Source: a virus. From it: a stretch of 36,416 bases of DNA. Position 1 is the first letter of the stretch, and every line of letters starts with the position of its first letter. The notes under the pieces are model-generated. The model was not told the origin of the DNA and did no database searches. It saw nothing but the letters and a program-made list of their open reading frames with translations. The stretch is taken from UHGV virus genome UHGV-1512937, one strand, 5' to 3'. A program made the translations under genes and the position numbers. This document shows positions 1-36,416 of this stretch, piece by piece.

Positions 1-94
1 CCCCTCCAGAAATATGTGACTTATCCTTTACGCTGGCAGTATAACGGGAAAGGCCATGCTAATACGTGATGACATCACATTTAAGCATGGCAAA

Positions 95-249
<155 letters not shown>

Positions 250-258
250 TTGCAGATA

Positions 259-648
259 TTACTCTTTTTTCTCCGTATCTGCATCGGGTTCATCAGCAAA
301 TAGCTTGCCCTGCATCCGATCCAGTTCTTCTTTTCTTACCCGCTTAACCACGCTGTAGACCCACTGAAGCGAAACACCAAATTTGCGGGCCAGTTCGTGG
401 TGGTTGCGTCCGTTAAACTCCCTGAAGATTTCCCGGTCGCGCTGACTGACCTTCCATACCATGCCCATTGGGAAATAAACGTTTTGCCCGCCCCAGACCT
501 GCATCATTCGGTTCGCGACAGCCTGACCAATCTGGTCGGCAATTGCGGGCTCAATATCAATAATCTCGCGAACGGTCTCAGAGGTATGCTGTGCCAGTTC
601 CACCAGGAGTTCCGGCCCTTTACTTCGAAACTGATTCAGGTCGCTCAT
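259..648 (-). CDS. Mor/C-family transcriptional activator (middle/late gene activator)
   Basis: 129 aa ORF at the distal end of the minus-strand early operon; C-terminal HTH-like segment (EIFREFNGRNHHELARKFGVSLQWVYSVVK) resembles the Mu Mor/C family; GGGAG Shine-Dalgarno 6 nt upstream of the ATG. Family call from memory, not searched. Confidence 0.6.
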   Translation of the reverse strand: MSDLNQFRSKGPELLVELAQHTSETVREIIDIEPAIADQIGQAVANRMMQVWGGQNVYFPMGMVWKVSQRDREIFREFNGRNHHELARKFGVSLQWVYSVVKRVRKEELDRMQGKLFADEPDADTEKKE

Positions 649-1072
649 GTTTTACTCCCGCAGCTCTGCGCTGCCACTTCTTCAGTTTCTCAATAACACT
701 GCTTGCCTGTTCAGTATTGAGCCAGCGCAGGGCGCTGATGCCCGTTTCCCGCTTGATCCACCGCGCTAATGCATTTTCTGAACGGTCACGAACAATGCCG
801 GCAGCAGCCATTTCAATCCATAGCGCACGGATTTTCCTGGACTGCGGATGGTTATCCAGCGGTAAACCGGAGCTGGCTTTTCCGGCAGGCTTAACGCGAA
901 AGCCTTTCCTTTTCATGGATTCCAGCACGCAGTTTAGTTGTGTGGTATCCATTCCTTTGGTTGAGGCTTTACCGGTCAGCCCCTGTAACATCTGGCGGTA
1001 GGTGTCTTCATCCATACCCAGTTCATTACGGGCAATATGAATGAGCTGGATAAGACGTTGTTTAGTCATCAT
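620..1072 (-). CDS. GemA-like early protein (Mu gp16 family)
   Basis: ORF 620..1111; start placed at the ATG ATG pair at 1072 (MMTKQRLIQLIHIARNELGMDEDTYRQ) preceded by GGAG; N-terminal motif resembles the Mu GemA/gp16 family; 3' end overlaps the Mor-like gene by 29 nt. Confidence 0.55.
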   Translation of the reverse strand: MMTKQRLIQLIHIARNELGMDEDTYRQMLQGLTGKASTKGMDTTQLNCVLESMKRKGFRVKPAGKASSGLPLDNHPQSRKIRALWIEMAAAGIVRDRSENALARWIKRETGISALRWLNTEQASSVIEKLKKWQRRAAGVKHERPESVSK

Positions 1073-1277
1073 CGTTGCTCCTTTTACCTGCGCCACCGAT
1101 ATAATCGACATATAAAGGAAGCGCCACAGGCCAGCACAGGAACATCACCGACCAGCTAATCCAGTAGCCGGCACCACTGTAACGTGAATAAAACCCTGAA
1201 CGGCGGTGCAGTTCAGCAGTACACCAACCGACAAAACAATACCAGAACATGGCACATACAACAGATTCAGCAGTCAT
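1062..1277 (-). CDS. small hydrophobic protein (putative membrane protein), function unknown
   Basis: Internal ATG at 1277 of ORF 1062..1433 gives a ~71 aa product with two hydrophobic stretches (MTAESVVCAMFWYCFVGW..., WISWSVMFLCWPVALPLYV); a G-run lies upstream. Weak call. Confidence 0.3.
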   Translation of the reverse strand: MTAESVVCAMFWYCFVGWCTAELHRRSGFYSRYSGAGYWISWSVMFLCWPVALPLYVDYIGGAGKRSNDDD

Positions 1278-1497
1278 TCTGAATATCCCCCCAACTGATA
1301 TGAATATTACGGGCAGCAATGACAGGGTCGTTATTCCACCATGCACCTGACATGTATTTTTCAACCTGTTCGCGTCCGGCAATAACACCAATTGTGATCC
1401 CCGGCCTGACGTTCTTAAAAAAGGCGCGGGCAAAAAGGTATCTGGCAGATATTCGGCAGGCTTTTAATTTCCGGCTGTTACCTGATAGCGTAATCAT
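1267..1497 (-). CDS. hypothetical early protein
   Basis: 76 aa ORF whose ATG overlaps the stop of the upstream gene (ATGA coupling at 1494-1497); GGAGG 4-5 nt upstream. Confidence 0.4.
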   Translation of the reverse strand: MITLSGNSRKLKACRISARYLFARAFFKNVRPGITIGVIAGREQVEKYMSGAWWNNDPVIAARNIHISWGDIQNDC

Positions 1498-2174
1498 CTG
1501 GCCTCCAGTTTCTGTTGTTCCTGCCCACTGACCGGGCGGTGCAGTCTGACGTTCTGCCCTTCACGAAACCCCGCATAGCGCGAGGCGCCGCCATTGCGGC
1601 TTCTTCCTTTACGCGCCCTGGTGGTTTGCGTTTGCGGGTATTTATGTTCCAGCCACTGCTGCATCAGTTCACGTTCGTCATCGGTCAGGGCGAAGGACTG
1701 TATTTCACTGATAACGGCCAGCACCCAGCCTTCAGCAAACTGGTCACCACGGCTGGTACGGGTGGCAGTTTTTATTCTTTTGTTCTGTGCGCTGATATAT
1801 TGCTGACGCGCCTTTTTCAGCTGGCGGGCCAGCACTTCCCAGGTGTACGCAGCCAGTGCAGCCCGTTCCCGGTTGCCGTAGAACCCCACACCCGGATATG
1901 TGCCGGGGTGAATGATGGAGTTAACACCAAATGCCTCGCGGATGATGTTCATCAGGCCCAGCATGTAGCGCGGTGGACGGAGGCTGCCTGTCGGCCAGTA
2001 GTGACTGATGGTTTCATCAATATCACTCATGGCGATGTCGGAATGTGTGATGCCGTGAACATCCATCAGTTTACGGGCACGGCGCAGTGCCAGAGCGGCC
2101 TCGTGAGGGTTGCCGGATGCGGCCAGCGCCAGCAACTTTTTCAGTTTCTCAATGTGTTTATCCTGGTCTGTCAT
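1494..2174 (-). CDS. conserved early protein, DUF2786-like N-terminus; function unknown
   Basis: 226 aa ORF; N-terminal KIEKLKKLLALAASGNPHEAALALRRARKLM resembles the DUF2786 signature as I remember it; ATGA-coupled to neighbours on both sides. Confidence 0.55.
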   Translation of the reverse strand: MTDQDKHIEKLKKLLALAASGNPHEAALALRRARKLMDVHGITHSDIAMSDIDETISHYWPTGSLRPPRYMLGLMNIIREAFGVNSIIHPGTYPGVGFYGNRERAALAAYTWEVLARQLKKARQQYISAQNKRIKTATRTSRGDQFAEGWVLAVISEIQSFALTDDERELMQQWLEHKYPQTQTTRARKGRSRNGGASRYAGFREGQNVRLHRPVSGQEQQKLEAR

Positions 2175-2476
2175 TGTTCAGTATCTCCGGTGTACATGAC
2201 GCCCAGCCGTGCGGCAAGGCGTTCCAGTTTTTTCTGTTTGTGGAAGTCAATCAGCCGGTCCATCCCCTGAAGGCGCAGCTGCTCTGTCATGATTTCCACG
2301 TCTGCCAGCTCTGCCGCGAGGTCACTTTCGCTGCCCTGTCCGTTCAGGTTGCGGGCGGCACTGGCCGCCAGTTCGGCGGCCTCTTCTGTCAGTTTCAGGG
2401 CCTGTGCATCCGGCCCGAAACGCTGCAGAGCCAGACGGTAGAGGGCGGTGCGGGTGAGTTCGGTGTTTCGTGTCAT
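2171..2476 (-). CDS. putative MazG/HisE-like all-alpha NTP pyrophosphohydrolase
   Basis: 101 aa ORF; acidic helix pattern LKLTEEAAELAASAAR ... AAELADVEIMTEQLRL resembles the EExxE/ExxD metal-binding helices of small MazG-like proteins. Motif-level only. Confidence 0.4.
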   Translation of the reverse strand: MTRNTELTRTALYRLALQRFGPDAQALKLTEEAAELAASAARNLNGQGSESDLAAELADVEIMTEQLRLQGMDRLIDFHKQKKLERLAARLGVMYTGDTEQ

Positions 2477-2485
2477 GTCGCGCCC

Positions 2486-2758
2486 TCAGTGCTTCCGGTC
2501 GACGGTGATGTGCAGGCCGCCTTCTGCAGTAGTTTCCATCCGGTACGGCACCTCATGCTCTGCCGTGTGGGTGAGTGTGTTCACCAGTACCTGCAGGGCA
2601 GCCTCCTTTCCGTTGGTCGCCACAATAGCCTGCGCGGCCATGCTGATTAATTTGGTTAATACCAGCCGGATATGGTTGGGGGTTTTACAACCACATTCAC
2701 GGATATATTCCGCGACAATTTCGCGGGTCCGTTTTTCTGCGTCCTGTGGGGTAATCAT
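2486..2758 (-). CDS. hypothetical early protein
   Basis: 90 aa ORF in the same minus-strand operon, protein-like composition; no recognisable motif. Confidence 0.45.
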   Translation of the reverse strand: MITPQDAEKRTREIVAEYIRECGCKTPNHIRLVLTKLISMAAQAIVATNGKEAALQVLVNTLTHTAEHEVPYRMETTAEGGLHITVDRKH

Positions 2759-2949
2759 TGCGCGTCCTCCCTGTCAGGGCGGAAGAATTCCATGACGGGC
2801 ACGTCCGCCGAAAAATGCTGGCTGCAGTACGGACAGACCAGGGTGACACGTACTGCAGGTACGTGGTACTTACCGGACATCACGGCGATGGCGCTGTGAA
2901 AACGCAGGGCTGTTATATCCCTCTCGCACTGAATACATTTAAATATCAT
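2755..2949 (-). CDS. small zinc-ribbon-like protein
   Basis: 64 aa ORF with two Cys pairs (CIQC ... CPYC); ATGA overlap with the downstream gene. Confidence 0.45.
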   Translation of the reverse strand: MIFKCIQCERDITALRFHSAIAVMSGKYHVPAVRVTLVCPYCSQHFSADVPVMEFFRPDREDAQ

Positions 2950-3046
2950 AATTTAATTCTCCTCTGTTTCCGGCGTGCAGAAGCCCACGGCGCTGACGCC
3001 GGAATAAAAAAGAAAATGTTTTTATTAAATAATTAACGTGGTGTGT

Positions 3047-3577
3047 TTACTGCACATCCTGCTCAAAAGGAATTATTGAAAAATCCTCAATATCACTTTT
3101 TATGGTAATACCGGGAATATTTTTCACGGCCTCTTTTTCATTCAGAATGGCATCTTTATTTATTTCCTCTTTTACACGAATAAAGCGCTCAAGCCCCAGA
3201 CGTCTCAGTAGTTCAATAACATTATCCGCTCCACGGATACTGACTGATGGCGGACGGTTTCGCCACTGCACCTCGCCGGTGGTGAGGTTAGCGAACTTCA
3301 CCTTCCCGTTGCCGGTCAGTTCATCACGGTGTGCCTCACACCATGTCTGAATACCGGACTGCAGTTCGGCCATGCGTTTTTTTAGGCTCTCGGTGAGCGG
3401 GGCATAACGTGCGGTGATATCGCCAATGGCGTCATTCATTTCTGTTTCAGCCCTGACCAGTTCACGTTGTGCGTCACCGAGCAGTCTGATTCCCTCAATG
3501 ACCTCTTCGCGTGTCCCCGGTACCCAGAGTGCCGCTGCGGACTTGATACGTTTTGCCCCTTTTGTACTTTTTGCCAT
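3047..3577 (-). CDS. gam: Gam-like host-nuclease inhibitor (Mu Gam family, Ku-like DNA end-binding protein)
   Basis: 176 aa; N-terminal KRIKSAAALWVP, internal ETEMNDAI, WCEAHRDELT and RPPSVSIRG, and C-terminal IEDFSIIPFEQ closely follow the Mu Gam sequence as I remember it. Confidence 0.85.
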   Translation of the reverse strand: MAKSTKGAKRIKSAAALWVPGTREEVIEGIRLLGDAQRELVRAETEMNDAIGDITARYAPLTESLKKRMAELQSGIQTWCEAHRDELTGNGKVKFANLTTGEVQWRNRPPSVSIRGADNVIELLRRLGLERFIRVKEEINKDAILNEKEAVKNIPGITIKSDIEDFSIIPFEQDVQ

Positions 3578-3604
3578 ATCTTATGATTTCTCCAGTTGTG
3601 CTGA

Positions 3605-3874
3605 TTACCACAAAGATTCCGGCCACACGACGCGACAGCCGTGCAGTTCGAAAACGCCCTGACGGAAATATCCCCTGTGGTCATGTCCGGTATACAGATA
3701 ACAGGCCTTTCCCTGCTCAAGCATGCGCATGCAATGCGCACTCCGGGAAACGCGGATGACAGGTTTGTTACCCCTGATGGTGATGCTTTGTACATCCGTG
3801 TTCGTCGCCTTAAGCGCCATAATGGCTGACTGCACTTTGCTGATTTGCTGGTTGATACCTGTGGTGGATTTCAT
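3605..3874 (-). CDS. hypothetical early protein
   Basis: 89 aa ORF between the ATPase and Gam genes on the early strand; no recognisable motif. Confidence 0.45.
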   Translation of the reverse strand: MKSTTGINQQISKVQSAIMALKATNTDVQSITIRGNKPVIRVSRSAHCMRMLEQGKACYLYTGHDHRGYFRQGVFELHGCRVVWPESLW

Positions 3875-3876
3875 TA

Positions 3877-5043
3877 TTAAACCCCTTTGACAACGTCAGC
3901 GTTGACCTGTGGAACCCCGATTTCAGCGGCCAGATTCATGGCGGCTATCACCAGGTTACTGACGGCCAGCGGATACAACAGGCTGACCATATTTTTACGA
4001 TGACTTCCCGGATTGCTCAGGCGGGCACGTATGGCATCCACTGCACTGGCGTCCATAATGTCCGTCAGTTGTTTACCTGCCCGTTGCAGTTTGAACGTCA
4101 GAAACTCTTCAAGGTTATTGTCCAGAGGCAGAAGTTCGACCACCTCACAGCGCTGAACGACTTCACGGACTTCCATATTGCGTTCAGACAGTTTTGTCGC
4201 CAGTTCCGGCTGGCCAATCAGCACGATGGACAGCAGTTTTTTGAAACCGGACTCCAGCTCAAAAAAGCGTTTGAGGTGTTTCAGTGTCGGAATGGGCAGA
4301 CTGTGGGCCTCCTCAATCACCAGAACGTGGCTGAACCCCGCCTGGCTGCTGTCTTTCAGGACGCGATGCAACTGGCGAAAGCGGGCGTCCTGACTGCGTC
4401 TGATGCTTTCCAGTGGTGCGATGGTACTGATAATGGCTTCGGCAATAGCTGCTGCCTTCAGGGTTTTCCCTTTCACATCGTTGTCTTCCATAGCGATGAT
4501 GTATGGCTCGATAACAATTACCGGCGCATTCTCGCGGTTGATACGTTCAGTCAGGTCGCGGCGCAGCGTGGATTTACCCGCACCGGACTCACCGATGACG
4601 GCCATAAACCCACCATGACGGGCTGTCTGGTACAACGCCTCACGCACGTAGCGAATGTCCGGGGTGGTGAACACATCATCAGAACCCTGCATGGCTTCGT
4701 CGGCGAACGGGTCACGGAAAAGACCAAACGCTTTTTTGGTTGCCGGGAATAACACCTGTTTTTTGAGTAACATATTCTCTTCCTCACTGAGGCTCGTTTT
4801 ATCTGTGGTACCCGCTGTACGGGGAGTGGCCGCGCCCTGTACAGCATCAAAACTCTTCGCTGTATCAATCCCCTGACTTTCCAACCAGGACGCAAGACGC
4901 CGGCGCACTTCTCCGGGGCTGGTGCGGGGCCACGCGTTATGATTCACAATCTGGGCCAGCGTGGCCTCAGAAACATCGACAGCTCTCGCCACCACCGCCT
5001 GTGGAATACGGGCCTCTTTCAGTTGCTGCTTCAGTACCAGCAT
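3877..5043 (-). CDS. transposition ATPase / target DNA activator (MuB-like AAA+ protein)
   Basis: Walker A GESGAGKST and Walker B VLVIEEAH in the translation; sits immediately downstream of the transposase. Start set at the internal ATG (MLVLKQQLKE) preceded by GAGGAGG rather than the ORF-track start at 5070. Confidence 0.8.
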   Translation of the reverse strand: MLVLKQQLKEARIPQAVVARAVDVSEATLAQIVNHNAWPRTSPGEVRRRLASWLESQGIDTAKSFDAVQGAATPRTAGTTDKTSLSEEENMLLKKQVLFPATKKAFGLFRDPFADEAMQGSDDVFTTPDIRYVREALYQTARHGGFMAVIGESGAGKSTLRRDLTERINRENAPVIVIEPYIIAMEDNDVKGKTLKAAAIAEAIISTIAPLESIRRSQDARFRQLHRVLKDSSQAGFSHVLVIEEAHSLPIPTLKHLKRFFELESGFKKLLSIVLIGQPELATKLSERNMEVREVVQRCEVVELLPLDNNLEEFLTFKLQRAGKQLTDIMDASAVDAIRARLSNPGSHRKNMVSLLYPLAVSNLVIAAMNLAAEIGVPQVNADVVKGV

Positions 5044-5053
5044 GTTTCCCTCC

Positions 5054-6823
5054 TCAGTTGCCGTTAACAATGCTGATAACGCTGCTGCGGGCCGGCGTGG
5101 TCAGCGTGGCCATTACTTCATCCAGTGCGGCTTCCGGTACGCCGTCCGGGTACTGTGCCGTTAACTGGCGGTAATGTTCCGGCGTCCAGGTAAGGCCGTC
5201 GGCGCTGAACTTATCGCGCAGGGCTTTCGCGGCCTCCACATGAGTCATGGGACGTTGTTCAGTGCGCGGTCTGCGTACATCAGAGACCTGACCGCGCTTC
5301 GGTATACAGGCCGGAAGTGTGGCGTCATCAATATGTTTATACGGGTCAAGCCGCCCGCCGAACGGCAGCGCCTTCGCCTTGCGTGCGGCAGCTGCATCTG
5401 CGGCGTTGTCTGTACCGGTGACCAGCGCTTCGGTTTCTTTTGCCGCCGTCTGTGCCGGTGTTTCCGGCAGGGCTTTGTAACTTTCGCCAAATACCGCCGC
5501 GCCTTCAGCAAAGCCAAACTCGTTCTTTCTGACCTCTTCGACCAGGAAGAACGTCTCGTGGCCGTCCTCACCGGTCAGAACCACCTGTGCCACATCGCTG
5601 CGCCATGGGTTACGGGTAATCATCAGTTTTTCACCAACCAGTACGCCCGGTACCGTTGATACGTCAAATTCAGTGCCCCGGAACGAGACACGAAGTTTTG
5701 GCGTGACTTTGCGGAGTTCTGGTGTCGCCACAGCCAGTTCACGGCATACCTCAACGGAAGGCGCTTTTTTCAGCTGCTCAGCAGTAATCTTCAGCCAGAT
5801 ATCCGTGCGGGTTTTACCGTGGCGGCTGTGAACAGCTGTTGCGTTAAAGTGGCTACGCCATTTCGCGGCCAGCGCGTTGAGTTCTTCCAGACTGTGAACC
5901 GGCCGGAATTTCAGACCCGGCTCCAGCTTGCGTTCGATAATGTCACGCGCCTTTTCCACCTGTCCGGTGGCGCGGGCGTTATGCGGCTTGTGCGCTATCA
6001 GGTCGATGCCCAGTGAGCGGCACATGTTTTTCGTCATACCCGCGGTGTTTGCCGAGCCGGGGTCGAGATAGAGTATTTTCGGCACGCCGTGCAGCACGTC
6101 TGCGCCGCCACGCTCCTGCATGGCGTTGATAAGCACAGAACACAGGTTCTCACCGGATTCCGCACCCGTCACATACTCAACGTAAATCCAGCCGCTGGCA
6201 TGGTCGGTAATCTCGTAACTCCACACGCGGTCACTGGCGATACGGGCAAGGTTAGCGGGTTTATTCTTGTAGAACTTCGCGCTGTCCATCACCTGCAGCC
6301 CTTTGTGTCCATTGCTCAGGTAGTAAAGCGTGCAGAGCGAGGCATCAATCTGCCAGACGTGATTGGGATGCAGACTGGCCACTTCGGTATGCGGCGCAGG
6401 GGCATCCAGTTGTTCCGGGTGCAGGCCATAGTTACGCAAGGCACGACTGATGGCATCTTCGGACAACGGGAAAAACTCACCGGTGGTTTCATCTGTTCTG
6501 CCTGCGGAGATAAAGCCGTTAGCCCGCAGGGTTTCCACTGCATCTGCGATGGAATAGAGACGCTTACCGTTCTTGCGGGTGGCCTCACGCAGTGTGGCAG
6601 ATATCAGCGCGGCTTCGTCGCGGGTCAGGGCGCTGCGCCCGGCATCGGCGCGTTTTTTGCGTTTATCAGTCACAGATACCTCCTTCAGCCTGCGCAGCAG
6701 AGTGGCGCGGGACATGCCAAGTTCAGCACAGGCAGCGTCGTATATTGCACCGCGTTTACCATGCCCCGCGTCACGTGCCGCGCGGGCGACATAAACCAGT
6801 CGTTCAGTCAGGGCAGCATTCAT
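5054..6823 (-). CDS. DDE transposase, integrase-core (rve) fold, of the BcepMu/Tn552-like type
   Basis: 589 aa; candidate catalytic triad in WQIDAS, ITDHASGW and GQVEKA with spacing typical of retroviral-integrase-fold transposases; GGAGG upstream of the ATG. Much shorter than, and not alignable by eye to, canonical Mu MuA. Confidence 0.85.
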   Translation of the reverse strand: MNAALTERLVYVARAARDAGHGKRGAIYDAACAELGMSRATLLRRLKEVSVTDKRKKRADAGRSALTRDEAALISATLREATRKNGKRLYSIADAVETLRANGFISAGRTDETTGEFFPLSEDAISRALRNYGLHPEQLDAPAPHTEVASLHPNHVWQIDASLCTLYYLSNGHKGLQVMDSAKFYKNKPANLARIASDRVWSYEITDHASGWIYVEYVTGAESGENLCSVLINAMQERGGADVLHGVPKILYLDPGSANTAGMTKNMCRSLGIDLIAHKPHNARATGQVEKARDIIERKLEPGLKFRPVHSLEELNALAAKWRSHFNATAVHSRHGKTRTDIWLKITAEQLKKAPSVEVCRELAVATPELRKVTPKLRVSFRGTEFDVSTVPGVLVGEKLMITRNPWRSDVAQVVLTGEDGHETFFLVEEVRKNEFGFAEGAAVFGESYKALPETPAQTAAKETEALVTGTDNAADAAAARKAKALPFGGRLDPYKHIDDATLPACIPKRGQVSDVRRPRTEQRPMTHVEAAKALRDKFSADGLTWTPEHYRQLTAQYPDGVPEAALDEVMATLTTPARSSVISIVNGN

Positions 6824-6826
6824 TGG

Positions 6827-7738
6827 TTATGCCTCCAGCCCGTTAATCTGTGGCGTCGGCTCAGTCAGCCATGAAGGCGCGACATCGCCTGTTGGCTCGT
6901 CCGGCAGGTCAAATGTGGAGCGCAGGCTACGCGCTGTGCTTTCCAGTTGACAGACCAGGCCTGCCATGAAGTCTCTGGGGGTATCAATCATGTTTTCAGC
7001 ACAATATGCGCACAGTGTCTCAAAAGCGCTGGACAGTCGAACGGCGATGGCAGATTCCGCCTCAACCGCTAACGCGGTCACTTCCGCCCGCAGTTTCTTC
7101 ACCTCTTCATCAGGCTCAGGTGGCTGAATACGGGATTTCTTCTCCAGTCTGGTGGAGAGTGAGTCTATTTTTTCATTTTTATCGGCGAGAACACGCTGTT
7201 GTGCTGCGTTGGTTTCGCGCGCTTCACGCAGGGCCTGACGCAATTCACGTACTGACATGCGATCAACATCGTCAAGCGTCATGCCGGCAACTGTGCCGCC
7301 GTCGGCCAGTTCGGCAAGCTCTTCGTCGTCTTCTGTCATTAATTCGAAAAGTTTGGCTTTTCCCAAATGTGCCAACGTTGGCACATTTGGTTTCAGCGCC
7401 GGGGATAAGTATTTTGTCGATGCTTGCATCATTCTCACAGATGTCCGGTATGCCAGCCCCAACTCACTTTCAAGAATCTTTATAAACTCCCCGTGTGGTT
7501 CATTTTCCTTAAGGATTATCAGCCGCTTACCTGCCTCCAGCATGGCCTCAGCGCTCTGTGCCATATAAAAGCGTGCCTCATGGACAACACGATCGCGCTC
7601 ATAGGGCAGACCATCGCCGAACTGTTGCATGATTTCCATGCGATGCTGTGTCATGGCGTTTAGACTGACATTGAGATCATCCGACAGCGGTACCTCGACG
7701 TTCAGTTCAGTGCTAACCGGTGATTTGGTGCGTCCCAT
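6827..7738 (-). CDS. conserved early-region protein, coiled-coil rich; function unknown
   Basis: 303 aa ORF directly upstream of the transposase in the same operon; acidic and helix-rich. Confidence 0.55.
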   Translation of the reverse strand: MGRTKSPVSTELNVEVPLSDDLNVSLNAMTQHRMEIMQQFGDGLPYERDRVVHEARFYMAQSAEAMLEAGKRLIILKENEPHGEFIKILESELGLAYRTSVRMMQASTKYLSPALKPNVPTLAHLGKAKLFELMTEDDEELAELADGGTVAGMTLDDVDRMSVRELRQALREARETNAAQQRVLADKNEKIDSLSTRLEKKSRIQPPEPDEEVKKLRAEVTALAVEAESAIAVRLSSAFETLCAYCAENMIDTPRDFMAGLVCQLESTARSLRSTFDLPDEPTGDVAPSWLTEPTPQINGLEA

Positions 7739-7748
7739 TGATTACTCC

Positions 7749-8057
7749 TTACAAACGACTACCTGAAATAACACGTTGGTTGATTTCGTTAATGCGATCC
7801 TGTGCACGTGCCATCTCGTTACTGTGGGCCATGGCGATCTGCAGCAACTGGATGCCTGGTGCGAAACGCCCGTTTTCCAGTTTCAGGGCTAGTCCCTCTT
7901 CGATAAGGGTATTGAGTGCTCGATTGATGTTCGCCGGGGACTCATCTAGGGCTGATGCCAGTTCACCGTTAGAAACACCGTTCAGAGAGTGACCGCGTAG
8001 AGCTTTGAGTACACGTAGGATGCGGGTCCCGGAACTGGAGATATTTACTTTACTCAT
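7749..8057 (-). CDS. putative winged-helix DNA-binding protein
   Basis: Translation from the internal ATG at 8057 (MSKVNISSSGTRILRVLKALRGHSLNGVSNGELASALDESPANINRALNTLIEEGLA) resembles an IclR/MarR-like winged HTH. The longer start at 8120 would overlap the Ner-like gene; neither start has a strong RBS. Confidence 0.5.
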   Translation of the reverse strand: MSKVNISSSGTRILRVLKALRGHSLNGVSNGELASALDESPANINRALNTLIEEGLALKLENGRFAPGIQLLQIAMAHSNEMARAQDRINEINQRVISGSRL

Positions 8058-8109
8058 GTCACATTTCCATTTTTGCAATATGTGATAACCTGTTGCATAT
8101 ATGGAAAAT

Positions 8110-8298
8110 TTATGCCGCATTTGACGTGGGTTTTAATCCCAGCTTTACGGCAATTTCATGGGCTTTGCCGTAACGAGCTTTGGTCTGTCCATTGAGAACA
8201 CGATAGACCTCATTGCGGCTGTAGCCGTGTTCTTCGGCCCAGCGGGTAAACGTGATACCACGCTGACGGAAGAGAGTTTTAACTTGTTCGGAAGTCAT
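8110..8298 (-). CDS. Ner/Cro-like small DNA-binding regulator, first gene of the early operon
   Basis: 62 aa; HTH-like GYSRNEVYRVLNGQTKARYGKAHEIAVKLGL; AAGGAG 7 nt upstream; divergent from the repressor gene, as ner is from c in Mu. Confidence 0.55.
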   Translation of the reverse strand: MTSEQVKTLFRQRGITFTRWAEEHGYSRNEVYRVLNGQTKARYGKAHEIAVKLGLKPTSNAA

Positions 8299-8384
8299 TG
8301 TTGTCTCCTTTGTTGATGCAATGATGTTTGTTTTATATGTGATAGATTATGAGAACCATTGTTCTCATTGTCAATGAGGTTTAT
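8299..8384. promoter_or_regulatory. divergent early/repressor control region with a 6-4-6 inverted repeat (GAGAAC CATT GTTCTC, 8351-8366); candidate operator
   Basis: AT-rich 86-bp interval between the Ner-like gene and the preferred repressor start; inverted repeat read directly from the sequence. No promoter hexamers were matched. Confidence 0.35.
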
Positions 8385-8810
8385 GTGAATTTTGATTCTC
8401 TTTGCGCGTCGCGGTTCAAAGCTGAGCGTTCGCGGTTATCACTCAAGCAGGCTGAAGTAGCAGCCCTTTGTGGCGTTTCAAGAGAAATGTGGGGGAAATA
8501 TGAACGAGGGGTTGCAGTTCCCGGAGGTGAGTTACTTGCAGCCTTTGCAAGAATTGGGGCCAACGTACAGTTCATTCTTACTGGGGAATCATCAGGTATA
8601 ACTTTATCACGTGATGAAATGGAGTTACTTCAGCACTACCGGCAAGCACCGTTACAAGTCAAAGGTTCAGTTTTGTCGGCATTGACGACTGGCTCCTCCA
8701 GAGAACGGGCGGAACAGGTTATTCATGGAGATGTTCTGGGGAATGTTATCAAAGGTAACGTAACCATAGGAACAGGTGGAATAATGAACAAAAATACAAA
8801 GAGAAAATGA
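8385..8810 (+). CDS. XRE-family HTH repressor (putative prophage lysogeny repressor)
   Basis: HTH LSLKQAEVAALCGVSREMWGKYERG near the N-terminus; GTG at 8385 has GAGG 5 nt upstream, while the in-frame ATG at 8349 lacks an RBS; divergent from the early operon. Confidence 0.6.
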   Translation: MNFDSLCASRFKAERSRLSLKQAEVAALCGVSREMWGKYERGVAVPGGELLAAFARIGANVQFILTGESSGITLSRDEMELLQHYRQAPLQVKGSVLSALTTGSSRERAEQVIHGDVLGNVIKGNVTIGTGGIMNKNTKRK

Positions 8811-9793
8811 GTAAAGAGAAGCAAACAGTTAACGGAGATGTGGGTAACGTTGTCAGCGGTGATGTTACCATTCATAACTATTCTGCTGACATACTTCCCT
8901 CTGCCCAGCAACCAATTTCGTTGCTGCAAAAACGCGATTTACACAGATTGATGGATGAATTGGTTGATCTGGGGGAAAGTAAGCGCGAACTATGGATGAC
9001 GATCCACACGAAACTTAATACCAAAACAGTTAATGAAATGACTGCGGCTGATTATCATGGTGCGGTTGAGATCCTCCAGAGATATGCACAACAGATCCAG
9101 AATATGAAGGACTGTAATCTTCTGGTCAGCAAAATAATGGTGCTTACTGACCCTAGGTATCGTCTTGACCGTGACAGATACTGTCTGAAGCATTTCGGTA
9201 CAACCCATCTTAAAGGCCTGGACAAAGAGCAGTTGCAGGCTGTGTTTGGTTATTTTGATGATCTGCTGAATATTCGTGATGAGAGTAAAACTCTATCACC
9301 TCCATCGGACAGCGGGGCAAAATCAGTCGCGACTGTACCAACCAGAAGCCGGAAGCCTCATGTAGTAGTGTTGGGGGGAGCGTTAGTTCTTGTCGCAATA
9401 TTTTTCGTGGGAATGATTGTGTTCGCTGGTAAATGGGGAAATGCTAAAGCAGTAGCATCTACTGAAACCAGCGTTTTTAACATTAAAACCAACGACAAAA
9501 TAATAGAAGATTCCATCCCAGCATTACGCAGCATGTTTCCAGGGTTAAATAAGTACTCAGATGATTTCCATTCGGTTTCAAGCTACAAGCAAAAATCGGG
9601 CTGGCATACCCTTAAATTCACGGTGTCTACACAGGCAATAATACCTGAATCTTATGGTGTTAAAGGGAAAACTTGTTACATCAACATAAACCCCGATGGT
9701 CGTTATGCCCGTGTTTTGACCGCCCCATGTAGAGCTCTATTACTTGACCAACAAAACACTCCAGATAGTAAATATCGTTATATTTTGAAATAG
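8807..9793 (+). CDS. bitopic membrane protein of unknown function (accessory 'moron' gene A)
   Basis: 328 aa; ATG overlaps the repressor stop (ATGA at 8807-8810); single predicted TM helix (HVVVLGGALVLVAIFFVGMIVFAG) separating a ~185 aa N-terminal domain from a ~120 aa C-terminal domain; visibly AT-richer than flanking phage genes. Confidence 0.6.
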   Translation: MSKEKQTVNGDVGNVVSGDVTIHNYSADILPSAQQPISLLQKRDLHRLMDELVDLGESKRELWMTIHTKLNTKTVNEMTAADYHGAVEILQRYAQQIQNMKDCNLLVSKIMVLTDPRYRLDRDRYCLKHFGTTHLKGLDKEQLQAVFGYFDDLLNIRDESKTLSPPSDSGAKSVATVPTRSRKPHVVVLGGALVLVAIFFVGMIVFAGKWGNAKAVASTETSVFNIKTNDKIIEDSIPALRSMFPGLNKYSDDFHSVSSYKQKSGWHTLKFTVSTQAIIPESYGVKGKTCYININPDGRYARVLTAPCRALLLDQQNTPDSKYRYILK

Positions 9794-9813
9794 AAAATAA
9801 CTGCGAGGCTATT

Positions 9814-10425
9814 ATGGGGCTAATTAAACGATATAGAACAGATTATCCGAACCAAGTACATCAACTTTCTGTTGCTGTTTCAAAGCATTATTATGCGGGA
9901 GTTGATGGATTGCTTAAGTACCAGAAAAAACCATTTGATATAAAACTTAGCAATGCAAGTAAAACTGGAAAAGATCATTTACTAGTCTATTCGTTACGCG
10001 ATCACTACAGTGGTTTGTTTTATATAGAATTGGCATTTCTTTCTACACCACAACCTATAACAGCTTTTTTGGGAAGGGCATGGAGGCCAAAGGAAGATAA
10101 CGTGTTACAGGGTCTTCCTGATATGCTGATGATCCCCAAAACTGTAGAAGATGAGTTCCCTAACGTATGTAATGCCGTTTATAACCAAGGAGTTGATCTT
10201 TTAAAAGTAACCAGCGGTTTTCAGAGTGGAGGGCTTATCGCCATACGAGCGGTAGAGGAAGATCTTAAATTCTACACAAATACTCCTATAGCACGAGTTC
10301 GTGAGGTTGCGGTTAAAACATGCAGATACAATGCTAATGATATCGCCCGAACCAATAAAGAAACAAAGCAAGAGATGTGGTTACGAAACGTCGGTCAGAT
10401 AGATATACCTTCTCCAGATTTTTGA
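9814..10425 (+). CDS. soluble protein of unknown function (accessory 'moron' gene B)
   Basis: 203 aa ORF 20 nt downstream of gene A on the same strand; AT-rich; no recognisable motif. Confidence 0.55.
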   Translation: MGLIKRYRTDYPNQVHQLSVAVSKHYYAGVDGLLKYQKKPFDIKLSNASKTGKDHLLVYSLRDHYSGLFYIELAFLSTPQPITAFLGRAWRPKEDNVLQGLPDMLMIPKTVEDEFPNVCNAVYNQGVDLLKVTSGFQSGGLIAIRAVEEDLKFYTNTPIARVREVAVKTCRYNANDIARTNKETKQEMWLRNVGQIDIPSPDF

Positions 10426-10687
10426 AACCTGAAATCACGGTGTCGACGGTTCATTCTGACGCATCATTTATTCTCGTCAGTTGCCTCATATTCGTGCGTG
10501 CTAGGAAACATCGGCCAGAATATGTCTGGCATGGCGGCGTTTACAACCAATCCATGGAGCGATGGGGAATGTCTGCATTTTCATAATCTGTAACCCTTTT
10601 ATAATTATAAAAAATATGGCAGGCTAGTCTGGTCTCGCGAGACTGACTGAACCTCGGTCGGCTCACAGTGCATTCCTGTGGGGCGAT

Positions 10688-10719
10688 GACCAGCCCGGAG
10701 TTCGGGTACCGGGCTGGTC
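10688..10719. other. perfect 11-bp-stem hairpin (GACCAGCCCGG / CCGGGCTGGTC, 10-nt loop); candidate terminator or structured RNA
   Basis: Inverted repeat read directly from the sequence, followed by GTTCTTTC; lies in a ~400-bp non-coding gap; a 12-bp palindrome GTCTCGCGAGAC sits at 10632-10643. Confidence 0.4.
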
Positions 10720-10834
10720 GTTCTTTCACTGTCAGAGTTCAGAGTGAAGTTTTGAGATACATGATTTCTATTAACGCGATTTACTGGATGCATTACCTAC
10801 GTGCAGTGTTTGTTCGATAAGGATTGTTTTCTGA

Positions 10835-11410
10835 ATGGGAACGTATTACACACTTGATTCCGCTAGTCGTCTGCCTTCGCCTTGTCATGTAATTACCGGA
10901 AAATACGAGCCTGAAATGCCAGAACTGGCCGCTTTTCTTCATCAGATGTATCCCAATGGCCTTTCGAGTCACGGGTATAACTATCTCTATAACCCCGGCC
11001 CTAAAATGGAAGATGACAGTGGAATCAGCAGAAGTCTGCTGGTCGGTCTGGTGTTTGAGTTAGTTCGCCGTAGCCATTTTCCTGATAAACCTTCCCGCTA
11101 TCAGTCACTGTTTGCCTGTCAGCATCTGAGTGAAGTCAGGAAGTTCAGGGAATTACTGGCTGATGAGAGAGGCGAAGACGAAATAAGAACGGCACCGATA
11201 TATGAAGTCATCACAAATGAGCAGGTGCATCGCGGAGATATGAGGTTATTGAACAGTGATTGCCCGGTGCTGGAACTGTATCACCGTGCTTGGCTTTACT
11301 GGTCGGGTGAAGCAGCCCCAGTTAAGACTGGTGAGGACGAACCGTTCTGGGAACTGCTGATTCCGCTTCCAGTATTCGTTGGTCGAAGGATAACTGAATC
11401 GCAGGATTAG
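10835..11410 (+). CDS. hypothetical protein
   Basis: 191 aa ORF with AAGGA upstream of the ATG; its 3' end overlaps a convergent minus-strand ORF by 89 bp. Confidence 0.4.
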   Translation: MGTYYTLDSASRLPSPCHVITGKYEPEMPELAAFLHQMYPNGLSSHGYNYLYNPGPKMEDDSGISRSLLVGLVFELVRRSHFPDKPSRYQSLFACQHLSEVRKFRELLADERGEDEIRTAPIYEVITNEQVHRGDMRLLNSDCPVLELYHRAWLYWSGEAAPVKTGEDEPFWELLIPLPVFVGRRITESQD

Positions 11411-11645
11411 GTGCGGTTTTATATCGTGATGTCGCCGCCACATCGCCAATTAGCATGACGTTGTTTTCTCCGCTGGCGAAATGACTTCTTCTCTCTTCAA
11501 GTGCAACCAGAACGTTTTTCAGCTCTATAATCGCTTCGGTTGGACAACATGCATCCAAGCTTAGCGTGTAAGTTTTATTCTGCTCTCCGATTCTGCTCCC
11601 AAAGAGGAACCCTTTTTTAATACCAGACTGTTTCGGTTCAGTCAT
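11322..11645 (-). CDS. hypothetical protein with strong RBS
   Basis: Internal ATG at 11645 (MTEPKQSGIKKGFLFG...) is preceded by GGGGAGG at optimal spacing; ~107 aa; divergent from the late operon. Confidence 0.5.
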   Translation of the reverse strand: MTEPKQSGIKKGFLFGSRIGEQNKTYTLSLDACCPTEAIIELKNVLVALEERRSHFASGENNVMLIGDVAATSRYKTAPNPAIQLSFDQRILEAESAVPRTVRPHQS

Positions 11646-11775
11646 TGTGCTTGCCTCCCCTATGTTTTGTGTGCGACCATTCTGGTCGCTTCCCTCTGCG
11701 AACACTTATAACGCGCTTTAAAATCCGTATCCCGCCACATTTGTGATGCTGTCTCCACCAAACAAGGAGACACAC

Positions 11776-12126
11776 ATGAAAAGCCTGAAAAAATTCATTC
11801 CCCCTGTTAAAAAACCTCGCCTCAGCGGCTGGCTGCTGACCTCAGTGCTGTTGCTGGGCACCATCGCTCTGGTCTCGCCACAGCAGTTGCCTGTTGTGAT
11901 CTACAAGCTGGCACTCATCACGCTGGCAGCAGTGCTGGGTTACTGGCTTGACCGTTCGCTCTTCCCCAAAGCCCGTCCCGGTCAGTACCTGAAACATGAA
12001 GACAGGCTGATGGCTGAAGGGCGTTTCCCTGTGCAGACCGGCCTTCACCTTGTATTTTCTGCTGCGTTAATCCGCCGTGCACTGATTGTTGCAGCGGTCT
12101 GTCTGGCTGTGGCAACAGGACTGTGA
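11776..12126 (+). CDS. putative holin / small membrane lysis protein
   Basis: ATG at 11776 preceded by AAGGAGA; ~116 aa with hydrophobic helices (LSGWLLTSVLLLGTIALV, LALITLAAVLGYWL, IVAAVCLAVATGL); immediately upstream of the transglycosylase gene. Confidence 0.5.
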   Translation: MKSLKKFIPPVKKPRLSGWLLTSVLLLGTIALVSPQQLPVVIYKLALITLAAVLGYWLDRSLFPKARPGQYLKHEDRLMAEGRFPVQTGLHLVFSAALIRRALIVAAVCLAVATGL

Positions 12127-12128
12127 CC

Positions 12129-12857
12129 ATGAACTGGCCTCAAATCACCCTCATTATTCTGTTCGCCTTTGGTCTGGGCGTAACCGCCATCAGACACGGC
12201 GAACCACGTAACGATAAATACAGCTTCTGGTGGCAGCTTGCTGGCAACCTGGTGATTGTCTGGCTGCTCTGGTGTGGTGGCTTCTTCAGTCAGGCCCGCG
12301 CAGCGCAGCCTCCGCAGGCTGCGCTGCAGTATCGCGATGATGTGATCCGTAATGCCCGGCTTGAATGGGGACTGTCTGCGCCGGTGGCAGATTTCGCCGC
12401 GCAACTGCATCAGGAAAGCGGCTGGCGACCTGATGCGGTCTCGCCGGCTGGTGCTCAGGGACTGGCGCAGTTCATGCCTGCCACTGCCGACTGGATAAGT
12501 CAGCTGATGCCGGGACTTAACAGCCGTGAGCCGTTTAATCCGGCATGGGCCATCCGGGCGCTGGTCAGCTATGACCGCTGGCTGTGGCAGCGCGTCAGCG
12601 CCGCCAACGACTGCGAGCGTATGGCCATGACACTGTCAGGCTATAACGGTGGTCTGGGCTGGGTACAACGGGACAGGCGGCTTGCATCACAGAAAGGTCT
12701 GGACAGCACCCGCTGGTTCGGACATGTCGCCACGGTGAATGCCGGACGCAATGCGGCCAGCTGGCGGGAGAACCGCCATTATCCGCAGCGCATCCTGCGC
12801 GAACTGGCACCGCGATATCTCACATGGGGAGGCAGCAGTTGTGTGGCATCTGGTTAA
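12129..12857 (+). CDS. lytic transglycosylase (SLT-domain endolysin) with N-terminal membrane/signal-anchor region
   Basis: SLT-like catalytic motif LHQESGWRPDAVSPAGAQGLAQFMP; hydrophobic N-terminus (ITLIILFAFGLGVTAI, LVIVWLLWCGGFF). In-frame GTG at 12123 is an alternative start. Confidence 0.8.
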   Translation: MNWPQITLIILFAFGLGVTAIRHGEPRNDKYSFWWQLAGNLVIVWLLWCGGFFSQARAAQPPQAALQYRDDVIRNARLEWGLSAPVADFAAQLHQESGWRPDAVSPAGAQGLAQFMPATADWISQLMPGLNSREPFNPAWAIRALVSYDRWLWQRVSAANDCERMAMTLSGYNGGLGWVQRDRRLASQKGLDSTRWFGHVATVNAGRNAASWRENRHYPQRILRELAPRYLTWGGSSCVASG

Positions 12858-13491
12858 AAAGCTGCCGTGGCGCGGCATTCTGCTGGCCATTCTTATCAAT
12901 GCCTTTCTGATCGGCCTGTATGCCATGGGATACAGAAGTGGTCATGACTCTGCAAAGCGTGACGGTAATACCGCGCTCAGTCAGTTGCAGTCAGCATTTG
13001 ACGCGTACAAAACGGCGCAGGCAACGCTTGAGAATGCTGCGCTGCGGGCTTGGGCCAGACGGTATCAGGAGCAGGTGGCCGCCGGGCAGCGGGCTGAAGC
13101 CGGTTATCTTGAGCAGATTGCTCAACTGGAGAGCCGGAACAAACAACTACAGGGGCAAATTAACGATGTCACACAGCGCTGGATTGATGAAAAAGGTAAG
13201 AGTCATCCCATTGAGTGCGTGTTTACTCGCGGTTTCGTGCGCCAGTACAACGCCGCACTCGGATATGACAACGCATCCGTCGACACCGGTCATTCAGACT
13301 CAGTTGCCGCCACTGGCACCCGCTCTGGCACAGCGACCGGGCAACCTGAAACCACTGACACCCGGTTACGCGATTCGGGTGTCTCCCAGCGTGACGTTCT
13401 CGCCAACATCATCGACAACGCATGGCAATGTCGTCGCTGGCGGAACCAGATAAACGCGCTGCTGGATGAACGGGAAGGATTACAGAAATGA
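12841..13491 (+). CDS. Rz-like i-spanin
   Basis: GTG start with GGGAGG upstream; N-terminal TM (WRGILLAILINAFLIGLYAMG) followed by a coiled-coil-like region; position after the endolysin. Confidence 0.6.
   Translation: MWHLVKKLPWRGILLAILINAFLIGLYAMGYRSGHDSAKRDGNTALSQLQSAFDAYKTAQATLENAALRAWARRYQEQVAAGQRAEAGYLEQIAQLESRNKQLQGQINDVTQRWIDEKGKSHPIECVFTRGFVRQYNAALGYDNASVDTGHSDSVAATGTRSGTATGQPETTDTRLRDSGVSQRDVLANIIDNAWQCRRWRNQINALLDEREGLQK
13181..13453 (+). CDS. Rz1-like o-spanin lipoprotein embedded in the +1 frame of the Rz-like gene
   Basis: MKKVRVIPLSAC with lipobox-like LSAC, followed by a proline-rich mature region (PSTPVIQTQLPPLAPALAQRPGNLKPLTPG); wholly inside the Rz-like ORF. Confidence 0.6.
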   Translation, partial: GLMKKVRVIPLSACLLAVSCASTTPHSDMTTHPSTPVIQTQLPPLAPALAQRPGNLKPLTPGYAIRVSPSVTFSPTSSTTHGNVVAGGTR

Positions 13492-13814
13492 CACTGCAGG
13501 TTGAATTCTGGACGGTGGTGAGTTTTCTGCTCACCTTCATGGGGTTTGTGGGAGGGCTCGCCAAATGGTTGTTCAGTAAAACAGAAGAACGCCAGGCGGC
13601 ACGATTCGCCTCCCTTGAACAGGCCCTGCAACAATCCGCCTCCAACTGGGGCGAGCTGGAAAAAGAATTTATGCGATTTAAAGCGGATTTACCGCTGAAT
13701 TATGTCCGTCGAGAGGATTATATCCGTGGCCAGACAGTCATTGAGGCCAAACTGGACGCGCTTTATAACAAACTGGAAGTGGTACAGCAGTACCGCAATA
13801 CCGGAGGTCAATAA
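13488..13814 (+). CDS. small membrane protein, function unknown
   Basis: 108 aa with one N-terminal TM helix (FWTVVSFLLTFMGFVGGLAKWLF); ATGA-coupled to the Rz-like gene. Confidence 0.5.
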   Translation: MTLQVEFWTVVSFLLTFMGFVGGLAKWLFSKTEERQAARFASLEQALQQSASNWGELEKEFMRFKADLPLNYVRREDYIRGQTVIEAKLDALYNKLEVVQQYRNTGGQ

Positions 13815-14125
13815 TGGTCGATATTACCCGAGTACGCCGCGAATCCCTGCGCTGGAGTCTGCTGGTTGCCCTGAACAAGACCCGCCCTTACACCGCCAGC
13901 GAGACGCTGCTGCTGGATGTGTCCCGTGCCATCTACCCGGACACCACACCGCTGGAGCTGCGCCGCGAACTGGATTATCTGGCTGACCGTAAAATGGTTG
14001 AGCTGGAGAAAAAACCTTCTGGTGACTGGTTTGCTGACCTGACCCGCCTCGGCGTAGACCTGGTGGAATACACCGTGGAATGTGGTCCGGGTATTGCCCG
14101 CCCGGAAAAGTACTGGAGTGAATAA
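13814..14125 (+). CDS. hypothetical protein
   Basis: 103 aa ORF tightly packed between the lysis and packaging genes. Confidence 0.5.
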   Translation: MVDITRVRRESLRWSLLVALNKTRPYTASETLLLDVSRAIYPDTTPLELRRELDYLADRKMVELEKKPSGDWFADLTRLGVDLVEYTVECGPGIARPEKYWSE

Positions 14126-14670
14126 TGGCCAGACGCAGCACAATAGAAAAGCTGCCGGAAGACGTGCGCCGCTGGCTTGAACGGGCGCTGACTGAATCCG
14201 GCTTCAGCGGGTATAACGAGCTGGAGTCCCTGCTGCGTGAGCGGGGATACGTCATCAGCAAATCCGCTATCCATCGCTATGGACAGAAGATTGAGCGCCG
14301 CTATGGTGCTATCCGTGCGGCGACAGAAGCGGCCCGCATGCTGACCGAAGGCGCAGCAGACGATCAGGATGCGCGTTCGGAGGCTGTGATAGCCCTTATT
14401 CAGACCGAGCTGTTCGAGAGTATTGTCCAGTTGCAGGAGGCGGAAGAAGGCGAAGTCGATCCTAAAGAACGCGTGGCCCTGCTGTCGAAGGTGGCGAAGA
14501 ATGTGGCTACGCTGTCACGCGCGTCCGTCAACCTCAAAAAGTTCCAGTCTGAAGTGCGGGCCAGAGCGCAGCAGGCAGCCAGCAACGCAGAGAAAATTGC
14601 CCGTAAGGGCGGACTGTCAAGCGACGCAGTACAGGCGCTTCGTCGCGAGATTCTGGGGATTGCCACATGA
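14125..14670 (+). CDS. Mu gp27-like protein (DUF3486; proposed small terminase subunit)
   Basis: 181 aa immediately upstream of, and ATGA-coupled to, the large terminase gene; the N-terminal region resembles Mu gp27-family proteins as remembered. Confidence 0.55.
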   Translation: MARRSTIEKLPEDVRRWLERALTESGFSGYNELESLLRERGYVISKSAIHRYGQKIERRYGAIRAATEAARMLTEGAADDQDARSEAVIALIQTELFESIVQLQEAEEGEVDPKERVALLSKVAKNVATLSRASVNLKKFQSEVRARAQQAASNAEKIARKGGLSSDAVQALRREILGIAT

Positions 14671-16262
14671 CAAAATCATCCGGAGTGATTTTAAACGCCG
14701 CTGGCGGCGGCCCCGAAGGGATGAGTCCCATGGACGGGAGGAATAACCTTGCTCCCGTTTTGCCTGATACCTCGGCGCTGGATGCCCCTCCCGTTCTGTT
14801 GCCTTACCAGCAGCGCTGGGTGGCAGACACCTCTCCGCTTAAGGTGATAGAAAAGAGCCGTCGTACCGGTATTACATGGGCTGAGGCATCCGATAACGTA
14901 CTGACCGCCGCCTCTTCTGCGCCAGCAGGCGGGATGAATGTGTATTACATCGCTTATAACCAGGACATGACCGTCGAATACATTCAGGCGTGTGCGATGT
15001 GGGCACGGGCATTCAACTATGCGGCCAGTGAAATTGAAGAAGGATTCTGGGAAGAGGACGACGACGACAAACACATCAGGACTTACACCATCAAATTTCC
15101 TGACTCCGGCTTTCGTATTGTTGCGCTCTCCAGCCGCCCGTCTAACCTGCGTGGCCGTCAGGGTATTATTGTTATCGACGAAGCGGCGTTCCATGAGCAA
15201 CTGGACGAACTGCTGAAAGCGGCGCTGGCGATGCTTATCTGGGGGGGGAAGGTACACGTTATCTCCACCCATAACGGTGACGACAATCCGTTCAATACGC
15301 TTATCGGGGATATCCGTGCCGGACGTCAGGGAGGCAGCATACATCGCATCACTTTCCGGGAAGCCGTATCTGAGGGGCTGTTCCGGCGCGTCTGTCTGCG
15401 CACCGGGAAGGAATGGTCGGAGGCCTCCGAGCAGGCCTGGATGGCATCGGTGTACAAATTCTACGGTGCCGGCGCATCCGAAGAGCTTGACTGTATTCCG
15501 GCCAACGGTGGCGGTGCCTGGCTGTCCCGTGCCCTGATAGAGTCCCGCATGTCCGCTGATACGCCGGTATTGCGTCTGACCTGCAAGGAAGGTTATGAAC
15601 TGCTGTCTGATGAGGTTCGCTTCCGCGAGACGCAGGACTGGCTTGATGAGTATCTGAAACCATTGCTGGAGGCACTCCCCACTGATGCCCGCTCTTTCCT
15701 GGGGCGCGACTTTGGCCGTAGCGGTGATTTGTCGGTGGACTATCCCCTGCTGCAGGAGAAGAACCTGGTACGACGCGTGCCATTCGTACTGGAGCTGCGT
15801 AACGTGCCGTTCAGACAGCAGGAGCAAATCACCTGGTATCTGATGGATGGCCTGCCCGGTCTGCTGGGTGCAGCGTTTGATGCCCGTGGTAATGGTGCCT
15901 ATCTGGCTGAATACGCCATGCAGCGCTACGGCTCCAGCCGGATTCAGCAGGTGATGCCAACCGAAGGCTGGTACAGGGAGCATATGCCTCCGGTCAAAGC
16001 TGCACTGGAAGACGGTAACCTGGTGGACTTACCAAAGGATGAAGACACACTGGATGACCTGCGGGCCGTTCAGGTGGTGAACGGTGTCCCCCGCGTACCG
16101 GAGCAACGCTCAAAAGCAAAGGCTGACGGTGGTAAACGCCACGGGGATTCAGCCATCGCACTGGCGCTGGCGTATTTCGCCAGCCGTGAAATTAACAAAG
16201 GGCCGGTGAAGGCAAGCTCACGCCGTCGTCGTCAGGCGGCCCGTATGCTGGAGGGATTCTGA
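14667..16262 (+). CDS. terminase large subunit (Mu gp28 family)
   Basis: 531 aa; position and size; acidic patches typical of terminase ATPase/nuclease domains (GIIVIDEAAFHEQ). Confidence 0.8.
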   Translation: MTKSSGVILNAAGGGPEGMSPMDGRNNLAPVLPDTSALDAPPVLLPYQQRWVADTSPLKVIEKSRRTGITWAEASDNVLTAASSAPAGGMNVYYIAYNQDMTVEYIQACAMWARAFNYAASEIEEGFWEEDDDDKHIRTYTIKFPDSGFRIVALSSRPSNLRGRQGIIVIDEAAFHEQLDELLKAALAMLIWGGKVHVISTHNGDDNPFNTLIGDIRAGRQGGSIHRITFREAVSEGLFRRVCLRTGKEWSEASEQAWMASVYKFYGAGASEELDCIPANGGGAWLSRALIESRMSADTPVLRLTCKEGYELLSDEVRFRETQDWLDEYLKPLLEALPTDARSFLGRDFGRSGDLSVDYPLLQEKNLVRRVPFVLELRNVPFRQQEQITWYLMDGLPGLLGAAFDARGNGAYLAEYAMQRYGSSRIQQVMPTEGWYREHMPPVKAALEDGNLVDLPKDEDTLDDLRAVQVVNGVPRVPEQRSKAKADGGKRHGDSAIALALAYFASREINKGPVKASSRRRRQAARMLEGF

Positions 16263-17755
16263 TGGCGAGGGGTATCTGGGTTTCACCCGATGAATTTGTT
16301 GCTTTTTCTGAGCCTCAGAAATCACTGACCGCGCAGATTGCCTCCCGCAGCCGCGCGATCGACTTTTACGGACTGGGCATGTATCTGCCCAATCCTGATC
16401 CCATTCTCAAGGCTCAGGGACGGGATATCCGTATCTACCGCGAACTGCGCACCGACCCGCTGGTCGGAGGCTGTATCCGCAGACGTAAAGCAGCGCTCAA
16501 ATCGCTGGAGCGTGGACTGGAGCGCGGTCACGCTTCTGCCCGGGTCTTCCGTTTCATCCGCGACATGCTCGACGATCTGGATCTGTCCCGCATCATCGGT
16601 GAGATGAGCGATGCCGTGCTCTACGGGTATCAGCCCTGTGAAATCATGTGGGGCCGTTCGGTCAGGGCGTGGGCGGTGACGGATATTGTCGGCAAACCGC
16701 CTGAGTGGTTTCAGTTTGATACGGACAACTGCCTGCGCTTCCGGGCGCGTGATGCGGGTGTGGAGGGTGAGCTGCTGTCACCGTCAAAATTCGTGGTGCC
16801 GGCACAGGATGCCTCGTATGACAATCCTTACGGTTTCCCGGACCTGTCCATGTGCTTCTGGCCGGTCGCCTTCAAGAAAGGCGGGATGAAATTCTGGCTC
16901 CGCTTTGCCGAAAAGTTTGGCTCCCCGTGGGTGATCGGTAAGCACCCGAGGGGTGCAAATGATGCAGAGATTGAAAAACTGCTGGACTCCATGGAGCAGA
17001 TGGTGGAGGACGCTGTGGCCGCCATCCCCGATGACAGCAGCATTGAACTCAAAGCCGCGGATGGCAAGGCGGACAGCAGCGAGGTATTCCGCGAGCTGAT
17101 CACGCTGTCACGCAGTGAGATCTCCATTGCATTACTCGGTCAGAATCAGACCACGGAAGCGAACAGTAACAAGGCCTCTGCACAGGCCGGGCTGGAGGTG
17201 ACGGCTGATATCCGCGATGCGGATGCGGACATCATTCAGGCGGCAGTGAATCAGGTCATCAGAACGGTGGTCACCCTGAACTTCGGCGATGTGCCGTGTC
17301 CGGTCTGGGCCATGTGGGAACAGGAGGCCATTGATGACACCCGTGCCACCCGCGACGAAAAACTCACCCGCGCGGGACTACGCCTGACCCCGCAGTACTT
17401 CATGCGGGAGTACCAGCTGCAGGAGGGGGATATTGACCTCTCTGATGCACCGGTTGCGGACGGGGCAGTGCCTGCGGAGTTTGCCGAGGCGATAAGCGCC
17501 GATCATGATGCACAACAGCAGCTTGACGACGCGCTGGACATTCTGATGAACGGAGGTGTGTTAAATGGCACGCTGGAACCCGTCCTGGCACCTCTGTTCA
17601 GGCGGGTCGAAAACGGGGTTAACCCGTCTGAGCTGCTGGGCGAACTGGCGGAGCTCTACCCTCAGATGAACACGGACGATCTGCAGGAGCGGCTGGCCCG
17701 CATTCTCTTTGTGGCAAATATCTGGGGGCGTCTGCATGAGCGTGACAACGGCTGA
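16262..17755 (+). CDS. portal protein (Mu gp29 / DUF935 family)
   Basis: 497 aa; start overlaps the terminase stop; order terminase-portal-F. Confidence 0.8.
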   Translation: MARGIWVSPDEFVAFSEPQKSLTAQIASRSRAIDFYGLGMYLPNPDPILKAQGRDIRIYRELRTDPLVGGCIRRRKAALKSLERGLERGHASARVFRFIRDMLDDLDLSRIIGEMSDAVLYGYQPCEIMWGRSVRAWAVTDIVGKPPEWFQFDTDNCLRFRARDAGVEGELLSPSKFVVPAQDASYDNPYGFPDLSMCFWPVAFKKGGMKFWLRFAEKFGSPWVIGKHPRGANDAEIEKLLDSMEQMVEDAVAAIPDDSSIELKAADGKADSSEVFRELITLSRSEISIALLGQNQTTEANSNKASAQAGLEVTADIRDADADIIQAAVNQVIRTVVTLNFGDVPCPVWAMWEQEAIDDTRATRDEKLTRAGLRLTPQYFMREYQLQEGDIDLSDAPVADGAVPAEFAEAISADHDAQQQLDDALDILMNGGVLNGTLEPVLAPLFRRVENGVNPSELLGELAELYPQMNTDDLQERLARILFVANIWGRLHERDNG

Positions 17756-18557
17756 ACTGGCGTACTGCATGACGCTTCCCCCGAAGCGGGCAGTCAGCTA
17801 CCTGAAGTCCAAAGGGTATCAGATTACCTGGGACTGGGAGGAGATGTGGCAGGAAGCCCATGCCCGCGCCTTTACCGTCGCTAAAGTGACCCGCCTGGAT
17901 ATCCTGGAAGATATTCGCGGGGCACTGCAGCAGGCTGTCGATGAAGGAAAAACCGATCGCTGGTTCCGGCAGGCGCTGGAGCCGGTGCTGAAGCGTAAGG
18001 GATGGTGGGGACCACGTGACACGACTGACCCGGTAACGGGTGAGCCGGTCACCATTCAGCAGGGCAGTCCGTGGCGGCTCGATACCATCTTTCGCACCAA
18101 TATGTCCGTACTCTACAGCGCCGGTCGTTGGGCGGAGCAGATGGAAAACGTCGACGACAGGCCGTACTGGATGTATACCGGCATCAACGACAGCCATACC
18201 CGCAGGAGCCATCTGGCGCTGCATGGTCTGGTGCTGCGCTGGGATGACCCGTTCTGGCAGGCATTTTACCCGCCGAACGGCTGGCGCTGCCGCTGTAGTG
18301 TGATTGCCCTGAGTGCGGCGGATGTACGTGCCCGTGGCCTGAAGGTTATCAGCTCCGGCTCTGTCATGGGCCAGGAACTGAAACTGGTCTCAGAGAAAAC
18401 CGGCGAAATGCGGAACGTGGCCACCTTTAATACCGGCACCACGAAGGTGACCACCGACGTCGGCTGGTCTTATGCACCGGGGGCAGCATACCGTCCCGAC
18501 CTGGCCCGCTATCAGGGTACGTTTCAGCCACTGGCACAACAGGAACTGAGAGGATAA
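17736..18557 (+). CDS. head morphogenesis protein (Mu F / SPP1 gp7 family)
   Basis: Start moved to the ATG at 17736 (MSVTTAEL); the WRCRCSV and HTRRSHLALHG region resembles the Mu F family. Confidence 0.8.
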   Translation: MSVTTAELAYCMTLPPKRAVSYLKSKGYQITWDWEEMWQEAHARAFTVAKVTRLDILEDIRGALQQAVDEGKTDRWFRQALEPVLKRKGWWGPRDTTDPVTGEPVTIQQGSPWRLDTIFRTNMSVLYSAGRWAEQMENVDDRPYWMYTGINDSHTRRSHLALHGLVLRWDDPFWQAFYPPNGWRCRCSVIALSAADVRARGLKVISSGSVMGQELKLVSEKTGEMRNVATFNTGTTKVTTDVGWSYAPGAAYRPDLARYQGTFQPLAQQELRG

Positions 18558-18559
18558 CA

Positions 18560-19018
18560 ATGGCTTCCGATAACCTGGTCAGTATCACCATTAACGATAA
18601 ATCCCTGCGCCGGAGCCTCCGTGCGCTGGATCTTGCTGCCACAGACCTGGAGCCCGCGATGCGCAAAATCGCCGGAACCCTGCTGGCGGAAACACAGTTT
18701 AACTTTCTTGATGAGGGGCGTCCGGGGTGGATGCCCTCGCTGGCAGCGGAAGAACGTGACGGGCAGACACTGCAGGATACCGGGCGTCTGATGGGGTCAG
18801 TATCAACCGACCATGACGACCGGCAGGCTGTTGTGGGGACCAACGTTGTTTACGGTGCCATTCACCAGTTCGGGGGTAAAACGGGGCGTAATGAGTCTGT
18901 TGAACTTCCGGCCCGCCCGTTCCTGCCGGTGACGGGGGATGGAGAACTACAGCCTGAAGTGGTAATCCCCATCCTCGATACCATTGTCCGCCATCTTGAA
19001 TCAGCGGCCCGTCGCTGA
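18560..19018 (+). CDS. virion morphogenesis protein (Mu G-like)
   Basis: 152 aa directly after the F-like gene, as in Mu. Confidence 0.55.
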   Translation: MASDNLVSITINDKSLRRSLRALDLAATDLEPAMRKIAGTLLAETQFNFLDEGRPGWMPSLAAEERDGQTLQDTGRLMGSVSTDHDDRQAVVGTNVVYGAIHQFGGKTGRNESVELPARPFLPVTGDGELQPEVVIPILDTIVRHLESAARR

Positions 19019-19060
19019 GTTTTCTCTCTTCAGGCGGGTGATTTATCATTGCCAGCGAAT

Positions 19061-19108
19061 GAGGGGCTGTATTACCTTTATAAAGGCTTTACAGCCTCTG
19101 TTTTATAA
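19061..19108 (+). terminator. candidate intrinsic terminator after the G-like gene
   Basis: Stem GGCTGTA ... TACAGCC enclosing the palindrome CCTTTATAAAGG, followed by TGTTTTAT; lies in the 214-bp gap before the protease/scaffold gene. Confidence 0.35.
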
Positions 19109-19232
19109 CCGCTTCCGGTTCACCGCATTGCTTTCCCTGTCCTTCTCCCCTGATGTTTTCTAAAGCAGATTAAAATCGCCGGGCCTGCATTTCTCACAAA
19201 CTGTCTCCGACAACATAACGCGGGACAGCAAA

Positions 19233-20348
19233 ATGTCAGCCATTCACATTTTTAAAGCCGGTACTCATACCGATATGCACGGCAAAAAACTGCCGTTCAC
19301 GCCAGACGATCTTGCCGCCTGCGTGAAAGCCTATGACCCGTCCGTCCATGAAGCACCACTCGTGATTGGTCATCCCAGAACGGAAGACCCGGCGTGGGGC
19401 TGGGTGAAAGCCCTGTCGCTCAGCGGCGTCGATCTGATGGCAGAGCCTGCCCAGTTGGACCCGCAGTTTGCTGAGATGGTCACCGACGGACGATTCAAAA
19501 AAGTGTCCGCCTCTTTCTACCTCCCGGATTCACCGTCCAATCCGAAGCCCGGCGTGCTCTACCTGCGCCATGTGGGCTTTCTCGGGGCACAGCCACCTTC
19601 CGTCAAGGGGCTGAAACAGGTGTCCTTCAGTGAGCAGGAAGAAGGTGTGGTGGAGTTCGCCGACTGGCAGGCCATCACGAATGCCTCCCTGTGGGGAAAG
19701 CTGCGCGATTTTCTGATCGCCCGCTTCAGTCTGGACGAAGCAGAAAAAGTCCTGCCGGAATGGCAGCTCAACAATCTGCGCGAAGAGGCGTACCGCGACA
19801 CACCGTCGCAGGATGCAGCAGGTGCACAATTCAGTGAGACAGGCCAGGTGCCGTCTTCCGCAAGTAACGAGGAATCATCGATGACAAAAGAAGAGATTGA
19901 AGCCCTTCAGGAGGAGAACCGCCGCCTGAAGCAGCAGGCTGCTGATCGCGATGCGCGTGATGCACAGGCCAGACAGGAGCAACTGCATAAGGACAATGTG
20001 GCCTTTGCAGAAAAACTGGTCGCAGAGGGGCGTCTGGCTCCCCGCGCCTCCTCCGTGGTGGTTGCCCTGCTGGATGCCGTCGCCGGTGGCGACAAGCCGG
20101 TGGAGTTTGCTGAGGGGGAAAGCCGCACGCCGCTGGCCACCGCCTTCCGTTCATTGCTCTCCGACGGGGAGCCGGTGATGAATTTCGCCGAACAGGCCAC
20201 AAAGGAGCGTGTCGGCGACACGGTGAAGGTGGATGTGGCGGAGTTTGCGGAAGCCGATCCTGAGCGTCTGGCCCTGCATCAGAAAGCAGTGGCCCTGTCC
20301 AAAAAAGAAGGCATCAGCTATGAGGCTGCTGTCGCACGCTGCCTGTAA
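19233..20348 (+). CDS. head protease/scaffold protein (Mu I-like)
   Basis: 371 aa; acidic coiled-coil C-terminal half (EEIEALQEENRRLKQQAADRDARDAQARQEQL) typical of scaffold domains; precedes the major capsid gene. Confidence 0.7.
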   Translation: MSAIHIFKAGTHTDMHGKKLPFTPDDLAACVKAYDPSVHEAPLVIGHPRTEDPAWGWVKALSLSGVDLMAEPAQLDPQFAEMVTDGRFKKVSASFYLPDSPSNPKPGVLYLRHVGFLGAQPPSVKGLKQVSFSEQEEGVVEFADWQAITNASLWGKLRDFLIARFSLDEAEKVLPEWQLNNLREEAYRDTPSQDAAGAQFSETGQVPSSASNEESSMTKEEIEALQEENRRLKQQAADRDARDAQARQEQLHKDNVAFAEKLVAEGRLAPRASSVVVALLDAVAGGDKPVEFAEGESRTPLATAFRSLLSDGEPVMNFAEQATKERVGDTVKVDVAEFAEADPERLALHQKAVALSKKEGISYEAAVARCL

Positions 20349-20362
20349 TTTAAGGAGAAATC

Positions 20363-21316
20363 ATGTCTGATTACTTAAAAGGTAAACGTGTCGTTGATCC
20401 GGTACTGACCAGTATCGCCCGAGGCTATAAAAATGCCGCATTCATTGGCGAACGTATTTTCCCCGTCGTGCTGACGGACAAGGAAGGCGTGCGTGTGCCG
20501 ACCTTCGGGAAAACCGCCTTTGTGGAATATGACACTGAGCGTGCCGTCGGGGCGGACAGCAATGTTCTGGTCCGTGAGAAAACCGGCACGCTTGATCTGG
20601 TGCTGGGTGAGCACGATCTGGCTGCGCCGGTGGACTATCGCGAGCAGGCGGAGTCCATGTTTAACGAGGAGAGCAAGGCCATCCGTCGCGCCACGAATGG
20701 CGTGAATCTGCGCCGTGAACTTATCGCCGCCCGTCTGGCTCAGGATGAAAAGGTCTACCGTACCGGGCACGTTAAAAAACTGACAGCCAGTGATCGCTGG
20801 GCCGGTGGTAAGGGGGACCCCATCGGGGTGATTGAAGCCGGTATGGAAGCGGTCCGTACGGCCACGGGGCTGCGTCCTAACCTGATGACCATGGGTGCCA
20901 GCGTGATGGCGCTGCTGAAGTTCCACCCGGCGATTCAGGCTGCCATCGGAGCCAACGAACGCAAGCGCATCACTACGGAGATCCTGCAGGACCTCTTTCA
21001 GATCGAAGAGATCGTCATCGGTGCCCCTGTCTCCCTGCCATCCATGAAAGCGGCAATGGATAGGGACAGCGTGCCGGCGGATATCTGGGGAGACAACCTG
21101 ATGCTGCACTACGTCGGCAAGCCGCAGCCGGGGGCGGACAGCGCGGACGAGAACGAGCCGTCCTTCGGCTACACCCTGCGCCGTAAGGGGATGCCTGTTG
21201 CAGACAAATACGACGGTGCCGGTGGCAAGGTGAAGTACTGCCGTTATACCGATATCTACAAAGTCGCCGTGGTTGGTGGCGATGCCGGGTATCTCATCAC
21301 CGGTATCAGTAAATAA
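20363..21316 (+). CDS. major capsid protein (Mu T-like)
   Basis: 317 aa; AAGGAGA RBS; position after the I-like gene. Confidence 0.8.
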   Translation: MSDYLKGKRVVDPVLTSIARGYKNAAFIGERIFPVVLTDKEGVRVPTFGKTAFVEYDTERAVGADSNVLVREKTGTLDLVLGEHDLAAPVDYREQAESMFNEESKAIRRATNGVNLRRELIAARLAQDEKVYRTGHVKKLTASDRWAGGKGDPIGVIEAGMEAVRTATGLRPNLMTMGASVMALLKFHPAIQAAIGANERKRITTEILQDLFQIEEIVIGAPVSLPSMKAAMDRDSVPADIWGDNLMLHYVGKPQPGADSADENEPSFGYTLRRKGMPVADKYDGAGGKVKYCRYTDIYKVAVVGGDAGYLITGISK

Positions 21317-21325
21317 GGAGGCGTT

Positions 21326-21664
21326 ATGGGAACCACTCAGCAGGTCATTCTGATTACAACCGTAACGGCAGGGGCAGAACTGGCACAGCAGCGTTTTGTC
21401 GGGGCAGATAATACCCCCTGTAAAGCCGGTGCCGCAGCGCTCGGGGTTGCCGAAGTGGATGCTGTTACCGGCGACAGCACGCCGGTGAGCGTTCTGGGCA
21501 TTATTGCTGTTGAGGCCGGTGCTGCGGTCAGCCGTGGTGTGGCTGTTCAGTCAGATGCTCAGGCCAGAGCCGTGCCGCAGTCCGGCGACGGTAAATCCTG
21601 TGGTATTGCACTTGATGAAGCCGGGGGTGAAGGCGACGTCATTCGTATCCTGCGCGGGGTGTGA
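21326..21664 (+). CDS. small Gly/Ala/Val-rich head-associated protein, function unknown
   Basis: 112 aa; AGGAGG RBS; stop overlaps the next start (GTGTGACATG). Confidence 0.5.
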   Translation: MGTTQQVILITTVTAGAELAQQRFVGADNTPCKAGAAALGVAEVDAVTGDSTPVSVLGIIAVEAGAAVSRGVAVQSDAQARAVPQSGDGKSCGIALDEAGGEGDVIRILRGV

Positions 21665-21665
21665 C

Positions 21666-22112
21666 ATGTACTGCACCCTGGAGGATTTGCTTGAGCAGGT
21701 GCCGGAACGAACGCTGATCGAGCTCACCAGTGAAGAGATGGACTTCGACTCGCCTGCGACAGTGAATACCCGTGTGGTGGAGAGCTGTATCCGCTATGCC
21801 GACGAGCTGATTGATGCCCATCTGCGCGGACGCTATATCCTGCCGCTGGCGGAGATACCGACCGTTCTGCGGGACATTGCCATCACGCTGGTCCGTTACC
21901 GGCTCTACGCCCGCCGCCCGGAAGGTGACCTCCCGGATACGGTGAAGGATGACCACAAAGAAGCGCTGCGGCAACTGAAGGAGTTACGTGATAACAGGCT
22001 TACGCTGGGGCTGCCGTCCACTCAGAAAGATATGCCTGAGCCAGGAGAGTTTCGTGTACGCAGCCGCCCGGCCACTTTCGGCGGTCGTGACGGCTTACTG
22101 GAGAAATACTGA
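21666..22112 (+). CDS. Mu gp36-like protein (DUF1320)
   Basis: Start at the ATG at 21666 immediately after the preceding stop; ~148 aa; conserved position between capsid and tail genes. Confidence 0.55.
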   Translation: MYCTLEDLLEQVPERTLIELTSEEMDFDSPATVNTRVVESCIRYADELIDAHLRGRYILPLAEIPTVLRDIAITLVRYRLYARRPEGDLPDTVKDDHKEALRQLKELRDNRLTLGLPSTQKDMPEPGEFRVRSRPATFGGRDGLLEKY

Positions 22113-22576
22113 TGAATGTTCTGCCCGTCCTTGATGCGGTGCTGGCCCGGTTGCGCGAGAAGCTGCCTCAGCTGCAGGTTGAGTACTTCCCGGAAAAGCC
22201 GTCCGAATACCGCCTCAATCATTCTGTCGGGGCGTTGCTGCTGAGCTATGCAGGATCGCGTTTCGACAGGCCGGATGATACCGGTGCGGTGATCCAGCCT
22301 CAGACTATCCAGCTCTGCGTCACGGTGGTCTTCCGACAGCTCAACGGTAAAAAAGGGGCGATTAATGTCCTGGATGCTGTCCGCCGCATTCTTGGTGGCT
22401 ACACCCCGCCCGGGTGCCGCCGCCGTATCTGGCTGACCCGCGAGGTGTTTATCGGTGAAGTCAGGGGGCTGTGGCAGTACGCCCTCGACTTCGCGACTGA
22501 AAGCGTCTTTATCGAAGACAGCGATTTACCGTCCGGCCCGCTGTTAACTGAAGTGAACTATGAGGAAAGCGAGTGA
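22112..22576 (+). CDS. Mu gp37-like protein (DUF1834)
   Basis: 154 aa; start overlaps the upstream stop. Confidence 0.55.
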   Translation: MNVLPVLDAVLARLREKLPQLQVEYFPEKPSEYRLNHSVGALLLSYAGSRFDRPDDTGAVIQPQTIQLCVTVVFRQLNGKKGAINVLDAVRRILGGYTPPGCRRRIWLTREVFIGEVRGLWQYALDFATESVFIEDSDLPSGPLLTEVNYEESE

Positions 22577-22827
22577 TGAAAGAATACCGCTATTCCGGCC
22601 CGGCCAGCGGCGTCACGCTGTCGGACGGAACCGAAATCCTGCTCTGGCCGGGGAAGACTGTTTCCCTGCCGGAGGAGCATGACTACGTGAAGGTACTGGT
22701 GGCGCTGAAGCATCTGACGCCGGTATCTGAAGAAATTAAACCCGCCGGCACACCGGCTGTGCAGTCACCAAAGCGCAGGAACGGCGGTGACAGCGAGGTG
22801 AAAACGGAGGACGCCCATGTCAGCTAA
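22576..22827 (+). CDS. hypothetical small protein
   Basis: ~83 aa; ATG overlaps the gp37-like stop; ends overlapping the sheath start. Confidence 0.45.
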   Translation: MKEYRYSGPASGVTLSDGTEILLWPGKTVSLPEEHDYVKVLVALKHLTPVSEEIKPAGTPAVQSPKRRNGGDSEVKTEDAHVS

Positions 22828-24244
22828 CTATCTGCATGGTCCGGAAACCATTGAAGTGGAAAACGGTGCCCGCCCGGTTAAAACGGTGAAATCTGCCGTT
22901 ATTGGCCTGATTGGTACCGCACCAATGGGGGATGTCAATACGCTGGTACAGTGCCTGTCTGAGAAAGACGCTGCGGCATTTGGCAGCCAGTTCACCGGCT
23001 TTACCATTCCACAGGCGCTGGATGCGATTTATGACCATGGTGCAGGCACCGTTCTGGTCATTAACGTACTCGATCCGTCTGTGCATAAAACCGCTGTGGT
23101 CAGTGAGAATGTGTCGTTCGACAAGGCGACAGGCAGAGCCCGGCTGGCTAATCCGGTGGTCGCGCAGCTGGTACTGAAACCGGACAGCGACGGTCAGCCT
23201 TATGTTGAAGGTCAGGACTACTCGCTTGATGCACAGACCGGGGTGATTACTAACCTGGGTAAAAGCATTGCTGCAGATGCAACGGTGAAGGCCAGCTATA
23301 ACTATGCTGATCCGACCAAAGTCACCCCGGCTGATATCATCGGTACCGTTAACGCTGCAGGCAACCGTACCGGCATGAAGCTGCTTAACGACAGTTTTAA
23401 CCTGTTTGGCTACTTCGCCAAAATCCTGATTGCTCCGGTATTCTGCACCCAGAACAGCGTCTCGGTTGAGCTTATCGCCATGGCTGAGAAACTGGGAGCA
23501 GTAACCTATATTGATGCGCCGGTTGGTACCACTTTTGCGCAGGCTCTGGCGGGACGAGGCCCGGAAGGCACCATTAACTTTAATACCAGCTCTGACCGTG
23601 TCCGCCTGTGCTACCCGCATGTGAAGGTATATGACCCGGTGACGAACACGGAACGTCTGGAGCCACTGAGCCAGCGTGCGGCGGGCCTGCGTGCCAAAGT
23701 CGACCTGGACAAAGGGTACTGGTGGTCATCCTCAAATCAGGAAATTCTGGGGATCACCGGCGTGGAGCGCCAGCTGTCGGCAATGATTGACGATCCGCAG
23801 AGCGAGGTGAACCTGCTTAACGAACAGGGGATCACCACGGTATTCAGCAGTTACGGCAGCGGCCTTCGTCTGTGGGGTAACCGGACGGCAGCATGGCCAA
23901 CGGTCACCCATATGCGTAACTTTGAGAACGTTCGCCGCACCGGTGATGTGATCAATGAGTCCATTCGTTACTTCAGCCAGCAGTACATCGACATGCCGAT
24001 TACTCAGGCGCTGATTGATGCACTGACGGAGTCGGTCAACGCCTACGGTCGCAAAATGACTGGTGATGGCGCGGTACTGGGCTTCCGTTGCTGGTTTGAT
24101 CCGGCCCGCAATCCGGAAACGGAGCTGGCCGCCGGGCACCTGTTGCTGAGCTACAAATATACGCCACCACCGCCGCTGGAGCGACTGACGTTTGAGACTG
24201 AGATCACCTCGGAATACCTGTTAACCCTGAAAGGGGGCAACTGA
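22817..24244 (+). CDS. tail sheath protein
   Basis: 475 aa; N-terminal MSANYLHGPETIEVENGARPVKTVKSAVIGLIGTAP and the GLRLWGNRT region are typical of contractile-tail sheath proteins; followed by the tube gene. Confidence 0.85.
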   Translation: MSANYLHGPETIEVENGARPVKTVKSAVIGLIGTAPMGDVNTLVQCLSEKDAAAFGSQFTGFTIPQALDAIYDHGAGTVLVINVLDPSVHKTAVVSENVSFDKATGRARLANPVVAQLVLKPDSDGQPYVEGQDYSLDAQTGVITNLGKSIAADATVKASYNYADPTKVTPADIIGTVNAAGNRTGMKLLNDSFNLFGYFAKILIAPVFCTQNSVSVELIAMAEKLGAVTYIDAPVGTTFAQALAGRGPEGTINFNTSSDRVRLCYPHVKVYDPVTNTERLEPLSQRAAGLRAKVDLDKGYWWSSSNQEILGITGVERQLSAMIDDPQSEVNLLNEQGITTVFSSYGSGLRLWGNRTAAWPTVTHMRNFENVRRTGDVINESIRYFSQQYIDMPITQALIDALTESVNAYGRKMTGDGAVLGFRCWFDPARNPETELAAGHLLLSYKYTPPPPLERLTFETEITSEYLLTLKGGN

Positions 24245-24765
24245 TGTCAAAGATTGAGATAAACCGAATCACGAATGCCAACATCTATCTGGATGGTACT
24301 AACCTGCTGGGACGGGCTGAGGAGGTTAAACTCCCCGATGTCTCCATGATTATGCAGGAACACAAGGCACTGGGGATGGTGGGTAAGGTGGAACTCCCGG
24401 CTGGTTTTGACAAACTGGAAGGCGAAATCAAATGGAACAGCTTTTACCGCGATGCGATGCTGTCTGCCGCGAACCCGTACAAGTCGCTGGCGCTGCAGTG
24501 TCGCTCCAGCGTCCAGCGCTACAGCTCGCAGGGGCTGATCGACGAAATCCCGCTGGTCACCTTCCTGACAATTATGTTCAAGAAGAACCCGCTGGGGACG
24601 TTTAAACAGCACGAGAACGCCGAGTTCTCCAGTAGCTTCACCTGCACGTATATCAGACAGGTACTGGATGGTGAAGAGTTGCTGCAACTGGACTATCTGG
24701 CCAACATCTTCCGCGTCGGTGGCGTTGATCAACTGACTGACTATCGGATCAATATCGGGGGCTGA
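24244..24765 (+). CDS. tail tube protein
   Basis: 173 aa; start overlaps the sheath stop (ATGA); size and position. Confidence 0.75.
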   Translation: MSKIEINRITNANIYLDGTNLLGRAEEVKLPDVSMIMQEHKALGMVGKVELPAGFDKLEGEIKWNSFYRDAMLSAANPYKSLALQCRSSVQRYSSQGLIDEIPLVTFLTIMFKKNPLGTFKQHENAEFSSSFTCTYIRQVLDGEELLQLDYLANIFRVGGVDQLTDYRINIGG

Positions 24766-24767
24766 CG

Positions 24768-25049
24768 GTGAGTGTTGAACTGACTGACAAAGGAGGGCGA
24801 TGTGCGTCACTGGGCATGTCAAATGGTACGTGGTTTACCCTCCTTGATATTCCGGGGGTGGAAACCCTTTTTAATACCCGTAAAACCAATGACCCGATTG
24901 ACTGCACACGTTCAAAGGCCCGCAAACTGGCCGATTTGATTGAAGCATGGGAGCCGCCCGACCACTGGTTCTCCGGCATCGGCAAATCTGAGGGAAAGGC
25001 GCTTCTCATCGCTTTCCTGCGTAACTGCAAGGGTTTTCGCACTTGCTGA
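24768..25049 (+). CDS. hypothetical protein (GTG start)
   Basis: 93 aa ORF filling the gap between the tube and chaperone genes; no RBS examined. Confidence 0.35.
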   Translation: MSVELTDKGGRCASLGMSNGTWFTLLDIPGVETLFNTRKTNDPIDCTRSKARKLADLIEAWEPPDHWFSGIGKSEGKALLIAFLRNCKGFRTC

Positions 25050-25140
25050 CATCACAGGGGCTCCGGCCCCTTCTTCTTAATCTCCTTTAATATCCGTCAC
25101 GTCCACCGCCAGACATACTGCTCTGAATTTACAAAGGAGT

Positions 25141-25482
25141 ATGATCATGTCACAGACCCAGTCCGATACTTTTACGCTGTCTTATCCTTTCACCACTGCT
25201 GCAGGTACCAGAATTGAACAGATTGAACTGAAACGCCTGACAGTAAAAGACCTGAAGCAGGTGCGCAAAATCAACAAAGACCCGGCAGACTGGGACGAAC
25301 CACTGATTGCCCGTAGCACCGGTATCCTCCCGGAAGACCTCGATAACATGGATCTTGCCGACTATATGGAGCTGCAGAAACGATTTCAGAAAATCACTGG
25401 GCTGGGCAAGAGCGACAAAAACACTGATGCAGGCGCAGGGCCTGCTGGCGAGATGGTTCAGGTTTCAGCCGGGGGAGATTGA
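25141..25482 (+). CDS. tail assembly chaperone (P2 gpE-like)
   Basis: 113 aa acidic protein immediately upstream of the tape measure gene; AAAGGAG RBS. Confidence 0.65.
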   Translation: MIMSQTQSDTFTLSYPFTTAAGTRIEQIELKRLTVKDLKQVRKINKDPADWDEPLIARSTGILPEDLDNMDLADYMELQKRFQKITGLGKSDKNTDAGAGPAGEMVQVSAGGD

Positions 25483-25564
25483 TGCCCTCGATACTGACGA
25501 TCTGGAGATGTGGCTGGAGCAGGCTGAAGAGCAAATCAAAAGCGAGTTCGGCGACAATCAGTAA
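25470..25564 (+). other. candidate programmed-frameshift extension of the tail chaperone (+1 or -2 frame)
   Basis: A run of five G (25471-25475) sits 2 codons before the chaperone stop; the +1 frame continues with an acidic, protein-like tail (EIDALDTDDLEMWLEQAEEQIKSEFGDNQ) to 25564. Confidence 0.4.
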
Positions 25565-25656
25565 CAACGTATCACTTAACAGCCGCCAGTCGCGGCTGTT
25601 CTGCATGGGGTTCAGACACTTCCCTTCCGTTTTTTTGCTTTCAGAGGATAGCCACC

Positions 25657-28122
25657 GTGGCCAGTGAATTTTCAGTCGGCGTCATTATTGGCGGCATTGT
25701 CGGGAGCAGCTTCCGCTCAGCCGTCAGTGGCACCCGACGCGCCCTTGATTCCCTTGGTGATACCTCCCGCCGTCTGCAGGAACGCCAGAATGCCTTAACC
25801 CGGGCAACAGAACGTTATGGTCAACTGGGTTCTTCCCGGATGCAGCATCTCAACAGCGAGTTGCTGCGGGTAAGCCGCACCATGGAGCAAATTGAACGTC
25901 AGCAGCGCCGTCTGTCAGCAGTATCAGCCACCGGTGATGCGTTGAAGGCTAACCGCCTGGCGCTCTATGGTCAGGGTGCAGAAACCTATGCTATTGGCAG
26001 AACGCTGGGCGCACCGGTCATGGCCTCGGTTAAACAATATGCCTCGTTTGAATCACAGTTGCGGGATATCAGTGTCACAGGAGACCTGGATGCAAAACAG
26101 GAACGTGCAATTGGCCTGGCTATCAGACAGGCCTCGCTGAAGGTTAACCAACTGCAGGAGTCTCTGTTAGGGGGAGTCGGACAATTAGTTGCTGATGGTA
26201 TGGCCCCCGAACGGGCAGCAACGTTTGCAGAGATGCTTGGAAAGACCGCTACAGCAACCAAAGCCGATATGACCGACCTTGCCAAAATGACTTATGCCTT
26301 CAGCGATGCACTCAGAATCACTGATGCGAAAGAACTTGAACAGGCGTTTGGCATTGCGGCAACAGGAGCCAAACTTGGGTCATTTGAGCTGAAGGATATG
26401 GCAAAAGCATTACCCGGTATGGCGAAAGCCTTCGCTGCTCGTGGTATTTATGGAAAAGATGCGATTACCCAGATTGTTGCCAGTCTGGAGGTCGGTAAAG
26501 GTAGTGGCTCTGCAGAGGAAGCGGTCACCAATATGTCCAACTGGCTGGCAGCAATGGGCCGCGGAGATACCATCCAGAAATATGCTAAAGCCGGGGTGGA
26601 TTACCAGGGGTCAATGCAGAATTACGTCGCTCAGGGTTTTTCGCAGTACGAAGCTTCACTGATGATTGCCAACCGTTTTATCGACAGTAAAGGCAAAGCG
26701 TTTTTGCAGCAATGGAAAGCTGCAGGAGCAAGAGGCGATCAGGAAGGTCAGCAGAAACTCATGGAGTCATTTGGTCTGGCTGAGGTCTTTACCGATATTC
26801 AGACTGTCAACCATTTACTGTCAATGCGACAGGGCTGGGATAAATACCTTTCCAGTAAGCAGGAAATGAATGCTCCGGCTGCAATGTCTACCCTGGATAA
26901 GGATGCTGCAAAGCAGAATGATACGCTTGAAGGTCGCTGGCGCAGAATGCAGATCGGCTTTAATGATTCTGCTATCAGCATCGGGCAATCCTTGCGTCCG
27001 GCTTTGCTCCAGTTGGGTGAAACATTTATTCCTTTAATGGACAGCGTCGGCAAATGGATAGCGGCAAATCCGCAGCTCGTCAGCAGCACCATAAAGGTTG
27101 TGGGCGCATTACTCGCTTTCAGGATGGCCACTATCGGTCTCAAGTTTGGGCTGAATCTCCTTATTTCCCCCTTTGTAAGCGTCTGGAAAAATGCTGTTTT
27201 ACTTCGGGCCAACTGGCTTCGTCTGATGCTCGCACTGGGGGAAGGCGGTAAACTCCGCTGGCTGGTGACAGGCTTTGGTGCCGTCGCCAGAGGAACCAGA
27301 ACACTGGGGGGTGTGCTCTCAGGGGGGCTGGTTCGCGGAATTATGAGCGCCGGGCGTGCCGTTCTCTGGATTGGCCGGGCGCTGCTGATGAATCCCATCG
27401 GTCTCGTTATCACCGCCGTCGCGGCAGCAGCTTACCTTATCTACCGCAACTGGGGCGCTGTCAGTAGCTGGTTTAAACAGCGCTGGGCTGACATTCAGGA
27501 AGCCTTTAACGGCGGCATCGCGGGAATTGGTAAACTGCTGGTTAACTGGTCTCCGGCAGGTCTGCTTTATAAAGCCTTTGCGGCTGCGCTGAAATATCTC
27601 GGCGTTGATTTGCCGGCGAAATTCACCGACTTCGGTGGTCATCTTATTGACGGGCTGATAAATGGCATCAGAAACAAATGGGCGTCACTGAAAACCAGCA
27701 TAACCGGAATGGGTGACAGCATCAGTGACTGGTTCAGCGAAAAGCTGGGCATCCATTCACCGAGTCGCGTGTTTATAGGCTTTGGTGACAATATCGCGCA
27801 GGGTGCCGCCATTGGCCTGCAACGGACCACTCCGCTTGCTGCACTGGCCGGGCAGCGCCTGGCCGCTGAAATGACACCGGATGTTCCCCGTATCCCGTCG
27901 CCGGAAATCATGGCTGCCGGATATTCAGGCCGTGGCGCAACTGCAACCGGCGGTGGAGCGTCTGGCGGTATCCAGGTCAGCTTTAATCCTCAGTTTTTCC
28001 TCAATGGTAAGGAAACCGCAGCGCCTGCCGGGCTGGCTGGTGCCCTGAATATGAGCCTGCATGAGCTGGAAAAAATGCTGGAGCGTCTGCTGGCTCAGAA
28101 ACAACGTAAGGAGTACAGCTGA
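25657..28122 (+). CDS. tail tape measure protein
   Basis: 821 aa (GTG start); long helical N-terminal part, hydrophobic Gly-rich central segment, position after the chaperone pair. Confidence 0.8.
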   Translation: MASEFSVGVIIGGIVGSSFRSAVSGTRRALDSLGDTSRRLQERQNALTRATERYGQLGSSRMQHLNSELLRVSRTMEQIERQQRRLSAVSATGDALKANRLALYGQGAETYAIGRTLGAPVMASVKQYASFESQLRDISVTGDLDAKQERAIGLAIRQASLKVNQLQESLLGGVGQLVADGMAPERAATFAEMLGKTATATKADMTDLAKMTYAFSDALRITDAKELEQAFGIAATGAKLGSFELKDMAKALPGMAKAFAARGIYGKDAITQIVASLEVGKGSGSAEEAVTNMSNWLAAMGRGDTIQKYAKAGVDYQGSMQNYVAQGFSQYEASLMIANRFIDSKGKAFLQQWKAAGARGDQEGQQKLMESFGLAEVFTDIQTVNHLLSMRQGWDKYLSSKQEMNAPAAMSTLDKDAAKQNDTLEGRWRRMQIGFNDSAISIGQSLRPALLQLGETFIPLMDSVGKWIAANPQLVSSTIKVVGALLAFRMATIGLKFGLNLLISPFVSVWKNAVLLRANWLRLMLALGEGGKLRWLVTGFGAVARGTRTLGGVLSGGLVRGIMSAGRAVLWIGRALLMNPIGLVITAVAAAAYLIYRNWGAVSSWFKQRWADIQEAFNGGIAGIGKLLVNWSPAGLLYKAFAAALKYLGVDLPAKFTDFGGHLIDGLINGIRNKWASLKTSITGMGDSISDWFSEKLGIHSPSRVFIGFGDNIAQGAAIGLQRTTPLAALAGQRLAAEMTPDVPRIPSPEIMAAGYSGRGATATGGGASGGIQVSFNPQFFLNGKETAAPAGLAGALNMSLHELEKMLERLLAQKQRKEYS

Positions 28123-29006
28123 TGTTTGCCGTACTGGGTGATATTGAGTTTGAACTGATTACCTACTGGGACGGCTTCGAGGCCACGTTTGGCGTCGATT
28201 ATGCGGAGCATGCCCGCATCGAGGGTAAACCCGGCCTGCAGTTCGTCGGCGACAGGCTGGACGAAATCCAGATAAGCCTGGTCTTCCATCAGCATTATTG
28301 TGTGCCCGACGTGGAGCTGGCGAGAGTGCGAACAGCCATGAAGGCCCATCAGGCACTGGCGCTGGTCTTCGGCAACGGTGACTATCGCGGCTGGTTCGTG
28401 ATTACCGATGTGACCGCAACCAGCGAGCAGACAGACAGCACCGGTAACGTGCTGGCTGTCAGTGCCACCGTGTCTCTCCGGGAATACACCGGTGACCCGA
28501 AAAATCCTCTGCAACCGCCGGCAATACGCAGGCAGGTTCCCGGTGCCGGGGCCATATCTGGTGCTGTTCCATCGCCTTGCGGGGTGGCGCAGTTCGTCCG
28601 TAACGGCGTCAACTATGCGAAACAGGCGCAGTCTGTACTCCAGACCACCATCAGTGCCGTTCGGGTGGCGCAGAAAATGAAGGGTAACCCCGTTGTCGCG
28701 CTGACCCGTGTGCCGGGACTGATGAGCGGACTGGGTAATATATCCGGCGCTCTGGGGAAAAGTATTCCGGCGTTTAATGTACTCTCTGAATCCATGCCCG
28801 ATGCCATCAGTCTGGCCAGAACAGCCAGTGAGGCAGCCACGTATGTACAGCAGGCGCAGTCGGCGCTGAGTGGTGTGGACAAAAGAAATATTGCAGGTGC
28901 TCTGGATACCGTTTCCGGGCAGCTTAACGCCGCCGGCACAGCATTCAACCGCATGTCTCCGGGATTAAGTGCAATGGTCGCCAGAATACTGACGAGGAGT
29001 GTGTGA
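28122..29006 (+). CDS. tail protein with P2 gpU-like N-terminal domain and Ala/Ser-rich C-terminal extension
   Basis: Start overlaps the tape measure stop; the first ~130 aa (MFAVLGDIEFELITYW...) follow the gpU-family pattern as remembered. Confidence 0.5.
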   Translation: MFAVLGDIEFELITYWDGFEATFGVDYAEHARIEGKPGLQFVGDRLDEIQISLVFHQHYCVPDVELARVRTAMKAHQALALVFGNGDYRGWFVITDVTATSEQTDSTGNVLAVSATVSLREYTGDPKNPLQPPAIRRQVPGAGAISGAVPSPCGVAQFVRNGVNYAKQAQSVLQTTISAVRVAQKMKGNPVVALTRVPGLMSGLGNISGALGKSIPAFNVLSESMPDAISLARTASEAATYVQQAQSALSGVDKRNIAGALDTVSGQLNAAGTAFNRMSPGLSAMVARILTRSV

Positions 29007-29218
29007 TGTTTCTTGAACATATTACCCGTGACGGAGAGCGCTGGGATTCGCTGGCATGGCAGTACTACGGTGACCCGCTGGGCTATCCCCGGATTATTGC
29101 AGCCAATCCGCACGTGGCCATTACGCCAGTGCTGCCCTCCGGGTTGTTGTTACTGATCCCGGTTATTGAGGCTGAAGATGCCCGTACAGAAGAGGATATT
29201 GCCCCATGGCTGAGATAA
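29006..29218 (+). CDS. tail protein X-like (P2 gpX family)
   Basis: ~70 aa; GAGGAG RBS; WDSLAWQYYGDP motif typical of the Tail_X family. Confidence 0.6.
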   Translation: MFLEHITRDGERWDSLAWQYYGDPLGYPRIIAANPHVAITPVLPSGLLLLIPVIEAEDARTEEDIAPWLR

Positions 29219-30360
29219 ACAGTACTGCGCAAGCCACATCAGCGTTAACCGGCGTCAGCGATGTGCTGACGCCGGTATTCACTCTGTGGTATTTGCAGAA
29301 AAACATCACCTCTGATATCGCGCCTTATGTCACCCGTGTGGTCTGGAGCGATAACATCAAAAATGAGTCCGATACCATTGAGGTGGAGCTGGACGACACC
29401 GATGGCCGCTGGCTGGATAAGTGGTATCCGGGCAAGGGTGACACGCTGACGCTGAAAATGGGTTATCAGGGCGAGAAACTGCTGTCCTACGGTACATTCT
29501 CAATAGACGAGATCGAAGTGAGTTCGCCCGCGTCCGTTGTCGCTATCCGTGGGGTGGCCACCTCGGTTAACAGTGCTCTGCGGACTAAATCCAGCCGTGG
29601 TTTTGAGAACACCACGCTGGCAGCTGTTGCGGGTCGGATTGCCAGAAAGCACCGGCTGAAACTGGTGGGCAGCATTGAGTCCATCAGAATCGACCGGGTG
29701 ACCCAGTATGCTGAAACCGACGTGGGTTTTCTGCGCCGGCTGGCCAGCGAGTATGGTTATGCAGTGAAAGTGGTCAGTGACCAGTTGATTTTTTCTCATC
29801 TGGCCACATTGCGCAGTCAGGAGCCGGTCAGGCAGTTAAAACCGCAGGATGTGGCCCACTTTTCCCTGCGTGACACCATCAACCGGGTCTATAAATCTGC
29901 AAAGGTAAAACACCAGAAAAGCAGCAGTAAAAAACTGATCGTCTACGAAGCTGATGGTGGTACCCGTGAAAGCGACAAAAAGCTCAAAGGCGGTAAGGTT
30001 ACCAGCGCTGACTCACTTAAAGTTAACAGCCGCGTCAGCGACCCGGACAGTGCCCGGATTAAAGCGGATTCAGCACTGGCCAGACATAACGAATACCAGC
30101 AGAACGGCTCCCTGACGCTGACGGGAACGCCTCAACTGACAGCAGGCAACAAAATTGAACTGGTGGGCTTTGGACAATTATCCGGTCCATGGCTGATAAT
30201 CACTGCCCGCCATGCGTTTGAGCGTAACAGCGGCTACACCACAGAGCTGGAAGTGGCACGGGGGCCAGTCACAAGAGGGAAAAAACAAAAAACTCAGAAA
30301 CTCACGGTTTATCACCCGGATGGCAGTACATCGACGGTGATTAAGGAGAAGAAAAAATGA
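29206..30360 (+). CDS. baseplate hub / late control gene D-like protein (P2 gpD, Mu gp44 family)
   Basis: 384 aa; size and order after the tape measure and U/X genes. Confidence 0.75.
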   Translation: MAEINSTAQATSALTGVSDVLTPVFTLWYLQKNITSDIAPYVTRVVWSDNIKNESDTIEVELDDTDGRWLDKWYPGKGDTLTLKMGYQGEKLLSYGTFSIDEIEVSSPASVVAIRGVATSVNSALRTKSSRGFENTTLAAVAGRIARKHRLKLVGSIESIRIDRVTQYAETDVGFLRRLASEYGYAVKVVSDQLIFSHLATLRSQEPVRQLKPQDVAHFSLRDTINRVYKSAKVKHQKSSSKKLIVYEADGGTRESDKKLKGGKVTSADSLKVNSRVSDPDSARIKADSALARHNEYQQNGSLTLTGTPQLTAGNKIELVGFGQLSGPWLIITARHAFERNSGYTTELEVARGPVTRGKKQKTQKLTVYHPDGSTSTVIKEKKK

Positions 30361-30869
30361 CTGGTGTCACCCGCCAGGTCGGTACGGTCAGTGCCGTTGA
30401 TGCCGACAGGGTTCAGGCCCGCGTTCGTCTGCCTGAATGCGATAATCTGCGCACAAACTGGCTTAACGTGCTGCAGCGCAATACCCAGGATAACAAGGAT
30501 TACTGGCTCCCTGACGTGGGGGAGCAGGTTGAGGTGCTGCTCGATGCCAACGGCGAGGATGGTGTTATTCTGGGCGCGGTGTACTCAGACGTCGATAAAC
30601 CGCCGTTCGGTGATAAAAACGTCCGGGGCACGAAGTACGCTGATGGCGCGGAGTTCAGTTATGACCGCGCGACCCATACGCTGACGGTCAAAGGAGGTAT
30701 CGAGCATGTGGTGATCGAGGTTGCAGTGGGTATTAGTCTGAAAGGGAAAACCATTGATTTGACAGCTGACACTATCATGGTGAACGGCAATCTTGAAATC
30801 AAAGGGAGTACCCATGCGACTGGTAACATATTTGCAGATGGACAGAATTCCAATCATCACTCTCACTAA
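30357..30869 (+). CDS. baseplate spike protein (gpV-like)
   Basis: 170 aa; ATGA-coupled to the gpD-like gene; size and position. Confidence 0.7.
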   Translation: MTGVTRQVGTVSAVDADRVQARVRLPECDNLRTNWLNVLQRNTQDNKDYWLPDVGEQVEVLLDANGEDGVILGAVYSDVDKPPFGDKNVRGTKYADGAEFSYDRATHTLTVKGGIEHVVIEVAVGISLKGKTIDLTADTIMVNGNLEIKGSTHATGNIFADGQNSNHHSH

Positions 30870-30882
30870 TTTTTCAAGTATG

Positions 30883-30917
30883 TGACTCCATTTCCTCTCC
30901 CGCGGATATGATAGAAT
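30883..30917 (+). promoter_or_regulatory. candidate sigma70-type promoter for the inserted gene (TGACTC, 18-nt spacer, TATGAT)
   Basis: Hexamers read from the AT-rich 81-bp gap between the gpV-like gene and the inserted gene; GGGGA RBS 6 nt before the ATG at 30951. Confidence 0.25.
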
Positions 30918-30950
30918 TTTTTAATTAACACTAATTTGGCGGGGACTTAA

Positions 30951-31826
30951 ATGCGGTTATCAAGATCCTTATGTAAAGTAGTTGGCGATGTCATTGCTAA
31001 CTCAGGCTCTCATGCAGCTTTAGATACGTTATTTCTTACTTCGGGAGCACCAGGAAACCCTCCGGCAGGATCTCATAGTACAAAATGGAAAGACTGGTTA
31101 TTTCTTGCAGGGCAAGATCCAGATACAGATAGTCTGGCAGTTCTGGGCGGAGTAATTGAGGAGTTTATGGATTTACCTCCAAAAGAAGGTACTCCCGAAT
31201 ATGCAGAATGGAAGGAAAAACGAGACAGAATTGAAGCTGTGTTACAAGAGAATGGACTTAGATATTATCGTTTTGGTCGAGTGTTGCCTGAAGGCCACAT
31301 CCCGTCACACAATATGGATTACCCAGAGACCATAATTACTTATCAACAGCCAGTAATGCCAGAAAAAGTTGAGAACTTACTGGAAAGGCTGGTCAAAGGC
31401 TTACAGCGAGCAATGCATCCACTTACTCATAGGCGAAAAGGAAGCCAGTCATTATCTTTTAGCAATGAATATGACGTGCAAGACCTTCTCCATGCATTGC
31501 TCAGACCATGGGTTCAGGACATCCGCCCAGAAGAGTTTACTCCAAGTTACGCTGGTTCAAGTACTCGAATGGATTTTTTGTTACCTGCGCATAAATTAGT
31601 ACTGGAAACCAAAATTGTTCGTGATCGTTCTCATGCAAAGAAAATCGGCGATGAACTTATTATCGATATAGAGCATTATCGTCGGCACTCTGATTGCAAA
31701 AATCTCTGGTGTGTCATCTACGATCCGAACCAGCTTATTACTAATTCTGAGGGGCTGAAATCTGATCTTGAGGGGAAGAGAGTCTCTAAAGACGGAGAAC
31801 TTATCGTCAAGGTTTTCGTAATTTAA
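30951..31826 (+). CDS. AT-rich inserted gene; protein with C-terminal PD-(D/E)xK-like motif (putative nuclease, candidate defence/abortive-infection gene)
   Basis: 291 aa; much lower GC by eye than flanking baseplate genes; C-terminal EYDVQDLLHALL ... RMDFLLPAHKLVLETKIV matches the E ... D ... ExK layout of restriction-endonuclease-fold nucleases. Confidence 0.55.
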   Translation: MRLSRSLCKVVGDVIANSGSHAALDTLFLTSGAPGNPPAGSHSTKWKDWLFLAGQDPDTDSLAVLGGVIEEFMDLPPKEGTPEYAEWKEKRDRIEAVLQENGLRYYRFGRVLPEGHIPSHNMDYPETIITYQQPVMPEKVENLLERLVKGLQRAMHPLTHRRKGSQSLSFSNEYDVQDLLHALLRPWVQDIRPEEFTPSYAGSSTRMDFLLPAHKLVLETKIVRDRSHAKKIGDELIIDIEHYRRHSDCKNLWCVIYDPNQLITNSEGLKSDLEGKRVSKDGELIVKVFVI

Positions 31827-31897
31827 CAAACGTATCAATAACTCCTTTTTAAATCCCTTTAATATCGTTCTTTTCTTACTGGGGCAATACTGCCCCC

Positions 31898-32245
31898 ATG
31901 AAAACGACCTCAGTATTCTGGCAACCGGCTCTGCAGGCTCCCGGCGAAATCGTCCGGGGGCTGGATGATATCCAGCAGTCCATCCAGATCATCCTGCGGA
32001 CTCCCCGCGGCAGCGACCCGCATCGCCCAGAGTTCGGCAGCAATCTGCACCTTTATATCGACTGGCCTGTCGACCGGGCCATTCCGCATGTGGTTCGCGA
32101 ATCCGTCGATGCCATCAGGCGCTGGGAACCCCGCTGCCAGCTTATGTCGGTTAAACCCGCCGTCGACGGCGAACATCTTACGCTCCGGGTGAGCTGGAAA
32201 GGCTCAGACGGACAACCCCGTACTCAGGAACTGCTATGGCGCTGA
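31898..32245 (+). CDS. baseplate wedge protein (gpW / gp25-like)
   Basis: 115 aa; size and position before the gpJ-like gene; ATG sits in a GGGGCA-ATAC-TGCCCC hairpin and has no obvious Shine-Dalgarno. Confidence 0.65.
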   Translation: MKTTSVFWQPALQAPGEIVRGLDDIQQSIQIILRTPRGSDPHRPEFGSNLHLYIDWPVDRAIPHVVRESVDAIRRWEPRCQLMSVKPAVDGEHLTLRVSWKGSDGQPRTQELLWR

Positions 32246-33339
32246 CAGAACCCGATTTTATTGAACTCGATGCCGATAAAATCACGGCAGAAATGATTGC
32301 GAAATATGAAGCGGATACCGGCAAAACGTTGTACCCGGCACAGGCAGAACGTCTGCTGATAGATCTGTGGGCCTATCGCGAAATGCTGGTCAGGGTGGCG
32401 GTACAGGAGGCGGCGAAGCTGAATCTGGTCGCCTTTTCCCGGGAGCCGATGATTGATTACCTCGGAGAACTGGTTGGTGTATACCGCCTTCCCGCGCAGC
32501 CTGCCACCACCACACTTCAGTTCTCTGTGGATGAGGCACTGGCCATTGATGTGCTGATCCCGGCAGGCACCCGCGTCAGCGCTTCCGACAGCGTGATTTT
32601 TGCCACCGATACAGATGTAGTGCTGAAGGCCGGTTTGCAACTGGTCAATGCCCCTGCCACCTGTACTGAGCCGGGTACCTCTGGCAACGGCTGGCAACCG
32701 GCTCAGGTCAGTCAGCTGCTTGATGAGATTGATAACGTTGACCTGCTGGTGACCAATCTGACGGCCAGCACTGGCGGTTCAGAGCAGGAAGACAATGACC
32801 GACTCCGGGAGCGTATCAGGCTGGCCCCGGAGTCATTCACCAATGCCGGAAGCCGTGGTGCATACCGTTTTCATGCCATGGGGGCGCATCCCAGTATTGT
32901 CGACGTCGCTGTTCTTTCTCCCGTTCCCGGTACTGTCGAGCTGTATCCACTGCTCAGCACTGGTCTGCCAGACAGCAGTATCCTCACTCTGGTAGAGAGT
33001 TTCTGTTCTGACGAAAAAGTCAGACCACTCACTGATACCGTGCGGGCTAAAACACCTGTTCAGGTGGATTACACCATTGAAGCCAGGATTACGATCTATC
33101 GTGATCAGGATGCAATGTCGGTAAAGGACAACGCTAACAGCGCCATACAGAACTGGGTGGCATCACGTGCCGCCACGCTGGGACGCGATATTGTCCCCAG
33201 CCAGATTATCAGTGCATTGTCCGTTTCCGGGGTGTACCAGGTTGAACTGGTGACACCGGCACTGCGGGTGGTTGCAGAAAACGAATGGGCAAACTGTACG
33301 GCAATCACTCTTAACGTGACAGGGGTGTCCGATGGCTGA
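32236..33339 (+). CDS. baseplate protein J-like
   Basis: 367 aa; overlaps gpW-like end; order W-J-I-fibre. Confidence 0.75.
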   Translation: MALTEPDFIELDADKITAEMIAKYEADTGKTLYPAQAERLLIDLWAYREMLVRVAVQEAAKLNLVAFSREPMIDYLGELVGVYRLPAQPATTTLQFSVDEALAIDVLIPAGTRVSASDSVIFATDTDVVLKAGLQLVNAPATCTEPGTSGNGWQPAQVSQLLDEIDNVDLLVTNLTASTGGSEQEDNDRLRERIRLAPESFTNAGSRGAYRFHAMGAHPSIVDVAVLSPVPGTVELYPLLSTGLPDSSILTLVESFCSDEKVRPLTDTVRAKTPVQVDYTIEARITIYRDQDAMSVKDNANSAIQNWVASRAATLGRDIVPSQIISALSVSGVYQVELVTPALRVVAENEWANCTAITLNVTGVSDG

Positions 33340-33910
33340 GGCGCTACGACTACCGCCACCGCTTGAGGGTGATATCAGTCTCAAAACGCTGGGAAGACTG
33401 GCCGAACGGCTGGATAACATCGACCTGAGCGTACTGATGGTCTGTCTCGTCGATATCGTCGACAGTTCCGCGCTGCCATGGCTGGGCGAGCAGTTCTCGT
33501 TGTTCGGCGATGGCTGGGAACTGGCGGAATCGGACGATGTACGCCGCATGCTTATCAAATCCGCTATCGAGCTACACCGCTATAAAGGAACGCCGTGGTC
33601 AATCCGGGAAATTATCCGCCGTTTTGGCTTTGGCGAAGTAGAGCTGATAGAAGGTACGGGGCAGATCGGCTACGACGGTAAACACAGTTACAACGGACTT
33701 TTCGTCCATGGCGATGCACAAGCCTGGGCAGTCTATCGGGTCATCCTTCAACAGCCCATCACTAATGATCAGGCAGCGCTGTTACGTCAGACGCTCGCTG
33801 CCTTTGCTCCGGCTCGCTGCCATCTGGCAAGCCTGGAATATCAGTCTGTCGCCATTCGATACAACAGTACTACCCGTTATGACGGTAGTTACAACCACGG
33901 GAGCAGTTAA
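33332..33910 (+). CDS. tail protein I-like (baseplate / fibre attachment)
   Basis: 192 aa; overlaps the gpJ-like end; precedes the fibre gene. Confidence 0.65.
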   Translation: MAEALRLPPPLEGDISLKTLGRLAERLDNIDLSVLMVCLVDIVDSSALPWLGEQFSLFGDGWELAESDDVRRMLIKSAIELHRYKGTPWSIREIIRRFGFGEVELIEGTGQIGYDGKHSYNGLFVHGDAQAWAVYRVILQQPITNDQAALLRQTLAAFAPARCHLASLEYQSVAIRYNSTTRYDGSYNHGSS

Positions 33911-33912
33911 TT

Positions 33913-34866
33913 ATGGCAAATCTACCTGAAACCCCACAGTGGGAAGACGGCATCTACCAGATTGAGGTCTCTGACCCCGTTCTGGGCGGGCCTGACGGAA
34001 TTTCTAACCGTCAGGGTAAACAACTGGCCAGCCGCACGCTGTACCTGAAGCAACAGGTTGAAAAAGGCGGGGCTGACCTTGCGAAACACATCGCGGCAGC
34101 AGACCCGCATGCCCAGTATGCACCGAAAGCCAGTCCGGCATTCACCGGCACACCAACAGCACCTACACCTGCAAATGGCGATAACAGCAAAAAGCTGGCG
34201 ACGACGGAGTTTGTGGCCAAAGCACTTGCGGCGCTTGCAGGCAGCGCCCCTGAGACACTGGATACGCTTAAAGAGCTGGCTGACGCTCTCGGTAATGATC
34301 CAAACTTTGCGACTACGGTACTGAACAAGCTGGCGGAAAAGCTGGCTAAAGACCAGAACGGCGCAGATATTCCTGATCCTGCGCTGTTTGTCAAAAACCT
34401 TGGTTTGGGGGAAGGCTCTGCACTGCCCGTTGGTGTGCCCGTTCCGTGGCCCTCAGCAACACCGCCAACGGGCTGGCTGAAATGTAACGGCGCAGCATTT
34501 TCTTCTGAAATGTACCCCAGGCTGGCAAAGGCTTATCCGACCAATAAATTACCGGATTTACGGGGCGAATTTATCCGTGGCTGGGATGACGGACGAGGTA
34601 TTGATGCAGGACGAGAGATACTTTCATTTCAGGAAGGCACTATCGTCTCCGGTTTTGATGATAATGATACTGGGGATATCAGTTCACTCAGCTCAACACA
34701 ATACGGATTTGGTGACACTTTAACCTCTAATCAATGGGGGGCCATAAATGGCAAAAAGTGGATATTTGATGCATCCAGTAAAGGTGCCAAAAAATATGAC
34801 TGGTGGGCTTATGTATCAGCTCGTCCGCGTAATATTGCATTTAATTACATCGTAAGAGCGGCATAG
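33913..34866 (+). CDS. tail fibre protein with lambda Stf / P2 H-like C-terminal receptor-binding domain (cassette V1 fused to the constant part)
   Basis: 317 aa; TLDTLKELADALGNDPNFATT resembles the conserved fibre repeat of P2 H and lambda Stf; the C-terminal part (GEGSALPVGVPVPWPS ... LPDLRGEFIRGWDDGRG ... NIAFNYIVRAA) resembles the lambda Stf C-terminus and tail-collar domain. Confidence 0.85.
   Translation: MANLPETPQWEDGIYQIEVSDPVLGGPDGISNRQGKQLASRTLYLKQQVEKGGADLAKHIAAADPHAQYAPKASPAFTGTPTAPTPANGDNSKKLATTEFVAKALAALAGSAPETLDTLKELADALGNDPNFATTVLNKLAEKLAKDQNGADIPDPALFVKNLGLGEGSALPVGVPVPWPSATPPTGWLKCNGAAFSSEMYPRLAKAYPTNKLPDLRGEFIRGWDDGRGIDAGREILSFQEGTIVSGFDDNDTGDISSLSSTQYGFGDTLTSNQWGAINGKKWIFDASSKGAKKYDWWAYVSARPRNIAFNYIVRAA
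34388..34413. promoter_or_regulatory. Hin/Gin-family (serine invertase) crossover site inside the tail fibre ORF
   Basis: TTGTCAAAAACCTTGGTTTGGGGGAA matches the remembered hixL sequence (TTATCAAAAACCTTGGTTTTCAAGAA) at about 21 of 26 positions and Mu gixL similarly; it lies exactly where the fibre constant part meets the variable C-terminus. Confidence 0.6.
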
Positions 34867-34870
34867 AAAC

Positions 34871-35305
34871 GTTGGTTTGGGGGAAGGCTCTGCACTGCCC
34901 GTTGGTGTGCCTGTTCCGTGGCCCTCAGCCACACCGCCAACAGGCTGGCTGAAATGTAACGGTGCAGTATTTTCTGCTGGGAAGTACCCCAAACTGGCAC
35001 AGGCTTACCCCACCAATAAATTACCGGATTTACGGGGCGAATTTATTCGTGGCTGGGATGATGGACGTGGAGTGGACAATGGGCGAGCATTATTAAGCAG
35101 GCAGGAGGCTACAAATTTTTCTTATTACGGAGGTAATTTCGATATTGGGTCTGGTCATTCAATCAATAACTATGACCAAATCGTTGACAACCAACCTGGA
35201 TTCTCCCGTTTTTCATTTGCAGGTCCTTCGCGAGGCGATGGGGTTAATTTTGTGACCATTCGTCCTCGTAATATTGCGTTTAATTACATCGTAAGGGCAG
35301 CATGA
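34871..35305 (+). other. promoterless alternative tail-fibre C-terminal cassette V2
   Basis: Open frame beginning with the same ~200-bp conserved 5' module as V1 (GEGSALPVGVPVPWPS ... RGWDDGRG) and ending with the same conserved C-terminus (RPRNIAFNYIVRAA), with a divergent central region; no ATG start or RBS. Confidence 0.6.
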
Positions 35306-35309
35306 AAAC

Positions 35310-35792
35310 GTTGGTTTGGGGGAAGGCTCTGCGCTGCCCGTTGGTGTGCCCGTTCCGTGGCCCTCAGCAACACCACCAGCAGGGTGGCTGAAATGTAACG
35401 GCGCAGCATTTTCTTCTGAAATGTACCCCAGGCTGGCAAAGGCTTATCCGACCAATAAATTACCGGATTTACGGGGCGAATTTATCCGTGGCTGGGATGA
35501 CGGGCGAGGGATTGATGCAGGACGTGCTTTATTGAGCTTTCAAACTGGGATGCTGGAAAAACACCGCCATATTGTTGTAGCTAACGATGGGTATGACACA
35601 AAGGATGAATGGGAGTTGGCCACAATTTTCAAAAAAACATATTCACAAGGCCGGGGACTTGATGCTGCAAATACAGGAGGGAGTTTGATTCCATCACCAA
35701 CGCTTCATTCACGAGGAAGTATTGGTAACACTGGTGGTAGTGAAACTCGCCCCCGCAATATTGCATTTAACTATATCGTGAGGGCGGCTTAA
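35310..35792 (+). other. promoterless alternative tail-fibre C-terminal cassette V3
   Basis: Same architecture as V2: conserved 5' module nearly identical to V1, distinct central region, conserved end (RPRNIAFNYIVRAA). Confidence 0.6.
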
Positions 35793-35798
35793 TTATAC

Positions 35799-36416
35799 TC
35801 AACTGGCTGCTGCCAGAGGCATTTCCGGCCAGTTGATATCCGGTGCAGTGCTGATGTCAGTCGCATTAAGCGCATCTATGAAATCAAGCACGGCGTTTAG
35901 TTTTTCCGTCTCCTGGGGCGTCAATCGGCGTCCGGCTCGTAGTTTGAGATTAATAAGCTCAACAGATGCCATTGCCTGTTCCTCAAGTTGCTGACGATGC
36001 GCTCCGGCAGCTTCCAGTTCTGCTGCGTGCTGTCGTCTCGTATCTGTCACCCAGGTCTCACCATCCCAGACATCATAGATGGTAGCTGGCTGTTTCACCG
36101 TCGTATCTGAAGGGTAATCTCCCGGCTGTGTGATTTGCACAGCGTTACCATTCTCTGTGCTGTAAACCGTTTCGCCTCTGTGGTCTGGAACATATTTCCA
36201 GATGTTCTGGTCGGTATCACGACAGACAGCGAAGCCGGGGCGTTTTTCTGGTGGCGCGTCAATGCATGAGTGAGCCGGAATTCCAACACCATAAGCGAGA
36301 TATTCAACAGTGGCAGAGAGATATTCACGGTTTTCAGCATCGTAGTTATAAACGGTAATATCGCCTGCAGTTATAGCGATACCATTCTGATCAAGTACTG
36401 CAGCAGCATTATTCAT
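35799..36416 (-). CDS. tail fibre assembly protein (lambda Tfa / Mu U family), convergent with the fibre cassettes
   Basis: 205 aa; DHRGETVYSTENG and TDISTAPDINWPEMP resemble lambda Tfa (DHRGKTVY ..., VDTSTAPDIEWPAVP). The ATG coincides with the last three bases of the window, so the start cannot be confirmed from upstream sequence. Confidence 0.8.
   Translation of the reverse strand: MNNAAAVLDQNGIAITAGDITVYNYDAENREYLSATVEYLAYGVGIPAHSCIDAPPEKRPGFAVCRDTDQNIWKYVPDHRGETVYSTENGNAVQITQPGDYPSDTTVKQPATIYDVWDGETWVTDTRRQHAAELEAAGAHRQQLEEQAMASVELINLKLRAGRRLTPQETEKLNAVLDFIDALNATDISTAPDINWPEMPLAAAS

What the first reader, a model, noticed from the sequence alone, without database searches (positions are those of the whole stretch)
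35799..36416. Tail fibre assembly gene is convergent with the fibre cassettes, so the expressed fibre lacks a same-strand chaperone
In Mu, P1 and lambda the Tfa-type chaperone follows the fibre C-terminus on the same strand. Here the only tfa-like gene is on the opposite strand, ending 7 bp after cassette V3, and beginning at the window edge. This implies further minus-strand cassettes beyond the window belonging to the same invertible region, and that V1 either works without a cognate chaperone or uses one supplied in trans.
Basis: inference. Interest (0 to 1): 0.5.

Follow-up and report, generated by a model that had tools for sequence, protein, structure and literature searches.

The report
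Shared chaperone gene in invertible fibre array
The opposite-strand chaperone gene is the single shared assembly gene of a known kind of DNA-flipping switch that swaps phage tail-fibre tips, and its backward orientation is just one of several states seen in sister strains.

Summary
A 205-aa Caudo_TAP (Tfa) gene lies at 35799-36416 on the minus strand, 6 bp from the stop of cassette V3. Its ATG is the last three bases of the window, and it is the only tfa in the prophage.

Beyond the edge lie a fourth minus-strand collar cassette (V4) joined to tfa by TAATG, an inverted crossover site, a Gin-like serine invertase, and then host DNA.

The element is a Mu-like transposable prophage carrying a p15B-Min-type multiple-inversion fibre array. 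Sister prophages with identical proteins show other isomers. In six strains tfa lies same-strand downstream of the expressed fibre. Others express V2 or V3.

Across about 150 related loci, multi-cassette arrays always have exactly one tfa. Every cassette type that lacks a tfa in arrays has a directly coupled tfa elsewhere. Near-identical Tfa proteins follow unrelated tips. Tfa is therefore generic for the conserved T4-gp37-like collar, not cognate to one tip.

How fibres fold when tfa is antisense remains unresolved. This is a new member of a known kind, of modest interest.

The parts
33913..34404 (+). Constant 5' part of the tail fibre gene (Hc, 164 aa). It is fused in this isomer to cassette V1, giving the 317-aa fibre at 33913-34866.
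   Evidence: ORF. RefSeq WP_074157625.1. Residues 137-167 match the end of the constant part of Mu fibre S (PDB 5YVQ, 8JU3). The same Hc is fused to V2 (306 aa) in DEF2 and A33, and to V3 (322 aa) in CFIAFB20190167.
34388..34413 (+). Crossover site s1: TTGTCAAAAACC TT GGTTTGGGGGAA, core TT at 34400-34401. It marks the junction between the constant part and the variable part.
   Evidence: Alignment of the four sites. It is the same site type as EC958 Phi2 (PMC4134206 Table 3) and as the p15B-min-like region of pMCR_SCKP-LL83.
34405..34866 (+). Cassette V1, a collar-type tip of 153 aa, expressed in this isomer.
   Evidence: Pfam Collar E 3.7e-14. Homology to the T4 gp37 tip (PDB 2XGF), covering both the collar and the C-terminal NIAFNYIVR strand. 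In DEF2 it is found as a silent cassette next to the invertase.
34860..34885 (+). Crossover site s2: GGCATAGAAACG TT GGTTTGGGGGAA, in direct orientation to s1.
   Evidence: The DEF10, 3-72 and GABEEC10 isomers are explained by an s2 x s4 inversion.
34877..35305 (+). Cassette V2, collar-type, 142 aa, silent in this isomer.
   Evidence: Pfam Collar E 3.4e-15. It is expressed as Hc-V2 in DEF2 and A33.
35299..35324 (+). Crossover site s3: AGCATGAAAACG TT GGTTTGGGGGAA, in direct orientation to s1.
   Evidence: The FEA3 isomer is explained by an s3 x s4 inversion.
35316..35792 (+). Cassette V3, collar-type, 158 aa, silent in this isomer. It sits tail-to-tail with tfa and stays linked to it in every isomer.
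   Evidence: Pfam Collar E 4.8e-15. It is expressed as Hc-V3 (322 aa) with tfa convergent 6 bp downstream in CFIAFB20190167. The variable region has dN/dS of 0.03-0.21 between array copies.
35799..36416 (-). tfa, the single Tfa-type tail fibre assembly (chaperone) gene of the array, 205 aa. It is translationally coupled (TAATG) to the off-window cassette V4.
   Evidence: Pfam Caudo_TAP E 2e-26. RefSeq WP_001057644.1. The TAATG overlap with V4 is seen in L001 at 11513-11519.

Off-window partners in L001 (window coordinate = L001 coordinate + 24899):
- V4 at 11517-12020 on the minus strand.
- Site s4 at 12012-12037, inverted.
- Invertase at 12092-12664 on the plus strand.
- The 3' part of host yehQ from 12741.

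Best explanation
The gene at 35799-36416 is the one shared Tfa-type assembly chaperone of a multi-site invertible tail-fibre array. The array belongs to a Mu-like transposable prophage and has the same architecture as the Min region of plasmid p15B.

**Layout.** Hc | s1> V1 | s2> V2 | s3> V3 > < tfa < V4 <s4 | invertase >. The last three elements lie just beyond the window.

**Cassette structure.** Each cassette is a T4-gp37-like collar domain split into about 73 N-terminal residues and about 15 C-terminal residues (RPRNIAFNYIVRAA). A variable receptor-binding insert sits between the two halves.

**Switching.** A Gin/Pin/Min-family serine invertase recombines the one inverted site with any of the directly oriented sites. 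Successive inversions can fuse any of the four cassettes to the constant part. V1, V2 and V3 fusions were observed; a V4 fusion was not.

**Position of tfa.** There is no crossover site between V3, tfa and V4, so these three always travel together. In every isomer tfa is therefore either the last sense gene of the late fibre operon or the most distal antisense gene. The window shows the antisense state.

**Shown:** the anatomy, the invertase family, the sites, the natural isomers, one tfa per array, and the lack of Tfa/tip co-variation.

**Inferred (about 0.5):** Tfa is a generic helper acting on the conserved collar and C-terminus. In sense isomers it is made from the fibre transcript using its own Shine-Dalgarno sequence (AAGGG, encoded by the conserved V-R-A codons). 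In antisense isomers such as this one the fibre is made without it and is still at least partly functional. On this reading Tfa is helpful rather than obligatory for V1- and V3-type tips.
For: **Anatomy beyond the window.** Searches show V4, the TAATG coupling, the invertase and the host junction.

**Crossover sites.** There are four 26-bp sites with a TT core, three direct and one inverted. They are the same site type as published for EC958 Phi2.

**Invertase.** It has Resolvase and HTH_7 domains. It matches Mu Gin (PDB 3UJ3, 4M6F) with E 6e-90 over residues 1-183.

**Natural isomers of the same prophage (identical protein accessions):**

| Strain(s) | Arrangement |
|---|---|
| 8178 | Hc-V1>V2>V3><tfa<V4 |
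| FEA3 | Hc-V1>V2>V4>tfa><V3 |
| DEF10, 3-72, GABEEC10, JNEC-KY202 | Hc-V1>V4>tfa><V3<V2 |
| DEF2 | Hc-V2>V4>tfa><V3<V1 |
| CFIAFB20190167 | Hc-V3><tfa<V4... |

**One tfa per array.** L077 has 6 cassettes, L099 at least 9, L102-L104 have 5, A33 has 7, A31 has 5, and the P1-like L117-L121 have 3. The p15B-min-like region of pMCR_SCKP-LL83 has 9 cassettes and 1 tfa.

**Collar homology and chaperone dependence.** The cassettes match T4 gp37 (2XGF) in both the collar and the C-terminal strand. The gp37 D10 collar spans residues 811-881 plus 1010-1026, with D11 as an insertion (PMC6957217). gp37 needs the gp38 chaperone, but the need can be bypassed (PMC3004832).

**Tfa is generic.**
- V1-, V2- and V3-type cassettes each occur elsewhere with a directly coupled tfa: 4/24, 2/12 and 9/19 respectively.
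- Tfa proteins 96-99% identical follow unrelated tip types.
- The same tip type precedes Tfa proteins only 31% identical in the N-domain.
- The C-terminus RPRNIAFNYIVRAA is near-universal.
- Non-collar cassettes use a different, short Tfa.

**Function without a sense tfa.**
- V3, which can never be expressed with a sense tfa in this array, has dN/dS of 0.04-0.21 among arrays where it holds that position.
- Systems with two cassettes and one tfa exist (L097, L109, KP12).
- V1-type fibres occur with no tfa in a Rahnella P2-like tail module and in Xenorhabdus.
Against: No experiment bears on whether fibres fold in the antisense state.

The prevalence and conservation of a directly coupled tfa behind collar cassettes (110 complete pairs) argue that Tfa matters. 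So does the gp38 requirement of T4 gp37.

The purifying-selection signal on V3 could have been acquired while copies resided in tfa-coupled contexts, because cassettes move between arrays. In L099 and L027, for example, the V3-type cassette holds a different position.

The locus sample was gathered with Hc-V1 as the query, so V1-containing arrays are over-represented. Divergent tfa genes could be missed by my HMM at E<=1e-5.

The Rahnella and Xenorhabdus elements might be defective, or might use a tfa encoded elsewhere.

The primary p15B papers could not be read. The p15B comparison rests on a plasmid reported to be 99% identical to the min region.
Confidence: 0.8

Rival explanations
1. tfa is cognate to V4 only. 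V1, V2 and V3 are chaperone-independent tips that never need a Tfa.
For: Only V4 is translationally coupled to tfa. In this sample 20 of 24 V1-type and 10 of 12 V2-type cassettes lack a cis tfa. V1-type fibres occur with no tfa nearby in Rahnella and Xenorhabdus. The gp38 dependence of T4 gp37 can be bypassed by small changes.
Against: V1-, V2- and V3-type cassettes are each found elsewhere with a directly coupled tfa. In other arrays the coupled cassette is a different type: V1-type in L103, cl7 in L117-L121, cl10 in L099. Tfa does not co-vary with tip type. All cassettes share the same collar and C-terminus.
Confidence: 0.3
2. Tfa is obligatory and is expressed only in the sense orientation. 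On this view isomers such as the one in the window give fibre-defective, non-infectious particles, and V3 is effectively a dead cassette in this array. The cost is tolerated because inversion restores productive states.
For: A coupled tfa is the norm for collar cassettes. T4 gp37 requires gp38. No promoter was found that would express an antisense tfa. Orientation in lysogen assemblies is neutral, so both states are expected (4 strains antisense, 6 sense).
Against: V3-type cassettes in the never-sense position remain intact and under purifying selection. Systems with two cassettes and one tfa would have one pointless state. The phage is evidently active, since identical prophages sit at three different insertion sites.
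Confidence: 0.25
3. Tfa is supplied regardless of orientation. It could come from an unrecognised leftward promoter at the right border, which would read through the antisense cassettes into tfa. Alternatively it could come in trans from another prophage's tfa.
For: In every isomer all cassettes between the right border and an antisense tfa point the same way as tfa, so one fixed leftward promoter would suffice (logic). tfa has its own Shine-Dalgarno sequence. Tfa is generic within the collar family. From general knowledge, lambda Tfa can replace T4 gp38.
Against: No sigma-70-like promoter reads leftward anywhere in L001 9000-12800. Only one place in the 8178 chromosome matches this tfa at DNA level. 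Resident cryptic-prophage tfa genes are not expected to be induced with this phage's late genes.
Confidence: 0.12
4. The tandem cassettes are static duplications or pseudogene debris, not part of an invertible system, and the convergent tfa is a remnant.
For: Some assemblies annotate V2 as a pseudogene, 'missing N-terminus'. The 220-bp repeats could arise by duplication.
Against: At least five different arrangements of identical components occur in sister strains. Each is explained by recombination exactly at the 26-bp sites, and V1, V2 or V3 is found fused in frame to Hc. An intact Gin-like invertase lies adjacent.
Confidence: 0.01

Closest known systems
Min multiple DNA-inversion system of plasmid p15B, and p15B-min-like regions of P1/P7-like phage-plasmids such as pMCR_SCKP-LL83
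   Same: Both have several 3' fibre cassettes, each preceded by a crossover site of the same sequence (AAACGTTGGTTT[AG]GGGGAA). The cassettes are collar-type. There is a single tfa sandwiched tail-to-tail between two cassettes and coupled to one of them. An adjacent Pin/Min-type serine invertase is transcribed away from the array. The invertase of the P1-like plasmid pD72-mcr1 has the same length as the one here and a neighbouring RefSeq accession (WP_001165547 against WP_001165549); the two sequences were not aligned.
   Different: The array here sits on a Mu-like transposable prophage with a short 164-aa constant part, not on a P1-like plasmid with a long repeat-rich S protein. It has four cassettes and four sites, against six sites in p15B (from memory of Sandmeier 1990/1991; papers not readable here) and nine cassettes in pMCR_SCKP-LL83.
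G segment of phage Mu (Sc | Sv-U / U'-S'v | gin) and C segment of P1
   Same: The genome type (Mu-like) and position (right end, followed by a Gin-like invertase) are the same. A constant fibre part is fused to alternative 3' parts at a 26-bp site. The end of the constant part is homologous to Mu S residues 144-174. The invertase matches Gin with E 6e-90.
   Different: Mu and P1 have two mirror-image fibre-tfa pairs and two sites. Here there are four cassettes, four sites and one tfa. The cassettes are collar-type (gp37-like), not Mu Sv-type. The Tfa gave no phmmer hit to any PDB chain, including Mu Tfa.
Invertible collar-domain fibre regions of E. coli prophages (EC958 Phi2; Forde et al. 2014, PMC4134206)
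   Same: Both have collar-domain 3' cassettes, a GGTTTGGGGGAA-type crossover site, roughly 200-bp inverted repeats covering the collar, and inversion seen in long-read data.
   Different: The EC958 regions are described as mirror-image pairs, each with its own downstream 'minor tail fibre' (tfa) gene. That is the classic two-cassette, two-tfa layout, also seen here in L080, L081 and L086-L088.
T4 gp37 receptor-binding tip with chaperone gp38
   Same: The cassette matches the gp37 D10 collar halves, including the C-terminal NIAFNYIVR strand, with a variable insert in the position of D11. Both have a separate small chaperone gene immediately downstream.
   Different: T4 has one fixed tip and no inversion. 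gp38 is not a Caudo_TAP protein by this analysis. V1 and V2 lack the HxH motifs of the gp37 needle, while V3 and V4 each have one.

Membership tests
Hin/Gin/Cin/Pin/Min serine DNA-invertase systems | Small (about 190 aa) serine recombinase with an N-terminal resolvase catalytic domain and a C-terminal HTH, closely related to Gin | tested here: met
   Resolvase E 4e-51 and HTH_7 E 1e-13. Matches Mu Gin structures 4M6F and 3UJ3 with E 6e-90 over residues 1-183. The gene lies off-window at L001 12092-12664.
Hin/Gin/Cin/Pin/Min serine DNA-invertase systems | 26-bp crossover sites made of two imperfect inverted 12-bp half sites around a 2-bp core, with recombining partners in inverted orientation | tested here: met
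   s1-s3 are direct and s4 is inverted, all with core TT and right half GGTTTGGGGGAA. They match the published consensus and the EC958 Phi2 site.
Hin/Gin/Cin/Pin/Min serine DNA-invertase systems | The segment is actually found in alternative orientations | tested here: met
   At least five arrangements of identical components occur in sister prophages, with breakpoints at the sites. Co-existing isomers within one culture were not examined.
Hin/Gin/Cin/Pin/Min serine DNA-invertase systems | Fis-dependent recombinational enhancer, usually in the 5' part of the invertase gene | not tested
   No scan for Fis sites was made.
p15B Min-type multiple inversion array | More than two crossover sites, with overlapping invertible segments that fuse one of several 3' cassettes to a constant 5' part | tested here: met
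   Four sites and four cassettes. In-frame Hc-V1, Hc-V2 and Hc-V3 fusions are observed in different strains.
p15B Min-type multiple inversion array | Same site sequence, the same collar-cassette family and a single internal tfa, as in the min region | tested here: met
   Mapped on pMCR_SCKP-LL83, reported 99% identical to p15B min. It has 9 collar cassettes, 1 tfa and 8 sites of sequence AAACGTTGGTTT[AG]GGGGAA. The p15B sequence itself was not examined.
Tfa / Caudo_TAP tail fibre assembly proteins (lambda Tfa, Mu U, P2 G) | Caudo_TAP domain above Pfam gathering score in the C-terminal part, with a non-conserved N-terminal domain | tested here: met
   PF02413 at 93 bits (cut-off 22), residues 80-200.
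Tfa / Caudo_TAP tail fibre assembly proteins (lambda Tfa, Mu U, P2 G) | Gene lies immediately downstream of a fibre C-terminus on the same strand | tested here: met
   Met for V4 through the TAATG overlap. Not met for the cassette expressed in this isomer (V1).
Tfa / Caudo_TAP tail fibre assembly proteins (lambda Tfa, Mu U, P2 G) | Required for trimerisation and folding of its fibre | not testable with these tools
   Needs co-expression or genetic tests.
Mu G-segment layout (two mirror-image fibre-tfa pairs) | Each alternative fibre 3' part has its own tfa downstream | tested here: not met
   One tfa serves four cassettes.
T4 gp37/gp12-type collar fibre tips | Collar domain formed by an N-terminal segment plus the returning C-terminal strand, with the receptor-binding part as an insertion | tested here: met
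   Met at sequence level only. Pfam Collar. Alignment to 2XGF residues 26-121 and 229-242. Domain boundaries from PMC6957217. No structure was predicted.

The most novel reading that the evidence does not exclude
Because the single tfa flips with the array, chaperone supply is itself phase-variable. Each cassette other than V3 and V4 can be expressed with or without a same-strand tfa (V3 never has one, V4 always does). Suppose this Tfa stays bound at the fibre tip, as reported for Mu Tfa (North et al. 2019, recalled from memory), or is needed by only some tips. The array would then encode a second layer of variation, tip identity multiplied by Tfa on or off. That would nearly double the repertoire, or deliberately produce a fraction of fibre-less, non-adsorbing particles. 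Alternatively, collar-type tips would be shown to fold without any dedicated chaperone.
Probability: 0.12. Interest if true: 0.6.

Novelty: new member of a known kind. Interest (0 to 1): 0.3.

Why it matters
The result shows that what looked like a fibre gene without its chaperone is one state of a Min-type multiple-inversion switch, here carried by an active Mu-like phage of E. coli. This matters for annotation, because silent cassettes are routinely labelled 'phage tail protein' or pseudogene.

It also exposes a question that I found unaddressed in the literature I could search. These arrays hold 2-9 or more cassettes and always exactly one generic tfa. In about half of the isomers that gene is antisense to the fibre operon, and the cassette tail-to-tail with it can never be expressed with it in sense.

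Knowing whether collar-type tips need Tfa would help phage and tailocin engineering, where a chaperone is routinely co-transferred with each new tip.

Tried and rejected
- **Orientation-independent promoter.** A sigma-70 promoter and terminator scan of L001 9000-12800 looked for a leftward promoter that could express an antisense tfa. None was found: one weak plus-strand hit, fewer than in shuffles. Mu-type late promoters are not covered by that scan, so the idea is weakened but not excluded.\n- **Trans supply by a close paralogue.** Only one place in each 8178 chromosome matches this tfa by blastn.\n- **Primary p15B papers.** PMID 1534556, PMC329034 and PMC53420 are not held. I used pMCR_SCKP-LL83 as a proxy instead.\n- **Literature on arrays with a single tfa.** Searches and four papers read gave no statement on the chaperone problem.\n- **Tfa against solved structures and NCBIfam.** No hits.\n- **pD72-mcr1 plasmid array.** It is disrupted by mcr-1/ISApl1, so it was not informative.\n- **AlphaFold prediction.** I considered predicting a cassette or Tfa but did not run it. 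A monomer model of an interwoven trimeric tip would not decide chaperone dependence.\n- **HxH motif idea.** I considered whether the presence of an HxH (metal-binding) motif predicts a coupled tfa. Types without HxH (cl1, cl7, cl9, cl11) are mostly tfa-coupled, so this was rejected.

Full report
**1. Observation**

The ORF at 35799-36416 on the minus strand encodes 205 aa. It matches Pfam Caudo_TAP with E 2e-26 over residues 80-200. Its stop codon lies 6 bp from the stop of cassette V3, which ends at 35792. Its ATG is the last three bases of the window.

Upstream on the plus strand lies a 317-aa fibre (33913-34866), followed by two further ORFs (34877-35305 and 35316-35792). All three carry the Pfam Collar domain.

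**2. Where the window comes from and what lies beyond it**

The last 2.5 kb of the window is 100% identical to three assemblies of E. coli strain 8178. In NZ_CP151934.1 the element carries a DDE transposase, a MuB-like ATPase, Gam, GemA, Mor and a P2/Mu-type contractile tail. It is a Mu-like transposable prophage inserted in yehQ.

Beyond the window edge, in L001 coordinates (window = L001 + 24899), the order is:
- A fourth collar cassette, V4, on the minus strand at 11517-12020 (167 aa). Its stop overlaps the tfa start as TAATG.
- An inverted crossover site at 12012-12037.
- A 190-aa recombinase on the plus strand at 12092-12664.
- The 3' remnant of yehQ, then yehR.

These features are shown. 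The recombinase has Resolvase and HTH_7 domains and matches Mu Gin (PDB 4M6F, 3UJ3) with E 6e-90. RefSeq annotation and my own HMM each find only one tfa in the whole prophage.

**3. Anatomy of the switch**

The four cassettes share about 220 nt at the 5' end (89-95% identity) and 46 nt at the 3' end. The alignment shows four 26-bp sites with a common right half (GGTTTGGGGGAA) and a TT core:

| Site | Sequence | Orientation |
|---|---|---|
| s1 | TTGTCAAAAACC TT GGTTTGGGGGAA | direct |
| s2 | GGCATAGAAACG TT GGTTTGGGGGAA | direct |
| s3 | AGCATGAAAACG TT GGTTTGGGGGAA | direct |
| s4 | same type | inverted |

This is the site type published for the collar-domain invertible region of EC958 prophage Phi2 (PMC4134206).

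No site lies between V3, tfa and V4, so this block is indivisible. Every inversion joins a sense site to an antisense site across the single convergence point. It follows by logic that in every isomer all cassettes left of that point are sense and all to the right are antisense. tfa is then either the last sense gene or the most distal antisense gene. It also follows that V3, when expressed, always has tfa antisense.

**4. The switch is active**

Prophages with identical protein accessions (Hc-V1 WP_074157625, V3 WP_042030618, V4 WP_024224888, Tfa WP_001057644, invertase WP_001165549) occur in other arrangements.

| Strain(s) | Arrangement | Step from 8178 |
|---|---|---|
| FEA3 | Hc-V1>V2>V4>tfa><V3 | s3 x s4 |
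| DEF10, 3-72, GABEEC10, JNEC-KY202 | Hc-V1>V4>tfa><V3<V2 | s2 x s4 |
| DEF2 | Hc-V2>V4>tfa><V3<V1 | at least three steps |
| CFIAFB20190167 | Hc-V3 with tfa convergent 6 bp downstream | |

Relatives A31 and A33 have 5 and 7 cassettes respectively, again with one tfa.

The same prophage sits in yehQ, next to aqpZ, and in the pdu operon. It has therefore transposed or infected recently. The 'missing same-strand chaperone' is one state of the switch: six strains have tfa in sense and four have it in antisense.

**5. How general is one tfa per array?**

I fetched about 150 loci encoding relatives of Hc-V1. I mapped the fibre constant part, collar cassettes, tfa and invertase with iterated HMMs. 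Three layouts recur:

- **(a) Classic mirror pairs.** C>T><T<C, with a tfa for each collar cassette (L080, L081, L086-L088).
- **(b) Mixed pairs.** C>T> paired with a non-collar cassette that has its own different, short 131-aa Tfa (for example L078).
- **(c) Arrays.** Two to nine or more collar cassettes with exactly one tfa, always sandwiched C>T><C with a constant tail-to-tail spacing. Examples are L077, L097, L099, L102-L104, L109 and L117-L121.

pMCR_SCKP-LL83 has an invertible region reported to be 99% identical to p15B min (PMC5786510). It maps as nine collar cassettes, one tfa, eight sites of the same sequence, and pin. The window's array is therefore a Min-type multiple-inversion system carried on a Mu-like phage.

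**6. What the cassettes and Tfa are**

The cassette matches the T4 gp37 tip (PDB 2XGF) in its first roughly 95 residues and again in the last 14 residues (NIAFNYIVR). In gp37 those two segments form the D10 collar, and the receptor-binding D11 is an insertion between them (PMC6957217). This explains the conserved cassette ends as one structural domain.

gp37 needs the chaperone gp38, although a small change can bypass that need (PMC3004832).

I clustered 201 complete cassettes by variable region. Every type that lacks a tfa in arrays is directly followed by a tfa elsewhere: V1-type in 4 of 24, V2-type in 2 of 12, V3-type in 9 of 19, and V4-type in 7 of 8. The C-terminus RPRNIAFNYIVRAA is near-universal.

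Tfa proteins 96-99% identical sit behind unrelated tip types. The same tip type sits before Tfa proteins only 31% identical in the N-domain. Tfa is therefore specific to the collar family but generic within it, and 'cognate chaperone' is not the right concept here.

**7. The open step: folding when tfa is antisense**

Three observations point to functional fibres without a sense tfa:
- V3-type variable regions have dN/dS of 0.04-0.21 among arrays where V3 is the tail-to-tail partner of tfa.
- Systems with two cassettes and one tfa exist (L097, L109, KP12).
- V1-type fibres occur without any tfa in a Rahnella P2-like tail module, where H is followed directly by the sheath gene. They also occur at the end of Xenorhabdus elements.

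Against this, the coupled tfa is the norm for collar cassettes. No leftward sigma-70 promoter was found. No close tfa paralogue exists in the 8178 chromosome.

I favour, at about 0.5, that Tfa is a helper supplied in cis in sense isomers and dispensable enough in antisense ones. The rival that antisense isomers are simply non-productive stays at about 0.25. Orientation-independent or trans supply stays at about 0.12.

**8. Verdict**

The structural inference is confirmed. The functional inference is only partly apt. The system is a new member of a known kind (p15B Min, Mu G, and EC958-type collar-cassette inversion). The residual interest lies in the unaddressed question of how arrays with a single tfa supply chaperone function.

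**Caveats**

- Sampling was biased by the Hc-V1 query.
- tfa detection was HMM-based at E<=1e-5.
- The p15B comparison was made through a proxy plasmid.
- There are no expression or folding data.

Noticed in passing
window 30951-31826 (+): A 291-aa ORF matches Pfam REase_DpnII-MboI (E 4e-47) and is annotated in some assemblies as a PD-(D/E)XK nuclease. It is inserted between baseplate genes gpV (30357-30869) and gpW (31898-32245). Relatives A31, A33 and Klebsiella phage KP12 have V directly followed by W, so this is accessory cargo in the baseplate operon, possibly defence or exclusion. No adjacent methylase was seen.
   Followed up: partly
window about 1-260 and L001 12665-12741; loci L160, L162, L163: The prophage is a Mu-like transposable phage that splits host gene yehQ. 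Prophages with identical fibre, tfa and invertase proteins sit at other sites: next to aqpZ in GABEEC10, and in the pdu operon in JNEC-KY202 and CFIAFB20190167. This indicates recent transposition or infection.
   Followed up: partly
window 34405-35792, and L001 11517-12020: Each cassette has about 220 nt at the 5' end and 46 nt at the 3' end conserved at 83-95% identity. These correspond to the two halves of a T4-gp37 D10 collar domain. The long direct repeats could also support RecA-dependent deletion or duplication, which fits the cassette numbers of 3-9 or more seen in relatives.
   Followed up: partly
window 35793-35798; also L077, L097, L099, L102-L104, L109, L117-L121, L159: The tail-to-tail joint between a cassette stop and the tfa stop has a constant spacing (6-8 bp between stops) in all single-tfa arrays, whichever cassette type occupies the position. 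This suggests the arrays derive from a C>T><T<C ancestor by precise loss of one tfa. No terminator lies in the gap.
   Followed up: no
window 35284-35305 (3' end of V2): The V2 3' end reads ...AAGGGCAGCATGA. An ATG overlaps the stop codon behind the Shine-Dalgarno-like AAGGG, the same arrangement that couples V4 to tfa. It may be a relic of a lost tfa start.
   Followed up: no
L006 5749-6210 (Klebsiella phage KP12) and L078 7546-8402: A second, non-collar cassette family (40% identity between KP12 and L078) has its own short 131-aa Tfa in L078 but no tfa at all in KP12. The one-tfa-for-two-cassettes layout therefore also occurs across cassette families.
   Followed up: partly
L021 5458-7772 (Rahnella laticis): A P2-type H fibre carries a V1-type collar tip (76% identical to V1). 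It is followed directly by the tail sheath and tube genes, with no gene G (tfa) between them.
   Followed up: partly
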